Positions 1 to 64,000 of a stretch of 64,000 nt of DNA are shown here, piece after piece. Both the position numbers and the translations under genes were made by a program. Below the pieces are notes generated by a model. It did no database searches. It was given only the letters and a program-made list of their open reading frames with translations, and had not been told where the DNA came from. This DNA comes from Opitutia bacterium (lineage in GTDB: Bacteria; Verrucomicrobiota; Verrucomicrobiia; Opitutales; Opitutaceae). The stretch spans positions 306,854 through 370,853 of the forward strand of contig JACPIT010000004.1 in assembly GCA_016187945.1 (NCBI GenBank). The letters are read 5' to 3'. Position 1 is the first letter of the stretch; the number at the start of each line of letters is the position of its first letter.

Positions 1-1010
1 ACCACTTCAAGAAGGACTTCGACGCCGCCGACGTCCGCCAGTCGATCGACGCCGCCATCGCCGTCCGCGTGCAGGAGCCGGTGTTCGAGTCGCAGACGAA
101 AACCAAACTCGGCTCGACCGACATGGGCCCGAAGGGTCCGAGCCTGAAGGAATTCGTCGGCAAATTCATGCAGCAGTCGCTCGACGTCTACCTGCACAAG
201 AACCGCGAGGTCGCCGAAACCATCCGCCGCAAGATCGAGGAAAACGAGCACGAGCGCAAAGAACTCGCCGGCATCCGCAACATCGCCCGCGAGCGCGCGA
301 AAAAGGCCTCGCTCCACAACAAGAAGCTCCGCGACTGCCGCCTCCACCTCGGCGACCGCAACGAACGCGCCGAGCAGAGCACGCTCTTCATCGTCGAAGG
401 CGACTCCGCCGCCGGCTCGCTCACCTCCTGCCGCGACGTGCAGACGCAAGCCGTGTTCGCGTTGAAAGGAAAACCGCTCAACACCTACGGCCTCTCGAAG
501 AAGGTCATCTACGAGAACGAGGAATTCCACCTCCTCCAAGCCGCGTTGAACATCGAGGACGGCATGGACGGCCTCCGCTACAACCGGATCGTCATCGCCA
601 CCGACGCCGACGTCGACGGCATGCACATCCGGCTCTTGCTGATTTCGTTTTTCCTCCAGTTCTTCCCCGACCTCATCCGCAACGGCCACCTCTTCATCCT
701 CGAGACGCCGCTCTTCCGCGTGCGCAACAAAAAGAAGACGATCTATTGCTACGACGAGCGCGAGAAGCAGACCGCCATCGCCGAGCTCGGCGCCAGCCAT
801 GAAATCACACGCTTCAAAGGCCTCGGCGAAATCTCCTCGGGCGAGTTCAAGGATTTCATCGGCGAAAACATCCGCCTCGAACCGGTGAACCTGAACCACC
901 TCTACAGCACCGAGGAACTGCTCGCCTTCTTCATGGGCAAGAACACGCCCGAGCGCCAGGACTTCATCATCGGCAATCTCCGCGTCGAAAAGGATCTGGT
1001 CGAGGTGTGA
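1..1010 (+). CDS. parE: Type IIA topoisomerase subunit B, C-terminal part (ParE-like); 5' end lies outside the window
   Basis: The frame is open from base 3. Motifs: [22 protein letters not shown] and DADVDGMHI, and C-terminal FKGLGEIS...[12 protein letters not shown] ParC-like partner lies downstream. Confidence 0.85.
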
Positions 1011-1151
1011 GCCAGCGGCTCACGCCCGTTGAAGCTGGAAGTTTACGTCGAAGTTTTCGGGCGCCGGCTCCGTCGGTAGCGCCGGTCTCCGACCGGCGTC
1101 GACCTCCGTCTCTTCAACCTAAACTTTCAACTTAAACGGAAGGTCTGTTGC

Positions 1152-1922
1152 CTACGGCAACAAACCGTCGAGCCCCGCCGCCGCGAATTTGCTCCGCAGC
1201 TCCGTCAGCGCGCGCCGGCTCGCCGCGAGCGGCGGCGCGCCGCAATCGAGGTGAAAGAGCATCTCGTCGTCGCCGCTGCGCTCGATCTTCTTCACGCGCG
1301 CCAGATTCACGAGCACCTGCCGGTGGATGCGCACGAACTGCGCCTCGGGCAGAGTTTCCTCCCACGACTTCAGCGTGCGCAGCACCAGCAGTGTCTGTCC
1401 GCCGTCGAGGACCAGCTCCGTGTAGTTCTCCGCCGAGCGCACCGCGCAGATCGACGCCACCGGCACGAAACGCGTCGCCCCGTCCGTTTTCACGAACACC
1501 CGGTCGTCCGTCGTGAGCCGCTGTCCCGGCGCCGCCGCCGCCGCGGGCGCGACGGCGAGCGTGCGCGCCTCGCCGAGCCGTTGCAGCGTCGCCATCAGCC
1601 GCGAGCCGGAGACCGGCTTGAGCAGGTAGTCGAGCGCGTTCACCTCGAACGCCCGCAGCGCGAACCGATCGTAGGCCGTCACGAACACGATCTGCGCGCC
1701 GGGCTTCACGCTATCCAGCAAATCGAAGCCGCTGCCGCCCCGGAGCTGGATATCGAGAAACACGAGATCGTAATCCGCCCGGCCGAGCAGCGCGCGCGCG
1801 TCGTTCAACGTGCCCGCTTCGCCGGCGATCTCGATGCGCGGCGTCGCGCCGAGCAAGCGCCGCAGCTCGAGCCGGGCGAGCGGCTCATCATCGATCAACA
1901 AGGCACGGCGCGAGGGATTCAT
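1152..1922 (-). CDS. LytR/AlgR-family response regulator (REC + LytTR DNA-binding domain)
   Basis: REC motifs LLIDDEP, DLVFLDIQL and FVTAYDRFALRAFEVNALDYLLKP. C-terminal LytTR-like segment VRSAENYTELV...FVRIHRQVLVNL. ATG start checked at 1922. Confidence 0.9.
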   Translation of the reverse strand: MNPSRRALLIDDEPLARLELRRLLGATPRIEIAGEAGTLNDARALLGRADYDLVFLDIQLRGGSGFDLLDSVKPGAQIVFVTAYDRFALRAFEVNALDYLLKPVSGSRLMATLQRLGEARTLAVAPAAAAAPGQRLTTDDRVFVKTDGATRFVPVASICAVRSAENYTELVLDGGQTLLVLRTLKSWEETLPEAQFVRIHRQVLVNLARVKKIERSGDDEMLFHLDCGAPPLAASRRALTELRSKFAAAGLDGLLP

Positions 1923-2085
1923 GATCGGTGAATCAGGGTGGTCGCCGCTGTCCCAGCGGCGACGAGCGGGCCCGCGGCGGACACGACGGTGCGGGCCTCG
2001 AACGCGACAGACTCCAGCGCGGCGTCGCTGGGAACGACGACGACGCCCACCGCGCGCCTCACCGCTCGGATTTCATCCTGCCCGC

Positions 2086-5000
2086 TCACACCGCCACCTC
2101 GCTTCCGCTCCGGACCTTCTGCGGCAGCCGCAGCCGCACGCGCACCCAGCCCTCCTCGGTCACGATGTGCGGCCGGCACTGCGGGCCGTAGTAGCGCGCG
2201 AGCCGGCGGCGCAGATTTTCCAGCCCGATGTGCGTCGACTCCGGCGTCGGCGCCGCGCTGCCGAATTTTTCGCCCACCCACGTGCCGGTGTTCGCGATTT
2301 CGGCCACGAGCACGTCGTCGTCGAGCCGGATCGTCACCGCGACTTCGAGCACGCTCGGGCTCGTCTTGCCGCCGTATTTGATGGCGTTCTCGATCAGCGG
2401 AAGAAAAAGAAACGACGGCAAGCTCACCGCACACGCCGCGGGATCGACGTGGATGCGCGTCAGCAGCCCTTCCTGCCAGCGCGTGCGCTCGATGTCCAAA
2501 TACGCGCGCAACATCTCGACTTCCTCCGCCACGGTCGTCATCCCGTCGCCGCCGCGCGTGAGCGTCCCGCGGCAAAACTCCGAGAGCCGCGTCACCATCT
2601 CGCCCGCCGCGTCCGCGTTTGAAAACACGAGCGCGCGGATCGAGTTGAGCGAGTTGTAGAGGAAATGCGGGTTGAGCTGGTAGCGCAGCAACTCGAGTTG
2701 CGCCTTCTCCTCGGCGAGGCGCGCGGCGAGTTTCTCGTTCTGGTCGAGCCGGTGCAGTCGCTCGAGTTCGACGTTCTTGCGCGCCAGTTCGGCGGTGCGC
2801 ATCGCGATGACGTCCTCGAGCCGGTTGCGCTCGCGGAGCAGGCGGCGGAGGCGCCAGCGCACATACGTGAAAATCGCGAACGTGCCGCCGAAAAGATAAA
2901 ACGCCACCGCGGCCGTCGTGCGCCACCACGGCGCCAGCACGACGAACGCGAATCGCGCGGGCTCGCTCCAGCGCCCATCGGTCGAGCGTGCTCGCGTCTC
3001 GAACACGTAGGAGCCCTCCGGCAAATTGGTGAACGTCCGCTCGCCCGCGTTGGAACGTTGCAGCTCGTCATCGAGAAACCCGATCAAGCGCGATTCGTGC
3101 AACACCCCCGTTTCGCCGCCGAGGCCGGGAGTCGCAAACGTGAAGCGCACGGTGTTCTCCTTGAAACTCAGGTTCGTCGGCGCGACGCCGGCGCTGGCCA
3201 GCGCGCGCCGATCGCGCCCCACCTGGACGCTGCGCAGCAACGTCGCACCGATCGCGGGCGGCGGGTTCTGGCGCCACGCCGTGAGGTCCACGCGGCGCAA
3301 CTCCGATTGCCCGGCCATCCACAGAATTTCGCGCCCGTTCTGCTCCTCCCAAGCGAGCTGCGTCAGCGCGCCGAGTTGATCGAGGTCGGGCATCGGCAGA
3401 CGTTCCCAGCGGCCGTCGCGACCGTAGACGATCTCGCCCGGCTCCGGGCCGCGACTCTCGACGCTCATCCACAATCCGCCGTGCCCGTCCTCGGCGGCGA
3501 CCCGCACGAAAGCGTCCCCGCCGCCGAAACGATCGCCGTAGCGGCGCTCCGGCACGAAGCGCCGCGCCGTCGCGTCCCAGCGAAAAAATCCGCGGTGCGT
3601 CATGAACAACGGCGCGCCGCCCGCGAGCTTGAGCCACACCATGCGGCGCTCGACCGGCAGGCCCGCCGCCTCGGCGAAGCGCTCGATCTTCTGCGCCTTC
3701 GGCTCGGTGGGCGACGGCTCGATGCGCAACACGCCCGCGCTCGGCGTCGCGAGCCACAACGCGCCGTCGCGATCGATCGTCGGCGACCGCAATTCGCCGC
3801 TCAGCTCCGGCCAGATTCCCTCGAACTGCCACCCGCCGCCCGCGCGCCGCCACGACGCGACGCCGTTGATGAAAGTCGCGAGGATGCGCTCCGTCGCACC
3901 CGGCAGGCGCACCGGATCGCGCACGCTCCGCACTGCCGGCGGTCCCTCCAGTCGCGTCGATTTGCCGCCGCTGATCCACGTCAACCCTTCGAGCCCGCCC
4001 GCGAGCACCCCGTCGGGAAAACGCACGAGCTCGGTCGCGCGGTCGTTGTAGGCCTGACTCTCGCGCAGTCGCGGGCTGCCGGGCAGCCGTTCAGGCGCTT
4101 GCAGCTCGAAAATGCCGCGCGCCGTGCTGACGAGGATCTTGCCGTCGACGCGCGAGATCGACTCCGGTCCGCTCGACCCGAACCCGTGCGCGCTGCCGAA
4201 CACGCGCACCGGGGAGCGATAGTCGAGGCGCACCACGCCGTTGTCCGTGCCCAGCCAGAGCGCGCCGTGGCGGTCGAGATGCGCCGTGATCGCTGTGTCG
4301 CTCGGCAATCCCGCCGTGGCATCGAACGTTTCCTCGAGCCGGAAGTCCGGCCCCAACACCACCGCGCCGCCCTGCAAACTCGGAATCACGAGGCGCCCGC
4401 CCGGCAGCGCGAACGCCGCGTAAGGGCGCTTCGTTTTCAGCCACTCGTCGATTTCCATCGCCAACGGCGACAGCGTCGCGCCGTCGACGGTCACGACGCC
4501 ACGCCCGCCCGTCAGCGCGAGCAACCGTCCCTCCGCCGTGCGCCACAGGTGGCGCGGCAACATTGGATTCTCCGCGATCTGCTCCCACGTGCCGTCCGGA
4601 CCCGGCGTGAACCACGCGCGCTCGCGCGACACGATGAGCCGCCCGTCCACCGGAAACGCGCCGACGACGCCCTTCTCGCCAATCCGCCACACGTCGAATC
4701 GCGTGCCGTTCCAGCGCAACGTCGCCGCGGAGGTTTGAAAATACACTCCGTCCCGCATCGCGTGCAGCGACCACACGGCGCCGATGTCGCCCAACTCCGC
4801 CGGCACGCGCGCACGCAGCGACTCGTAGCGCAGTTGGCCGTCCGCACCGCCGACGAGCCGACCGAGTTCGTTGACGCCGCCGACCCACGCGATGCCGGCC
4901 GCGTCGACCTCGAGCGCGCGGATAAACGAGCCGCCCGGCACCGGAATCGCCTGCCAGCGCAACCCGTCGAATTCGAGCACCTGGTCGAGATTGCCGAAGA

Positions 5001-5289
5001 GCATCCGCCCGTCCGGCAGCTCCGCGATCCGCCAAATCTGGTGATGTCCGCGATACTCCCGCGGCAGGAAGAGGCGCGCCACCGGTTGGCCGCGCTCGAT
5101 CGCGCGCGTGCGCGAATCCGGCTCCGTCGCCACTCCGCTGGCGCCGGTCTCTGCCGCCGTCGCCGCTCCCGTCAGCGCGAGGCTCTCGCTGAAACAGGCG
5201 AGCGAAAACAGGAATGCGGAGGCGGGGCGCACGGGCGTGAGAAAAAGAAAACCGCCCGTCAGCGCGAGCCGGTTCGCGCCGCCGCCCAC
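2086..5289 (-). CDS. Sensor histidine kinase: periplasmic beta-propeller/Y_Y_Y-type sensor, TM segment, LytS-type His_kinase and HATPase
   Basis: LNPHFLYNSLNSIRALV (PF06580-type H box) and LPLIENAIKYG (N box), after a long repeat-rich extracytoplasmic region. The ORF is open to 5475, but the upstream gene stops at 5310. An in-frame GTG at 5289 gives a signal-like N-terminus, so the start is uncertain. Confidence 0.8.
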   Translation of the reverse strand: MGGGANRLALTGGFLFLTPVRPASAFLFSLACFSESLALTGAATAAETGASGVATEPDSRTRAIERGQPVARLFLPREYRGHHQIWRIAELPDGRMLFGNLDQVLEFDGLRWQAIPVPGGSFIRALEVDAAGIAWVGGVNELGRLVGGADGQLRYESLRARVPAELGDIGAVWSLHAMRDGVYFQTSAATLRWNGTRFDVWRIGEKGVVGAFPVDGRLIVSRERAWFTPGPDGTWEQIAENPMLPRHLWRTAEGRLLALTGGRGVVTVDGATLSPLAMEIDEWLKTKRPYAAFALPGGRLVIPSLQGGAVVLGPDFRLEETFDATAGLPSDTAITAHLDRHGALWLGTDNGVVRLDYRSPVRVFGSAHGFGSSGPESISRVDGKILVSTARGIFELQAPERLPGSPRLRESQAYNDRATELVRFPDGVLAGGLEGLTWISGGKSTRLEGPPAVRSVRDPVRLPGATERILATFINGVASWRRAGGGWQFEGIWPELSGELRSPTIDRDGALWLATPSAGVLRIEPSPTEPKAQKIERFAEAAGLPVERRMVWLKLAGGAPLFMTHRGFFRWDATARRFVPERRYGDRFGGGDAFVRVAAEDGHGGLWMSVESRGPEPGEIVYGRDGRWERLPMPDLDQLGALTQLAWEEQNGREILWMAGQSELRRVDLTAWRQNPPPAIGATLLRSVQVGRDRRALASAGVAPTNLSFKENTVRFTFATPGLGGETGVLHESRLIGFLDDELQRSNAGERTFTNLPEGSYVFETRARSTDGRWSEPARFAFVVLAPWWRTTAAVAFYLFGGTFAIFTYVRWRLRRLLRERNRLEDVIAMRTAELARKNVELERLHRLDQNEKLAARLAEEKAQLELLRYQLNPHFLYNSLNSIRALVFSNADAAGEMVTRLSEFCRGTLTRGGDGMTTVAEEVEMLRAYLDIERTRWQEGLLTRIHVDPAACAVSLPSFLFLPLIENAIKYGGKTSPSVLEVAVTIRLDDDVLVAEIANTGTWVGEKFGSAAPTPESTHIGLENLRRRLARYYGPQCRPHIVTEEGWVRVRLRLPQKVRSGSEVAV

Positions 5290-5309
5290 GGACGGACGGC
5301 GGCGCGTGC

Positions 5310-6344
5310 TCAGGTGCTGACCGGCATGAGCAAAAATCCTCGCAGCGCGCCGTCGCGCAGGCCCGTGCCCGCGACCCAGCCGGCGGAGTTCACGGCCACG
5401 GCCTTTTGCAGAACCCACTCCGGCGCGCCGCAGACGAGATCGGCCAGCGCGCGCATGCCGTCGGCCGGCGTCCAACGAAACGCCCCGCGCGCGCCGTTGT
5501 CGTCCATGAACCGGCCCACGACCATGCGCGCGTCGTTGGCCGCGAGCGCCTCGCTCTGGTGCGCCGCGCTGGAGTTCAAATCGTAGGTGCGCCCGCCTTC
5601 ATGGAGGAACGCGTGAATGTTGCCCTGCGGCGTCATGATGCGCCCGCACACGCGTCCGCCCGCGGTGAGCGCCGTGCCCCACACGCCGCCACCGGGCTCG
5701 GGCTTGATCGTCGTCACCGCATCGCCCCACCACAGTGTCGCCTGCGATTGCGTTTCAAAAATCCCGCACGCGCAATTCGCGAGGACCGTGCCCGAGTCGT
5801 TCAGCGCCGCGGCGACGGCGTTCACGCCGCTCGGCACGGGCAGGAACCGCGGCTCGCCGCCGTCGTGCAGAAACACCCGCCGCCGCGCGCGCCCGTCGGA
5901 GACGAACGTCACGTGCCCGGCTACCTCGCCGACGTTGTTGACGCCTGTCGCGCAGCTCTCCGCCTCCGGCCAAAACTCCGCACCCAAACCGCCGCGGTGC
6001 GCCGCCCACGCATGCAACGGCCCCGTGCCGACGCGCCGCTGGCCGGCCAGCAGGCCGTTGCCGCTCAAGCTCGTCAGCGGCACGCCGCCCACCGCGCTGG
6101 CGCATTCCACCAGCGCACCGCCTGCGCGCACGAAGCCGCGCACGCTCGCCGTCTTCGCCTGCCGCTCCGGCGCGTGGCCGTAGAGCGCGATCCGCCCGGC
6201 GTCGTTCAACGCCACGGGCAGCAACGGCACCCCCGGCGCGAGTTCGCCGAGATCCTCGAGGCGATACGCGACCGGAAATTCGGCGGGCCTTTCCCGCGGA
6301 GAAGCGGTCGCGAACGGCGGGTTGGACGTGGTCAGCGTGGACAT
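5310..6344 (-). CDS. HAF-family extracellular repeat protein (tentative)
   Basis: Repeated units of the type xxNDxGxVxG....HAF/AFxW (GNIHAFLHEGG, ARGAFRWTPADGMRALADL, LRGFLL). ATG MSTLTT checked at 6344. It lies 20 nt upstream of the kinase on the same strand. Confidence 0.55.
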   Translation of the reverse strand: MSTLTTSNPPFATASPRERPAEFPVAYRLEDLGELAPGVPLLPVALNDAGRIALYGHAPERQAKTASVRGFVRAGGALVECASAVGGVPLTSLSGNGLLAGQRRVGTGPLHAWAAHRGGLGAEFWPEAESCATGVNNVGEVAGHVTFVSDGRARRRVFLHDGGEPRFLPVPSGVNAVAAALNDSGTVLANCACGIFETQSQATLWWGDAVTTIKPEPGGGVWGTALTAGGRVCGRIMTPQGNIHAFLHEGGRTYDLNSSAAHQSEALAANDARMVVGRFMDDNGARGAFRWTPADGMRALADLVCGAPEWVLQKAVAVNSAGWVAGTGLRDGALRGFLLMPVST

Positions 6345-6496
6345 CGGCGACGCGCGAAGGTTGGCGCCGACCGTGAGCGCGCCGCGACGCGTGATTGACC
6401 AGCGGCTTCCGCGCGCTGACCAGCGGGAGACGGCCCCCGGATGCGAAGCGCCGCTTGACGGAGGCCTGCCCGCCTCCAAACCTCGCCGCTCACTCG

Positions 6497-8689
6497 ATGG
6501 CCAAGAAGAAACCGTCCAAAAAACCGAACGACCAAGCCGAGCTCCCGCTCAGCGGCGACGATGCGTCGCCGCAAGTGGCAAGTGCCAAGGATCAAGGTCC
6601 AAACGACAGCGCCACCGCCCCGGCGCCATCCGAGCCGTCAGCGCTCAGTCCTCAGTCCTCCGACGCACCGTCCTCCGAGTCCGCCGCGTCCGAAGCCCCG
6701 CGCCGCCCGAAGGGCCAGAAGGTCTACGACGAAGACGCGCCGCTCTCGAAGGCCTACAAGAACTGGTTCCTCGACTACGCCAGCTACGTCATCCTCGACC
6801 GCGCCGTCCCGCACCTCGACGACGGCCTGAAGCCCGTCCAACGCCGCGTGCTCCACACGCTCTGGGACATGGACGACGGCCGCTTCCACAAGGTCGCCAA
6901 CGTCGTCGGCGCCACGATGAAGCTCCACCCGCACGGCGACGCCTCGATCGGCGCCGCGCTCGTCGGCATCGCGCAACGCGGCTGGCTCATCGAGCCGCAA
7001 GGCAACTTCGGCAACACGATGACGGGCGACGAAGCCGCCGCCCCGCGTTACATCGAAGCGCGCCTCACGGCGTTCGCCCGCGAGGTGTTGTTCAACCCGA
7101 AGACGACGACGTGGCAGCTCAGCTACGACGGCCGCGCGAAGGAGCCGGTCACGCTCCCGGCCAAGTTCCCCATCGCACTCCTCGAAGGCGCCGACGGCAT
7201 CGCGGTCGGTCTGGCGACGAAGATTCTCCCGCACAATTTCAACGACCTCTGCCGCGCCGCGATCAATCACCTGCAGGGAAAAACCTTCCGCATCCTGCCG
7301 GACTTCCCCACGGGCGGCACGGCCGACTTCGCCGAATACAACGACGGCGAACGCGGCGGCAAGGTGAAGGTCCGCGCCAAGATCGAGGCGCGCTCCAAAT
7401 ATCTCCTCGCCGTCACCGAGCTGCCGTTCGGCGTCACCACCGAGTCGCTCATCGAGTCGATCCTCGCCGCCAACGCGAAGGGCAAGATCAAGATCAAGCA
7501 CGTCGACGACAACACCGCCGACGCGGTCGAGATCCTCATCCACCTCCCGCAAGGCTCCGAGCCTGAGAAAGTCATCCAGCAACTCTACGTTTTCACGAGT
7601 TGCCAGGTGCAGCTCAACCCCGCCGCCTGCGTGATCGTCCGCGGCGAAAACGGCGAAGACAAACCGCAGTTCCTCGGCGTCCGCGAAATCCTCAAGCGCA
7701 GCGTCGAGGCCACGCGCGAACTCCTGAAGCGCGAACTCGAGATCAAGCTCGGCGAACTCGAGCAGCAGTGGCACTGGGATTCGCTCGAACGCATTTTCAT
7801 CGAGAACCGCATCTACCACCGCATCGAGAAATCGAAGACGTGGGAAAGCGTGCTCGAGGAAATCCGCACCGGCTTGAAGCCGTTCGTGAAGAACCTGCGC
7901 CGCGAGGTGACCGACGAGGACATCACGCGCCTGACTGAAATCCGCATCAAGCGCATCTCCGCCTACAACCGCTTCCAGGCCGACGAAGCCATCAAGAAGA
8001 TCGAGGACGGCATCAAGGAGACGAAGGCCAACCTCAAGAACCTCACCGGCTACTCCGTCGCGTGGTTCGAGATGTTGCAGGAGAAATACGGCAAGGGCAT
8101 CAAACGGAAGACGAGCTACGACGAGATCGAGCAAATCGACGCCTCCGCCGTCGTCTCCGCCAACCAGCGCCTCTACGTGAACCGCGAAGACGGTTTCATC
8201 GGCCTGAACTGGCGCCAGCACGAATTCGTGCAGGAGTGCACGATCCTCGACAGCGTCCTCTGCATCATGCGTGACGGCTCGCTCAAGGTCTCGAAAGTCG
8301 CCGACAAGACTTTCATGGGCCGCGACATCATCCACGTCGCCATCTGGCCGAAGGACGGCGACCAGAATTTCTACACGATGGTCTATCAGGACGGAGAGAG
8401 CGGAAAAGCCTTCGCGAAAAAATTCCAGATCGGCGGCCTCTCGCGCGACAAGCTCTACCCGCTCGCGAAATCCGAGAACTCCAAAATCGTCTACCTCGAC
8501 GTCGCGAAGTCCGAGAAGGAAATGCCGAAGAGCCTCCACGTGAGCCTCGACGGCCGCAGCGGCGCGAGAGTGCGCGAACTGGACTTCGACCTGACGCCCG
8601 TCCCCGTGAGCACCCGCACCGCGAAAGGTCTCACGGTCACCAAGTGGGCCGTGAAGGAAGTGAAGCCGAACGATCTGGCGCTGAAGTGA
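6497..8689 (+). CDS. parC: DNA topoisomerase IV subunit A (Bacteroidetes/PVC-type ParC) with a low-complexity N-terminal extension
   Basis: DGLKPVQRRVLHTLWDMDDGRFHKVANVVGATMKLHPHGDASIGAALV. The catalytic Tyr region is PRYIEARL. ATG checked at 6497 (MAKKKPSKK). Confidence 0.85.
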   Translation: MAKKKPSKKPNDQAELPLSGDDASPQVASAKDQGPNDSATAPAPSEPSALSPQSSDAPSSESAASEAPRRPKGQKVYDEDAPLSKAYKNWFLDYASYVILDRAVPHLDDGLKPVQRRVLHTLWDMDDGRFHKVANVVGATMKLHPHGDASIGAALVGIAQRGWLIEPQGNFGNTMTGDEAAAPRYIEARLTAFAREVLFNPKTTTWQLSYDGRAKEPVTLPAKFPIALLEGADGIAVGLATKILPHNFNDLCRAAINHLQGKTFRILPDFPTGGTADFAEYNDGERGGKVKVRAKIEARSKYLLAVTELPFGVTTESLIESILAANAKGKIKIKHVDDNTADAVEILIHLPQGSEPEKVIQQLYVFTSCQVQLNPAACVIVRGENGEDKPQFLGVREILKRSVEATRELLKRELEIKLGELEQQWHWDSLERIFIENRIYHRIEKSKTWESVLEEIRTGLKPFVKNLRREVTDEDITRLTEIRIKRISAYNRFQADEAIKKIEDGIKETKANLKNLTGYSVAWFEMLQEKYGKGIKRKTSYDEIEQIDASAVVSANQRLYVNREDGFIGLNWRQHEFVQECTILDSVLCIMRDGSLKVSKVADKTFMGRDIIHVAIWPKDGDQNFYTMVYQDGESGKAFAKKFQIGGLSRDKLYPLAKSENSKIVYLDVAKSEKEMPKSLHVSLDGRSGARVRELDFDLTPVPVSTRTAKGLTVTKWAVKEVKPNDLALK

Positions 8690-8978
8690 AGGCCTGCCCG
8701 TAAGGTAGGGCGGGACCGCTGGGTTCGCCGTGGGCAGCGCTCACCGGTTGCGAGCCACAGCCGAATCACATCGCCCCAACGCCCCTTTGGGAGGGCGGCG
8801 CTCCGTCGCCGCCTGCCCGCCCGCACATCCACGTAAATGGCCCCGAATCGATCCCGGCCCAAAGCAATCCGGGCCACAAGAAGCACAAAAATCGCAAAGC
8901 CCGACCACCCGCGTGAAACCGCGGAAATGATACTCATAGTCCGTGGCCTGTTCTGCGCCGTTCGGCTATTCTCAGGAC

Positions 8979-9272
8979 GTGCGCCCTGAATCACCGACTC
9001 GCCCCGCCTACGCGATCTTCATCACCACTGTTTGCGAAGGCACTTTGCCTGCGTGGCACGACGAGAACGGGTTTCCGATGACCTACGCCACCGAACGCGA
9101 AGCGCAGCTCGAAATCGTCGACGACATCCAAGAGCGATTGTGCCAATTCATCGCTGGCGAACGCGATTTCGACGACGCCATAACCGTCGAAGATTTTGTC
9201 CTGCCTGTGAACGTGTGGCCAGACGGCTCGATTTCGACTGAGGACGGGCGCGTTTTCAGCAAATGCGAGTAG
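8979..9272 (+). CDS. Hypothetical small protein in the low-GC islet
   Basis: ORF 8943..9272. An in-frame GTG at 8979 is the preferred start. Codon usage differs from the flanks, and the stop abuts the stop of the convergent HNH gene. I recognise no family. Confidence 0.35.
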   Translation: MRPESPTRPAYAIFITTVCEGTLPAWHDENGFPMTYATEREAQLEIVDDIQERLCQFIAGERDFDDAITVEDFVLPVNVWPDGSISTEDGRVFSKCE

Positions 9273-10064
9273 CTACTGATGGAAAATCTCGCGGCGATGC
9301 ACCGCGAGATACTGTTCTTCGGGAAGAACGGCGTCTTTTGCCAAATGCAACGATTGTCCCTCATACGCTGAAAACGATTCCGCAACCGCCCGATGAGGCA
9401 GAAACGATTTCAGACGACGCGAGAGCTGGAGACGCAACTCATGATCGAACGTAATTAACCCCGCATCGAAGGCGGCATCGTGCAGCCGAGACAGCGAGAG
9501 CCCATTGCGGACATCGAGGCGCTCAGCTTCGAACTTTCCCCACGGCAGGATGTGCGACGCCACCAACAGTTCCCGCACCGCTAGTCCCGTCACACCACAG
9601 CGCCCACCGAAATTATTCAGCACCGCATCGCGGAAATATGCCTGACCGCGCCGCACTTTCACGTTGGCCAGTCGCTCCGTGTCGCCCTGCGGCATAATGC
9701 GTTTGCGCACGCCATCCGCCGCGACAACCTCCACTTCCTCCTTGAGCGAGGGATCGAACAACCGCTGAAACGCTTCTTCGCTCGCAGGCGCCGCTTCTCC
9801 AAGGTTCGCGTGAAATTCGGACCATACCGCCCGGTCAAGTGCGCTCGCGCCCGAAAGACCTCTTATGCCCCGCAGTCTCAGCGCCGGATCCAGAGACGCA
9901 AAATTGCAGAGCTTCATCGCGAGACTATTCGCTCCGCGGCCTAATTTCTCTGCGACCGCAATGATCGCCGGCTGTCGCGCGTGCATCTGGCCGAACGTCA
10001 GCTTGTGGTAGAGATTCAGCGCCACGAGCAACTCGTCGCGACGCCACCGTGAGCCGGAAGCCAT
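9273..10064 (-). CDS. HNH endonuclease (HNH_2/PF13391-like, 'putative restriction endonuclease' architecture)
   Basis: C-terminal CGVTGL...LVASHILPW...RNGLSLSRLHDAAFDAGLITFD, after a helical N-terminal region (RWRRDELLVALNLYHKL). ATG at 10064 checked; the ORF-track start at 10097 is TTG. Confidence 0.8.
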   Translation of the reverse strand: MASGSRWRRDELLVALNLYHKLTFGQMHARQPAIIAVAEKLGRGANSLAMKLCNFASLDPALRLRGIRGLSGASALDRAVWSEFHANLGEAAPASEEAFQRLFDPSLKEEVEVVAADGVRKRIMPQGDTERLANVKVRRGQAYFRDAVLNNFGGRCGVTGLAVRELLVASHILPWGKFEAERLDVRNGLSLSRLHDAAFDAGLITFDHELRLQLSRRLKSFLPHRAVAESFSAYEGQSLHLAKDAVLPEEQYLAVHRREIFHQ

Positions 10065-10071
10065 ATGGCGC

Positions 10072-10470
10072 CTATTCGGAATTTCGCCGGAAGGCAAATC
10101 GGCTCGGTTTTGTCGCGTAAACCTGCGCGTCGACTAGCCTCATCTGCCCACAATATCTAAACGCATCGCGGTGTAGTTCGCGAAAAAACAGATGCACTTC
10201 ATCACCGCTCTTGGCCGAGTTAAGAACTCGGTCTTCCGCAAAGTGGTCTTCCGGCCCGTCAATTCTCAGAACATCGTCCACGAATTGGTTCTGGTAGGCA
10301 GTATCGCCCGCACGTCGTTCTCGGGTGATAAAAAACAGGATCTTGTTGTCGTTAGCCGGCGTCACCAATCCACGAGAGAGAGCTTGGTAGCCTGAATAGC
10401 CCCAAATTGTCGCCAGATGGGGACGGGTGTAGTTGCGGCCGATCTGAATCGATTCAAACGAAACAGCCAT
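10072..10470 (-). CDS. Stand-alone DUF3427-like domain protein (putative modified-DNA reader)
   Basis: The pattern NYTRPHLATIWGY...ILFFITRE...YQNQF...HLFFRE...FRYCGQ matches my memory of the DUF3427 consensus (Y.R.d....W....lFVT..K...Y.D.F....LFVR....F.YLG). The gene ends 7 nt before the HNH start. Confidence 0.45.
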   Translation of the reverse strand: MAVSFESIQIGRNYTRPHLATIWGYSGYQALSRGLVTPANDNKILFFITRERRAGDTAYQNQFVDDVLRIDGPEDHFAEDRVLNSAKSGDEVHLFFRELHRDAFRYCGQMRLVDAQVYATKPSRFAFRRNSE

Positions 10471-10529
10471 GTCCGACAGTCCCAGCGCGATCGGCTTCGG
10501 TCAACCACCGGTTGTCGCTCAACTTTGCC

Positions 10530-10715
10530 TCGCCGAGAAACAACGCCGCCTTCTGGGCCGCGAAGCTCTCCGGCAACAAGGCCCGTGATCGGCGCGTCAA
10601 CCGCGAACTCCGCGCGCGTGGTTGGAAGGTCGTGCGCATCTGGGAGCACGAACTCACGCGCAAGAACGAGCGTCAGTTGCTCGCAAAGCTGCGACGCCAC
10701 GGATTGACCAGCTAG
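10530..10715 (+). pseudogene. vsr: 5'-truncated very-short-patch repair endonuclease (vsr) remnant
   Basis: PRNNAAFWAAKLSGNKARDRRVNRELRARGWKVVRIWEHEL matches the Vsr C-terminus (P.tN..FW..K...N..RD....L...GW.V...WE). The N-terminal catalytic half (the GCFWH region) is absent. Confidence 0.7.
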
Positions 10716-10812
10716 AAAGTCGGCGCCCGGCACAAGCCGGCAAAAGACGGACGATCGCGGCGTCCCTGCTTTCTCTGCGTTCTCCGCGCTCTCCGCGCTC
10801 TCCGCGTTTGAT

Positions 10813-10981
10813 CCTAAAAAACGCAGTTGAAACGCGAAGGACGCGGAGAGCACAGAGGAGAAACTCCGATCATTCCGGTCCGCGGCCCTTCACCCGGCAG
10901 GTGAGTCCTTCGGAGGCCGGATTTTCCCACGTTCTCCTCCGCGTCCTCCGCGCTCTCCGCGTTTCAACTGCGGAATTTAGG
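10813..10981. mobile_element. 169-bp MITE-like element, copy 1 (about 24-bp terminal inverted repeats)
   Basis: TIRs are cctaaaaaacgcagttgaaacgcg and cgcgtttcaactgcggaatttagg. It is near-identical to an inverted copy at 24909..25077. Confidence 0.6.
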
Positions 10982-11508
10982 TTCATTCACGAAGCGCTTT
11001 TCCCATCAAGCCGCCTTCCGAATGCGCCGATAGAATTCCTGTCCGCCGGTTCCTTCAGGAAACTCATCAGGCATTCTATTCCGATACATGCCGCTGCGAC
11101 CACGCCTCAGTAGTCCCACTCCGTCCGCGGAGCTTAAACGGTGACGAATGTCGGTCGCTAGGGCTTGGCCACCGAATTGGTCAACTGGCCTGAGCGAACC
11201 GGCGGACAGCTCTCTCTCGTCGCCCACCGCGCGTTCGCACGCAGTCGCATCGGCGCCGCGTTCGCATCGCCAGCCACATTTTCGCCACGGGGCGCCGCCG
11301 CGCAAAGTGCAACCCGCTGCTACGCGACGCCGTCGCGTCGCCTTTAATCGGTCGAATGATCTGGCCCGCGAGCCGATTGCCCGTTCGCGTCCGCCGGCGG
11401 CGCGATGGTCTTCGCGTTTTGCCCGTCGCGCCGATAACCTGCGGACGCCAGCCGAGAACAACGGAGGACAACATTCCCCCGCTCAACGCCGGCAAAATCA
11501 AGTTCGTC

Positions 11509-12240
11509 ATGAAAAAGTTTCTTCAAACGTCAGTTGCCCTCTTTCTCGTCACCGCACCTCTTGCGCTGCTCGCTTCCCCCGCCACCGACCGCAAGGTCGA
11601 GAACGCGGCGCGCCAATCCTACAACTACCGCGCAGTGCTCGATAACGCCGTCACCGCGCAATGCGTCGACGGTCACGTCACCCTCTCCGGGGTGGTGCCG
11701 GATGCCGACGCCCAGGCGCTCGCGGCCGACACCGCGGCCAATCTCCCCGGCGTCACCAAGGTCACCAACAACGTCACGATCAAGCCCGCCTACACCGAGC
11801 ACTCGGACGCGTGGATCGCCTTCAAGATCCGCAGCCGCCTGCTCGTGAAGGCCAATGTCAGCGCGTTCACCACCGTCACCGTGCAGGACGGCGTCGCGAC
11901 GCTCAGCGGCACCGCCAGCACCCTGGCGCAAAAGGAACTGACCGGCATCTACGCCGCCGAGATCGATCATGTGAAGTCGGTGACGAACAACCTCGCCGTC
12001 ATGGACCAGCCGACCCTCAGCGAGAAGGTCGACGACGCCTCCATCACCGCGCAGGTGAAATTCGCCCTGCTCAGCCATCGCTCCACCAGCGCCCTGCACA
12101 CCACCATCGCCACCACTGACGGTGTCGTGCTGATTTCCGGCAACGCAGCGTCCGCCGCCGAGAAATCCCTCGTGACCAAACTCGCGAAGGACGTGCGCGG
12201 CACGGCATCGGTGACCAACAACATGGCGGTCAAGAGCTGA
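11509..12240 (+). CDS. Periplasmic BON-domain protein (OsmY-like, three BON repeats)
   Basis: Signal peptide MKKFLQTSVALFLVTAPLALLA. The unit V.V.dGvvTLSG.v......A...A..v.GV..V.N.l occurs three times. ATG checked at 11509. Confidence 0.8.
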   Translation: MKKFLQTSVALFLVTAPLALLASPATDRKVENAARQSYNYRAVLDNAVTAQCVDGHVTLSGVVPDADAQALAADTAANLPGVTKVTNNVTIKPAYTEHSDAWIAFKIRSRLLVKANVSAFTTVTVQDGVATLSGTASTLAQKELTGIYAAEIDHVKSVTNNLAVMDQPTLSEKVDDASITAQVKFALLSHRSTSALHTTIATTDGVVLISGNAASAAEKSLVTKLAKDVRGTASVTNNMAVKS

Positions 12241-12337
12241 TCTGCTCCTCCCGCCTCTCCCGTGGCGCCGGCGGACGAGCCTTCGTCCACCAGCGCCCTG
12301 CGGTCGCTCCCGCATCTCCCGTCCGTTTTCCATTCCC

Positions 12338-12553
12338 ATGAATCGCTTCCTTTCCTTCGCCGTGCTGGTCGTCGGCATCGCGCTCTTGATCGCCGGTTTC
12401 AACGCCTCCGCGTCGATCGGCTCGGACTTCTCCCGTTTCTTCACCGGCTCGCCGACCGACAAATCCATCTGGCTCCTGCTCGGCGGCGCCGTGTGCATTG
12501 CCGTCGGCGCCGGCGGCTTCGTCTTCCGCGGAGCGCGAGCTCCTCTCAAATGA
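12338..12553 (+). CDS. DUF3185-family small membrane protein
   Basis: 71 aa with two TM segments. The layout MNRFLSFAVLVVGIALLIAGFNAS...TGSPTDKSIWLLLGGAV resembles DUF3185. Confidence 0.55.
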   Translation: MNRFLSFAVLVVGIALLIAGFNASASIGSDFSRFFTGSPTDKSIWLLLGGAVCIAVGAGGFVFRGARAPLK

Positions 12554-12999
12554 CCGTAAATCTCCCCGCTCTCCTCACTCTCTTCCGGTGCCCGTCGCCG
12601 CAACGCCGCGATCGCGTCCGGCCCGCGCTGCTCCTCGCCGTCGGTCTGCTCACGGCGGCATGTTTCACCAGCGGGTGCGTTGCGTTGCTCGCCGGCGCCG
12701 GCGCGGGCGCGACTGTCGCCTATGTCCGCGGTGACCTCGACACGACGCTCGACTCCGGTCTGGCCAACTCCGTCCACGCCGCGAAGAAGACCCTCGCCGC
12801 TCTGACATACGTCCGCATCAGCGAAAAAGAGGACGCCCTCCAGGCGGTGCTCATCTCGCGCGGCGCGAGCGATCAGAAGATCGAGCTACACTTCGCTAAG
12901 CTCACCGACTCCGCCACGAAACTGAAAATCCGCGTCGGAACATTCGGCGAGGAATCGCTGCAAAACGAGATCCTCGTCCGCCTCCGCGCCAACCTCTAG
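12550..12999 (+). CDS. DUF3568-family lipoprotein
   Basis: ATGA start/stop overlap with the preceding gene. Lipobox-like LLTAAC, then [15 protein letters not shown]...[26 protein letters not shown]. Confidence 0.6.
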
Positions 13000-13031
13000 C
13001 CTCCGCGCGAACGCCCGCGCCTTCTCTTGCC

Positions 13032-13196
13032 ATGCTCCACTACGCTGCCCTTTTTCTCTGCATCAGCCTGCTCGCCGGCATTCTCGGTTTCGGCGTCATC
13101 GCCGGCACCGCCGCGACAATCGCGAAAGCGCTATTCCTCGTCTTCCTCGTGCTGTTCGTCATCACCCTGATCCGCGGCAAGCGGCCCGCCGCGTAA
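13032..13196 (+). CDS. UPF0391/DUF1328 small membrane protein (54 aa; absent from the ORF track)
   Basis: Hand translation: [54 protein letters not shown]. This is the typical DUF1328 pattern. Confidence 0.75.
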
Positions 13197-13617
13197 TCCG
13201 CTTTTCTCGCGAGGCACGCGCGGACGCTGGTTCGCGCCGGGCGGCGGCCGAGCGATCGCGCCCATCGGAGCGCGTTCGGATCGCCGAACCGCTGCACGGT
13301 CGATGCCCCGCCCTGCCCTGAGCAGCTCCGCCCCGCTGAACCGCTTCCGCGTCCGCCTTTCCGGGAAGCCGTCACGGTGCACGCGCCGCCACGCAGGAAC
13401 ACATTCTCGCGTCGCTGGCCGCGGAGCCCGCCGACACGAGGTGCGGCCGTCCGATGAATTCGTCGGCCTCCACCTCGCGAAATCCGAGCGCCGCTACGAC
13501 TCGCCGCGTCTGATGCTTAACCTCTACGAACGGCCCGATGGCGGCACGCGGATCGAAGACAGCGTCACGGCAGGCAGTTTAACCCGCCGCGCCGCAGAGC
13601 CGATCGTCCCGCGCGCC

Positions 13618-14082
13618 TCACGTCGTCACGAAGTCGAGCACCACGGGCTTCACCAGACGGTCGAAGTCGGCGTAGCTCATCTTGATGACTTCGGTGTGCG
13701 AGCCGGCGTTGAACGCGATCTCCTTTTCTTCCGCGAGCAAGCCGCTCACGAAGACGCGCATGTTGTAGAGATTGCCGAACGGCGGCATCGCGCCGAGCTC
13801 GCAATCGGGGAACCGATCGCGGAACTCCGCTTCGGTGGCGAGGCGCAGGTGCGTCGAATCGAGCATCTCGCGCAGATCGTTGAGCAGCACGCGACGGCTC
13901 GCGGGCAACACGACCATCACCATCTCGTCCTCGATCACGACGATCACGGTTTTGGCGAAATCGCGCCCGGAGACGTGCGCCGATTCGGCGACTTCCGCGG
14001 CCGTGAACGCCGGCGAATGCTGGATGTTCACGTAGCGAATCAGATGACTGTCCAAGAACTCCCTGACTTTGACGGCTGGCAT
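13618..14082 (-). CDS. YbaK/aminoacyl-tRNA-deacylase-like domain protein (tentative)
   Basis: About 154 aa with ...AKTVIVVIEDEMVMVVLPASRRV...GAMPPFGNLY...AFNAGSH. ATG at 14082 is preceded by GGAGGAG. Confidence 0.5.
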   Translation of the reverse strand: MPAVKVREFLDSHLIRYVNIQHSPAFTAAEVAESAHVSGRDFAKTVIVVIEDEMVMVVLPASRRVLLNDLREMLDSTHLRLATEAEFRDRFPDCELGAMPPFGNLYNMRVFVSGLLAEEKEIAFNAGSHTEVIKMSYADFDRLVKPVVLDFVTT

Positions 14083-14286
14083 AACTCCTCCTCTGCTGAG
14101 GGTGAACACACGGGCCGGGCGCCACGGCGGCGCCGTTGGCCGACTGCCGGGAGTCTACTCCCGGTTGCCGGCAAAGCAAAGGCCGAAGCCGGAGAATTTC
14201 GCCGCGCCCCTCGCGAACTCGTCGCGCAAAAAAAGGTGCCCGGGGGACTTCCCGGGCACCGGCAGTTCATGCAGCAAAAAATCGCG

Positions 14287-15264
14287 TCAGACGATGTCGA
14301 GGATGACGAGCGTCTGGTTGAGCAACTGGTAGCCGATCTCGCCGAAGGTCACCGGCCCGAGGATCTCGCCGGTGCGCCGGCTCTCCATGTTGCCGTAAAG
14401 GTAATTGAGGATGCAGTTGCAGCTAAACGCCACCGGCGCCGGGCCGCGCGCCGCGATCGCCGCCGCGAAACTCGCCTCGTAATCCGCCAGCGGCTGCGCG
14501 AGGTGATACTTCACGCCCGGAAACACCGGCGCGTAGAAATCGACCCGCCCCGACACGAGTTCGACCGCCTGGATCGAGACGTTCAGCGCCGCACCCGAAA
14601 AATCGCCCACGAGCGGCAGGCGTCCGTGCGCGTGCCCCGCCTCGACGAGAAACTCCGCCAACCGGCGACGCCGACCGTCGACGAGGCACTCGGTCGCGGA
14701 AAAACCCGCCGCGTCAAACTCGAGCGTGTGCGCGTCAGATTTTTCAAACGGGTTGATGATCGAAATCGACGCGAGCTTCTCCGGCGGCAACGTGACGTGC
14801 GCGACGACGAGCGCATCGCTGTCGATGGCGCGCGTGCGGCCGTCGACGACCTGCGCCTGCCCGCCGCGGAGGTCGGCGAGATCCACGCCCGCGACCCAGC
14901 CCAGCAACGGACGCAGGAACAAGTCGTCCGTGTAGGGCCGTTGCGCGAACGCGCGGAGACTCGCCGAGCCGGCCGGCGTGAGCACGAAAGAGAAGCCGTG
15001 TTCCGGCGCCTCGCTCGTGATCTTCGCGACCTCGTCCGCGCCGTAACGCGCGAACGTCACTGCACCGAACGCGCTCAGGTCGGTCACGAACACGAGTTCG
15101 TCGCTCTTCGTGCCGCCGTCGGGTCCGATGAAATAGTAGCTGGTGCCGCCGATCCAGTTGCCGGCCGGCAGCGCCGCGAGCGCGCGCGTCGAGCCTGCGA
15201 GCGCCAGCGCGCGCCCGGAGGCGATCAGTAGCGCGGCGTCAGAGAGGGAAACGAGAGTGTTCAT
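14287..15264 (-). CDS. FIST-like sensory domain protein (tentative)
   Basis: The C-terminal AFSCNCILNYLYG...GPVTFGEIGYQLLNQTLVILDI resembles the FIST_C signature (fsC.gR....GEi....hNqT). The N-terminal part is unassigned. Confidence 0.4.
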   Translation of the reverse strand: MNTLVSLSDAALLIASGRALALAGSTRALAALPAGNWIGGTSYYFIGPDGGTKSDELVFVTDLSAFGAVTFARYGADEVAKITSEAPEHGFSFVLTPAGSASLRAFAQRPYTDDLFLRPLLGWVAGVDLADLRGGQAQVVDGRTRAIDSDALVVAHVTLPPEKLASISIINPFEKSDAHTLEFDAAGFSATECLVDGRRRRLAEFLVEAGHAHGRLPLVGDFSGAALNVSIQAVELVSGRVDFYAPVFPGVKYHLAQPLADYEASFAAAIAARGPAPVAFSCNCILNYLYGNMESRRTGEILGPVTFGEIGYQLLNQTLVILDIV

Positions 15265-15482
15265 AGGACGTGGAGGCCCTGCAGTTGCTGGAGTTCGGCG
15301 GAGAGGATTTTCTCGTATTTGACGAAGAACGCATGCAAGGCGTCCGCCTTGGCCGCGGTCGAGATCGCCTCGTGGCGCAGGCGCGTGAACAGGAGCTGGA
15401 GCGCTAGCTGACGCGGCGTGAAGCCTGGCACCCCGGCGGCCAGCTTGGCCCAGCAGGGATGACTACGATCGGGGATGTTCAT
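15261..15482 (-). CDS. Hypothetical 73-aa protein, translationally coupled to the FIST-like gene
   Basis: ATG MNIPDRSHP checked at 15482. Its TGA overlaps the downstream ATG as ATGA at 15261-15264. Confidence 0.4.
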   Translation of the reverse strand: MNIPDRSHPCWAKLAAGVPGFTPRQLALQLLFTRLRHEAISTAAKADALHAFFVKYEKILSAELQQLQGLHVL

Positions 15483-15789
15483 GGCAGGGGTGACGGAGCG
15501 CCGCAAGGAGGAGAATCGCGACGCTACCGACCACATCGGCCTCTGCGGCCGGATGCTCCAGCGCATCCGTTGACGGATAGTGCGCGTCCGTTGCTGAGCA
15601 CGCCCGCGCCGCCGGATGGCTCCCACGCGCATCGGAGACTGTGCGCAGGACACCCCACGCGCTTTCCCCCTTTCGCGGCGGCGCGCCGAACTTTTCGCGC
15701 GGCAACCGAGTCTCCGCCCGTTAACGCCGGCTCGGCCAGAGCGCAGAACGCGCGGGGGACCGGCAGTCACTGCAACCCAACGAACGAAC

Positions 15790-16857
15790 ATGCAAAACCG
15801 AAACAAACTCGCCGCGTGCGGCGCGTCCGCGCTATTTGCCGCCGTGTTGTGCCTCCAGGCACAGTCCACTCAAACCCCGCCCTCCACCACGCCGCCCCCG
15901 CCGATTCCGCCCGACGAGCCCGCCAAGACCGATCCCACCGACCCCGAATACGGCCGCAATCAGCAGCCCTCCACGCCCACCGATACGCCCAACGTGGACC
16001 GCCGCAGCGCGACGCCCAGCTCCTCCGGCAAAAATTCCACCGCGAGCGATAATAACCTCCGCGGCTCCTCCAGCGAATACAGTGCCCAAAACGCCGGCTC
16101 GATGCAGAGCAGCGTCACCGGCACCGCCTCCGCGCCGGCCGAGCAGCAGGTCACCACCATCGTCCAGCAAATCGACCGCCAAGGCCCCGCCATCGTCTAC
16201 CGCGCCGCGACGCAATTCGCGACCGTCACCTGCACCGAAGATAACGCGCGCAATCTCATCGAGGCGCTCCACAGCGGCAACGAAGTCTCCCTCACCAGCG
16301 ACACAGGCGAGCGCGTGACCTTCAAGCCTGCCTCGCGACTCGGCTATGGCGAAGCCTACCTCGCGATGTCACTCGCCGTCGAAGCTCTCCGCCAGAACGG
16401 CATCACCGGCTGCGCCACGCCGGAGCAATGGCGTTCCGTCCTGATCGGCGGCCCGCTCTCCGGCGCGACGACCACTGCCGCCGTCAGCTCCTCCAGCACG
16501 AGCGCCAGCGCCACCTCGAGTTTCCCCGGCATTCTCGTCCTGCGGCAGCAAGGCCAGGGCTGGGGCCAGATCGCGCAGACGACTCACGTCCAACTCGGCA
16601 CCGTCGTCAGCAGCGCGCAGTCGTCGTTCAACCTGAGCAACAACGCGGCGTCCAGCTCCCGCTCCGGCCTCTCGTCCTCCACCGGCGAAATGGATCAGGC
16701 GAAATCCGCCACCGGCACCCAAACGCAGAGCACCGAAGGCAAGACCGACAAGCCGAAGAAGAAACACTGGTGGCAGCGCGACCACTCGAAGGACGACAAG
16801 ACCGATCCCGACAAGAAGGACAGCGAGCCCGACAAGGAAGAACCCAACAAATCCTGA
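15790..16857 (+). CDS. Secreted Ser/Thr/Pro-rich protein with a Lys/Asp-rich C-terminal tail
   Basis: Signal peptide MQNRNKLAACGASALFAAVLCLQAQS, then a PPSTTPPPPIPP low-complexity stretch, a folded-looking middle, and the tail KKKHWWQRDHSKDDKTDPDKKDSEPDKEEPNKS. Confidence 0.55.
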   Translation: MQNRNKLAACGASALFAAVLCLQAQSTQTPPSTTPPPPIPPDEPAKTDPTDPEYGRNQQPSTPTDTPNVDRRSATPSSSGKNSTASDNNLRGSSSEYSAQNAGSMQSSVTGTASAPAEQQVTTIVQQIDRQGPAIVYRAATQFATVTCTEDNARNLIEALHSGNEVSLTSDTGERVTFKPASRLGYGEAYLAMSLAVEALRQNGITGCATPEQWRSVLIGGPLSGATTTAAVSSSSTSASATSSFPGILVLRQQGQGWGQIAQTTHVQLGTVVSSAQSSFNLSNNAASSSRSGLSSSTGEMDQAKSATGTQTQSTEGKTDKPKKKHWWQRDHSKDDKTDPDKKDSEPDKEEPNKS

Positions 16858-17049
16858 CCCGCCCGAACGGGCGCGCGCGAGAGTCATTCCCGCCCGCGCC
16901 CGCCCGCAAATTCACCCCTCACGCTCCGCGGCGCCGCCACCCGGCGCCGCTTTTCGTTGCCCGCCCGCGCGATCTCGACGCCCGCGCGCGCCGCGCCCGT
17001 CCTTGCCCTTTCGCCCGCCTTCGTCTGCTTTCGGCGTAACCCGCCCCGC

Positions 17050-18057
17050 ATGCCGAAGACCTCCCTGCCCTCTTCCCGCCCGCCGCTCGCGCGGATGCTC
17101 CGCATCCACGAAATCCTCCAGGACGGCCGCCAGACCAACGGCACGAAACTCGCCGAGCAGCTCGAAGTCTCGACGAAGACGATCATGCGCGACCTCGCGT
17201 TCATGCGCGACCAGCTCGACCTCCCCGCCGAATACGACCCGCAGACCTTCACCTGGCGCTACGCGTATCCGGTGAAAAATTTTCCGACCGTGCAGATCAG
17301 CGAGGGCGAACTCCTCGCGCTGCTCGTCGCCCGCAAAGCGCTCGAGCAATACAAGGGCACGCCTTACCACGACCAGCTCGCCCACGCCTTCGACAAGCTC
17401 TCCGCCGGTCTGAACGACCGCATCAGCTTCTCGCCCAGCGGCACGATGGGAAACATCTCGTTCCACCAAGCCGGCCTCGGCCGCTCCGACCTCAAGCTTT
17501 TCGAGAAACTCTCCCGTGCCGTGAACGAGTCGCGCGAAGTCGCGTTCGACTACAAAAAGCCCGCCGGCGCCGCCGTGGAGCATCGTCGCGTGCAGCCCTA
17601 CCACCTCGCGAACCGCGAGAGCGCGTGGTATCTCGTCGGCCACGACCTCGACCGCGGTTCGCTCCGCACCTTCGCGCTCGTGCGCATGAAATCGCTCGCC
17701 GTCGCCGAGCGGAAGTTCGAACGCCCCGCGGATTTTTCGCCGGAGAAATTCTTCGGCAAAGCCTTCGGCGCGTTCGTCGGGACGGGCGACTACCGCGTGA
17801 CCGTGCGCTTCGGCGCCGCCGTCGCGGACCAGATTCGCGAGCGCTTCTGGCACGAGTCGCAGGAAATCCGCGAGCTGCCGGATGGCGGCGTGGAATTCTC
17901 CGTGCAACTCGGCGGTCTCGACGAAATCCTGCGCTGGCTCCTCGGCTGGGGCGGCGACGCCGAAGTCCTCGCCCCCAAAGAACTGCGCGACCTCGTCCGC
18001 ACCAAAGCCGTCGCGGTCACCCAGCTTTATCCGCCACGAAAAAACTCCGCCACGTGA
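17050..18057 (+). CDS. HTH + WYL domain transcriptional regulator
   Basis: N-terminal wHTH (LARMLRIHEILQDGRQTNGTKLAEQLEVSTKTIMRDLAFM). The central WYL-like segment is RRVQPYHLANRESAWYLVGHDLDRGSLRTFALVRM. ATG checked at 17050. Confidence 0.8.
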   Translation: MPKTSLPSSRPPLARMLRIHEILQDGRQTNGTKLAEQLEVSTKTIMRDLAFMRDQLDLPAEYDPQTFTWRYAYPVKNFPTVQISEGELLALLVARKALEQYKGTPYHDQLAHAFDKLSAGLNDRISFSPSGTMGNISFHQAGLGRSDLKLFEKLSRAVNESREVAFDYKKPAGAAVEHRRVQPYHLANRESAWYLVGHDLDRGSLRTFALVRMKSLAVAERKFERPADFSPEKFFGKAFGAFVGTGDYRVTVRFGAAVADQIRERFWHESQEIRELPDGGVEFSVQLGGLDEILRWLLGWGGDAEVLAPKELRDLVRTKAVAVTQLYPPRKNSAT

Positions 18058-18101
18058 GAAGCCCGCGCGGAAGTTCCCAGCGTCGGCCACGTGGCGCGCC
18101 T

Positions 18102-18575
18102 TCACGCTGCGATCGGGCGCAGCGTCGCCGGCACGAGTTCGGAAAACATCGACGGTTTACGCCCCGCCGGCAGACGACGGCGCACCGGCGCAGGCTTCGG
18201 CCCGAGCGCGACACTCAGGCGCTGCATGAGCAGTTCGATGCGTTGCGCGGAAATTTTCCAATCCGCGCCGCTCGGGTGATACCATTCGAAACCGAACGAG
18301 ACACTGCCGTGGCCCGCCCCGTAGCTGACGACCGGATGGCCCTCGACCGCCATCTCGTGAAACAGCTCGATGCCGCTCGCGAGCAGGCGCTCCTCGGCAA
18401 CGGAGATGAAGCACTTCACCTGCTGGCCATGGGCGCGAGCGCCGAGGGAGAGGCGGAATTCGCAATCTTCGCCCGGGTGGACGAGTTCTTCGTAATCCTC
18501 GCGGGTGCGGAGTCCGAGGAGCGCGAGGGCGGAACGGCATTCGATGAGCGGGGTGCGGAGCGTGAGCGTGTTCAT
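18102..18575 (-). CDS. Hypothetical protein (157 aa), convergent with the WYL regulator
   Basis: Clean ATG at 18575 and coding-like composition. I recognise no family. Confidence 0.4.
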   Translation of the reverse strand: MNTLTLRTPLIECRSALALLGLRTREDYEELVHPGEDCEFRLSLGARAHGQQVKCFISVAEERLLASGIELFHEMAVEGHPVVSYGAGHGSVSFGFEWYHPSGADWKISAQRIELLMQRLSVALGPKPAPVRRRLPAGRKPSMFSELVPATLRPIAA

Positions 18576-18700
18576 GAGGGATGGCGGTTTTGTGCGGCTA
18601 CTTTAGCCGTCAGGGTTGGACACGCGCCGTCCCACCCTTCGCGCAGGTTGAAAATATCCCAGCGCGCCGCCGCTCGCTCCCGCGGGCGCGGTCCGGAGTC

Positions 18701-18751
18701 GCTTTATGCCCCGACGTTGCGCGCTCGCGCCGAAGACGTCGGGGATAAAGC
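18701..18751 (-). terminator. Imperfect hairpin, about 16-bp stem, downstream of the TonB-dependent receptor gene
   Basis: The arms are gctttatgccccgacgt and acgtcggggataaagc. It lies 20-70 nt after the receptor stop on the minus strand. There is no clear U-tract. Confidence 0.35.
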
Positions 18752-18769
18752 CCACCCACCGGGCAAAAC

Positions 18770-20791
18770 TCAGAACTCGAATCGCACGCCCGCCGTCACG
18801 TCACGGCCCGGCAGCGGCGCCATGTCCTTCAAGAACGACGTGTGCACGCGCGCGGTCGCGTCGGTGAGATTCGTCCCGCGCGCAAACAACTCGCCGCGCA
18901 CGCCGCCGAGCTTGAACCGCCGGGCGATCGACGCGCTCGCGAGACCGTAGCCGGCCGTATCCGTCTCGTTCGGCGCGATGTGTTCCTGCCGCGCGGCCGT
19001 GCGCAGCTCAGCGGTGAACGTCCAATCGCGCACGCGATAATCCAGCGCGGCACCGAAGCGCGACGGCGGGATGCGTGGCAACGGTTGACGGGTGTCGAGA
19101 TTGTCCGCGCGCACCGTATCCGCCGTGAAATGCAGCTCCGCGCGCGCTGTCTTCGTCTCGAAAAGATGCGCCGTCAGCTCCAGCTCGGCACCGTGGAAAC
19201 GCGCGGCGCCTTGCTTGAATTCGTAGACCGGCAGACCCGAGTCCGCGTCGGTGGTGCCCGTCGCTTCCTCGAAGATGAATCCGTCGAACCGGTTCACGAA
19301 CGCCGTGACCGAGCCCGACCAGAAGCCGACCCGCTTGCGCAGCGTCAGATCGGCGCCGCGAACCTTTTCCGAGCGCAGCGTCGCATCGCCGACCTCGAAC
19401 GCGCCCGTGCCCGCGTGCGGACCGTCCACGAACAACTCCTGCGCGTTCGGCGCGCGCTCGCTGTCGGTGAGCGAGAGCGCGAGCGAGTAGTCGGCGGGCA
19501 ATTTCCACACCGCGCCGGCGGAAAATGCCGCGAGCGTATCCCGCCGCCCCGCGAATGTCGCATCCGCACGCGGCGCGAGCCGCTGCTGCTCGGCGCGCGC
19601 GCCGAATTCCCACGTCACGCCCGGCTGCACGATTTCCTCATAGAGAAATACGGCACGATTCGTCGTGAGCGACGCGGGCAGGATCGCCTCCTCGCCCGTG
19701 GTCGAGAAATCGCTGCGCGAAGCCTGAAAACCGATCGCGCCCGTCAGCGGCCCGACCGTGGCGTGCATCAACTCGAGTCGGCCTTCGTAGCCGCGATTTT
19801 TGAAAACCGTGCCGACGTCCGCGCCCTCGAACTCCGTATGCTGATAACGCGAGAGTCCGAGCTGGAACTTCGCCGCGCGCAACCAGTCCGTCGGCTGCAA
19901 CGCCTCGCCGTGGAAATCCCACCGGCGCTGGCGGAGATCGATCGTCACGTCCGGCTCGGCCACGGTGCCGTAGTGCGAGCCGACGCCGTTGTAGGAGACG
20001 CCGAAGTGCCCCGCGTCGCCGAAAAACCGCGTCAATCCGATGCCTGCGCCCTGCCCGTCCGATGCGCTGTTGACGAGCGTGCCGCTGACGACTGGCTCGC
20101 CGGCCGCGGCGAGTTCGGCGCGTTTCGCGTCGGTCGCGGCGTAGCCGGGGATGCGCACGTCGTCCGAGCGGCGCTTGAAGCCGTCGAGCCGCCACGCCCA
20201 ATCGCCGACGGCGCCGGTGAGCACCGCGGCGCCCGCGCGCTCGTCCGCCGCGGAGCCGTAGCGCGTCTCGATGCGGCCCTCGAAGACATGCGCCGGTTTT
20301 TCTTCGGGAATGCGCGAGTCGACGACGTTCACGATGCCGCCGATCGCCGAGCCGCCGTAAAGCAGCGCCGCGGGACCACGCACGAGTTCGATGCGATCGA
20401 TGAGCAACGGATCGAGACTCACCGCGTGATCGGGGCTGACGACGGACGCGTCCATCGTGCCGACGCCGCCCGAGAGCACGCGGATGCGATCGCTGCCCAT
20501 GCCGCGAATCACGGGGCGCGACGCGCTCGGGCCGAAATACGTCGATGTCACGCCGGGCTGTTGCGCCAGCGTTTCGCCGAGGCTGAGTTGTTTCGCGAGG
20601 TCGAGTTGCGGCCCGCCGAGGACGGTGGCGGGCTGGGCGATCTCGTCGATCGCGCGGCTGAGCGGGCTCGCGGTGACGACGAACTCGCCGAGTTTCACTT
20701 TGGGCTCCGACGCCGGATCGGCGGGAGCGGTTTGGGCGGACGCGAAGAGCGCGCCGCCGAAGAAGACGGAGAAAGAGAGAAGATTTTTCAT
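18770..20791 (-). CDS. TonB-dependent outer-membrane receptor
   Basis: Signal peptide MKNLLSFSVFFGGALFASAQ. Plug motifs are VVTASP and RPVIRGMGSDRIRVLSGGV. The barrel ends in terminal ...GVRFEF. ATG checked at 20791. Confidence 0.9.
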   Translation of the reverse strand: MKNLLSFSVFFGGALFASAQTAPADPASEPKVKLGEFVVTASPLSRAIDEIAQPATVLGGPQLDLAKQLSLGETLAQQPGVTSTYFGPSASRPVIRGMGSDRIRVLSGGVGTMDASVVSPDHAVSLDPLLIDRIELVRGPAALLYGGSAIGGIVNVVDSRIPEEKPAHVFEGRIETRYGSAADERAGAAVLTGAVGDWAWRLDGFKRRSDDVRIPGYAATDAKRAELAAAGEPVVSGTLVNSASDGQGAGIGLTRFFGDAGHFGVSYNGVGSHYGTVAEPDVTIDLRQRRWDFHGEALQPTDWLRAAKFQLGLSRYQHTEFEGADVGTVFKNRGYEGRLELMHATVGPLTGAIGFQASRSDFSTTGEEAILPASLTTNRAVFLYEEIVQPGVTWEFGARAEQQRLAPRADATFAGRRDTLAAFSAGAVWKLPADYSLALSLTDSERAPNAQELFVDGPHAGTGAFEVGDATLRSEKVRGADLTLRKRVGFWSGSVTAFVNRFDGFIFEEATGTTDADSGLPVYEFKQGAARFHGAELELTAHLFETKTARAELHFTADTVRADNLDTRQPLPRIPPSRFGAALDYRVRDWTFTAELRTAARQEHIAPNETDTAGYGLASASIARRFKLGGVRGELFARGTNLTDATARVHTSFLKDMAPLPGRDVTAGVRFEF

Positions 20792-20906
20792 GCTGAACGA
20801 ACGAACGCGCGCCACGAGGCGCACCTCGCAACGCAGGAGACAGGCGAACGACAAACAGCGGCGCACTCTGCGGGCTCGCAGAGCGCCCGCGCCTCAGGGT
20901 CGTTGT

Positions 20907-21230
20907 TCAGCCGAGCGGCGGCCCGCAGGCCGGCCGGAGCCGGTAGCGCGGCGCGCTCCACGCGTGCGACTGCGGCGCCGCGACATGGCCGAGTTCGCGC
21001 GCATCCGCGACAGGCTGCAGCTCCGGCGCGGCGCCGAGCGTATCGGCACCGTGCGCGAAGAGCGTCACCGCGCACTCATGCGCGTGATCGCCGCTGTCGC
21101 CGTGCAGCGCCGCGTGCAGCTCGGGACTGACTGCCAGCACGCCGAGCGCCCACACCGTCACCGCAAGCAACGCCGCGAGCCAGCGCGAGGAGCGCGGCAC
21201 CGAGGGCGAAGCGGACGGACGGCGAAGCAT
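20907..21230 (-). CDS. Small His-rich membrane protein (DUF2946-like, tentative) upstream of the TonB receptor
   Basis: One TM segment, then SPELHAALHGDSGDHAHECAVTLFAHG. ATG checked at 21230. Same strand as the receptor, 115 nt upstream of it. Confidence 0.45.
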   Translation of the reverse strand: MLRRPSASPSVPRSSRWLAALLAVTVWALGVLAVSPELHAALHGDSGDHAHECAVTLFAHGADTLGAAPELQPVADARELGHVAAPQSHAWSAPRYRLRPACGPPLG

Positions 21231-21483
21231 GTGCGGAAGGTTGGCATGTGCGGCGTTTCGTCAAGCTCGCCGCGACGCGCCGCCTCACGCCGCGACGCAG
21301 CCGCTCGTGTCGCTTCGCGCCTCCCGTCGCGGCGCGGAGTCGGAATCGGAGTCGAGACCGGGGCCGGAGCGGAGAGCGGGCGACGGGGACGAACGAAATC
21401 GCCCGCAGTGCCGCCGGAAAATCTCCGAGCCACGACGGCGGTTAACCGATTGAATTTTCCTCGGGCGCCCGCACTGTGGCTGG

Positions 21484-22221
21484 ATGCTCCAGCGTTCCGT
21501 TGTGCCAGCGTTGTTCGCCGGCTTTGTTTTCGCCCTCGCCAGTTGCGTCAATCCGCCGTCGCGCACGCCCGAACGCGCGGCGCCGCCCATCGCTCCCGTC
21601 GCCCCCGCGGCACCCGTCGCCGCGCCGGCCCGCGCCGAGCCTTATAACCTCTACCTCCTCAAACAGGAGATCAAAACCTACGTCGACGACGGCCGCTACG
21701 AAGCCGGCCTCACCGCCGTCGCCGGCGAGGCCAAGGAGTGGATCGAACAACGCGCCGTGCGTGGCGGCGACAAACTCGCGGTCGTCTTCGATCTCGACGA
21801 GACGCTGCTCTCCAATCTCCAGCATATGCGCGCGATGGATTTCGGTTACGTGCCGAAACTCTGGGACGAGTGGGTCGCCGAGGCCGACGCCCCCGCGATC
21901 GCGCCGGTGCGCGACGTCTACCTCGCCGCGCGCGCGAGGAACCTCGCGATCGTCTTCATCACCGGCCGCAAGACCTCCGATCAGCCCGGCACCGAAAACA
22001 ACCTCCGCGCCGCCGGTCTCGGCGGCTACACGCGGATTTTCTACAAGCCGAACGGCTACGCGGGCACGACCGAGAGCTTCAAGACGTCGATCCGCAAAAA
22101 ACTCGTCGAGGAGGAAGGCTACACCATCGTCGCCAACATCGGCGACCAAACGAGCGACCTCACCGGCGGCTACGCTGAGCGCACGTTCAAGCTCCCGAAT
22201 CCGTTCTACATCGCCAAATGA
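21484..22221 (+). CDS. HAD-superfamily class B/C acid phosphatase lipoprotein
   Basis: Lipobox FALASC, DDDD-type motifs VVFDLDETLLSN and IGDQTSDL, plus FITGRK. Confidence 0.75.
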   Translation: MLQRSVVPALFAGFVFALASCVNPPSRTPERAAPPIAPVAPAAPVAAPARAEPYNLYLLKQEIKTYVDDGRYEAGLTAVAGEAKEWIEQRAVRGGDKLAVVFDLDETLLSNLQHMRAMDFGYVPKLWDEWVAEADAPAIAPVRDVYLAARARNLAIVFITGRKTSDQPGTENNLRAAGLGGYTRIFYKPNGYAGTTESFKTSIRKKLVEEEGYTIVANIGDQTSDLTGGYAERTFKLPNPFYIAK

Positions 22222-22343
22222 CCGCGGCGCGACGCGCCTCAGGGAAACTCCGAACTCCACTCGCCAAGTCCCCATGAGACTTCGGGAATAAACCTCCAAA
22301 AACAAAGAGCGCGCCCGGCGCGCGCCGTTCTTGGTCGTTTGTT

Positions 22344-22390
22344 CGATTGAAAGTTTCGCTGGAGCTTGGCGATTGGAGTTTGGCGCTTCC
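22344..22390. repeat. Half copy of the ctggagcttgg palindromic element (see 52155..52308)
   Basis: gattgaaagtttcgctggagcttggcgattggagtttggcgcttcc resembles the right arm at 52258..52315. It lies about 55 nt upstream of the 22448 ATG. Confidence 0.45.
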
Positions 22391-22447
22391 CTCCCCCTCC
22401 GTCCGCCGCCACCGGTCCTCCGTCCTCGATCCTCCTTCCTCCGTCTC

Positions 22448-24775
22448 ATGCCGCTCTACGCTCTCACGATTTTCCTCGGCGCGTTCCTGCTCTTCCTCGT
22501 GCAGCCGCTGATCGGCAAATACATCCTGCCGTGGTTCGGCGGCGGGCCCGGCGTCTGGACGACGTGCCTGCTGTTTTTCCAGACGCTGCTGCTCGGCGGC
22601 TATGCTTACGCGCACTTCACGTCGACGCGCCTGAAGCCGCGCACGCAGGCGATCGCACATCTCGTGCTGCTCGCGCTCTCGCTCGCGTGGCTGCCGATCG
22701 TCCCCGACGCCGACTGGAAACCCACCGCGGCCGACGAGCCGACGCGCCGCATCCTGCTGCTGCTCACCGCCACGCTCGGCCTGCCCTACTTGCTGCTCTC
22801 CGCGACCGGACCGCTGGTCCAGCGCTGGTTCAGCCTCACGTATCCGGACAAGTCCCCGTATCGCCTCTACGCGCTCTCGAACGCCGGCTCGCTGCTCGCG
22901 CTGATCGGTTATCCGTTCGCGATCGAGCCGCTGCTCTCGCGCTCGACGCAAGCGTGGGCGTGGTCGGTCGCGCTCGTGCTCTTCGTCATTCTTTGCGGAC
23001 TCTGCGCGTGGCGCATCCACCGCGCCAACCCCGCCGCCGCGCCGGCCAAAGTCCGTGAGACCGGCCTCGTCGCAGACTCGGCGGCGGCGGCGCCGGCCTC
23101 GCCCGAGTTCGACGACCTCGAGGCGATCGCCACGAAGCCGACGCTGTCGCAGCGCGCGTTCTGGCTCGCATTCCCGGCCGTGGCCTCGGTGCTGCTCGTG
23201 GCCACGACGAGCAAGCTCTGCGTCGACGTCGCCGTGATTCCGTTTCTGTGGGTGCTGCCGCTCGCGCTTTATCTGCTGAGCTTCATCGTGTGCTTCGATC
23301 ATCCGCGCTGGTATGCGCGCGGCGTGTTTGCCGCGCTGTTCGTCATCGCGTGCGTGACGGTCGGCTATCTCGTCTCGAGCGGTCTGCATGCGCCGATCGC
23401 GCTCCAGATTTCCGGCTACAGCGCGGCGTTGTTCGTCGCGTGCATGATTTGTCACGGCGAGGTCTACCGCCTGCGCCCCGCGCCGGCGCACCTCACGAGT
23501 TTCTATCTGCACATCTCGCTCGGCGGCGCGCTGGGCGGATTCTTCGTGGCGGTGGTCGCGCCGGTCGTCTTCAACGACTATTACGAACTGCATCTCGGTT
23601 ACTGGGCGCTGGCCTACCTCGTGGCCGCGGTCTGCCTCATGCAACGCAGCCGCGCGATCGCGCTCGGCGTGGGTGCCGGCACGCTCGCGGGCGTCGCGGT
23701 GCTGCCGCTGTTCTTTCTCGGCCACACGGCCGAGTCGGGTCTGCTCGCGCAGCTCAAGCATTACTACGTCACCTATCATGCGTTCTACCTCGAGTATCGC
23801 TGGTGGGCGGCGGGCGTGTTGCTCGTGCTGTTGTGGTCGCTGCGCGGAGCGATGCGCGCACGGGCGGACGAGTGGCGCGTGCGTTTCTCGTTTTTGCCGC
23901 TCGGGCTCACGGCGATGCTCGGCGCGATTTTCTTCATCCAGATCACCGGCACGAACGTCGGCATGATCGAGTCGTCGCGCAATTTCTACGGCACGCTCAA
24001 AGTCCGACCGCACGGCGAGCCGTCGTCGATTTCCTACAGCTACCTGCTCAGCCACGGCATCACGACGCACGGCCTGCAATTCGCGCGCCCGCCCTACAAC
24101 ACGTGGCCGACGACCTACTACGGCCAGAAGAGCGGCATCGGTCTCGCGCTCGATCACGCCGCGCCGATGACCGGCGGACGGCGTTTCGGTTTCGTCGGCC
24201 TCGGCGTCGGCACGCTCGCCGCCTACGGCCGGCCCGGCGATCGCATCCGCATCTACGAAATCAACCCCGCCGTGCTGCGTCTCGCGCGCGAGCGTTTCAC
24301 CTTCCTGAACCAATCCACCGCCGACGTGAAAATCGTGCTCGGCGACGCCCGCCTCTCGATGGAGGACGAACTCGCCCACGACGCGCCGCAGCAATTCGAC
24401 GTGCTCGCGCTCGACGCGTTCAGCAGCGACGCCATCCCGATCCACTTGCTCACCGAGGAAGCCGCCGCGGTTTACTTGAAACACCTCAAACCCGACGGCA
24501 TCATCGCGGTTCACATCTCGAATCGCTACCTCGACCTGCGTCCCGTCGTCGAAGCGCTCGCGCAGCGCTATCAACTCCACCTCGCCACGATCTCCGACAA
24601 TCCCAAGGACGGCGACTGGTGGCTCTATCGCACGACCTGGTGCCTGCTCAGCCGCGATCCGCTGAAGTTCGCGCACGAGGATTTCCAGGAAGCGGCCGAC
24701 GAGCCCGCCGACAAGACGGCCAAAACGATCCGCTGGACCGACGACCGCGCGAGCCTCGCGGGTATCTTGCGTTGA
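22448..24775 (+). CDS. Fused polytopic membrane domain + spermidine-synthase-like (class I methyltransferase fold) protein
   Basis: About 500 aa of TM helices, then FVGLGVGTLAAYGRPGDRIRIYEINPAV...FDVLALDAFSSDAIPIHLLTEEA. ATG checked at 22448. Confidence 0.75.
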   Translation: MPLYALTIFLGAFLLFLVQPLIGKYILPWFGGGPGVWTTCLLFFQTLLLGGYAYAHFTSTRLKPRTQAIAHLVLLALSLAWLPIVPDADWKPTAADEPTRRILLLLTATLGLPYLLLSATGPLVQRWFSLTYPDKSPYRLYALSNAGSLLALIGYPFAIEPLLSRSTQAWAWSVALVLFVILCGLCAWRIHRANPAAAPAKVRETGLVADSAAAAPASPEFDDLEAIATKPTLSQRAFWLAFPAVASVLLVATTSKLCVDVAVIPFLWVLPLALYLLSFIVCFDHPRWYARGVFAALFVIACVTVGYLVSSGLHAPIALQISGYSAALFVACMICHGEVYRLRPAPAHLTSFYLHISLGGALGGFFVAVVAPVVFNDYYELHLGYWALAYLVAAVCLMQRSRAIALGVGAGTLAGVAVLPLFFLGHTAESGLLAQLKHYYVTYHAFYLEYRWWAAGVLLVLLWSLRGAMRARADEWRVRFSFLPLGLTAMLGAIFFIQITGTNVGMIESSRNFYGTLKVRPHGEPSSISYSYLLSHGITTHGLQFARPPYNTWPTTYYGQKSGIGLALDHAAPMTGGRRFGFVGLGVGTLAAYGRPGDRIRIYEINPAVLRLARERFTFLNQSTADVKIVLGDARLSMEDELAHDAPQQFDVLALDAFSSDAIPIHLLTEEAAAVYLKHLKPDGIIAVHISNRYLDLRPVVEALAQRYQLHLATISDNPKDGDWWLYRTTWCLLSRDPLKFAHEDFQEAADEPADKTAKTIRWTDDRASLAGILR

Positions 24776-24908
24776 GCCGCGCCGGGCAGCGAAATCGCCC
24801 CGCATCGACACTCGCGGGACGATTCGCGCCACGCGCGACGCCGAGCGGGATTCATCCTGAATTCCGCAGAAGATTAACCACTGATGAACACTCATGCACA
24901 CTGATGAA

Positions 24909-25077
24909 CCTAAATTCCGCCGTTGAAACGCGGAGCGCGCGGAGGCTGCGGAGCAGAATGCGGGAAAATCCGGCCTCCGAAGGACTCACCGGCCGGGTGA
25001 AGGGCAGCGGAGCGGAAGGATCGGAGTTTCTCCTCTGTGCTCTCCGCGTCTTCCGCGTTTCAACTGCGTTTTTTAGG
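24909..25077. mobile_element. 169-bp MITE-like element, copy 2 (inverted relative to copy 1)
   Basis: Its reverse complement aligns end to end with 10813..10981, with few mismatches. It has the same length and the same TIRs. Confidence 0.6.
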
Positions 25078-25389
25078 ATGAATGAGAAGGCCGAGAAGCG
25101 CAGCATGAGGTGGCTCACCCGCCAGGTGGGCGAGCGCGGCGATGCAAGTCTGCTTCGATGAGTGCTCATCAGTGAAAATCAGTGGTTCAACTCCGCTTTC
25201 TAGGTTCATGCGCGCGACGGGCGCGTTTCGACGTTCGCTCGCGTTCCACGTGCACGGTTTGCGCACCGCGCGCGGCCGGTTCCGGGAAGCTCTCCTGAGC
25301 GCGCAGAACGGCGGCAGCCAAATCCTAGGTAGAAACACCTATTTCTCGTTGCTAAACGCCCGCGGCAAACCGTAGCGTCCGGGCGTTTG

Positions 25390-28300
25390 ATGTCGAAGGG
25401 CACCTCGACCACCCTGCTGCGCAACCTGCACCTGCTGCCATTCATGGCGGTAGCGGTCCTGGGCGGCTTGGTGCTGGCCGGTTGGTGGACGGAGCATGCG
25501 AGCTGGGTGCAGCCGCGCGCCTACGACGTTCCGCTGCCCGCGAACGCCGCGTTCTGTTTCCTCGCCCTGGGCGTCACGCCGCTGCTGTTCGCGCTGTTGC
25601 CCGGCCGGCGTTATTCGTCCGTGCCCGCCGTGATCGCCATGCTCCTGGCGCTCCTCGCCTTGCTGAGCGCGGAACTGCATTGGTGGCCGAGCATCGAGAA
25701 TCTCCTCGTGCGGCACGACCGCCTGATCGAAGGCGCCGGCATCGGTCGCGTGCCGACGTTGCTCGCCGGTCTGCTCGTGGCGTCGGGCGCGCTCCTCGCG
25801 TGGCTCGGCAGCGAGCGGCCGGACCCGCGCCGGCCGTTGCTGCTGGCGCTCGTCGGCTCGCTGGCGTGCGCATACGGGTTTACGGCGGTGCTCTCCAGCC
25901 GCATCGGGCTCACGCGCCTGGATTTCTGGGTCAACCACGCCCACGTCGGTCCGCAGGCGGCAGTTGCACTCCAGCTCCTCGGTGTCGCGCTGGTGCTGCT
26001 CGCCGCACGCGACGCACGCGAGACGGCGGACGAAAGCGGCCCGCGCTGGTTGTGGCTGCCGGTCGTCACGGTCAGCACGACGATCACGGTGCTGTTCTGG
26101 ATTTCGCTCCGCGAACGCGAGATCGCCTACCTCAACAACACCACGCAGCTCACGCTCAACACCATCGCCTCCGCCTTCAAGGCCGAGACGGAAGTCCAGA
26201 TCAACAACCTCCGCCGCATGGCCGAGCGCTGGACGGACTCCGGCGGCACGCCGCTCGCCAGTTGGGAAAAGGACGCGCGCGCGCACGCGCAGGATTTCCC
26301 GGCCTACAAGTCGATAAGCTGGGTCGACGCCAATTTCCGCACCCGCTGGTTCTGGCCGCGCGAGGGCAACGAGGACGCCGCGTCGTTCGACCACCGGCGC
26401 GACCCGCTGCGCCTCCAGGCGCTCACCTCCGCGCGCGAGACCCTCGCGTTCGCCCTCGCCGCGCCGATCGTTTCGCCCGTGAAGCCGCCCTCGCTCGCGG
26501 TCTACGCGACCGTCCTCAGCAGCGGCAGCTTCGACGGCTTCATCGTGGGCGAGATGACGCTCTCGAAGCTCTTCGACTCGATCGACGACCGCCTCAACAT
26601 CTCCTCGCGCTACGAATTCACCGCGCGCTTTCTCAATCCGCAGGCGGCCGACCCGAAGGCGCGCGACGTCGCGGTGTTCCACTCCAACGAGCGCGAAGCC
26701 CAATCGAACGAGCGGCTCCATCAATCCGCGGTGTTCAATCTCCTCGGCCAGCGCGTGACGCTCGAACTCGTGCCGCGCCCGGAATTCATCGCGCCCAACC
26801 GCCAGTTCCTGCCCGAAGTCGCGCTCGTGTCCGGCCTCGGCGTCTCGTTGCTCCTCGGCCTCGTCGTCAATCTCGCGCAATCCGCCCGCAACCGCCAGCG
26901 CGCCGCCGAAAGCACGTCCGAACAACTCCGCTCCGAAAACGAAGAACGCCGCCGCATCGAGGCGCGCCTCAAGGTCACCGACGAGCGCCTCAACCTCGCC
27001 CTCGAAGCCACGCACATCGGCGTCATCGAATGGAATCTCAACGACGGCCGCGCCATCTACAGCGCCGGTTTCTGGACCTCGCTCGGCTACGATGCCGCGT
27101 TCATGCCCGCGATGCAGGAGACGCTGCTCAAGCTCATCCATCCCGACGATCTCAAGGGCTACCACGCCGCGCTCGACGCGCACCTCGCCGGCAAGACGGA
27201 GCTCTTCGAGTGCGAGTTCCGCGTGAAGCACCAGCACGGCGAATGGGAATGGCTCGCACTCCGCGCCAAATGCGTCGGCACCGACCGCATCGGCCGCCCG
27301 CTCCGCATGGCCGGCACCTGCCAGAACATCACCGTCCGCAAACGCCAGCAGGAAGCCCTCCGCGCCTCCCAAGCCGCCACGCGCAAACTCTCCCTCGTCG
27401 CCAGCCGCACCGACAACGCCGTCGTCATCACCCGCCCCGACGGCCGCGTCGAGTGGGTCAACGAGAGTTTCAGCCGCCTCGCCGAACACACCCTCGAAGA
27501 CATCGGCGGCCGCCCGTTCGTCGAACTGCTCTCGAGCCCGGAGGACGACCTCACCGCCGTCGAACGCGTCACCCGCGCGTTCTCCCGCCGCGAAGCGATG
27601 ACGACCGACGTCATCCACCACGCGCGCAGCGGCCGGCGTTACCACGTGCACCTGGAACTCCAGCCGGTATTCAACGACGAGGGCGCGGTCGAGAACTTCA
27701 TCGTCATCGAAACCGACATCACCTCGCGCGTCGAAGTCGAGCAGCAGCTCCGCCGCGCCAAAGCCGAAGCCGACTCCGCCTCGCGCGCCAAGTCCGAGTT
27801 CCTCGCCTCGATGTCGCACGAAATCCGCACGCCGATGAACGGCGTAATCGGCATGACCAGCCTCCTGCTCGAAACGCAGCTCACGCCCGAGCAGCGCGAC
27901 TACGTGCAGACCGTCCGCACCTCCGGCGACGCCCTCCTGTCGATCATCAACGAGATCCTCGACTTCTCGAAAATCGAGTCCGGCAAGATGGAACTCGAGC
28001 GCCACCCCTTCGAGCTCGCGCAATGCGTCGAGGAGACGATCGACATTTTCGCGCTCCAGGCCTCGGCCAAAAACATCGAGCTCGCCTACTCCATCGACGC
28101 CGACGTGCCCGCGTGGGTCGTCGGCGACATCACGCGCCTCCGCCAGGTGCTCGTGAACCTCGTGAACAACGCCGTGAAGTTCACCCCCAGCGGCTTCATC
28201 ACCATCGAGGTGAAACTCGCGGCAAAACTCGACCCCGCGACCGGCGCGTGCCTGCTCGATTTCATCGTCGCCGACACCGGCATCGGCATCCCCGCCGACC

Positions 28301-29319
28301 GCCAGAGCGCGCTCTTCAAGCCCTTCAGCCAGGTCGACTCGTCCACGACCCGCAAATACGGCGGCACCGGCCTCGGCCTCGCGATCTGCGACCGCCTCGT
28401 CCAACTCATGGGCGGCACGATCGATGTCACCAGCCAGCTCGGCCACGGCTCGCGTTTCCGTTTCAACATCCAGACCGAAGCTGCCGAGGAGCCGAGCGGC
28501 GGTCGCGTGCTGAACTTCGGCGGCGTCACCGTGCTCGCGGTCGACGATCACGCGGTGAACCGCCACGCGCTCCAGATTTGCCTCGCGCAATGGGGCTGCG
28601 CACCACTCTGCGCCGAAAACGCCGCGCACGCGCTCGAACTCACCGCGCAAAAACCGCCCGCCATCGCCATCGTCGATCACGATCTCGCCGGCCAATCGGG
28701 CGAGCAACTCATCGAGCAGCTCCACGCGAAGCACCCGCGGCTGCCCATCGTGTTGCTCACCGCCGCCTCCGACGGAGTGCGCCACGGCCAGAGCACCGCA
28801 CCGTTCGTGATGCGCCTGCCGAAGCCGATCAAACCGAGTTTCCTCGGCGAATGCGTCGCGCGCCTCATGAAAGGCGGCGCGCTATCGTCACCCGTCGCCC
28901 CCGCCGTCGCGCCCCCCACCGAGCTCGCGCGCGAAATCCCGCTCGATCTCCTCCTCGTCGAGGACAACCCGGTGAACCAAAAAGTCGCGCTGCACCTGCT
29001 CACCCGCCTCGGCTACCAAGCCGACGCCGTCGGCAACGGTCTCGAAGCGATCCGCGCCGTCGAGCAACGCGACTACAACCTCATTTTCATGGACGTGCAG
29101 ATGCCGGAAATGGACGGCCTTGCCGCCACGCGCGAGATCCGCATGCGCCTGCCGAAACCGCGCCAGCCCAAGATCGTCGCCCTCACCGCCAACGCCATCC
29201 AAGGCGACCGCGAGCGCTGCCTCGCCGCCGGCATGGACGACTACCTCTCGAAACCCGTGAAGCTCGACGAGCTCCACGGCATGATCCGCAAATATTTCGG
29301 CGGCGGCCGCAACGCGTAG
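25390..29319 (+). CDS. Hybrid sensor histidine kinase/response regulator (membrane sensor, PAS repeats, HisKA, HATPase, two REC domains)
   Basis: H box SHEIRTPMNGVIGM, N box LVNNAVKFT, then DTGIGI and GGTGLGLAI. REC1 has VLAVDDH...IVDHDL and REC2 has LLLVEDNPVNQ...IFMDVQMPEMDG...KP. The ORF-track start 25387 is TTG; an ATG follows at 25390. Confidence 0.9.
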   Translation: MSKGTSTTLLRNLHLLPFMAVAVLGGLVLAGWWTEHASWVQPRAYDVPLPANAAFCFLALGVTPLLFALLPGRRYSSVPAVIAMLLALLALLSAELHWWPSIENLLVRHDRLIEGAGIGRVPTLLAGLLVASGALLAWLGSERPDPRRPLLLALVGSLACAYGFTAVLSSRIGLTRLDFWVNHAHVGPQAAVALQLLGVALVLLAARDARETADESGPRWLWLPVVTVSTTITVLFWISLREREIAYLNNTTQLTLNTIASAFKAETEVQINNLRRMAERWTDSGGTPLASWEKDARAHAQDFPAYKSISWVDANFRTRWFWPREGNEDAASFDHRRDPLRLQALTSARETLAFALAAPIVSPVKPPSLAVYATVLSSGSFDGFIVGEMTLSKLFDSIDDRLNISSRYEFTARFLNPQAADPKARDVAVFHSNEREAQSNERLHQSAVFNLLGQRVTLELVPRPEFIAPNRQFLPEVALVSGLGVSLLLGLVVNLAQSARNRQRAAESTSEQLRSENEERRRIEARLKVTDERLNLALEATHIGVIEWNLNDGRAIYSAGFWTSLGYDAAFMPAMQETLLKLIHPDDLKGYHAALDAHLAGKTELFECEFRVKHQHGEWEWLALRAKCVGTDRIGRPLRMAGTCQNITVRKRQQEALRASQAATRKLSLVASRTDNAVVITRPDGRVEWVNESFSRLAEHTLEDIGGRPFVELLSSPEDDLTAVERVTRAFSRREAMTTDVIHHARSGRRYHVHLELQPVFNDEGAVENFIVIETDITSRVEVEQQLRRAKAEADSASRAKSEFLASMSHEIRTPMNGVIGMTSLLLETQLTPEQRDYVQTVRTSGDALLSIINEILDFSKIESGKMELERHPFELAQCVEETIDIFALQASAKNIELAYSIDADVPAWVVGDITRLRQVLVNLVNNAVKFTPSGFITIEVKLAAKLDPATGACLLDFIVADTGIGIPADRQSALFKPFSQVDSSTTRKYGGTGLGLAICDRLVQLMGGTIDVTSQLGHGSRFRFNIQTEAAEEPSGGRVLNFGGVTVLAVDDHAVNRHALQICLAQWGCAPLCAENAAHALELTAQKPPAIAIVDHDLAGQSGEQLIEQLHAKHPRLPIVLLTAASDGVRHGQSTAPFVMRLPKPIKPSFLGECVARLMKGGALSSPVAPAVAPPTELAREIPLDLLLVEDNPVNQKVALHLLTRLGYQADAVGNGLEAIRAVEQRDYNLIFMDVQMPEMDGLAATREIRMRLPKPRQPKIVALTANAIQGDRERCLAAGMDDYLSKPVKLDELHGMIRKYFGGGRNA

Positions 29320-29502
29320 CCCGCGGCGGCGAGGGTAGGTTCAACTGTGCGGTAGCCGCATTGGAGCGCAGCGAAAACCTAGCCCCACTCGGACCGCGCT
29401 TGGTCGAATCTGCATCGCCCGAAATGCCTCCAGCGCAAACGCGGCCGCGGTGGTGAAAGTCCAGAGCTGCTCCGGACTTCGTCGTCAGGAGCGAGGAGCT
29501 TT

Positions 29503-30834
29503 TCAAATCCACCGCATCAGCTCTCGCATTTCCCCTGCGTGCGCCGGTTCGTCTGCGAGATTGCGCAACTCCAATGGATCGCGCTCCAGATCGAAAAACA
29601 GCCACGGCACCTCGCGTCCGTCCGCCTCGCAGCGCACCACCACCTTGTGCCGCGCGCTCCGGAAACCGCGCCACGCGTGCGGACATTGCAGCGGAATCTC
29701 CGTCGCGCTCGGCATCGAGATCGGCGCGCTGTCGCGCTTGCACACCCACTCGCGCCCGGCCGCCCAGTTCACCGCCATGTGCGACAGATCGACCAGACTC
29801 ACCGGCGCGTCGTCCCTCCGTCCTTGGTTCTCCGCCCGCAGTCCTCGGATCAACAGCGGCACGCGCACGCTTTCCTCGTGGGGCCATGCCTTCCGAAACA
29901 TTCCATGGCTGCCGTGCATGTCGCCGTGCACTGATGTGAACACCACGATCGTCTCGCTCAGATCGATTTCCGCCAGCAGGCGGCCGACCGCGCGATCCGT
30001 CGCTTCGATGTGCGCGTAGTAACCCGCGAGCTCCTCGCGCGCCTTTTTCTCCACGTCGCCGCCGAGCGGCACGTTCGCGCGCAATTTGATCTCCGCCGGA
30101 CGCGCCTCTTGCACGTGCGGGACCGGCGCGTGATACGGCGGATGCGGCGCCTCGAGGCTCACGACACAAAACACCGGCGCGCCGTGCGGCTCGCGCAACC
30201 AATCCGCCGCGCGCTGCACCAGCACGTCGGCCTGATAACCCTTGAAGCGCCGCGGCTCCGCGAGGCGCGTGCCGTGCAGCCACGGATCGTTCAACAGGAA
30301 GCCGCCTTCAAAACCCTCCCACAGCGCGAAGCCGCCGCGCCGCTCCGCCGGCACGATCTGCCGCGCGTGCGTCTCGCCCACGAACGGCGCGCTCCGGTCG
30401 CGCGGCGCGAGGTGCCATTTGCCGAACCACGCCGTCGCATACCCGCGATCGCCGAGCGCGTGCGCGACCGTTCGCCCGAGCTGTAGCGGCGGTCTGCGAC
30501 CGCCGGCGCCCGCGGCACCGCTGCCATTCTTCACCTCCTGATAAACCGGCAACGCATCCCAGTAAGAACTCACTCCGTTCTCCGGACACAATTGCCCCGT
30601 CAACAACGCCGCGCGCGCTTGCGGCCCGAGAGGATGCGGCGTGACGGCCTGAGCGAAATTCACCGCCTCGCTCGCCAGCGCATCGACCCAGGGCGTGCGC
30701 GCATTCGCGTCGCCCGCATAGCCGCACGCCTGGGCCCGCCACTGCGTGGTCACGATCCAGAGAATGTTCGGCTGCTTCGGCACGCCGGAGAACTTGGCCA
30801 GAAAAAGTGCAAAAGGCTCACAAAAACGAAGCAC
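29503..30834 (-). CDS. Sulfatase-family protein with a degenerate active site
   Basis: Sulfatase layout: PNILWIV..., WFGKWHL, SVHGDMHGSHG. However the CxPSR formylglycine motif reads GPQAR and the N-terminal DD/DQ metal ligands read TTQ. GTG start. Confidence 0.7.
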   Translation of the reverse strand: MLRFCEPFALFLAKFSGVPKQPNILWIVTTQWRAQACGYAGDANARTPWVDALASEAVNFAQAVTPHPLGPQARAALLTGQLCPENGVSSYWDALPVYQEVKNGSGAAGAGGRRPPLQLGRTVAHALGDRGYATAWFGKWHLAPRDRSAPFVGETHARQIVPAERRGGFALWEGFEGGFLLNDPWLHGTRLAEPRRFKGYQADVLVQRAADWLREPHGAPVFCVVSLEAPHPPYHAPVPHVQEARPAEIKLRANVPLGGDVEKKAREELAGYYAHIEATDRAVGRLLAEIDLSETIVVFTSVHGDMHGSHGMFRKAWPHEESVRVPLLIRGLRAENQGRRDDAPVSLVDLSHMAVNWAAGREWVCKRDSAPISMPSATEIPLQCPHAWRGFRSARHKVVVRCEADGREVPWLFFDLERDPLELRNLADEPAHAGEMRELMRWI

Positions 30835-30903
30835 CAGTCCGCAAAATCGCCGTTGAGCGCGAGCGCCTCAAGCGCTTCAGTGATCCGCACGCTCCCATCT
30901 TCA

Positions 30904-31320
30904 ATGGAGGAACATTTGGAACTCCCGCCGCGCCCACGAGCACTTCGAAATCTGGGCTGGACCCTCGTCGGACTCGGAGGGCTATCTCTGCTGAATCTTG
31001 TCTACGACCTGCTCGTGGGAAACCAGATCATGATCGATCTGGGAATCATCCTTCTCCCGTGCGCAGGATTTGGATTGCTCGAAGGGCGCGATGGGTGGCG
31101 GATATTCTGCCTCGTTTGCGCGTGGATCGTGTTTCTATTTATCGCGCTTTTGATGGCCGCACTCTTCTTTCAGCCATTGCCTGACTGGGTCTCGTGGACG
31201 CTCGTCTCGCTCTTCGCGATCGCGGCAACCGGTGTGGCCGCGTGGACCAGCCATGTTGCGCGTCGACCTGATGTTCGAACCTACTGCACGGCTCGAGCAC
31301 GGCTGCGTCGCAATCAGTGA
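30904..31320 (+). CDS. Hypothetical polytopic membrane protein (lower-GC patch)
   Basis: ATG checked at 30904. Four hydrophobic segments. I recognise no family. Confidence 0.45.
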   Translation: MEEHLELPPRPRALRNLGWTLVGLGGLSLLNLVYDLLVGNQIMIDLGIILLPCAGFGLLEGRDGWRIFCLVCAWIVFLFIALLMAALFFQPLPDWVSWTLVSLFAIAATGVAAWTSHVARRPDVRTYCTARARLRRNQ

Positions 31321-31397
31321 TTTCTGAGCAGTGTTCGGTGGATCTTTTGCAGCGCTTTTTGTGGCCATCCTGGAGATTCTCACTCAACTCTCCGCCC

Positions 31398-31883
31398 ATG
31401 CGCCTCCGCGTCATCACCGCCGGTGGAACCATCGACAAAGTCTACTTCGACGCCGCCAGCACCTACGAGGTCGGCGAGCCCCAGATCGGCCCGCTCCTGC
31501 GCGACTCGAACGTCACTTTCGACTTCGTCGTCGAGTCGGTCCTCCAAAAGGACAGCCTCGCGATGACCGATCCCGACCGCGCGCTCATCCGCGCCCGCGT
31601 CGAGGCCGCGCCGGAAAAACTCATCCTCATCACGCACGGCACCGACACCATGACGGCCACCGCCGCCGCGCTCCAGGGCATCGCCGACAAGACGGTCGTC
31701 TTCACCGGCGCGATGCAGCCCGCGCGCTTCCGCGACAGCGACGCCGTCTTCAACGTCGGCTGCGCCGTCGGCGCACTCCAGGTGCTGCCGCCCGGCGTCT
31801 ACATCGCGATGAACGGCGTCGTCTCGCCGGCCGACAGCGTGAAGAAAAATCGCGCCGCCAGCCGCTTCGAGCCGAAGAGTTGA
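31398..31883 (+). CDS. Short asparaginase-family protein (N-terminal domain only, 161 aa)
   Basis: VITAGGTIDK and ITHGTDTM motifs. It ends where two-domain asparaginases continue. Confidence 0.6.
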   Translation: MRLRVITAGGTIDKVYFDAASTYEVGEPQIGPLLRDSNVTFDFVVESVLQKDSLAMTDPDRALIRARVEAAPEKLILITHGTDTMTATAAALQGIADKTVVFTGAMQPARFRDSDAVFNVGCAVGALQVLPPGVYIAMNGVVSPADSVKKNRAASRFEPKS

Positions 31884-32007
31884 GCCCTGCCGCGCACCGC
31901 CTGCGCGCATCGCGCCATCGTTCGCGTCTGGGCCGAATCGCCCACGCAGCGCGGCGTTTTTCTTTTTGCGACCGGCCGACACCGTGGTTCTATTGCCGCT
32001 TTCCCCA

Positions 32008-32961
32008 ATGAAAATCCGCTCGCTGCTCGCCGCGCTCGTGCTCGGCGTCTTCTCCCTCGTCCAACTCGCCGCGCAGGACGCCGCTCCCGCCGCCTCCGCG
32101 CAAAGCGACCTCCGCGACCTCGTCTCGCGCATCAGCGCCAAACTCCAAACCGGCCAGCGCACCGCCGAAGCGCTCGCCCCCGAAATCGCGGCATTCGACA
32201 AGCTCCTCGAAAAATATCCCGCGAAAAACGAGGAAAGCGCGAGCATCCTTATGATGAAAGCCTCGCTCTTCGCCCAAGTGCTCGGCGACGAGGAAGCCGC
32301 GAAGAAAATCTTCGCCACCGTCAAGGCCGACTATCCGGGCACGCAAGCCGCCGACGCCGCCGGCCGCGCGCTCTTCGCCCTCTCCGACGAGGGCAAAAAG
32401 CAGGCCGCCGCCGAGGAGGCCGCCGCTGACGCCAAGGTCGCCGCACTCGTCGGCAAGCCCGCGCCCGAGATCAATTTCAACTGGTCGACCAAGTCCGGCC
32501 TCAAGCACCTCTCCGACCTCAAAGGCCAGATCGTCGTCCTCGATTTCTGGGCGACGTGGTGCGGCCCGTGCGTGCGCTCGTTCCCCAAAGTCCGCGCGGA
32601 AGTCGCGCATTTCAAAGACTCGCCCGTGAAATTCCTCGGCATCACCAGCCTCCAGGGCCGCGTGCACGGCATCGAGCCGAAGCCGATCGATACGAAGGGC
32701 AATCCGCAGAAGGAATACGACCTCATGCCCGAGTTCATGAAGAAAAAGGAAATGACGTGGGACGTCGCCTTCAGTGAACAAAACGTCTTCAACGACGACT
32801 ACGCGATCCGCGGCATTCCGTTCGTCGCGATCGTCGACCCGAACGGCGTCGTCCGCCACGCCGGCCTCAATCCGCTCGAACCCGAAGCCGACATCGAAGG
32901 CAAAGTCACGGCGTTGCTGGCGGAGTTCAAGTTGCCGGTGCCCGCTGCGAAAGCCGAGTAA
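32008..32961 (+). CDS. Periplasmic TlpA/ResA-like thiol:disulfide oxidoreductase with a helical N-terminal domain
   Basis: Signal peptide MKIRSLLAALVLGVFSLVQLAAQ, then VVLDFWATWCGPC. ATG checked at 32008. Confidence 0.8.
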   Translation: MKIRSLLAALVLGVFSLVQLAAQDAAPAASAQSDLRDLVSRISAKLQTGQRTAEALAPEIAAFDKLLEKYPAKNEESASILMMKASLFAQVLGDEEAAKKIFATVKADYPGTQAADAAGRALFALSDEGKKQAAAEEAAADAKVAALVGKPAPEINFNWSTKSGLKHLSDLKGQIVVLDFWATWCGPCVRSFPKVRAEVAHFKDSPVKFLGITSLQGRVHGIEPKPIDTKGNPQKEYDLMPEFMKKKEMTWDVAFSEQNVFNDDYAIRGIPFVAIVDPNGVVRHAGLNPLEPEADIEGKVTALLAEFKLPVPAAKAE

Positions 32962-33291
32962 CACGCCCGCGCCGCGTCGAGTCACCTCGCGCGCCGCGCA
33001 TCTCCGTTTCCCGCCCACCGCCCCGACGGTCCGTCGGGGCGTTTTGTTTTCCCCCGTCGCCGGCGAGCACCCCGCCCATCCCACGCCGGACACGCAGTCC
33101 CCGACGCGAGGCAGGGCGGCGAGTCCCTTCGCCGCCGCTGCGACAGGTAGGGCGAGTCGTCCCGACGAGCCCTCCGCCCCGGCCCGGAGCGGAGTCCGCC
33201 CCCGACCCCCGCAAAACCGGCCAGATCGCTCTCCGGTTACGGTCCCTCCGGAAATCGCGCTCAAGCCCGCCGCGAAACGACCGATTGCAGA

Positions 33292-33825
33292 ATGGTTCCC
33301 TCTTCCCCCTCGCCTCGCATGGCCGCCGCGCAGCAAATCACCGACGCTCTGATCCAAGAATCCATCGCGAACGCCATGCAGGCTGTCTGTCGCACGCTCC
33401 TGCGCCAGGATGCGCCGCTCGTCGATCGCGTGCCCACCGCCGAATACGAGGCGGACCCGCTGAAATTTCAGCTCATCGGCAACGTCGGCTTCGCCGGCGA
33501 CGCGAACGGCATGGTCTATCTGTGCATGAGCGACGATTTCGCGACCTACGCCGTCGGCACGATCCTCGGCATGAGCGATTCCGAAGTGAAATTCCACGGA
33601 CTCGAAGTCGTCAAAGATGCCATCGGCGAAGTCACCAACATGACCGTCGGTGGTTTCAAAAACGCGCTCTGCGACGTCGGTTTTCCCTGCAAGCTCACGC
33701 TGCCGACGATCGTCACCGGCCACAATCTCACCGTCGCCACGCTGCGCGGCACCGCGCGCCACATCTTCCGCTTCACGTGCGCCACGCACGTCGTCGTCGC
33801 CGACATCCAGTTCAAGACGGATTGA
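33292..33825 (+). CDS. cheX: CheX-like chemotaxis phosphatase
   Basis: GEVTNMTVGGFKNAL and a CheX-like size. An alternative ATG lies at 33319. Confidence 0.6.
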   Translation: MVPSSPSPRMAAAQQITDALIQESIANAMQAVCRTLLRQDAPLVDRVPTAEYEADPLKFQLIGNVGFAGDANGMVYLCMSDDFATYAVGTILGMSDSEVKFHGLEVVKDAIGEVTNMTVGGFKNALCDVGFPCKLTLPTIVTGHNLTVATLRGTARHIFRFTCATHVVVADIQFKTD

Positions 33826-33826
33826 A

Positions 33827-33849
33827 GTAGGACCGGCTTCAGCCGGCCC
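33827..33849 (+). terminator. GTAGGRCCGGCTTCAGCCGGYCC hairpin module directly after the cheX stop
   Basis: gtaggaccggcttcagccggccc has an 8-bp GC stem and starts 2 nt after the TGA. Terminator function is inferred only from its position. Confidence 0.4.
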
Positions 33850-34117
33850 AAGGACAACCGCGCGCTCCCCGCGCCCCCGCCAAGCCGCGCCCCCACGAAC
33901 CGGTCTCGGTCCACCATCGCCGTCCGACGAACCGCCCCCGCCGGCGAGTAGCCGGAGCGCTCGTCGCGTTCCCTCGCCCACAAACCGCCCTCACCCTGCT
34001 CGGCCCGTCGTCCTCCAGTAGGACAGATACCGACAGGCAAATCCCCGACCCGCCTACGGGATTTCCAGACGGGCGCGGATAAACGCCGACCGCGCGGCCT
34101 GCTACCGTCCGCGCCGC

Positions 34118-37100
34118 ATGAAGAAACTCGCGCCGCTCGTCGCTCTCGCCGTGGTGCTCCTCCTCTCCGCCTGCGGAGGCGGCGGCAGCTCCAAATCATC
34201 GAACAACTCCGGCGGCACCACCACGCCCACTCCGGCGCCCACCCCAACTCCGACTCCTACACCGACGCCAACGCCGACTCCGGATCCGACGCCCGCGCCA
34301 ACACCGACGCCGACTCCCGACACCTCCGGCGCGCCCGCCATCAGCATCGTCGACTACACCAAGCTCCTCGTCCCCGACGTCGACGCGCACACGTTGCACA
34401 TCCTTTCGCCGAGCACGCTCGAACTCGTCCGCATCACGCAAAAACCCGCCGGCGCCGCACCGAGCGCGTGGGATTACGTGAACGGCAACCTCCCTGACGC
34501 CTCGAAATTCTCCGTCACCGTCAACGGCTCCGCAGTCAACGTCACCGCCGTCGGCTTCAAGCGCCGCGCGCTCTCCGCTCCCTACGCCGCGCGCGACCTG
34601 CGCCTCACGAACAGCCTCGTCCTCACGCTCGCGAGCGAAGTCCCCGAAGGCGCCAGCGTCGCCGTGAAAAACAGCGACGGCTCCGTCTTCGGCAGCTCGT
34701 TCGATTTCTCCGGCCCCGCGCACCCGCTGCGCTACAGCCCCGCCATCCACGTGAACCAGGAAGGCTACGTCCCCTCGTGGCCGAAGAAAGCCGCCGTCGG
34801 TTACTACCTCGGCACCGCGGGTGAACTAGCCGTCTCGAACCTCACCTTCAAAATCGTCAACGCCGCCACCGGCGCGTCGGTCTACAGCGGCTCGCTCACC
34901 GCGCGCGCCGACACGGGCTGGCCGACCACGCCCGCGCCCTACCAAAAAGTCTACGAAGCCGACTTCTCCGCCTTCACCACGCCCGGCGAATACAAGCTTG
35001 TCGTCCCCGGCCTCGGCGCGTCGCTCGCGTTCATGATCGACGAAGGCATGGCGATGAACTTCGCGCGCACCTACGCCACCGGCCTCTACGCGCAGCGCTG
35101 CGGCTCGAGCAACGAACTGCCGTTCACGCGCCACGTCCACGCCGCCTGCCACACCGCCGCCGCATCCGTGCCGCTCCCGGCCAGCGCATTCGCCTTCACG
35201 TGGAACACGATCGCGAACTACGCGAACACGATCAATTCGAACAACCCCACGCAAACCGCCGCGCGTCTCACGAGCGACAGCGCGCAGCTTTTCCCCTTCA
35301 ACCGCACCGGCACCGTCGACGTCTCCGGCGGCCACCACGACGCCGGCGATTATTCGAAATACACCACCAACAGCGCGCTGCTCACGCACCTCCTCGCGTT
35401 CGCCGGCGAGTCGTTCGCGGGCGTCTCGGCACTCGACAACCTCGGCCTGCCCGAAAGCGGCGACGGCATCAGCGACGTGCTTCAAGAGGCGAAAATCGAA
35501 GCCGACTACCTCCTGAAAATCCAGGACACCGACGGCGGTTTCTACTTCCTCGTTTACCCGCGCGAGAACGAATACGAGAGCAACGTCCTCCCTGACGCCG
35601 GCTCCGCGCAAGTCGTCTGGCCGAAGACCACATCCGTCACCGCCGCCGCCGTCGGCGCGCTCGCCGAACTCGGTTCCTCGCCGAAATTCAAAGCCGCCTA
35701 TCCGCAGCAAGCCGCCGCCTACCTCGCCGCCGCGCGCAAAGGCTGGGACTTCCTCACCGCCGCCATCGCGAAATACGGCAAAGCCGGCAGCTACCAAAAG
35801 ATCACGCACTACGGCGACGACTTCACGCACGACGACGAACTCGCCTGGGCCGCCACCGCGATGTTTGTCGCGACCGGCGACTCCGCGATCCACCAGACGC
35901 TGCTCTCGTGGTTCAACCCCGCCGATCCCGCCACGCGCCGCTGGGGCTGGTGGCGCTGCTACGCCGGCTACGGCGCCGCGATCCGCCTCTACGCCTTCGC
36001 CGCGCGTTCCGGCCGCCTGAGCGCGAGCCAGCTCAACGCCACGCACCTCGCCCGCTGCGAAGCCGAGCTCCGCGGCGCCGCCGACGACGCCGTCACGTGG
36101 TCCGGCCAGAGCGCCTACGGCACGAGCTTCCCCTACGAATCGAAACGCTTCATGAGCGCCGGCTGGTATTTCTCCAGCGCGCAGACCTACGACATCGCCG
36201 TCGGCTACCAGCTCGAAGCGAAGTCGAGCTACCTCGACGCGACGCTCCGCAACTTCAACCACGAGATCGGCACCAACGCCCTCAACGTCACCTACGTCAC
36301 CGGCCTCGGTTGGAAACGTCAGCGCGAGATCGTCCACCAATACGCGTGGAACGACGACCGCGTGCTCCCGCCGAACGGCATCCCCCTCGGCTCGCTCCAG
36401 ACCGGCAACGTCTACACCGGCACCTACGGCACCGAGCTCGCCGCCGTCTCGTTCCCGAAAGACGACGCGTCCGTGCCCACGCCATTCTACGATCGCTGGA
36501 CCGACACCAACAACGCCACCACCGAGTTCGTGAACACCGATCAAGCCCGCGCGCTCGGTGGCGCCGCGTTCCTCGCCGCGCTCACCGGCACGCGCACGCA
36601 ATCCTGGAAATCCGCCACCGCAAACATCGACGGCGTCCCCGCCACCGTCTCCGCCGGCGTGCCATTCACCGTGAGCGTCTCCGCGCCCGGCCTCGATCTC
36701 TCCGACGCGCGCATCATCTGGGAAGCCAGCGGCCAGCAACCGTCGGTCGCGACCACCTACACCTTCACTCCGCAAGGCCAAGGCGCGCAGTGGATCGAAG
36801 TCGAAGCGCAACTCCCCGACGGCCGCCGCGCCATCGGCCGCAAAAATCTCTTCTCCGAAAACGGCCTCGCCAACGTCTCCGTCACCGCGACCGACGCGAC
36901 CGCAAAACTCGGCAGCACGACCGACACCGCGACGTTCACCTTCACGCGCACCGGCGACACCAGCCAGTCGCTCGCGATCGACTTCGCCTTCACCGGCACC
37001 GCCGCGAAGTGGACCGACTACTGGCGCCCCGACGTCGGCGACATGCCCGAGACGCTCACCTTCCCCGCCGGCGCGAACACCGTCGCCCTGACCTTCGCCG

Positions 37101-37213
37101 CCCGCGCCAACTCCACCAGCGCCAACCCGCAAACCGTCATCGTCACGCTCCGCACCGGCCCCGGCTACAACATCACCTCCCCCAACACCGCCACCGTCAC
37201 GATCAACCAATGA
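34118..37213 (+). CDS. Glycoside hydrolase family 9 lipoprotein: PT linker, Ig-like N-domain, GH9 catalytic domain, C-terminal beta-sandwich/Calx-beta-like domains
   Basis: Lipobox LLLSAC, a (TP)n linker, the GH9 signature GGHHDAGDYSKY, and DDELAWAA. The C-terminus reads TATFTFTRTGDTSQSL...TVALTFAARAN. Confidence 0.8.
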   Translation: MKKLAPLVALAVVLLLSACGGGGSSKSSNNSGGTTTPTPAPTPTPTPTPTPTPTPDPTPAPTPTPTPDTSGAPAISIVDYTKLLVPDVDAHTLHILSPSTLELVRITQKPAGAAPSAWDYVNGNLPDASKFSVTVNGSAVNVTAVGFKRRALSAPYAARDLRLTNSLVLTLASEVPEGASVAVKNSDGSVFGSSFDFSGPAHPLRYSPAIHVNQEGYVPSWPKKAAVGYYLGTAGELAVSNLTFKIVNAATGASVYSGSLTARADTGWPTTPAPYQKVYEADFSAFTTPGEYKLVVPGLGASLAFMIDEGMAMNFARTYATGLYAQRCGSSNELPFTRHVHAACHTAAASVPLPASAFAFTWNTIANYANTINSNNPTQTAARLTSDSAQLFPFNRTGTVDVSGGHHDAGDYSKYTTNSALLTHLLAFAGESFAGVSALDNLGLPESGDGISDVLQEAKIEADYLLKIQDTDGGFYFLVYPRENEYESNVLPDAGSAQVVWPKTTSVTAAAVGALAELGSSPKFKAAYPQQAAAYLAAARKGWDFLTAAIAKYGKAGSYQKITHYGDDFTHDDELAWAATAMFVATGDSAIHQTLLSWFNPADPATRRWGWWRCYAGYGAAIRLYAFAARSGRLSASQLNATHLARCEAELRGAADDAVTWSGQSAYGTSFPYESKRFMSAGWYFSSAQTYDIAVGYQLEAKSSYLDATLRNFNHEIGTNALNVTYVTGLGWKRQREIVHQYAWNDDRVLPPNGIPLGSLQTGNVYTGTYGTELAAVSFPKDDASVPTPFYDRWTDTNNATTEFVNTDQARALGGAAFLAALTGTRTQSWKSATANIDGVPATVSAGVPFTVSVSAPGLDLSDARIIWEASGQQPSVATTYTFTPQGQGAQWIEVEAQLPDGRRAIGRKNLFSENGLANVSVTATDATAKLGSTTDTATFTFTRTGDTSQSLAIDFAFTGTAAKWTDYWRPDVGDMPETLTFPAGANTVALTFAARANSTSANPQTVIVTLRTGPGYNITSPNTATVTINQ

Positions 37214-37306
37214 CCCAAAGGTAGGGCGAGTCGTCCCGACGAGCCGCCGCCCGCTCGCGGCTCATCGAGACGACGCGCCCTCCCCCTCACCCGCAGCCGC
37301 ACTCCC

Positions 37307-37429
37307 ATGAATCTTCTACTCCTCTTCTTCCTCCTCCTTCCCGCGCTGCAACGCGCCCTCGCGCCGCGCCTCCAACCGATCCGCGTCGACTCGCGCGAGC
37401 GCCACTGCCGCCCCGAACTCAGCCGCTGA
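37307..37429 (+). CDS. Candidate 40-aa hydrophobic-N-terminus mini-ORF
   Basis: Hand translation: MNLLLLFFLLLPALQRALAPRLQPIRVDSRERHCRPELSR. It sits in a locally GC-poorer patch. No homology support. Confidence 0.2.
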   Translation: MNLLLLFFLLLPALQRALAPRLQPIRVDSRERHCRPELSR

Positions 37430-37433
37430 GATC

Positions 37434-37505
37434 ATGGCTTTGCTCTGCGCCTTCATCGTTCTCACTTTCTTCTGCGTCGTGAACGCCGACGTCAGCGCGA
37501 ACTGA
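37434..37505 (+). CDS. Candidate 23-aa hydrophobic mini-ORF
   Basis: Hand translation: MALLCAFIVLTFFCVVNADVSAN. It starts 4 nt after the previous mini-ORF stop. Confidence 0.2.
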   Translation: MALLCAFIVLTFFCVVNADVSAN

Positions 37506-37639
37506 AATGTCTCTCAACTCTCACCCCTCAACTCTGAACTAGCTTTGTCCAAGTCGCGGGCGCTAGCGAGCAGCGCTGCCCCGCGCCATGGTCATAGGTC
37601 GATCGTGCGTCCTGGCAGCCGCCGACACCGATCTTCCTT

Positions 37640-37671
37640 GCGGGGCGGACTCACGCGTGAGTCCGCCCCGC
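37640..37671 (+). terminator. Perfect 32-nt palindrome followed by a T-rich run
   Basis: gcggggcggactcacg/cgtgagtccgccccgc has 16-nt arms, then ctccattttc. It lies downstream of the mini-ORFs. Confidence 0.45.
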
Positions 37672-37789
37672 TCCATTTTCAAAGTAGGGCCGGCTTCAGC
37701 CGGCCCAAAAGACTTCCGCTCTTTCACGCGCGCCGCAATCGCCCGCGCGCGCCCGCGACGCGGTTGCGGTGGGCCGGCTGACCCCGGCC

Positions 37790-39604
37790 CTACTTCCGCG
37801 CTTCGAGTTCTTCCCAGCGGGCGAAGGCGGCGGCGTGTTCGCGTTCGACGGTTTCGAGACGCGCTTTCACTTCGGCGAATTTCGCTCCGGCCGTCTTGTA
37901 GAAAACCGGATCGCCGAGCTTCGCGGCGAGTTCTGCCTGCTCCTTCTCGAGCGCCTCGATGCGCGCGGGCAACGCCTCCAGTTCGGAGCGCTCCTTGTTC
38001 GTGAGCTTCCTCGCCGAGGCAGGGGCGACCGGCGCGGCCGGCCGCGGGCTTTCGCCACTCGACGGCGCAGCGGGCCGCTGCGCCCTGCTCGCCTGTTTCT
38101 TCTTCTCGTTCTGCCAGTCGGTGTAGCCGCCGACGTAGTCGCCGATCCTGCCGTCGCCTTCGAACACGAGCGTGCTCGTCACGACCTCGTCGAGGAACGC
38201 GCGATCGTGCGACACGAGCAGCAGCGTGCCGTTGAATTCCACGAGTAAGTCCTCCAGCAGATCGAGCGTCTCGGCATCGAGGTCGTTCGTCGGTTCGTCG
38301 AGCACGAGCACGTTCGCCGGCTGCGTGAAGAGCTTCGCGAGCAGCAGGCGGTTACGCTCGCCGCCGGAGAGCACGCGCGCCGGCGTCCGCGCGCGCGTCG
38401 GCTCGAACAGGAAATCCTGCAGGTAACTGATCACGTTCCGCGTGCGACCTTCGATCGTGACGGTCGGGTTGCCGTTCGCGATGTTGTCGGCGACGGTCTT
38501 GTTGTCGTCGATCTGGGCGCGGAGCTGGTCGAAGTAGACGACCTCGAGATTCGTGCCGTGCTTGATCACGCCGCTCGTCGGCGGGAGTTGCCCGAGGAGA
38601 AGTTTGATGAGCGTCGTCTTGCCCGCGCCGTTCGGGCCGAGGATGCCGATCTTTTCGCCGCGATTGATCGTGATCGAAAAATCGCGGAGCACGGTTTTGC
38701 CGCCGGCCCACGTGTAGGTGACGTTCTCCGCCTCGACGACTTTCTGGCCGCTGCGCTCGGCCTCGGCGAGTTTCAGCGTGGCGGAGCCGACGCGTTCGCG
38801 GCGGGCACGGGCCTCGGCGCGCATTTCCTTCAGGGCGTTGATGCGCGCGGTGGCGCGCGAGCGCTGCGCTTTCACGCCGCGGCGAATCCATTCCTCCTCC
38901 TGCGCGAGCTTCTTGTCGAACGCCGCGCGCTGTTTCTCCTCTTCTTCGAGCACCTGCTGCTTGCGGACGAGATAAGTGTCGTAGTCGCACGCCCAGCCGG
39001 CGAGGCGGCCGCGGTCGAGTTCGACGATGCGCGTGGCGATCTTCCGCAGGAACGCCCGGTCGTGCGTCACGAAAAACAGCGTCGGCTTCGTCTCGAGCAG
39101 CAGCTCCTCGAGCCAGAGGATCGATTCGAGATCGAGATGGTTCGTCGGCTCGTCGAGCAGCAGCAAATCCGGCTGACCCGCCAGCGCGCGCGCCAGCAGC
39201 ACGCGGCGTTTCAAGCCGCCGGAGAGCGCGGAAAATTCCTGCGTCGGCGGCACACCGACGTGGTTGACCAAATCCTCCACGCGCACGTCGCGCTGCCAGT
39301 CTTCCTCGTGGTGATCGTCGTTCGGGCGCAGGCCGCTCGCGACGATGTCGTGCACGTTGCCGGCGAGGTCGGTCGGCACTTCCTGCGTGAGGCGCGCGTA
39401 GAGCGAGCCCTGCGGCCGGAAGACGTCGCCCTCGTCCGGTTTCATCTCGCCCATGATGACTTTCATGAGCGTGGACTTGCCCGCGCCGTTGCGGCCGACG
39501 AGGCACACGCGCTCGCCCGACTCGATCTGGAAATTGACGTGATCGAGGATGGCGGGTCCGCCGAATGCGAGGCTGACGTCGAGGAGATTGAGGAGGGATG
39601 CCAT
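37790..39604 (-). CDS. uup: ABC-F family ATPase (Uup-like) with a C-terminal coiled coil
   Basis: Two ABC cassettes: GRNGAGKST/LSGGLKRR and GPNGAGKTT/LSGGERNR. Long charged linker, no TM domain, C-terminal KERSELEALPARIEALEKEQ. Confidence 0.85.
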   Translation of the reverse strand: MASLLNLLDVSLAFGGPAILDHVNFQIESGERVCLVGRNGAGKSTLMKVIMGEMKPDEGDVFRPQGSLYARLTQEVPTDLAGNVHDIVASGLRPNDDHHEEDWQRDVRVEDLVNHVGVPPTQEFSALSGGLKRRVLLARALAGQPDLLLLDEPTNHLDLESILWLEELLLETKPTLFFVTHDRAFLRKIATRIVELDRGRLAGWACDYDTYLVRKQQVLEEEEKQRAAFDKKLAQEEEWIRRGVKAQRSRATARINALKEMRAEARARRERVGSATLKLAEAERSGQKVVEAENVTYTWAGGKTVLRDFSITINRGEKIGILGPNGAGKTTLIKLLLGQLPPTSGVIKHGTNLEVVYFDQLRAQIDDNKTVADNIANGNPTVTIEGRTRNVISYLQDFLFEPTRARTPARVLSGGERNRLLLAKLFTQPANVLVLDEPTNDLDAETLDLLEDLLVEFNGTLLLVSHDRAFLDEVVTSTLVFEGDGRIGDYVGGYTDWQNEKKKQASRAQRPAAPSSGESPRPAAPVAPASARKLTNKERSELEALPARIEALEKEQAELAAKLGDPVFYKTAGAKFAEVKARLETVEREHAAAFARWEELEARK

Positions 39605-39670
39605 GCGTGAAGCCGGCCAAGGTGCGCGAGCCGGCGGCGCAATTCAAGGCAGGGTTTGGCCACGGAGTTT

Positions 39671-39900
39671 GAAACCACGAAACACACGAAATACACGAAA
39701 ATAGACCGAAAGCAGAGGGGCCCGCGAATGGGCGCGAATCGGCGCGAATGGAGGACCAGTCCATGAGGCCTGTCGTCCCGAGTGCAGCGAAGGATCCGGA
39801 GGCACGTGGGCTGCGGTCACGACTGGATCCTTCGCCGCGCTCAGGATGAGCGACACCGACCGTTTGGCTCCTTTCGTGTGTTTCGTGTATTTCGTGGTTC
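39671..39900. repeat. About 230-bp composite palindromic element (cacgaaa-word arms, inner gcgaaggatcc hairpin)
   Basis: The arms are gaaaccacgaaacacacgaaatacacgaaa and tttcgtgtgtttcgtgtatttcgtggttc. The inner stem pairs 39787..39797 with 39825..39835. Confidence 0.6.
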
Positions 39901-39966
39901 CCAAAACAAATCCGGCCGCGGGCGACGCTCGTTATCGCACCCCGCCCCTCCGACCCGCACCGCACC

Positions 39967-42624
39967 ATGGACCTCCTCGCCTCCGCTCTGCGCGCGCTCC
40001 GTGCGCATCCGCTTTTCAGCGCTCTCGTCGTCGGCCTCCTCGCGCTCGGCATCGGCGCGAACACCGCGATCTTCGGCGTCGTTCACGCCGTGCTCCTCCA
40101 GCCGTTGCCCTACCCGCAGTCCGGCGACCTCGTCATGGCGCGCAAGCCGCCGCGCGACGGCAACACCAACGTCCCCGGCGGCGGCGACATGATGCCGGAC
40201 ACGGAATTCCTCGGCTGGCTCGAGGCCGTGCCGAAATCGTTCCGCTCGCTCGCCGCCTATCGCAACAACACCGCCACGCTCCAACGCGGCGACAACGCCG
40301 TGCGCGTGCCGTCGGCCGCGGTCACCGGCGAATTTTTTTCGATGCTCGGCGTGAGCGCGTGGCGCGGCCGGCTCTTCGATTCGCGCGATCTGAAACCCGG
40401 CGCGCCGCTCACCGCCGTGCTCAGCTACGGCGCGTGGCAGTCCCGCTTCAACGGCGCCGACAGCGCCATCGGCGAAGTGGTCACGATCGACGACGTGCCG
40501 CACACGATCGTCGGCGTGCTGCCGCCGTCGTTCGAGTTCGTCGACCCCGTGCAATTCTGGCGTCCGCTCCAACTCACGCCGAGCGCTCCCGGCCAGTTGC
40601 GCATCCAGATGGTGCGCGTGTTCGGTCGGCTGCTGCCCGGCGCGTCGCGCGAAACCGCCCAACGCGAACTCGACGGCATTTCGGAACGCTTCTGGAACAA
40701 CCTCTCGGCCGGCTTCGCCGACGGCGGCCCGAACGCTCCGCGGCCGGGCGCCGCACCGGGCGCACCGGGCGGCGACAACGTCGAGCGTCGCGTCGTCGCC
40801 GGTCCTCCGTCCGCCCCCGCAGGTGCGGATAGCGTCGCTGCGCCGGACGGCCCGCCGATCCGCCAGCGCATCGCCGGCCCGGGGCCGGACGGGCCGCGCC
40901 CCGCCGGCGGCCCGCCGCGCCTGCGTCTTCCGTTCGCCGGGGCGAAGGTGCAGCTCGTGACGTTGCAGGAACAACTCGCGAAACAATCGCGCGCGACGCT
41001 CTGGCTGTTGCTCGCGGGCGTCGGCTTCGTGCTGCTGATCGCGTGCGCGAACATCGCGAACCTCCAGCTCGCGCGCGCCGCCGGGCGCAAGCGCGACATC
41101 GCCGTGCGCGCCGCGCTCGGCGCCTCGCCGACGCGACTCGCGGCCGAGTGGCTCGCGGAGAATTTGCTGCTCGCGCTGCTCGGCGGCGTGGCCGGCGTCG
41201 TGCTCGCGTGGTGGGGCACGCAGGCCTTGCAGGCGTGGCTCGCGGACTACTTGCCGCGCGTCAACCCGGTGGGCGTGAACGTCACCGTCCTCGGTTTCGC
41301 GCTCGGGCTGGCGCTGCTCGCCGGCGTCGCGTTCGGTCTCGCGCCGGCGTGGCAGGGCGTGCGCATCGATCTGCTCGAGACGCTCAAGGAGGGCGGGCAT
41401 CAGGCGTCGCCCGGCGGCCATCGCTGGCGGCAGGCGCTCGTGGCGTTCGAGGTCGCGCTGGCGCTCGTGCTCGCGATCAACACCGGCCTGCTCGCGCGCA
41501 GCATCTACACGCTCTACGCGACCGATCTCGGCTTCCGCACGAGCGACGTCATGACGGCCAACCTCTCGCTGCCGCGCCGCTACGCCGCGCCCGCGGAGAA
41601 AAACGATTTCGTGCGCCGCTGGACGGAGAGCCTGCGCGCGCTCCCCGGCGTGAAGACTGTCGCGGTTACCGATCAGCCGCCGCTCGCGCCGTATTCGCAG
41701 ATCGCGCTCACCGCCACGGCGCAAGGCAGCACCGGCAACGCCAACGCCTCCGTCAACGCTGCGCCGCGCGAAATGGCGATCGCGAGCGTCACGCCCGAAT
41801 TCTTCAAGGCCGCGGGCATCGCGCTGAAGGACGGTCGCGCGTTCACCGACCAGGACACCGCCGAAGCGCCGCTCGTCGCGATCGTGAACGAGTCGTTCGT
41901 GAAGCAGTATTACCCGGCCGGCCTCACGCTCGGCGCGCAGCTCATCGTCCCGCGCGGGCACGCGGCGCCCGGTCAGCCGCCGCCGTCGGCCGCGATCGTG
42001 GGCGTCGTCGCCGACACGCGCCCGCGCGGCTTCGACAGCACGGCGCGGCCGCTCGCCTATTTTCCCTTCGCGCAACAACCCGCCTCGCGCCTCGCCGCCG
42101 TCGTCCAATTCGAGGGCGACGCCGCCACGCTCGCCCGCCACATCACGCAAGCCACGCACAAGGTCGACGCCGGTCTCGCGCTCGACAACCCGTCCACCCT
42201 CGAGGAGCAGATCGCGCGACAGACGGCGCCGCGGCGCGCGACGTTGTTGCTCACCGGCGCGTTCGCGGCCACGGCCGTCGTGCTCGCCGCGCTCGGGATT
42301 TTCGGCGTGATGAGCTACACGGTCACGCAACGCACGCAGGAGATCGGCGTGCGCATGGCGCTCGGCGCGGACGGCGCGGCGATTCTGCGCTGGATCATGG
42401 GCTACGGCGGCGTCGCCGTGGCGGGTGGCCTCGCGGCGGGGCTCGGGCTGACGTTTGCGACCAGTCGCTTGCTCAACCGTTTTCTCGTCGGCATCACCGC
42501 GCTCGATCCGGCGGTCGTTGCGGCTGGCATCGCGGCCCTTGCGGCGATCGGGCTGCTCGCGTGCCTGCTGCCGGCGCTCCGCGCCACGCGCGTGAATCCC
42601 GTCGAGGCGCTGCGCAACGAGTGA
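39967..42624 (+). CDS. Duplicated MacB/FtsX-type ABC transporter permease (ADOP family)
   Basis: N-terminus LRALRAHPLFSALVVGLLALGIGANTAIFGVVHAVLLQPLPYP. Two FtsX-like 4-TM modules. The C-terminus is ALRATRVNPVEALRNE. Confidence 0.8.
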   Translation: MDLLASALRALRAHPLFSALVVGLLALGIGANTAIFGVVHAVLLQPLPYPQSGDLVMARKPPRDGNTNVPGGGDMMPDTEFLGWLEAVPKSFRSLAAYRNNTATLQRGDNAVRVPSAAVTGEFFSMLGVSAWRGRLFDSRDLKPGAPLTAVLSYGAWQSRFNGADSAIGEVVTIDDVPHTIVGVLPPSFEFVDPVQFWRPLQLTPSAPGQLRIQMVRVFGRLLPGASRETAQRELDGISERFWNNLSAGFADGGPNAPRPGAAPGAPGGDNVERRVVAGPPSAPAGADSVAAPDGPPIRQRIAGPGPDGPRPAGGPPRLRLPFAGAKVQLVTLQEQLAKQSRATLWLLLAGVGFVLLIACANIANLQLARAAGRKRDIAVRAALGASPTRLAAEWLAENLLLALLGGVAGVVLAWWGTQALQAWLADYLPRVNPVGVNVTVLGFALGLALLAGVAFGLAPAWQGVRIDLLETLKEGGHQASPGGHRWRQALVAFEVALALVLAINTGLLARSIYTLYATDLGFRTSDVMTANLSLPRRYAAPAEKNDFVRRWTESLRALPGVKTVAVTDQPPLAPYSQIALTATAQGSTGNANASVNAAPREMAIASVTPEFFKAAGIALKDGRAFTDQDTAEAPLVAIVNESFVKQYYPAGLTLGAQLIVPRGHAAPGQPPPSAAIVGVVADTRPRGFDSTARPLAYFPFAQQPASRLAAVVQFEGDAATLARHITQATHKVDAGLALDNPSTLEEQIARQTAPRRATLLLTGAFAATAVVLAALGIFGVMSYTVTQRTQEIGVRMALGADGAAILRWIMGYGGVAVAGGLAAGLGLTFATSRLLNRFLVGITALDPAVVAAGIAALAAIGLLACLLPALRATRVNPVEALRNE

Positions 42625-42864
42625 CGATAAAGCGCGGACTCCGCTCCGCGCCGCGAGTTTTCGGCGGCGGAGGGACTCGCCGCCCTACCTGGCCCAGCGC
42701 CGGCTTCCTCGATCCTAACTCCCGTCGCCACGGCCAATTCCGCATCGGCCGCGGCGCATTTCTCTCATGCGCGGCGGACCGGGCATAATTTCGCCAAATA
42801 ATGCACAGCGATGGCCAAGTCTTGGGATGACGCTGGAGCCGGTTGAGGGCATCTTGTTTGCCGT

Positions 42865-44703
42865 ATGGTTAGCCCCAACTCGTCCACGCCGGGCGGCAAC
42901 CCCGGAAGCGCTAGCGCTTCTTCGCCCGCCATCACCACCATTCCGGATGTCGTCATTCGACTCGCCGGCAACTCGCAGGACGGCATCCAGTCCGTCGGCG
43001 GTTTTCTCGCCCGCCTCGCGGGCCGCAGCGACCAGGACGTCATGACCTACATGACGATCCCCGCCACGATCTCGGGCGGTCCGTCGATCTTCCAAGTCCG
43101 CATGGGCACCGGCGACATCCTGTCGTCGGGCGACCAGGCCGACTTCCTCGTCGCGTTCTACCAACACAGCTATGAGGCGCACATCGGCGCGCTGCGTCCG
43201 GGCGGCGTGCTCATCTACGACACCGACCACGTCAAACCGAACCCCGACGACCGCCGCTTCACCCACGTCGGCATCCCGATCACCTCTGCGACCGTCGAGG
43301 CCGTCGGCGGCACGGGCAAGGACAAGGGCAAAAACATTTTCGTGCTCGGCCTCATCGCGCGGATCTTCGACCTCGAGGTGCCGAAGCTCTCGCAGCTCAT
43401 CAAGGAGCGCCTCGGCGGCCGCGGCGAAGAAACCGTGCGCAACGCCATGCTGGCCTTCGACGCCGGTTACGGAAACCCCGTCGAGAATCTCATCGGGCAC
43501 CTCTATCGGTTCAGCCACACGGCTTCGAGCGGCGCGAAGACGACGCGCCCCGCCGTCACGATGGACGGCAACACCGCGATGGGTTACGGCCTGCTCGCCG
43601 CCGGCGTCCGCTACGGCGCGGCGTATCCGATCACGCCGTGGTCCTCGATCATGGAAATGCTCCGCACGGAGCTGCCGAAATACGGCGGCCTGTTCGTGCA
43701 AGCCGAAGACGAGATCGCCGCCGTGTCGCATGCCTTGGGGTTCGCCTACTCCGGCCACCTCGCCGTCACCGGCAGCTCCGGTCCTGGCCTCTCGCTCAAG
43801 ATGGAAGCCCTCGGCTGGGGCAGCATGGCGGAAATCCCGCTCATCTGCATCAACGTCCAACGCGGCGGCCCGTCCACCGGCATGCCGACCAGCGTCGAGC
43901 AGTCCGACCTCCTGCAGGCGCTCTACGGCTCACACGGCGACACGCCGCGCGTCGTGCTCGCGCCGAAGGACGTCGAAGACTGCTTCTACATCGCTCTCGA
44001 GGCGGCGCGCATCGCGAAGGAATTTTCCACGCCCGTCATCATCCTCACCGACCAGGCGCTCGCGACGCGCATCGAGGCGTTCGAAGAGCCCGACCTGAAA
44101 GCGCTCGTGAAGGAGCCAACGCTCGACCTCACGCCCGCACCGGTCGACTACAAGCCCTACCCGCTCGAAAAGTGGCCGCGCCATGTGCCGCCCGGCACGC
44201 GCATGCTCTCCGGAAAATACCCGACCGTCACCGGTCTCGAGCACGACGAGGCGGGCCACCCGTCCGGCAGCCCGGTCGTGCACGCGAAGATGAACGCGCG
44301 CCGCCGCGAGAAAATCAAAGCCGTCGCGAAGACGCTCCCGCCGCACGAAATCTACGGCGACCAGGAAGGCGACGCGCTCGTCATCGGCTGGTGCTCGACC
44401 TACGGCCCGATTCGCGAAGCCGTGAACCAACTGCGCGCCACTCCCGGCGGCCCGAAAGTCGGCCAGCTCCACTTGCGTCACCTCGCGCCTTTCGCGCCGG
44501 GCCTCGCGGCGATTTTCGCGCGCTACCGGAAGATCGTCGTATGCGAAATCAACGACGAAGGCCTGCACGGCTACGGCCAGCTCGCGATGCTGCTGCGCGG
44601 CGCGTTCGCCAACCCGGGCATCGTCAGCGTCTGCAAGACCGACGGCCTCACGTTCAAGGTCCGCGAGATCGTCGCGGGCGTCCAACAGCATCTCCAAGCC
44701 TGA
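42865..44703 (+). CDS. korA: 2-oxoacid:ferredoxin oxidoreductase, fused gamma/alpha subunit
   Basis: N-terminal gamma-like IRLAGNSQDGIQSVGG, then the alpha-domain motif AAYPITPWSSIME. A beta-subunit gene follows 14 nt downstream. Confidence 0.8.
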   Translation: MVSPNSSTPGGNPGSASASSPAITTIPDVVIRLAGNSQDGIQSVGGFLARLAGRSDQDVMTYMTIPATISGGPSIFQVRMGTGDILSSGDQADFLVAFYQHSYEAHIGALRPGGVLIYDTDHVKPNPDDRRFTHVGIPITSATVEAVGGTGKDKGKNIFVLGLIARIFDLEVPKLSQLIKERLGGRGEETVRNAMLAFDAGYGNPVENLIGHLYRFSHTASSGAKTTRPAVTMDGNTAMGYGLLAAGVRYGAAYPITPWSSIMEMLRTELPKYGGLFVQAEDEIAAVSHALGFAYSGHLAVTGSSGPGLSLKMEALGWGSMAEIPLICINVQRGGPSTGMPTSVEQSDLLQALYGSHGDTPRVVLAPKDVEDCFYIALEAARIAKEFSTPVIILTDQALATRIEAFEEPDLKALVKEPTLDLTPAPVDYKPYPLEKWPRHVPPGTRMLSGKYPTVTGLEHDEAGHPSGSPVVHAKMNARRREKIKAVAKTLPPHEIYGDQEGDALVIGWCSTYGPIREAVNQLRATPGGPKVGQLHLRHLAPFAPGLAAIFARYRKIVVCEINDEGLHGYGQLAMLLRGAFANPGIVSVCKTDGLTFKVREIVAGVQQHLQA

Positions 44704-44716
44704 CCCCTTCCACGCC

Positions 44717-45685
44717 ATGAGTTCCGAATCCACCGCCACCGCCGCTCCTGTTCTCGAAATTCCGCCCGCGGGCGGCGCGGGTCGCACGCCGCTCGCGAAG
44801 AAAACCCTCGTTTCCGATCACCCGACATGGTGCCCAGGCTGCGGCGACTTCGCCGTGCTGGCCTCGTTCTACAAGGTGCTCGAGAAACTGAATTACCCGC
44901 AGGAAAACATCGTGACGTTCGCCGGCATCGGCTGCTCGTCGCGCTTCCCCTACTTCGTCAACAGCCACGGCGGCCACTTCATCCACGGCCGCTCGCTGCC
45001 GTTCGCCGCGGCGATTTCGCTCGGGCGAGCCGACCTCCATGTGTTCGCCTTCGGTGGCGACGGCGACGGTTTTTCGATCGGCGGCAACCACCTCTTCCAC
45101 GCCGCGCGCAAGAACACCAAGATGACCTACGTCATCATGGACAACTCCGTCTACGGCCTGACCAAGAAGCAGACCTCGCCCACCTCGCCCATCGGTTTCA
45201 AGTCGAAGACCGACCCGTGGGGCGCGATGGAGCAGCCGGTCAATCCGATGAAGACGCTGCTCACCGCCGGCGCGACGTTCGTCGCCCGCTCGCACGCCAC
45301 ACAGGTCAATCACATGATCGAGATGATGCATCGCGCCGCGCTGCACGATGGCTTCTCCGTCGTCGAAATCCTCTCCGAGTGCGTCGAGTTCAACGAAGGC
45401 GCATTCGACGCGGCCAATCCGCGCAAAGGCGGCAAATGGCAGACGATCGAGCTGAAGAAAAACGACGGCTCGCCCGAGGACGCCGCGCGTCACGACCCGA
45501 CCGACGAATTCGCCGCGATGAAATACGCGCTCGCTCCGTGGCCCGGCCACTTCGGCGTCTTCTACGAGGTGAACCGCCCGACCAAGAACAAGCTCGAACG
45601 CGATCTCATCAACCGCACCCGCGAAAAAACGAAGAGCGCCTCCGCGCTTCAGCTCCTCGAAGGCACCTTCGCCAAGATGCGCTGA
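44717..45685 (+). CDS. korB: 2-oxoacid:ferredoxin oxidoreductase beta (TPP-binding) subunit
   Basis: WCPGCGDFAVL and GGDGDGFSIGGNH motifs. Confidence 0.85.
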   Translation: MSSESTATAAPVLEIPPAGGAGRTPLAKKTLVSDHPTWCPGCGDFAVLASFYKVLEKLNYPQENIVTFAGIGCSSRFPYFVNSHGGHFIHGRSLPFAAAISLGRADLHVFAFGGDGDGFSIGGNHLFHAARKNTKMTYVIMDNSVYGLTKKQTSPTSPIGFKSKTDPWGAMEQPVNPMKTLLTAGATFVARSHATQVNHMIEMMHRAALHDGFSVVEILSECVEFNEGAFDAANPRKGGKWQTIELKKNDGSPEDAARHDPTDEFAAMKYALAPWPGHFGVFYEVNRPTKNKLERDLINRTREKTKSASALQLLEGTFAKMR

Positions 45686-45712
45686 CGACTTTGCACTAAG
45701 TTACACCCAAAC

Positions 45713-45755
45713 GAGCCGGCGGCACGCTTGCGAGCACCGCCGGCTCTTCATTTCC
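45713..45755 (+). terminator. Rho-independent terminator after korB
   Basis: 10-bp stem gagccggcgg/ccgccggctc, followed by ttcatttcc. Confidence 0.6.
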
Positions 45756-45780
45756 CCCGAACGAGCGAACGCGACCGGCT

Positions 45781-46074
45781 TCAGGCAGCGCGCCCGTGTT
45801 CGCATTCGTGGTTTTCAATCGGCAACATCCTTGGTCCCGGCGGCAAGCGGGCCATGTCCGCCAGAATCTGCGCGCGCAACTCGGCGCCGATCCGCAGGAC
45901 GATTTCGCAGACGTGCTCGCGCACGATCGGATCGTCCGGCGTCACCGGGCAGCCGCGCCGCTCGCCTTCATACCAGGTCTCGTCCCGGATGATTTGCTCA
46001 ATCCGTGGCAATTGCCGGAGCAGAACTGGATCGACTTGCGCCATGAGGAGGTTGACCAGAACCCTTATCGGCAC
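45781..46074 (-). CDS. Hypothetical 97-aa protein
   Basis: Conserved-looking core RDETWYEGERRGCPVTPDDPIV. I cannot name the family with confidence. Confidence 0.4.
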   Translation of the reverse strand: MPIRVLVNLLMAQVDPVLLRQLPRIEQIIRDETWYEGERRGCPVTPDDPIVREHVCEIVLRIGAELRAQILADMARLPPGPRMLPIENHECEHGRAA

Positions 46075-46199
46075 TCTGCACCGCGGCCTTAGTCACAGCC
46101 GCGTCAACGCGTCCCGCAACGCCCGCCCAGCCTTGGGCAACACGAGCCCAGTCAACGGAAACGATCGGGCGCATACTGCATGCGAACTCCCGCTCCGTC

Positions 46200-46952
46200 A
46201 TGAACCTGCAGCGCGATCGCTCGGCTTGGTTGCACGGTCCGGAGCATCGTTGCCAGCAGCCGCCACCACACGTGACCCAGCCGCGCCGGATTGTGCTGCT
46301 CGGCGCTCCCGGCGTCGGCAAAGGCACGCAAGCCGCGCTCCTCTCCGCGGCGCTCGGCGCGTGCCATTTGTCCACCGGCGACATCTTCCGGCTCGCGCGC
46401 GCCACCAGTCCGCGCGATCTCACGCCGGCCATGCACGTCGCCATCGAACGGATGGGGCGCGGCGAATTGGTTTCCGACGAAACCGTGCTGCTGATCGTGC
46501 GGGAGCGGCTGAGTTGCCTCACTTGCCGCGGAGGTTTTCTGCTGGATGGCTTTCCGCGCACGGTGCCGCAAGCGGCCGCACTCGACGTGCTGCTCCAGCA
46601 CGCGGGCGTCGGCATCGACGCGATCATCAGCTATGAGTTGCCCGAGCCCGAGATCATCGCACGCATCGGCGGACGACGCACGTGCCCGCTCTGCAAAGCC
46701 GTTTTCCACACCCAACTTCGCGCGCCTCGCCGCGCCGGATACTGCGATACCTGCGGCACCGAACTCGTCTTGCGCGATGACGACCAACCAGGCGCCGTGC
46801 ACGTCCGGCAAAACGCGTATCTCGAATCCACGGCCCCCCTGCTGGCCTACTACAGCAACCAAGGGCTGCTCGTCCACGTCTCGGCGACTGGGACGCCCGA
46901 GGAAGTGTTCGCGCGGAGTTCGCTCGCGCTCGCGACGTTTTTCGGAAGCTGA
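46200..46952 (+). CDS. adk: Adenylate kinase (Zn-lid type)
   Basis: P-loop LLGAPGVGKGTQ. The lid is CPLC...CDTC. The ATG at 46200 gives an unusual extension of about 25 aa, and an in-frame GTG at 46272 is an alternative start. Confidence 0.85.
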   Translation: MNLQRDRSAWLHGPEHRCQQPPPHVTQPRRIVLLGAPGVGKGTQAALLSAALGACHLSTGDIFRLARATSPRDLTPAMHVAIERMGRGELVSDETVLLIVRERLSCLTCRGGFLLDGFPRTVPQAAALDVLLQHAGVGIDAIISYELPEPEIIARIGGRRTCPLCKAVFHTQLRAPRRAGYCDTCGTELVLRDDDQPGAVHVRQNAYLESTAPLLAYYSNQGLLVHVSATGTPEEVFARSSLALATFFGS

Positions 46953-46985
46953 ACCGCGTCGGTGGGCCACACCGGGCGGGTGCGG

Positions 46986-47393
46986 CTATTTTTTGTCGAC
47001 GCTGAACTTCCCCGCCCCCGCGAGCAGCAACACGACGTAGCCCGCGAGGTAAACGAACGCGAGTTCACCGCTCGCCTGTCCGGATAGTTTCGCCCCGTGC
47101 GCCATGAAGAACGCCACACACATCGTGACCACGAGCATCAGAGCGGCGAGCCGGGTCCACAGTCCCAGGATCAGAAACACGGAACAGAAAAACTCCGCGA
47201 AGATAGCCAGCAGCAGCGCGGGCAGGGATCCGATCCGCAGAATATCCGGGAACGTCGTCGTTCCGTTGAAAAGTCCGCTCAGTTTTCCCCAACCGTGCAA
47301 GGTGGCCATGGAAAGGCCAAGCCACAGCCGGAGCACGAAAAGCGCGAGATCGACGCTCCGCGGGACGAATTCGAACTGAAGAAATTTCTGCAT
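46986..47393 (-). CDS. DoxX-family membrane protein
   Basis: LALFVLRLWLGLSMATLHGWGKL and four TM segments. ATG checked at 47393. Confidence 0.7.
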   Translation of the reverse strand: MQKFLQFEFVPRSVDLALFVLRLWLGLSMATLHGWGKLSGLFNGTTTFPDILRIGSLPALLLAIFAEFFCSVFLILGLWTRLAALMLVVTMCVAFFMAHGAKLSGQASGELAFVYLAGYVVLLLAGAGKFSVDKK

Positions 47394-47473
47394 GGGAAAC
47401 GCGCGAAAGCTGCGCGGCTTCGGTCTCCGTCGCAAGTCCGCCGACCGCCCGGCCATCTCGGCGTATCCGGGCA

Positions 47474-47501
47474 CAAAAAAGCGCCGGCATCAGCCGGCGC
47501 T
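47474..47501 (-). terminator. Rho-independent terminator after the Ala-rich repeat protein gene
   Basis: On the minus strand: agcgccggc-tgat-gccggcgct followed by tttttt. Confidence 0.7.
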
Positions 47502-47527
47502 TCGAGAAAAAGTGAATCGCAGAGGAC

Positions 47528-48226
47528 TTATTCGCCCGAACCGCTGCGGGTCGTCGTGTCGACGTCCGTCTTCGGGGTGTTATCCGGCGTGTTATTCGCG
47601 GGGGCGTCGTTGGATACCGTCGGCGTCGGCGTGACCGTGGAAACCACGGTGACAACATTCGCCGCCACTGTCGCCGCCGACTGAGCCGCGGCCGCGCCGA
47701 CCGATGCGTTCGCGGTTGACTGGGCCTGCACCGACTCGACCGAAGTGTTCGTCGCCGTGGCGACCGCCGAGACGATTTGCTCCGAGGACGCCGGAACGCT
47801 CGCCGACACCGCCGCCGTCACTGCGCCAGATTGGGAAGGAGCCGCCACCGAGACCGAAGCAGCCACCGCCGCCGCCTGCGTCGGCACCACGGTGACAACC
47901 GCTGCCGCGATGACCGCTGCTTGCGCGGGAGCAACCGTCGTGACCGCCGCCGCGACCTGAGCGGCTTGCGCGGGAACGATCGCCGACACCGTAGCCGCAA
48001 TCGTCGCGGCAGACTGCGGAGCGGCCGCGGTCGCGACGCTGGCAATCTGGGTCGCGAGACCCGGATGATCGGCCACGGCTTGCGCGATGGCCCGCGTATC
48101 GCCGGACTGCGCCGCGGCACGCACCTGGGCGGCAAGTTCTTCAGAGAGGACAGCAGTTTCCTGCGCGAATGAGAAAGCGGTCAAAAAGGAGACCACCAGG
48201 GCAAGCAGTAGTGAGCGTGTTTTCAT
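47528..48226 (-). CDS. Secreted Ala/Val/Gln-rich protein with six tandem 15-residue repeats
   Basis: Signal peptide MKTRSLLLALVVSFLTAFSFAQ. The unit xxPxQ[AS]xxVxAAVxx repeats across residues 68-157. The tail is Thr/Pro/Asn-rich. Confidence 0.6.
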   Translation of the reverse strand: MKTRSLLLALVVSFLTAFSFAQETAVLSEELAAQVRAAAQSGDTRAIAQAVADHPGLATQIASVATAAAPQSAATIAATVSAIVPAQAAQVAAAVTTVAPAQAAVIAAAVVTVVPTQAAAVAASVSVAAPSQSGAVTAAVSASVPASSEQIVSAVATATNTSVESVQAQSTANASVGAAAAQSAATVAANVVTVVSTVTPTPTVSNDAPANNTPDNTPKTDVDTTTRSGSGE

Positions 48227-48469
48227 AACTGTATAAGAGAGATGTAGGTCAGCGAGCTACGTGGCGGGATAAGAGAGCGTTCATCTCGCCAAAGCAACGC
48301 CTAAAGCAAATCTAGGACAAAAAGAGCAGAGCAGGTGCGGATTAGGAAATCGATGAAGGCCCACAGCGACGAAATCCGTCGCGCCACGTGAAGCATCCAC
48401 GACAACTCCGGCCATTAATTGCGTGCACAATCATTTTGCCTTTTCGCGGCTCCCCCGTTGGGTGTGCTC

Positions 48470-48961
48470 GTGAAAACTTCCCGTCCCATCGATTCCGGCG
48501 TTCGCATCGGCCATGTGCACCTGAAGGTTTCGGATCTGGAGCGCGCTCTGGATTTCTACTGCGGCGTGCTCGGCTTCGTGCTCGTGCAGCGCTACGGCAA
48601 GCAGGCCGCGTTCGTCTCCGCCGGCGGGTATCACCACCACCTCGGCCTTAACACCTGGGAAAGCCTTGGCGGCTCGCCGCCGATGCCTGGGACCACCGGA
48701 CTGTATCACGCGGCGATTCTCTACCCTACCCGCCGCTCGCTCGCCGACGCGCTGCGTCGTCTCGTCGAGGCCGATTGGCCGCTTGATGGCGCATCGGATC
48801 ACGGCGTCAGCGAAGCGCTCTATCTCCGCGACCCCGATCAGAACGGTCTCGAACTCTATCGCGACCGACCGGAGGCCGAGTGGCCTCGCACGCCGACCGG
48901 CGAACTGGCGATGGTCACGCAGGCGCTCGACCTGCGCGGACTACTGAGCGAGCCGCAATAA
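48470..48961 (+). CDS. VOC-family (glyoxalase/extradiol dioxygenase fold) protein
   Basis: IGHVHLKVSDLERALDFYCGVLGF...GGYHHHLGLNTW. The ORF-track start 48419 is TTG. An in-frame GTG at 48464 or 48470 is preferred, so the start is uncertain. Confidence 0.7.
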   Translation: MKTSRPIDSGVRIGHVHLKVSDLERALDFYCGVLGFVLVQRYGKQAAFVSAGGYHHHLGLNTWESLGGSPPMPGTTGLYHAAILYPTRRSLADALRRLVEADWPLDGASDHGVSEALYLRDPDQNGLELYRDRPEAEWPRTPTGELAMVTQALDLRGLLSEPQ

Positions 48962-49004
48962 TCCGCACCCGCGAAGCCGCGTCACGCAGCGCGGTGCCCC
49001 AACC

Positions 49005-49436
49005 TCAAGCGCACAGGCGTTGCGGGCGGGCCGGCCAGCGTTCGCCCAAGCGCTGCAACGCCTCCGTCAACGCAGTCGTCTGGCGCGCGAAACTCGGCTC
49101 CGTTTGCCGCGGCGCCCGCACGAGCCACCCACCAACCAACGAGCCGCCGTCAGGTCGTGCCCAGACGCGCAACGGCACATCCGCCAGCGGTTCGTGCGCA
49201 TCGCCGATCCGGAGATCGATGACACCAGTGCGCCCGTCCGCCTCCAATTCGAGAAACAAGTCCCCGAACGATGTCCACGCGCGCCAACCGCGCGCGGAAA
49301 TTTCGATCTCGGCGCAAAACTCCTCGGCCCAACGCGGGAGATTTTCGATGTCCGCCAAGTAAGCGAACACCTCGTCGCGTGGCGCAGCGATCGTCGCGTG
49401 CAGGGCACGCACCTCGGTGGTTTCGTCGGTCTTCAT
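49005..49436 (-). CDS. SRPBCC-superfamily (START/polyketide-cyclase-like) protein
   Basis: IAAPRDEVFAYLADIENLPRWAEEF is typical of SRPBCC N-termini. ATG checked at 49436. Confidence 0.55.
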   Translation of the reverse strand: MKTDETTEVRALHATIAAPRDEVFAYLADIENLPRWAEEFCAEIEISARGWRAWTSFGDLFLELEADGRTGVIDLRIGDAHEPLADVPLRVWARPDGGSLVGGWLVRAPRQTEPSFARQTTALTEALQRLGERWPARPQRLCA

Positions 49437-49807
49437 TTCGCGTAACGGTAATGGATGCACAACGAGTTGCCGTCCGGGTCGGCGACGATGGCCATGCGGC
49501 AAACGCCGCTGTCCATCGCGTCCAGAACGAATTTCGCTCCCGCCACCTTGAGCGCCGCGACCGCCGCGTCGAAATCCGCGACTTCGAGCGCGACCGAGGG
49601 GCCGTCGGCCGACGGTTTCCATTTTTCGGCGGCCATGTTGCTGATCGCGAGCGTCGCCGGACCGACGTCGTATTCGATCCAGTGCTTGCCCTCGTGCTCG
49701 AAGACCACGGTGGATTTCAGTCCGAGCGTCTGCTCGTAGAACGCGCGGGCGCGCGGCATGTCGGTGACCGGATACCCGGTGAAAGCAATGGCGGTGACGT
49801 CGATCAT
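49433..49807 (-). CDS. VOC/glyoxalase-family protein (paralog 1)
   Basis: PVTDMPRARAFYEQTLGL...VADPDGNSLCIH. ATGA overlap with the downstream SRPBCC gene. Confidence 0.7.
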   Translation of the reverse strand: MIDVTAIAFTGYPVTDMPRARAFYEQTLGLKSTVVFEHEGKHWIEYDVGPATLAISNMAAEKWKPSADGPSVALEVADFDAAVAALKVAGAKFVLDAMDSGVCRMAIVADPDGNSLCIHYRYAK

Positions 49808-49823
49808 GGGAAACGCGCGGCTC

Positions 49824-50204
49824 TTACGATGCGGCCGCTTTGCGCTGGTGGAGATAAATCGCATTGCCGTCGGGATCGACGACCGCGGCGCTGCGGCACA
49901 CGGGAAACTCGTTCGGTCCCCACACGAGCGCCACCCCGGCTGCGCGGAGGCCAGCGAGCGCCTCGTCGAAATTAGCGATCTCGAGCGCCACACCGGGACT
50001 CGCTCCCGCGCTGAGGCCGGGCATCTCGAAATTCGTGAGTGCGAGCGCGCCCTCGCCGGTGTCGTATTCGATCCACCACTTCCCGGGCGCGAACTCCATC
50101 TCGGCGCACTGCGCGAGGCCGAGCGTCTGCCCGTAGAACGCGCGCGTGCGCGCGACGTCCTTGAAATTGAAAATCGTGAAGGCGATGCCGGTTACTTTGA
50201 GCAT
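49824..50204 (-). CDS. VOC/glyoxalase-family protein (paralog 2)
   Basis: FKDVARTRAFYGQTLGL...VVDPDGNAIYLH. Clearly paralogous to 49433..49807. Confidence 0.7.
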   Translation of the reverse strand: MLKVTGIAFTIFNFKDVARTRAFYGQTLGLAQCAEMEFAPGKWWIEYDTGEGALALTNFEMPGLSAGASPGVALEIANFDEALAGLRAAGVALVWGPNEFPVCRSAAVVDPDGNAIYLHQRKAAAS

Positions 50205-50236
50205 GATCGGGATGGGTTGGAGTGGTTGGCGCGCAA

Positions 50237-50608
50237 TCACCGCACTGCGGCGGAATCGAAGTGCGGGTTGAAAATCAGGCCGAGCGTGTTGCCGAACGGG
50301 TCGACGACCGACGCCACGACGATGCCGCCACCCACCTCCGTCGGCTCCTCGAGCGAAGTCGCGCCGAGCGCGATCAGTCGCGCGTGCGTGGCACGCACAT
50401 CGTCGACGCCCCAATACGCCACGCCACCGCCCGGCCCGGCCGCAGGACGCGCGTCCGGCACCAGACCGAGCTCGAAACCGCCGACGTTGAAGCCGACATA
50501 GAACGGCTGGTCGAAATACGGCGCCCGGCCGAGCGCGTGCGCATACCATTCCTTCGCGCAGGCGAGATCCGGCGCGGCGAGCAAGTGCGAGCGAAGTCCT
50601 TTGAGCAT
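50237..50608 (-). CDS. VOC/glyoxalase-family protein (paralog 3, more divergent)
   Basis: APDLACAKEWYAHALG...VVDPFGNTLGLIFN. Confidence 0.65.
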   Translation of the reverse strand: MLKGLRSHLLAAPDLACAKEWYAHALGRAPYFDQPFYVGFNVGGFELGLVPDARPAAGPGGGVAYWGVDDVRATHARLIALGATSLEEPTEVGGGIVVASVVDPFGNTLGLIFNPHFDSAAVR

Positions 50609-50620
50609 GGCGCGTCTCCG

Positions 50621-51082
50621 TTACGCTTTCGGTTTCGTTTCCGCGGGCAGCGCCAATGACGCCTGTCCGAAAAAATAGCGCCAGCCTGTCGATGTGCGCA
50701 CGTAGGTGTCGCTGAACCAAAGCCGCTTGTCCAACGGCTGCCCTTTGTTCGTGCCTTTGAGCCGCAACAGCGCGGTGACGACCGCCGTATCGCCGCACAC
50801 GCGCACTTTCTGCGTGCCCGGTTCTTCGGCTTGGATTTTCCAAACGAAATCTCCGCCGCGCGCGCTCTCGAGGAGCTCGGCCTTGTTGTAGGCCTTGCCG
50901 GAACCGACGACCAACGTGAAGTCGTCCGCGAGGATGCGATCCATCGCCATCGCATCGTTGCGCTCCACGGCCGCCTGATAAGCGGTGTCGAGCGCGGCCA
51001 CCGCAGCGGCGTCTTCTTCGGGGGTCGCGCGAGCGGCGAGAGTGCTGACACACAGGACGGCGAGACAGGCGCGAAGCATCAT
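50621..51082 (-). CDS. SnoaL/DUF4440-like (NTF2 fold) secreted protein
   Basis: Signal peptide, then [28 protein letters not shown]...GWRYFFGQ. Confidence 0.6.
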
Positions 51083-51118
51083 GCGCCGAACCTAGCAACG
51101 CGCGCTGACAGCCCTATG

Positions 51119-52093
51119 TCAGGAGCGTTCCGCCTCGGCCAGCGGCGCGTGTTGCGCGGCGATTTTTTCCGCCTCGAGCCGCACCAATTCGCGCAGTCGC
51201 GGCGGATCGAGCGCCTCGGCACACGTGCCGAACGACAACAGCCACCGCGCCATCCATTCGAGCGAAACGGTGAACAGCGAAAACTCCGCGCCGCCGTCGC
51301 GCGGGAGTTCCTCGATGAGCGTCGCGTAGCTCTCGCGGCGCGCTTTTTCCTGCACGTTGCGCGCGAACCACACGCGCGCCGGGATCGTCTCCAACCCCTC
51401 GTCGCGACTCCGCATATGCTCCGCGAGATTGAAGTCCGGCCGCGGCTCGAAACGCTCGCTGCGCAACTCCAGCCGCTTGATCCGGTCGATGCGGAAATGC
51501 CGCAGCCCCGTCCGCAACCGGCACCACGCAACGAGATACCACGAGCCACCGTAGAACACCACGCCGAGCGGCTCGACGTCGCGCTGCGTCTCGTCGGCGC
51601 GCGCGCCGCCGCGATAAGTCATCCGCAGCACGCGTCGTTGCACGACGCCCTGCTGCACGGGCAGCAGCATCGGCTGCTGCGCCGGGTCTTGATTGGGCCC
51701 AAAGCCTTTGCCGAGCACCAAGGTGCCGCGCACGAGCTTGTCGACGTGATCCTGCGATTCGCGCGGCAGCACGGCGCGGAGCTTGTCGAGCGCGCTCGTC
51801 ATCGGCACGTGCAGCGACGGATCGGTGAATTGCTTCACCAGTTCGCCGCCGACGAACAGCGACGACGCCTCTTCCGCCGTGAACATCACCGGCGGAAGGT
51901 GGTAGCCCTTCATCAGCGTGTAGCCGACGCCCGCCTCGCCGGCGATCGGCACACCGGCCTCGCTGAGCGCGGAGATGTCGCGATAAACCGTCCGCTCCGT
52001 CACCTCGAAATGCTCCGCCAGCTCGCAGGCGCGCACGACGCGACGGCCCTGCAAGTAGAGCACCATGGCGACGAGGCGATCGGTCCGATTCAT
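51119..52093 (-). CDS. YafY-family HTH + WYL transcriptional regulator
   Basis: [43 protein letters not shown]. The WYL segment is [35 protein letters not shown] checked at 52093. Confidence 0.85.
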
Positions 52094-52154
52094 ACGCCCT
52101 GCAACGTGCCGGGCGGGGCCGACGCGCGCGAGAAATTTTCGCTGCGCGCGCCTG

Positions 52155-52308
52155 AAGCTCCAAGCTCCAACATCCAAGCTCCAGAGAAGCTCCAAACCGG
52201 GATCCCACCACGACACGGATGCACAGAGGTTCGTCTTCGTGTGTCTGTGCCTCCGTGGTTTGAAACTTTGATGTTTTTCTGGAGCTTGGATGTTGGAGCT
52301 TGGAGCTT
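52155..52308. repeat. 154-bp palindromic element with perfect 31-bp arms
   Basis: aagctccaagctccaacatccaagctccaga (52155..52185) is the exact reverse complement of 52278..52308. The element lies between the divergent YafY regulator and tdk. Confidence 0.8.
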
Positions 52309-52336
52309 TCTCTCCGTCCGCTTTGAATCCCGTCGC

Positions 52337-52918
52337 ATGTCGAAGGTCTATTTCTACTACTCGGCGATGAACGCCGGTAAATCCACCGTGCTCCTCCAAT
52401 CGAGCTACAACTACCGCGAACGCGGCATGCACACGTTGCTCTTCGTCCCCGCGATCGACACCCGCGCCGGCACCGGCCGCATCGAGTCGCGCATCGGCCT
52501 CGGCGCCGACGCGATGGCGCTCCAGCCCGACGAAAACGTTTTCGACCACGTCAAAGCCGCCCACGCCGCCCAGCCCGTCGCCTGCGTCCTGATCGACGAG
52601 GCGCAATTCCTCACCCGCCCCCAAGTCGAGCAACTCACCGACGTCTCCGACCGCCTCGGCATCCCCGTGCTCTGCTACGGCCTGCGCACCGATTTTCAGG
52701 GTCAACTCTTCCCCGGCAGCGCCGCGCTCCTCGCGCTGGCCGACAATCTCATCGAACTCAAAACCATCTGCCACTGCGGCCGCAAAGCCACCATGAACCT
52801 CCGCGTCGGGCCCGACGGCCGCGCCGTGAGGGAAGGCGCACAGGTCGAGATCGGCGGCAACGAGCGCTACGTCGCGATGTGCCGCCGCCACTACAAGGAC
52901 GCGCTCGCGCAGGCTTGA
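52337..52918 (+). CDS. tdk: Thymidine kinase
   Basis: P-loop [19 protein letters not shown], and the Zn ribbon CHCGRKAT...MCRRHY. ATG checked at 52337. Confidence 0.9.
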
Positions 52919-53145
52919 TTTAGCGCCCTCGGTTCCGAGGTGCAAAAATGTGACGCGGCACTCCGCGTGAGCTGCCGCGTCCGACGAACGTCGCATCCCC
53001 TTGCGCTGCCACGAGTCCGGCCGGCGTGCGTCGGCCCGCCGCATTCGGCGCGCGCGCATCGCTCGCTTTCACGCCTGTCGGACGCCTTCAGGCCCGTCGC
53101 CGCCGGCCGATTAGGAGGCCGATCGGTCACGCTCGCACCTCTTTC

Positions 53146-54669
53146 ATGAAAAAACTCACCATTCCCCAGCGGATATTGGGCGGCTTCAGCTTGCTGCTCG
53201 TCGCTGCCGTCGCCGGCGGCGCCTTCGCCTACCTGCGCCTCATCGAAGTGCGCCGGACCACCGACGCCGTCACCCACGACGCCCTGCCGACGATCCAGTT
53301 GCTCCGGCAAATCCAAAACGCCGTCCAGGCCAACGTCACCAACACCTACCAGCACGCGATCACCGACAACGCCAACCAGGCCCGCTTCGACGAGATCGAA
53401 GCCGAGATGAAACGCGGCAGCGCCGGCATCACCGAATGCTACAAGCAGCTCGAACCGCTGCTCACGAGCGGCGAGGACAAGGCCTCCTACCAAAAAATCC
53501 TCGCCGCCCGCGGCCGCTACACCGGCACGCGCGGCGAACTCCTCAAGCAAAGCCGCCAGCTCACCGGCGACGAGATGGGCCGCCTCCTCGATTCCCAACT
53601 CGTCCCGCGCCGCGACGAATACCTCGCCGCCATCGACGAACTCATGGCGCGCAAATCCGCCCTCGGCCAGACCGCCAGCGCCACCGTCGACGCCACCGTG
53701 CGCACCTCCACGCGCCTCATCGCCCTCGGCGTCGGCGTCTCCGTCCTCGTCGGCAGCCTCCTCTCGTGGTGGATCATCCGCGTCACCTCGCGCGCCCTGC
53801 GCGACATCGCCGGCCAGCTCACCTCCGGCTCCGCCCAAGTCGCCAGCGCCGCCACCCAAGTCAGCGGCTCCGCCCAAACCCTCGCCTCCGGCTCGTCCGA
53901 ACAGGCCGCCTCAATCGAGGAGACCAGCGCCTCGCTCGAGGAGATTTCCTCGATGACGAAGCGCAACGCCGAGTCAGCCGGCCAGGCCAAGCAACTCGCC
54001 AACGGCACCCGCACCGCCGCCGAGGCGGGCGCGACCGACGTCACCGCGATGAACGACGCCATGGGCGACATCAAAGCCTCCTCCGACAACATCGCCAAAA
54101 TCATCAAGACGATCGACGAGATCGCGTTTCAGACGAATATCCTCGCGCTCAACGCCGCCGTCGAAGCCGCCCGCGCAGGCGAGGCCGGCGCCGGTTTCGC
54201 CGTCGTCGCCGAGGAAGTCCGCAACCTCGCCCAGCGCTCCGCCACCGCCGCGAAAGAGACCGCCGAGAAAATCGAAGACGCCATCGCCAAGAGCGCGCAC
54301 GGCGCCGACATCTCCAGCCGCCTCGCCAAATCGCTCGACGAAATCGTCGGCAAAGCGCGCAAGGTCGACGACCTCGTCGCCGAGATCGCCCAAGCCTCGC
54401 AAGAGCAGGCGCAGGGCATCAACCAGGTGCTGAACGCCGTCACGCAGATGGACAAAGTCACGCAATCGAACGCCGCCAGCGCCGAGGAATCCGCCGCCGC
54501 CGCCGAGGAACTCAACGCACAAGCGCACCTCCTCGACAACGCCGTCACGCAACTCGAGCAGCTCGTCGGCGGCCAGCACTCCGTCGCCGTCGCCCCGCCG
54601 CCCGCGCGCGTCGCCACCGCGGCCGCGCACGCCCGCCCGGCGAAACGCGAACTCGCCGCGACGCACTGA
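53146..54669 (+). CDS. Methyl-accepting chemotaxis protein (4HB-type sensor, HAMP, MA domain)
   Basis: [43 protein letters not shown]-terminal TM segment plus a four-helix sensor. ATG checked at 53146. Confidence 0.9.
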
Positions 54670-54718
54670 CTGGAGGTAGCGCGGAGCTTCAGCCCGCGCT
54701 GAATCGCACGCTTGCGTT

Positions 54719-54788
54719 GTAGGAGCGGCTTTACGCCGCGACTCGTTGCGCGCGCCGCGCCCGAGTCGCGGCGTAAAGCCGCTCCTAC
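54719..54788. repeat. 70-nt perfect hairpin (27-bp stem, 16-nt loop)
   Basis: gtaggagcggctttacgccgcgactcg (54719..54745) pairs exactly with cgagtcgcggcgtaaagccgctcctac (54762..54788). Confidence 0.85.
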
Positions 54789-55056
54789 AAAGAGTCTCGC
54801 CGGCAACCCCTCACCCTCTCCGGTGAATCGCCGACAGGCTGTGTCGAGGTCTCGCGCGGTAGCGCGGGTGGGCGCCGCTGTCCCCAGCGGCGCCTTCAGG
54901 GTGCGCTGCCCTTGACGACGTTCGCGTCGTCGCCAGGGACGGCGACGACCACCTCGGAACCGCTCGCGAAAATTGTGCGCTCGCGCGGCGCCACCGCCGC
55001 CTCACGGCGGCGGCTGCGTCACGGTCGCGACCGAATCCAACGAGCGCGCCGGCGCG

Positions 55057-56550
55057 TCAGTTCACCCACTTCACCTGCCGCATGTCGCCTTGTTCGAGGA
55101 ACGCGAGGTGCATCTTGAACGCGTTCTGTAGCGTCTGCGGCACATGCCCCTTCGCCGAAATCCGCAGGTAACCGCGCATCGCGTCGCGATACTCCGGATG
55201 CACGCATTTCTCGATCATGAGTTCCGCGCGCTCGCCGGGTGACTTGCCGCGAAGGTCCGCGACGCCGTGCTCGGTCACGACGATCTGCACCGAGTGCTCG
55301 CTGTGGTCGAGGTGCGTGACGAGCGGCACGATCGTGCTGATCGCACCCTTCTTCGCCACCGAGGGACAGGTGTAGATCGAGATGTGGGCGTTGCGGGTGA
55401 AATCGCCCGAGCCGCCGATGCCGTTCATCAGGTCGCGGCCCATCACGTGCGTGCTGTTCACGTTGCCGAACAAGTCGACTTCGATCGCAGTGTTGATCGT
55501 GATCAGGCCGAGGCGGCGCACGATCTCGGGGCTGTTGGTGATTTCCTGCGGGCGCAGCACGACGCGCGAGCGGAAGAACTCGAGGTCCGCGTAGAATTGC
55601 TGGAGCTGCGCCGGGCTCACCGTGAGCGAGCAACCCGACGCGAACGTGCATTTGCCGCTCTTGAGCAGGCTGATGACGGAGTCCTGGATCACCTCCGTAT
55701 ACATCATGAACGGCGGGATGCCCGGATTGGCGCCGAGCGCGCCGATGACGGCGTTGGCGATGTTGCCCACGCCGGATTGCAGCGGGAGGAAAGACGACGG
55801 CAACCGCCCCATCTTGATCTCGCCCGCGAGGAACTGCGCGACGTTCTCGCCGATCTTGTTCGTCACCGCGTCGGGCGCGTCGAAGCCGCCGGACTCGTCG
55901 GGCGTGTTCGTGAGCACCACGCCGGCGATCTTCTTCGGGTTGACCTTGATGAAGCTCGCGCCCACGCGGTCGGTCGGCGCGTAGATCGGGATCGCGCGAC
56001 GGAACGGCGGATCGGCCGGCTCGAAGAGATCGTGGAAACCCATCAAGTCGCCCGGATGGTGCGCGTTGAGCTCGACGATGATTTTGTCCGCGACGCGCGC
56101 GAAAGTGTTCGCGCAGCCGACCGAGGTCGTGAGCACGATCTCGCCCTGCGCGGTCACGTGGCTCGCCTCGAGGATGGCCCAATTCATCTTGCCGAACACG
56201 CCGCTGCGCACGGCCGGCTGCACCGCGGAGAGGTGCAGATCGAAGAACTGCGTGCGGCCCTCGTTGATCGATTTGCGCAGGATCGGATCGGACTGATACG
56301 GCGTGCGCCAGGCGATCGCCTCGGCCTCCGCCAGCGCGCCGTCGAGCGACTTGCCGGTCGAGGCGCCGGTGATGACGCCGAGCTTGAACGGCCGGCCGGC
56401 CGCGTGCTCGGCCTTGGCGCGCGCGGCGATCGCCAGCGGCACGACTTTGCACGCGCCCGCGGCCGTGAAGCCGCCGAAGCCGATCGTATCTTTATCCTGC
56501 ACCATTGCCGCAGCTTCCTGCGGCGTGAGCGTGGGGAACGGAGTGTTCAT
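55057..56550 (-). CDS. Succinyl-CoA:acetate CoA-transferase-like enzyme (AarC/ASCT/Cat1 family)
   Basis: LPLQSGVGNIANAV, GNVNSTHVMG and MNGIGGSGDF, with collinearity to my memory of AarC. ATG checked at 56550. Confidence 0.8.
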   Translation of the reverse strand: MNTPFPTLTPQEAAAMVQDKDTIGFGGFTAAGACKVVPLAIAARAKAEHAAGRPFKLGVITGASTGKSLDGALAEAEAIAWRTPYQSDPILRKSINEGRTQFFDLHLSAVQPAVRSGVFGKMNWAILEASHVTAQGEIVLTTSVGCANTFARVADKIIVELNAHHPGDLMGFHDLFEPADPPFRRAIPIYAPTDRVGASFIKVNPKKIAGVVLTNTPDESGGFDAPDAVTNKIGENVAQFLAGEIKMGRLPSSFLPLQSGVGNIANAVIGALGANPGIPPFMMYTEVIQDSVISLLKSGKCTFASGCSLTVSPAQLQQFYADLEFFRSRVVLRPQEITNSPEIVRRLGLITINTAIEVDLFGNVNSTHVMGRDLMNGIGGSGDFTRNAHISIYTCPSVAKKGAISTIVPLVTHLDHSEHSVQIVVTEHGVADLRGKSPGERAELMIEKCVHPEYRDAMRGYLRISAKGHVPQTLQNAFKMHLAFLEQGDMRQVKWVN

Positions 56551-56959
56551 GAAAAATTTTCGGAAGTGGAAAAACCTTGGCCGAGTTCGGCGCGTCCACC
56601 TTGTCAGGTTTCGGCGCCAGCCGCTGTGCAATGCTTGGCGCGCCGCGCGCGATTTTTGCGCCGAGACACGGAAACCGCCCCCGCCCCCGGACGCAACGCC
56701 GGTAGGGCGGCGACTCCCCTCGCCGCCGCGAAAGGTAGGGCGAGTCGTCCCCGACGAGCCGCCCGTTCGCGGCGTGGCGGTCGCCGCCGTCCCTGGCGGC
56801 GACAAGGACTCTCGCCGCCCCCACGACGTTCGAGTCGTCGCTGGGGACAGCGACGACCACCCTCGCTCTTGCAGAGCAAAATCCGGCCAAACCTCCCCAC
56901 GGAACGCGCAGCGACCGCCGTTGCTGGCCTTATGACAGATCGGCTACGCTCGCCGTCAA

Positions 56960-58267
56960 ATGAAGAACCCCTACTCCGACTACGCTGCCAAGGCGGTGTC
57001 CCCCGCGGAGGTCGTGAAGCTCATCCCCAACGGCGCGCGCTGCTTCCTCCACGGCGCCGCCGCCACGCCCACCGCGCTCGTCGACGCGCTCGCCGCGCGC
57101 ACCGACCTCGAAGGCGTCCGCGTTTACCACGCGCACACCGAGGGCCGCCTCGCCATCGTCGGCCGCGAGTGCGAGGGCCGCGTGCGCTCCGTGTCGCTTT
57201 TCACCGGCCCCGCGGCGCGCACTGCGGTCGACGAAGGCCGCGCGGATTTCATGCCGGCGTTTCTCTCGGACATCCCGCATTTCTTCCGCTCGCGCCGCAT
57301 CCCGCTCGACGTCGCCATCGTGCAACTCTCCCCGCCGGACGAACACGGTTGGTGCACGCTTGGCACGTCGGTCGACGTCTCCCAAGCCGCCTTCGAGAGC
57401 GCGCCGATCATCCTCGCCGAAATCAACGAGCAGATGCCGCGCACGCGTGGTGAATCGTTCGTGCCGTTCTCGCGCATCAACGCCTTCATCGCCACCAACC
57501 GCCCGCTGCACCAGCACCCGCCCGAACCCGAAGGCCCCGTCGAGGGCCGCATCGGCGAGATCATCGCCGACCTCGTCGAAGACGGCTCGACGCTCCAGAT
57601 GGGCATCGGCGCCATCCCCGACGCCGTGCTCACGCGCCTCCACCACAAGCGCGACCTCGGCATCCACACCGAGATGTTCTCCGACCGCCTCGTGTCGCTC
57701 GTCGAGGCCGGCGCCGTGACGAACAAGTTCAAGGCCGTCTTCCCCGGCCGCATCCTCACGGCGTTCTGCGCCGGCACGCAGCGGACGTTCGATTTCATCC
57801 ACGACAACGCCTTCGTCACCTTCGCCGGCTCCGATCGCACGAACGACACCGCCACGATCCGCAAAAACCCGAAAGTCGTCGCGATCAACTCCGCCATCGA
57901 GATCGATCTCACCGGCCAGGTCTGCGCCGACTCGATGGGCCACGCGATCTACTCCGGCATCGGCGGCCAGATGGATTTCGTCCGCGGCGCCGCCCTCTCG
58001 CCCGGCGGCAAGCCGATCATCGCGCTCCCGGCCACCGCGAAAAGCGGCGCGATCTCGCGCATCACCGCCGAACTGAAACCCGGCGCCGGCGTCGTCACCA
58101 CGCGCGGCCACGTGCACTGGGTCGTCACCGAATACGGCGCGGTCAACCTCCAAGGCCTCACGCTCCGCGAGCGCGCCGAGGCTCTGATCTCGATCGCGCA
58201 CCCGGATTTTCGCCCCGAGTTGCGCCGCGCCGCGAACCGCCTCCGGCATTTCTGCTTCGCCGAGTAG
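56960..58267 (+). CDS. Acetyl-CoA hydrolase/transferase family protein (4-hydroxybutyrate CoA-transferase-like)
   Basis: LQMGIGAIPDAVL, INSAIEIDLTGQV and SGIGGQMDF. Confidence 0.8.
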   Translation: MKNPYSDYAAKAVSPAEVVKLIPNGARCFLHGAAATPTALVDALAARTDLEGVRVYHAHTEGRLAIVGRECEGRVRSVSLFTGPAARTAVDEGRADFMPAFLSDIPHFFRSRRIPLDVAIVQLSPPDEHGWCTLGTSVDVSQAAFESAPIILAEINEQMPRTRGESFVPFSRINAFIATNRPLHQHPPEPEGPVEGRIGEIIADLVEDGSTLQMGIGAIPDAVLTRLHHKRDLGIHTEMFSDRLVSLVEAGAVTNKFKAVFPGRILTAFCAGTQRTFDFIHDNAFVTFAGSDRTNDTATIRKNPKVVAINSAIEIDLTGQVCADSMGHAIYSGIGGQMDFVRGAALSPGGKPIIALPATAKSGAISRITAELKPGAGVVTTRGHVHWVVTEYGAVNLQGLTLRERAEALISIAHPDFRPELRRAANRLRHFCFAE

Positions 58268-58354
58268 GGCCGGCTTCAGCCGGCCCAAACCACCTCGTTC
58301 GCGAATATCGTGCGCGAACGCGTCTCCATCTGGGCCGGCTGAAGCCGGCCCTAC
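58264..58354. repeat. Inverted pair of GTAGGGCCGGCTTCAGCCGGCCC modules; the first contains the TAG stop of the preceding gene
   Basis: 58264..58286 is gtagggccggcttcagccggccc, and its exact reverse complement lies at 58332..58354. The stop codon is 58265..58267. Confidence 0.8.
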
Positions 58355-58513
58355 CGCCCGGCCCGCAACGCTTCCTACGGAACGGCGATATAATATCGCC
58401 GCTCCACCCGCGCCGACCGCGCGCGCCGCGCCTCCTCCCCCCGCCCCTCCGCGATTGCCGCCGCGCGCCGATCTGCTCTGCTCCACCGCCACGCCGCCAC
58501 GCCCACTCCCGCC

Positions 58514-59521
58514 ATGCCGATCACCGTCGCCTTCTTCGACACCAAGCCCTACGACCGCGAATACTTCACCGCCGCCGCCGCGACCCACGGCGACCTCGAG
58601 CTGCGTTTCCTCGAACACCGGCTGACCGAGAACACCGTCATCACCGCGCAAGGCGCCGCCGCCGTCTGCTGCTTCGTCAACGACCGCCTCGACGCCAAAA
58701 TCCTCACGCGCCTCCGCGACGCCGGCGTCCGCCACGTCGCGCTCCGCTGCGCCGGCTTCAACAACGCCGACCTCGCCGCCGCCAAGGAACTCGGCCTCGC
58801 CGTCACGCGCGTCCCCGCCTACTCGCCACACGCCGTCGCCGAGCACACCGTCGCGCTCCTCCTCACGCTCAACCGCAAGATCCACCGCGCCCACAATCGC
58901 GTGCGCGAACAGAATTTCTCCCTCGCCGGCCTCGTCGGCTTCGACCTCCACGGCAAGACCGCCGGCATCGTCGGCACGGGCAAGATCGGCCGACTCACCG
59001 CCGAAATCCTCCGCGGCTTCGGCATGCGCGTGCTCGCCCACGACCCGTTCCCCGACGCCGTCTGGGCCGCGCAACACCGCATCAGCTACGTCTCGAAAAC
59101 CGAACTCTTCGCGCAGAGCGACGTCATCTCGCTGCACTCGCCGCTCACGCCCGACACGCACCACCTCGTCAACGAGCCCACGCTCGCCGTCCTGAAACGC
59201 GGCGCCTACCTCGTGAACACCAGCCGCGGCAAACTCATCGACACCGCCGCCCTCATCGAAGCGCTGAAATCCGGCCGCGTCGGCGGCGTCGCGCTCGACG
59301 TCTACGAGGAGGAGGAAGGCGTGTTCTTCGAGGATCACTCCGACCACGTTCTCGCCGACGACGAACTCGCGCGCCTGCTCACCTTCCCGAACGTCCTCAT
59401 CACCGCGCACCAAGCCTTCCTCACGCGCGAAGCCCTGAGCGAGATCGCCCGCGTCACCACGGAGAACCTCCGCCGCCGCGCCGCCGGCACGCCCTTCCTC
59501 GACGGCACGCAGCTCGCGTGA
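58514..59521 (+). CDS. ldhA: D-lactate dehydrogenase (D-isomer-specific 2-hydroxyacid dehydrogenase)
   Basis: Collinear with E. coli LdhA as I recall it: ALRCAGFNN, VPAYSPHAVAEH, GKTAGIVGTGKIG, VNTSRG, and FFED...LITAHQAFLT. Confidence 0.85.
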   Translation: MPITVAFFDTKPYDREYFTAAAATHGDLELRFLEHRLTENTVITAQGAAAVCCFVNDRLDAKILTRLRDAGVRHVALRCAGFNNADLAAAKELGLAVTRVPAYSPHAVAEHTVALLLTLNRKIHRAHNRVREQNFSLAGLVGFDLHGKTAGIVGTGKIGRLTAEILRGFGMRVLAHDPFPDAVWAAQHRISYVSKTELFAQSDVISLHSPLTPDTHHLVNEPTLAVLKRGAYLVNTSRGKLIDTAALIEALKSGRVGGVALDVYEEEEGVFFEDHSDHVLADDELARLLTFPNVLITAHQAFLTREALSEIARVTTENLRRRAAGTPFLDGTQLA

Positions 59522-59695
59522 GGGTGGAACGCGTTGCCCCCAACGCGTTCAGAAACTCCCGCCGCGGACCACGTCGATCGAGCGCGTTGAGGTCAACGCG
59601 CTCCACCTCGCTGCACGCCTCGTAGCCCCTTCTATCACTCACCGCACTCTTGCCAACGCGCGCCGCCGCGCCTCCGCTCGTCGCTCCACCGCGCA

Positions 59696-60793
59696 ATGCC
59701 CCTCCTCGCCGCCATGACCGCCGCTCTCACCATCTTCGTCGGAACCTACACGCCCAAAGACGGCGCCAGCCGCGGCATCTACGCCGTGCAACTCGACGCC
59801 GCCACCGGCACCCTCTCCGCGCCGACGCTCGCCGCCGAGACGCCCAACCCGACCTTCCTCGCCTGGCACCCGTCGCACCGCGCGCTCTACGCGCTCGGCG
59901 TCGGCCCCGACTCCGCTAGCCAGTCCACCGGCGGCGCCGTCGCCTTCGCCTACGACGCCGCCACGAAAAAACTCGCCCCGCTCAACGCCCGCGGCGCCGG
60001 CAGCTCGCTCATGGCCCACCTCGACGTCGACGCCACCGGCCGCCTCCTCGTCACCGCGAGCTACCACGGCGGTTTCCTCGCGACGTTCCCCATCGGCACC
60101 GACCTGCAACTCGGCGCGTGCACCGGCGTGCTTTCGCTCAGCGGCCAACTCGGCCCGAAAACCGCGCGCCAGGACAAACCGCACGCGCACTCCGTCACCT
60201 TCTCGCCCGACAACCGCTTCGCCTATGTCTGCGACCTCGGCCTCGACCGCATCTTCGTCTACGCCGTCGACCCCGCGCACGCCACGCTGACGCCCGCCGG
60301 CGAATTCGCCACCGCGCCCGGCGCCGGCCCGCGCCACAGCAAAATCTCCGCCGACGGCCGCTTCTTCTACGCCATCGACGAACTCGACTCCACCATCGCC
60401 GTCTTCGCCCGCGACCTCGCCACCGGCGCGCTCACGCCGCTCCAAACTCTCTCGACGCTCCCGTCCGATTTCCACGGCGAAAACATCTGCGCCGAGATCC
60501 GCCTGCACCCGAACGGCCGCTTCGTCTACGGCTCGAATCGCGGGCACGACAGCCTCGCCGTCTTCGCGCGCGATCCCGAGCGCGGCACGCTCTCGCTCGT
60601 GCAAATCCTCCCCTGCGGCGGCAAGCACCCGCGCAACTTCGCCCTCTCGCCCGACGGCGCGTGGCTCGTCTGCGCCAACCGCGACAGCGACAACCTCGTG
60701 AGCTTCGCCCTCGACGCCGCCACCGGCCGCCTCGCGCCGACCGGCCACACCGCGAACGTGCCGCAAGCCGTCTGCGTGCTCTTCGCCAAGTAG
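59696..60793 (+). CDS. pgl: Lactonase, 7-bladed beta-propeller family (6-phosphogluconolactonase-like)
   Basis: Repeated blade pattern. HAHSVTFSPDNRFAYVCDLGLDRI and GAGPRHSKISADGRFFYAIDEL resemble YbhE. Confidence 0.7.
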   Translation: MPLLAAMTAALTIFVGTYTPKDGASRGIYAVQLDAATGTLSAPTLAAETPNPTFLAWHPSHRALYALGVGPDSASQSTGGAVAFAYDAATKKLAPLNARGAGSSLMAHLDVDATGRLLVTASYHGGFLATFPIGTDLQLGACTGVLSLSGQLGPKTARQDKPHAHSVTFSPDNRFAYVCDLGLDRIFVYAVDPAHATLTPAGEFATAPGAGPRHSKISADGRFFYAIDELDSTIAVFARDLATGALTPLQTLSTLPSDFHGENICAEIRLHPNGRFVYGSNRGHDSLAVFARDPERGTLSLVQILPCGGKHPRNFALSPDGAWLVCANRDSDNLVSFALDAATGRLAPTGHTANVPQAVCVLFAK

Positions 60794-61016
60794 GACCGGC
60801 TTCAGCCGGTCCAAACGAATCCCCGCTCGCCGCTCGTCGCGGCAAACCGCGCCGCAACGCCGAGCGGACGAGTTCGGCGAGACTGACGTCGGTGTTGCTT
60901 CGCGGCCGAAGCCGCCCCCACCCGCTCGCGTCGCCCGCCGTCGGGACATTCCCCGCAAGGCATTGGCTTGCCGTGCCGCGCCGTGGAGTTAGCGTGGCCG
61001 CGATTTCGCGCGCACC

Positions 61017-62315
61017 GTGAGTCTTCCCCGCTCCCGTCTCCTCCGCCGGCTCCTCGCTTGCGCCTCGCTCGCGTTGGCCGCCGCCCCGCTCCGCGCCGAA
61101 GACGCCTCGCTCCAGCAACTCCTCGAACAAAACCGCCAGCTCCTCGAGCAGGTGAAGGCGCAGCAAAAACAGATCGACGACCTTCGCGCCCGCCTCGATC
61201 GCGTCGAAGACCGCTCCGCCACCGCGCCGTCCGCCAGCCGCCGCGCCTCCGCCGGCGAGCGCGACCGCTCGATCCGCCTCAGCGGCGAGGCCAGTTTCGG
61301 TTTCTTCCGCAGCGGCGCCGACGGCTGGGCGCCCAACTCCGATTTCCGCGTCGACGACGCCCGCGTGTTCCTCGAAGCCCCCGTCTGGCGCAACGTCTAC
61401 TTCTTCGGCAGCGTCGAAATCACGACCCGCGAGGCGAGCGACGAGTATTTCCACGCCGGCGAAATCTACCTCGACGTCGAGAACCTCTGGACCGCGGGCC
61501 GCGCCGCCACGCTCTCGCTGCGCGCCGGCCGCTTCAACCTTCCGTTCGGCGAGGAATACCAGGTCCGCAACGTCATCGACAACCCGCTCGTCACGCACTC
61601 GCTCGCCGACATCTGGGGCATCGACGAAGGCGTGCAGCTCTACGGCGCGCTCGGCCGCGTGCGCTACAACCTCGCCGTGCAAAACGGCGGCCACAAGACG
61701 CTGCGCGATTTCGATCCCGACAAAGCCGTGATCGCGCGCCTCGCGCTCGACGCCACGCCTCGCCTCACGCTCAGCGCGAGCGCCATGCGCACCGGCGACC
61801 TCAACGTCGCCAACGACGTCCTCTCCGAAGTCTGGTTCGCCAACGCCTTTTTCCGCGCGCTCGGCCCCGCCGCGACCACGCGCACCTTCGCCGCGCAACT
61901 CGCCGAACTCGACGCCGCCTACCGCTGGCGCACCGGCCACCTCAAGGCCGCCTACGGCTGGGCGAGCTTCGACGACGACAGCACCACCGCCGACTTCTCC
62001 CGCGACCTCACTTTCTACCGCCTCGAAGCGCGCCAGCAACTCGGCAGCCCGCTCTTCGCCGCCGCTCGTTACAGCGCCATCGACGCGCCCGGCGGCTACC
62101 CGCTCGCCGGCCTCGGCGCCGCCGGCAAGTATTTCTACAACCCCTTCGCTCCGCTCACGCGCGACCTGCACCGCCTGAGCCTCGGCCTCGGCTACCGCTT
62201 CGCCGATCCGCTCGTCTGGAAATTCGAATACACCTTCGAGCACGGCCGCCTCGTCAACGGCGCCAAACGCGCCGACGAAGACATGCTCTCCACGCTCCTC
62301 GGCATCCGCTTCTGA
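61017..62315 (+). CDS. Outer-membrane porin-like beta-barrel with an N-terminal coiled coil
   Basis: GTG start checked. Signal peptide ...LALAAAPLRA, coiled coil LQQLLEQNRQLLEQVKAQQKQIDDLRARLDRVE, then alternating beta-strand pattern with terminal ...LLGIRF. Confidence 0.65.
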   Translation: MSLPRSRLLRRLLACASLALAAAPLRAEDASLQQLLEQNRQLLEQVKAQQKQIDDLRARLDRVEDRSATAPSASRRASAGERDRSIRLSGEASFGFFRSGADGWAPNSDFRVDDARVFLEAPVWRNVYFFGSVEITTREASDEYFHAGEIYLDVENLWTAGRAATLSLRAGRFNLPFGEEYQVRNVIDNPLVTHSLADIWGIDEGVQLYGALGRVRYNLAVQNGGHKTLRDFDPDKAVIARLALDATPRLTLSASAMRTGDLNVANDVLSEVWFANAFFRALGPAATTRTFAAQLAELDAAYRWRTGHLKAAYGWASFDDDSTTADFSRDLTFYRLEARQQLGSPLFAAARYSAIDAPGGYPLAGLGAAGKYFYNPFAPLTRDLHRLSLGLGYRFADPLVWKFEYTFEHGRLVNGAKRADEDMLSTLLGIRF

Positions 62316-62487
62316 CATGATGCTTTCAATCCGCGCCTCACAGCCACGCAACTCGAGGTGGAGCGCATTGACCTCAATGCACTCGAACTCCCGCCCCGCA
62401 TCGCAGCTTTCCGAACGCGTTGAGGTCAACGCGTTCCACCTCGGCCCACGCGTCCCGTTCTCATTTTTTGCGTCCTTTGTGCTTTTT

Positions 62488-63201
62488 GTGGCCAAACCTT
62501 CTGAGAAATTCCGGTTGATCCGCGCCGCCCTGCCGCTCGTGCTCCTCGCCGTCATTCTCGCCGCGTCCGCCTCCGCCGGCACGATCACCGGCACCGTCAT
62601 CGCCCGCGGCGCCACCGACGCCCCAGACGCCACCGGCGGCGACGCCTACGCGAGCCGCCGCTACAAGTTCGTCGAGCGCGTCGACTACGACCAGCTCCAC
62701 GACTTCGTCGTGAACATCGAGGGCGAGTTCGTCGGCGAGAAATTTTCGCCGCCCGCCAAAGCCGCCGTCGTCAGCCAGCAGGACGCCAGCTTCGTCCCAC
62801 ACGTGCTGCCGATCCTCGTCGGCACCACCGTCGAGTGGCCGAACCTCGACGACATTTACCACAACGTCTTCTGCATGGCCGATACCAAGCAGTTCGACCT
62901 CGGCCTCTACGACCGCGACCACCCGGCGAAACGCGTCGTGTTCGACAAGACCGGCCGCGCCGACGTGTTCTGCTCCATCCACGCCAAGATGCACTGCATC
63001 GTCCTCGTGTTCGCGAATCCCTTTTTCGCCACCACCGACGACCGCGGCCGTTTCACCCTGCGCGACGTCCCCGCCGGCGCCTACCGCCTCCGCGCCTGGC
63101 ACGAACGCGTGCCGAGTCAGGTGAAGGAAATCGTGGTCCCCGCCGACGGCGAAGTGCGCGTCGACTTCGTCCTCGGCCCCGGCAATCTGCCGAAATACTG
63201 A
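62488..63201 (+). CDS. Periplasmic cupredoxin-like + CarboxypepD_reg-like domain protein
   Basis: Candidate type-1 Cu ligand pattern: YHNVF ... FCSIHAKM. The C-terminus reads GRFTLRDVPAGAYRLRAWHE. The start is GTG 62488 or TTG 62515; the ORF upstream of it runs through hairpin repeats. Confidence 0.55.
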   Translation: MAKPSEKFRLIRAALPLVLLAVILAASASAGTITGTVIARGATDAPDATGGDAYASRRYKFVERVDYDQLHDFVVNIEGEFVGEKFSPPAKAAVVSQQDASFVPHVLPILVGTTVEWPNLDDIYHNVFCMADTKQFDLGLYDRDHPAKRVVFDKTGRADVFCSIHAKMHCIVLVFANPFFATTDDRGRFTLRDVPAGAYRLRAWHERVPSQVKEIVVPADGEVRVDFVLGPGNLPKY

Positions 63202-63206
63202 CCGCC

Positions 63207-64000
63207 ATGCCCGCTCCGGAACAGAAGGTGCGCCTGAGTTTCCAGCTCAAGGTGCTCGTGCCCGTGCTCGCCGCACTCGTGCTGCTTCCTTCCGTCACGC
63301 TCTGGATCGTCAACGGCTACATCAGCCACCAAGTCCAGTCCGAGGCCCGCCAGGCGCTCGACACCGCCGAAGCCGTTTTCCTCAACTCGCTCGACATCCG
63401 CACGCGCAACCTCGTCTCGCGCTTCCGCGGCCTCGTCAACGAACCGCGCTTCAAAGGCAACGCCTCCACCGGCGACGCCAAGACGCTCAACATCTACCTG
63501 CGCGACCTGCTCGACGAGTTTCAGGACGACACCGAACTCGTCCTCTTCACGCCGCTCGCCGGCACCTGGCTCGCCAGCGCCCAGCGCGACGCCGGCACCA
63601 ACCTCGCCGAATTCCAATCCGCCATCGCCCCGAGCGTGCGCCTCGCGCAAAGCGGCGCGCTCGACGCCCGCCTCATCGCCGTCGGCGGCAAGACCTGGAA
63701 CGTCGTCTCCATCCCCGTCGCGCTCAGCGAAGGCGCCGCGCCCATCGGCGCGCTCTCCGTCGCCACGCGCCTCGGCGAGTCAGCCATGCAGGAACTCAAA
63801 GGTCTGACGCACGCCGACATTTTTCTCCTCGCCGGCGAAACCATCTCCGCCTCCACCATCCGCCGCCCCGTCCTCCCCGCCGCGCTCTCCGCTTCCACCG
63901 CGCCCGCCGCCGGCCGCCGCATCGTCCCCGTCGAACTCGAAGGCGAGCACTACTTCGCGCTCACCGACGACTACCGCCCCGCCGGCGCCTCGGGCAACCT
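63207..64000 (+). CDS. Membrane sensor protein, N-terminal part (3' end outside the window; absent from the ORF track)
   Basis: Hand translation from ATG 63207 (MPAPEQKVRLSFQLKVLVPVLAALVLLPSVTLWIV...) stays open to base 64000. It has a TM segment followed by a periplasmic-looking domain. Confidence 0.55.
   Translation, partial: MPAPEQKVRLSFQLKVLVPVLAALVLLPSVTLWIVNGYISHQVQSEARQALDTAEAVFLNSLDIRTRNLVSRFRGLVNEPRFKGNASTGDAKTLNIYLRDLLDEFQDDTELVLFTPLAGTWLASAQRDAGTNLAEFQSAIAPSVRLAQSGALDARLIAVGGKTWNVVSIPVALSEGAAPIGALSVATRLGESAMQELKGLTHADIFLLAGETISASTIRRPVLPAALSASTAPAAGRRIVPVELEGEHYFALTDDYRPAGASGN

Follow-up and report, generated by a model that had tools for sequence, protein, structure and literature searches.

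Could a reader of modified bases and an HNH nuclease, encoded by two separate, adjacent genes, act together as one restriction enzyme? The question is raised by a pair of minus-strand genes in the window (the whole 64-kb stretch of DNA analysed here), which a sequence-only reading had described as separated by 7 nt and lying in a patch of lower GC content and deviant codon usage. The ORF listing and the sequence bear out this arrangement (Table 1), and all motifs quoted in that reading were found, both in the 132-aa product of the upstream gene (NYTRPHLATIWGY, KILFFITRE, YQNQF and HLFFRELHRDAFRYCG; hereafter the reader) and in that of the downstream gene (SHILPW, RNGLSL and LHDAAFD; hereafter the nuclease). 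The description of base composition also held: the pair region (positions 9273-10470) has 57.2% GC, against 66.7 ± 2.8% for 1.2-kb segments of the 64-kb stretch, every other one of which is higher, and GC3 is 0.56 for the reader gene and 0.66 for the nuclease gene, compared with 0.87-0.88 for the neighbouring topoisomerase IV (topo IV) and BON genes. The base composition of the pair is foreign, and the many homologues of both genes, together with their low dN/dS ratios (below), mean that this is not merely a chance pair of ORFs. We estimate a probability of roughly 60% that the pair encodes a two-subunit, modification-dependent (type IV-like) restriction endonuclease.

Table 1 Features of the reader-nuclease locus, in window coordinates
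Feature	Position	Strand	Description	Basis
Small conserved ORF	8943..9272	plus	up to 109 aa, start uncertain; convergent with nuclease gene, no intergenic gap	
Nuclease gene	9273..10064	minus	263 aa, ATG at 10064	ORF listing and sequence
HNH_2 catalytic core	9444..9599	minus	residues 156-207, CGVTG...SHILPW...RNGLSL...LHDAAFD	Pfam
N-terminal all-alpha domain of nuclease	9756..10040	minus	residues ~9-103	AF2 secondary structure, pLDDT ~90
Spacer, reader stop to HNH start	10065..10071	minus	7 nt, GGCGCCA on coding strand	
Reader gene	10072..10470	minus	132 aa, stand-alone SRA-like; TAG stop at 10074-10072	ORF listing and sequence
vsr pseudogene remnant	~10506-10715	plus	C-terminal ~60 residues only; abuts reader gene	

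The AF2 model of the reader (pLDDT 87, pTM 0.83) is an SRA-like barrel. Its best Foldseek match in the PDB was SauUSI (7CLG; E = 1.6 × 10−5, TMq 0.65), followed by the SRA domains of SUVH5 and UHRF1 and then by the 5(h)mC readers of AbaSI, AspBHI and PvuRts1I. [quoted passage not shown] The structure search thus returned an SRA-type fold, with SauUSI first, and did not place the reader in an unrelated one, and in this respect the earlier proposal that the 132-aa protein is DUF3427-like was upheld. Its homologues point the same way, with PF11907 matched by 7 of 11 close reader homologues (best E = 1 × 10−8; 35.1 bits for P0007, 35.3 for P0009 and 28.7 for P0010, against a gathering score of 27.7 bits) and by 22 of 79 fused reader relatives. 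The assignment is narrower than proposed, however: the reader itself had no match to PF11907 at E ≤ 1, nor at E ≤ 10, and the reader family spans profile positions 128-252 of 280 only, that is, the C-terminal, SRA-like half and not the full 280-position DUF3427 domain. Searches of PDB sequences with HMMER profiles built from two reader-family alignments did not find SauUSI and returned chance matches only (a deoxyribosyltransferase and antibody chains), so that what links the reader to SauUSI is its fold, together with transitive Pfam matches. The reader, which has 649 relatives in a representative library and no match in PADLOC or NCBIfam, is suggested by its modelled fold to bind modified cytosine.

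The downstream gene does encode the HNH_2 core attributed to it (PF13391, E = 7 × 10−10, 39 bits versus a cut-off of 21), and its catalytic residues H171, N187, H195 and D196 are invariant in a 50-homologue alignment. With more than 4,550 homologues, the protein matches the PADLOC model PDLC04132 ('HNH') over its full length (E = 1 × 10−82) and VcaM4I (6YEX) by sequence (E = 1 × 10−13); VcaM4I was also the first-ranked Foldseek match, and TagI ranked third, weakly (E = 0.28). These best solved relatives are both modification-dependent (type IV) enzymes. The N-terminal all-alpha domain matched no solved structure in Foldseek and is a candidate adaptor or DNA-binding domain; a known reader at this end of the protein, such as a sulfur-binding domain, was considered and rejected, as Foldseek found none and the NCBIfam model PT-DNA_restrict covers the HNH part only. 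The small ORF that converges on the nuclease gene had no match in Pfam, PADLOC or NCBIfam and is a recurrent companion of the nuclease family: of 80 loci centred on the HNH gene, 25 have a homologue of it beside the nuclease, as do L001, L005 (which has two), L040 and L139.

Reader and nuclease are joined covalently in other genomes. Two proteins, P0014 (391 aa) and P0086 (392 aa), have the order reader, alpha domain and HNH_2 in one chain, with the alpha domain of the nuclease joining the reader to HNH_2 (E = 6 × 10−14), and five genome loci (L009, L019, L024, L029 and L045) contain end-to-end reader-nuclease fusions. Among the 79 fused reader relatives, HNH_2 is present in 23 and HNH (PF01844) in 22 (HNH-type in 45 of 79), with an AAA_5 domain in 2. 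Given such fusions, the pair most likely represents, in two pieces, a type of enzyme already known, one that destroys foreign DNA carrying methylation. The split form itself recurs in three other contigs, with gaps of 12 nt (L001), 7 nt (L138) and 6 nt (L139) and with 68-84% reader identity across these loci, so that the pair is kept as neighbours elsewhere in both split and fused form; there is also a looser split arrangement in L013, and L005 is an independent split pairing in which an HNH (PF01844) gene lies immediately 5' of the reader gene. Values of dN/dS for the reader were 0.25 against L001 and 0.07-0.25 wherever dS was unsaturated, and those for the nuclease were 0.09-0.15; between the window and L139, synonymous sites were saturated. 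The split form is conserved under purifying selection. The relative frame of the two ORFs varies across the four split loci (+1, 0, +1, 0), which implies no conserved recoding and rules out programmed readthrough or frameshifting as a source of a fused product. The 7-nt spacer likely couples translation of the reader to that of the nuclease, and a promoter scan of positions 8600-11400 found no promoter.

If the pair is such an enzyme, the reader would be a free-standing SRA-fold protein of the DUF3427/SauUSI target-recognition type that binds DNA containing 5mC or 5hmC, probably flipping the modified base into a pocket, and the nuclease would provide the catalytic HNH_2 His-Me finger, its all-alpha domain probably serving as an adaptor that touches the reader or the DNA. 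Both proteins would probably be made from one transcript, with coupled translation across the 7-nt gap, and would probably work as a complex, which would cut modified incoming DNA close to sites bound by the reader. We infer that reader and nuclease associate physically, that cleavage would depend on modification and that the pair would serve in defence.

The reader gene is abutted by the remnant of a vsr gene, a gene characteristic of genomes with 5mC methylation. The remnant was identified by TIGR00632 (E = 4 × 10−11), by the PADLOC Vsr model (E = 1 × 10−6) and, in tblastn, by an alignment with the L071 Vsr (residues 83-138, 73% identical). An intact vsr is absent: the N-terminal catalytic half is missing and the reader gene is in its place, whereas in syntenic relatives vsr directly adjoins the nuclease gene. 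The vsr of this locus is inactivated, truncated by the reader insertion. Both the remnant and the vsr/C5-methyltransferase context of the nuclease had been overlooked in the sequence-only reading, which was correct that the window holds no methyltransferase gene: across the 64 kb, no ORF carried C5-methyltransferase motifs or resembled any of five C5-methyltransferase seeds, and the (D/N/S)PP(Y/F/W) motif occurred by chance in three ORFs; these N6-motif candidates contained no methyltransferase domain, one being an acetyl-CoA hydrolase and two having no Pfam match. The argument drawn from this absence, that it fits a type IV logic, stands less well, as it leaves out of account both the vsr remnant next to the reader gene and the restriction-modification (R-M)-like setting of the nearest nuclease relatives.

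That context bears on an alternative in which the two genes are independent neighbours: the nuclease would be a long-term resident of a vsr/C5-methyltransferase locus (R-M or paraMORC-type), acting alone or with distant partners, and a small 5mC-binding reader would have landed separately in vsr, their adjacency reflecting a variable defence spot and no complex. Consistent with this, among the 80 closest nuclease homologues 78 are without a reader (in the other two loci it is convergent), vsr adjoins the nuclease in 32 of the 80 and the small ORF in 25, and C5-methyltransferase-like ORFs lie beside it in 20 by single-seed phmmer or 9 by a strict motif scan, an approximate count taken from these two methods because a wider jackhmmer search also picked up antisense ORFs that overlap the HNH gene, so that only its hits outside that gene are usable. 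Two loci (L135 and L136) carry HATPase_c_3, Methyltransf_35, DNA_methylase and Vsr genes divergent from the nuclease gene, an operon that amounts to GHKL-ATPase, methyltransferase, Dcm and Vsr; neighbourhoods of this GHKL (MORC/paraMORC)-C5-methyltransferase-Vsr-HNH kind have been described as R-M (Iyer, Abhiman & Aravind 2008, PMC2292703). The context of the nuclease relatives thus looks like classical or paraMORC-type R-M, not type IV. In several related genomes, moreover, nuclease and small ORF stand at this same site beside topo IV, with no reader. The reader, for its part, evidently occurs also where no nuclease is linked to it: in about 28 of 45 genome loci it stands alone, with none nearby. 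Among the 118 neighbouring ORFs of those 28 loci there was no recurrent nuclease partner, most being housekeeping genes, with a few integrases and transposases. Between the window and L001, the dS values of the reader and nuclease genes also differ four-fold. We nevertheless regard independent neighbours as unlikely, because at least seven proteins or loci fuse the reader to the same two-domain nuclease architecture, because the co-directional spacing of 6-12 nt is kept in four contigs despite saturated synonymous divergence, because an HNH-type nuclease is so common among the fused reader relatives (45 of 79), and because a classical restriction endonuclease with no methyltransferase in 64 kb would be a hazard to the cell.

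The gain of a reader beside the nuclease fits either two independently acting genes or a switch from modification-protected to modification-dependent logic. The nuclease might, on the latter account, be partner-programmed, its self/non-self rule being set by neighbouring genes, so that insertion of the reader would flip one logic into the other. In related genomes it sits at this topo IV-adjacent locus with a GHKL ATPase, methyltransferases and Vsr, a modification-protected arrangement; in the lineage of the window, the ATPase and methyltransferases would have been lost, vsr truncated and an SRA-like 5mC reader inserted 7 nt upstream. We put this forward as a conjecture with the odds well against it; if true, the locus would be a captured intermediate between an R-M-type nuclease and a type IV enzyme, with the covalent fusions as the end point. 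Relative to the GHKL-C5-methyltransferase-Vsr-HNH loci, which hold the closest relatives of its nuclease (L135/L136), the window keeps a vsr remnant but has lost the ATPase, the methyltransferases and a functional vsr, and has gained a 5mC-type reader. Nor does it have the traits of a type II m5C R-M system with Vsr, as neither an adjacent C5-methyltransferase nor an intact vsr is present.

The reader could also be a brake, binding methylated self DNA or the nuclease and thereby inhibiting or redirecting the latter, so that it stands in for the lost methyltransferase and vsr by shielding, not targeting, 5mC sites. Such a role would suit a reader gene that takes the place of the 5' half of vsr, a nuclease family usually linked to methylation genes, and the truncated reader of L129, which converges on the nuclease gene from the place that a C5-methyltransferase-like ORF takes in the near-identical L119. 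It is nonetheless quite improbable, given that nuclease-joined SRA, EVE and DUF3427 domains target modified DNA in all the characterised cases considered here, namely SauUSI, VcaM4I, TagI and the McaZI group (PMC6765204, PMC7913695), and that enzymes which target DNA, and not inhibitors, are built as covalent fusions in the order reader-nuclease. Least credible is the recent breakage of a fused reader-HNH gene by a nonsense mutation or frameshift into a non-functional remnant, which we reject even though fused relatives exist, the nuclease part is fragmented beside the reader in L010 and L036, and the neighbouring vsr is a pseudogene, since neither ORF is disrupted and each starts at an ATG of its own, the catalytic residues of the nuclease are preserved, dN/dS is 0.07-0.25 with dS saturated against L139, the gene is split in four contigs with differing stop positions and spacers, and the nuclease falls in the clade of stand-alone forms (64-84% identity), not in that of the fused ones (31-34%). 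This closeness to the stand-alone forms also implies that the pairing arose or persisted independently.

Returning to the two-subunit type IV-like enzyme, its components can be set beside known systems. Jablonska et al. (2017, PMC5714182) described single chains that combine DUF3427 and HNH_2 (His-Me finger group 6; for example, WP_052015257 and WP_052747245), often encoded close to methyltransferases and predicted to act in restriction, and P0014, P0086, P0031 and P0035 are of this kind. The window pair has the same reader and nuclease families in the same N-to-C order, but as two polypeptides; its reader covers no more than the C-terminal (SRA) half of the 280-position model, and its nuclease has an extra all-alpha N-terminal domain. 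SauUSI, the best structural match of the reader, is an ATP-dependent type IV enzyme composed of a PLD nuclease, SF2 helicase, coupler and SRA-fold TRD, whereas the window pair has neither helicase/ATPase nor PLD nuclease but HNH_2, and would be expected to be ATP-independent. Some SauUSI-like systems have their specificity domain as a protein of its own, from a gene close by (Lutz et al., PMC6765204), and the split-reader principle therefore has precedent. The McaZI/BwiMMI/EfaL9I group, in which DUF3427 is combined with PD-(D/E)XK/DUF3883, binds 5mC/5hmC DNA, restricts T4gt and is often found near C5-methyltransferases in defence islands (Lutz et al. 2019, PMC6765204); its DUF3427-type reader is like that of the window, but the nuclease fold is another and the proteins are single chains. 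The reader relative P0017 has this DUF3427 and PD-(D/E)XK/DUF3883 architecture.

VcaM4I (EVE-HNH) and TagI (SRA-HNH) have an HNH_2 domain homologous to that of the window nuclease and follow the same logic of a PUA/SRA-type reader with HNH_2, but are single chains with the reader at the N terminus, where the window nuclease has an unrelated all-alpha domain and its reader would act in trans. Of the traits of the TagI/VcaM4I/ScoMcrA class, the window thus shows the lack of an adjacent cognate methyltransferase (across 64 kb) but not the union of reader and HNH in one polypeptide, a stop codon and 7 nt lying between them. McrBC is a two-subunit type IV system whose reader-GTPase McrB and nuclease McrC are separate polypeptides from adjacent genes, as in the window pair, but it differs in its AAA+ GTPase motor, PD-(D/E)XK nuclease and reader fold. 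Against this background, the earlier suggestion that the split architecture is undescribed goes too far: two polypeptides are indeed encoded here, but both DUF3427-HNH_2 fusions (PMC5714182) and separate SauUSI-type specificity proteins (PMC6765204) have been published, and the novelty of the split reader-HNH pair is modest.

Reader-HNH type IV enzymes are known as single chains, and a selected split version would show that the reader can work in trans. The split form would also offer an experimental handle, in that the contributions of reader and nuclease could be separated, readers swapped and the role of the all-alpha domain tested. Beyond this locus, annotation as candidate 5mC/5hmC readers could be extended to hundreds of small DUF3427-like proteins that stand alone, and the association of one nuclease family with vsr and C5-methyltransferases elsewhere and with a 5mC reader here bears on how modification-dependent and modification-protected enzymes originate and replace one another. 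Practical value is modest: epigenetic tools could gain candidate new nucleases that depend on 5mC/5hmC, or candidate binding modules. On the BON side of the island, no syntenic BON gene was present in the relatives' loci that were compared; the sole tRNA in the stretch lies at 1983-2067, far from the gene pair.

Two adjacent minus-strand genes, encoding a 132-aa putative reader and a 263-aa HNH_2 nuclease, lie between the genes for topoisomerase IV subunit A and a BON-domain protein. The 7 nt between the reader stop and the nuclease ATG agree with the sequence-only reading, and every sequence motif quoted there was also found. The patch of lower GC and different codon usage noted in that reading is likewise evident: the 1.2-kb gene-pair stretch has the lowest GC of any segment in the window (57.2%, compared with 66.7 ± 2.8%), and GC3 is 0.56 in the reader gene and 0.66 in the nuclease gene versus 0.87–0.88 in the two flanking genes, which points to a horizontal origin. 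The proposed absence of a methyltransferase held for C5-methyltransferases, none of which was found within the 64 kb. The sole tRNA gene in the window, tRNA-Gly (CCC; 1983–2067, minus strand), lies ~7 kb from the module and offers it no obvious integration site.

Features of the gene pair and its surroundings (window positions)
Feature	Position	Strand	Remarks
Topoisomerase IV subunit A gene	6395–8689		Flanks module
Small conserved ORF, ~64–109 aa	8943–9272	+	Start uncertain; convergent with nuclease gene, zero spacing
Nuclease gene, 263-aa ORF	ATG at 10064, stop at 9273	-	From ORF listing and sequence
Reader gene, 132-aa ORF	10470..10072	-	From ORF listing and sequence; stop TAG
vsr pseudogene remnant	~10506–10715	+	C-terminal ~60 residues of very-short-patch repair endonuclease
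BON-domain gene	11356–12240		Flanks module

The earlier assignment of the 132-aa protein to DUF3427 stands for its family, whereas the window sequence itself had no significant match in Pfam, NCBIfam or PADLOC. Close homologues (n = 10) are 48–84% identical, and 7 of 11 family members match PF11907/DUF3427 in Pfam (best match, 1 × 10−8) across profile positions 128–252 of 280, three homologues scoring above the gathering score. HMMER profiles of the family did not retrieve SauUSI from the PDB. An AlphaFold2 model built from the family alignment was confident (pLDDT 87, pTM 0.83), and far from showing an unrelated fold it matched SauUSI best among solved structures (7CLG; E = 1.6 × 10−5, TMq 0.65), followed by the SRA domains of SUVH5 and UHRF1 and the 5(h)mC-reading domains of AbaSI, AspBHI and PvuRts1I. 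The SauUSI target recognition domain (residues 806–953) has an SRA fold and gives 5mC/5hmC specificity (PMC7913695). From the homologues' PF11907 matches and these fold matches, the protein is predicted to be an SRA-like reader, the counterpart of DUF3427's C-terminal half; this assignment has good support from the fold and a transitive link by sequence.

The HNH_2 core proposed for the downstream product was confirmed at residues 156–207 (E = 7 × 10−10), and the catalytic H171, N187, H195 and D196 are invariant across 50 homologues. Its closest solved relative is the EVE–HNH type IV enzyme VcaM4I (E = 1 × 10−13), which also heads the structural ranking, where TagI comes third with a weak match (E = 0.28). 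PADLOC model PDLC04132 ('HNH') covers the full nuclease length (E = 1 × 10−82), and residues 9–103 form a confidently modelled all-alpha N-terminal domain with no counterpart among solved structures.

An exhaustive profile search returned 649 reader relatives; the top 150 include 71 stand-alone proteins and 69 with a C-terminal extension, and the 79 multi-domain relatives (these 69 included) carry HNH_2 (23), HNH (PF01844; 22) and, more rarely, AAA_5 (2), EVE (2) or a DUF3883-type nuclease (1). Two relatives (P0014, 391 aa; P0086, 392 aa) join the reader, the same all-alpha domain and HNH_2 in the order of the window genes, and this fusion occurs in five genomes (Polaromonas, Burkholderiales, Spirosoma, Cytophagales and a beta-proteobacterium). 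Surveying neighbours, we found the split pair again at loci L001, L138 and L139, where the genes are 12, 7 and 6 nt apart and the readers are 84, 81 and 68% identical to that of the window, respectively; the stop falls at different positions among the split loci, and every downstream gene has its own ATG. At another locus (L013) a longer spacer separates the two genes, and in L005 a different HNH (PF01844) gene lies directly upstream of a reader gene. Together, the fusions and recurring split pairs are strong comparative evidence that reader and nuclease work together. The window nuclease is 31–34% identical to fused nuclease parts versus 64–84% to stand-alone nucleases, which argues that the pairing is not a recent break of a fusion. 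Conserved recoding between the two ORFs was excluded because their frame relation differs among split loci. Between window 9273–10470 and L001 6001–7197, dS is 0.32 for the reader and 1.44 for the nuclease, a four-fold difference between genes whose proteins are about equally conserved (84% and 83% identity), which hints at recombination or separate gene histories.

The best-supported mechanism, with a probability of about 0.6, is a predicted two-subunit modification-dependent restriction enzyme in which recognition of modified cytosine would fall to the SRA-like reader and DNA cleavage to the HNH_2 protein; the all-alpha domain would likely be an adaptor, because the same domain is the linker in reader–HNH_2 fusions, with translation coupled across the 7-nt junction. 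DUF3427–HNH_2 fusions, single chains in contrast to the split window genes, were noted in 2017 and proposed as restriction enzymes (PMC5714182); DUF3427–PD-(D/E)XK enzymes bind 5mC/5hmC DNA and restrict T4gt, often with C5-methyltransferases nearby, and in SauUSI-like systems the specificity domain can be a separate protein (PMC6765204). The novelty suggested for the split architecture is thus narrowed by these precedents, although no published account that we found covers a split DUF3427-like reader/HNH_2 pair, the all-alpha adaptor domain or the setting of vsr replacement.

The main rival, independent action of reader and nuclease, seems unlikely given the fusions and split pairs, although the nuclease family clearly exists without the reader in methylation-linked loci. 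Among 80 nuclease-centred metagenomic loci (64–75% identity), the reader occurs in just 2, both convergent, vsr in 32 and C5-methyltransferase-like ORFs in 20 (single-seed search). In L135/L136 (172–3820), an operon of HATPase_c_3 (GHKL), Methyltransf_35, DNA_methylase and Vsr diverges from the nuclease gene, resembling the neighbourhoods described as restriction–modification systems with MORC/paraMORC ATPases by Iyer et al. (PMC2292703); L131–134 have just Vsr and the small ORF beside the nuclease. Conversely, about 28 of 45 genome loci of the reader family have a stand-alone reader with no nuclease nearby, mainly among unrelated housekeeping genes, with a few integrases and transposases. A reader acting as a brake or shield is improbable, and simple decay more so still: dN/dS is 0.09–0.15 for the nuclease and 0.07–0.25 for the reader where dS is unsaturated (synonymous sites are saturated between the window and L139).

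The vsr remnant is 73% identical to residues 83–138 of the intact Vsr of locus L071, its catalytic half replaced by the reader gene; relative to L071, the 5′ ~284 nt of vsr are exchanged for 475 nt with the reader gene. This replacement argues that the reader was inserted secondarily, immediately upstream of a nuclease already in place, and that vsr function was lost; the remnant, coming from a 5mC-repair gene, implies past cytosine methylation in the lineage. Should methylation block the nuclease where it has its usual vsr/Dcm neighbours, the locus would record one nuclease switching its self/non-self logic. Among reader-centred loci, 8 of 51 have vsr close to the reader.

The small ORF has no family match; its homologues accompany the nuclease in 25 of the 80 loci, lying either downstream in convergent orientation or upstream on the other strand beside vsr, and L005 has two copies. 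The ORF may serve to regulate or inhibit the nuclease. Several surveyed loci adjoin the topoisomerase IV gene as in the window (protein identity 81–87%), always with nuclease and small ORF and never with the reader. L135/L136 and L060 place the operon of a related genome at this same locus, with a PIN toxin–antitoxin pair between the small ORF and the topoisomerase IV gene; across the clade, the spot is a defence islet of variable content. Two near-identical nuclease loci differ in what converges on the nuclease gene: at that position L119 has a C5-methyltransferase-like ORF (4789–5547, minus strand) and L129 a 5′-truncated reader gene (4800–5132, minus strand) followed by a CATCCAA tandem repeat, which looks like methyltransferase/reader replacement at a single site.

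In the window, a repeat-rich intergenic stretch (10764–10997 and 10998–11207) contains 9-nt tandem units (CTCCGCGCT-like) and a 66-nt imperfect inverted repeat; the 210 nt beside the repeats are 95.7% identical to L001 3814–4023 versus just ~80% in the flanking genes, a contrast suggestive of a small element, mobile or REP-like. Beside stand-alone readers, an uncharacterised gene set recurs (L003 6551–10033, L004 5509–8976, L040 1356–3416), encoding a ~640–680-aa protein and, in L003 and L004, ~250–280-aa proteins, one of them DUF6339 (L004); grouped in L004 with a C5-methyltransferase and Vsr, the set may be an undescribed methylation-linked system.
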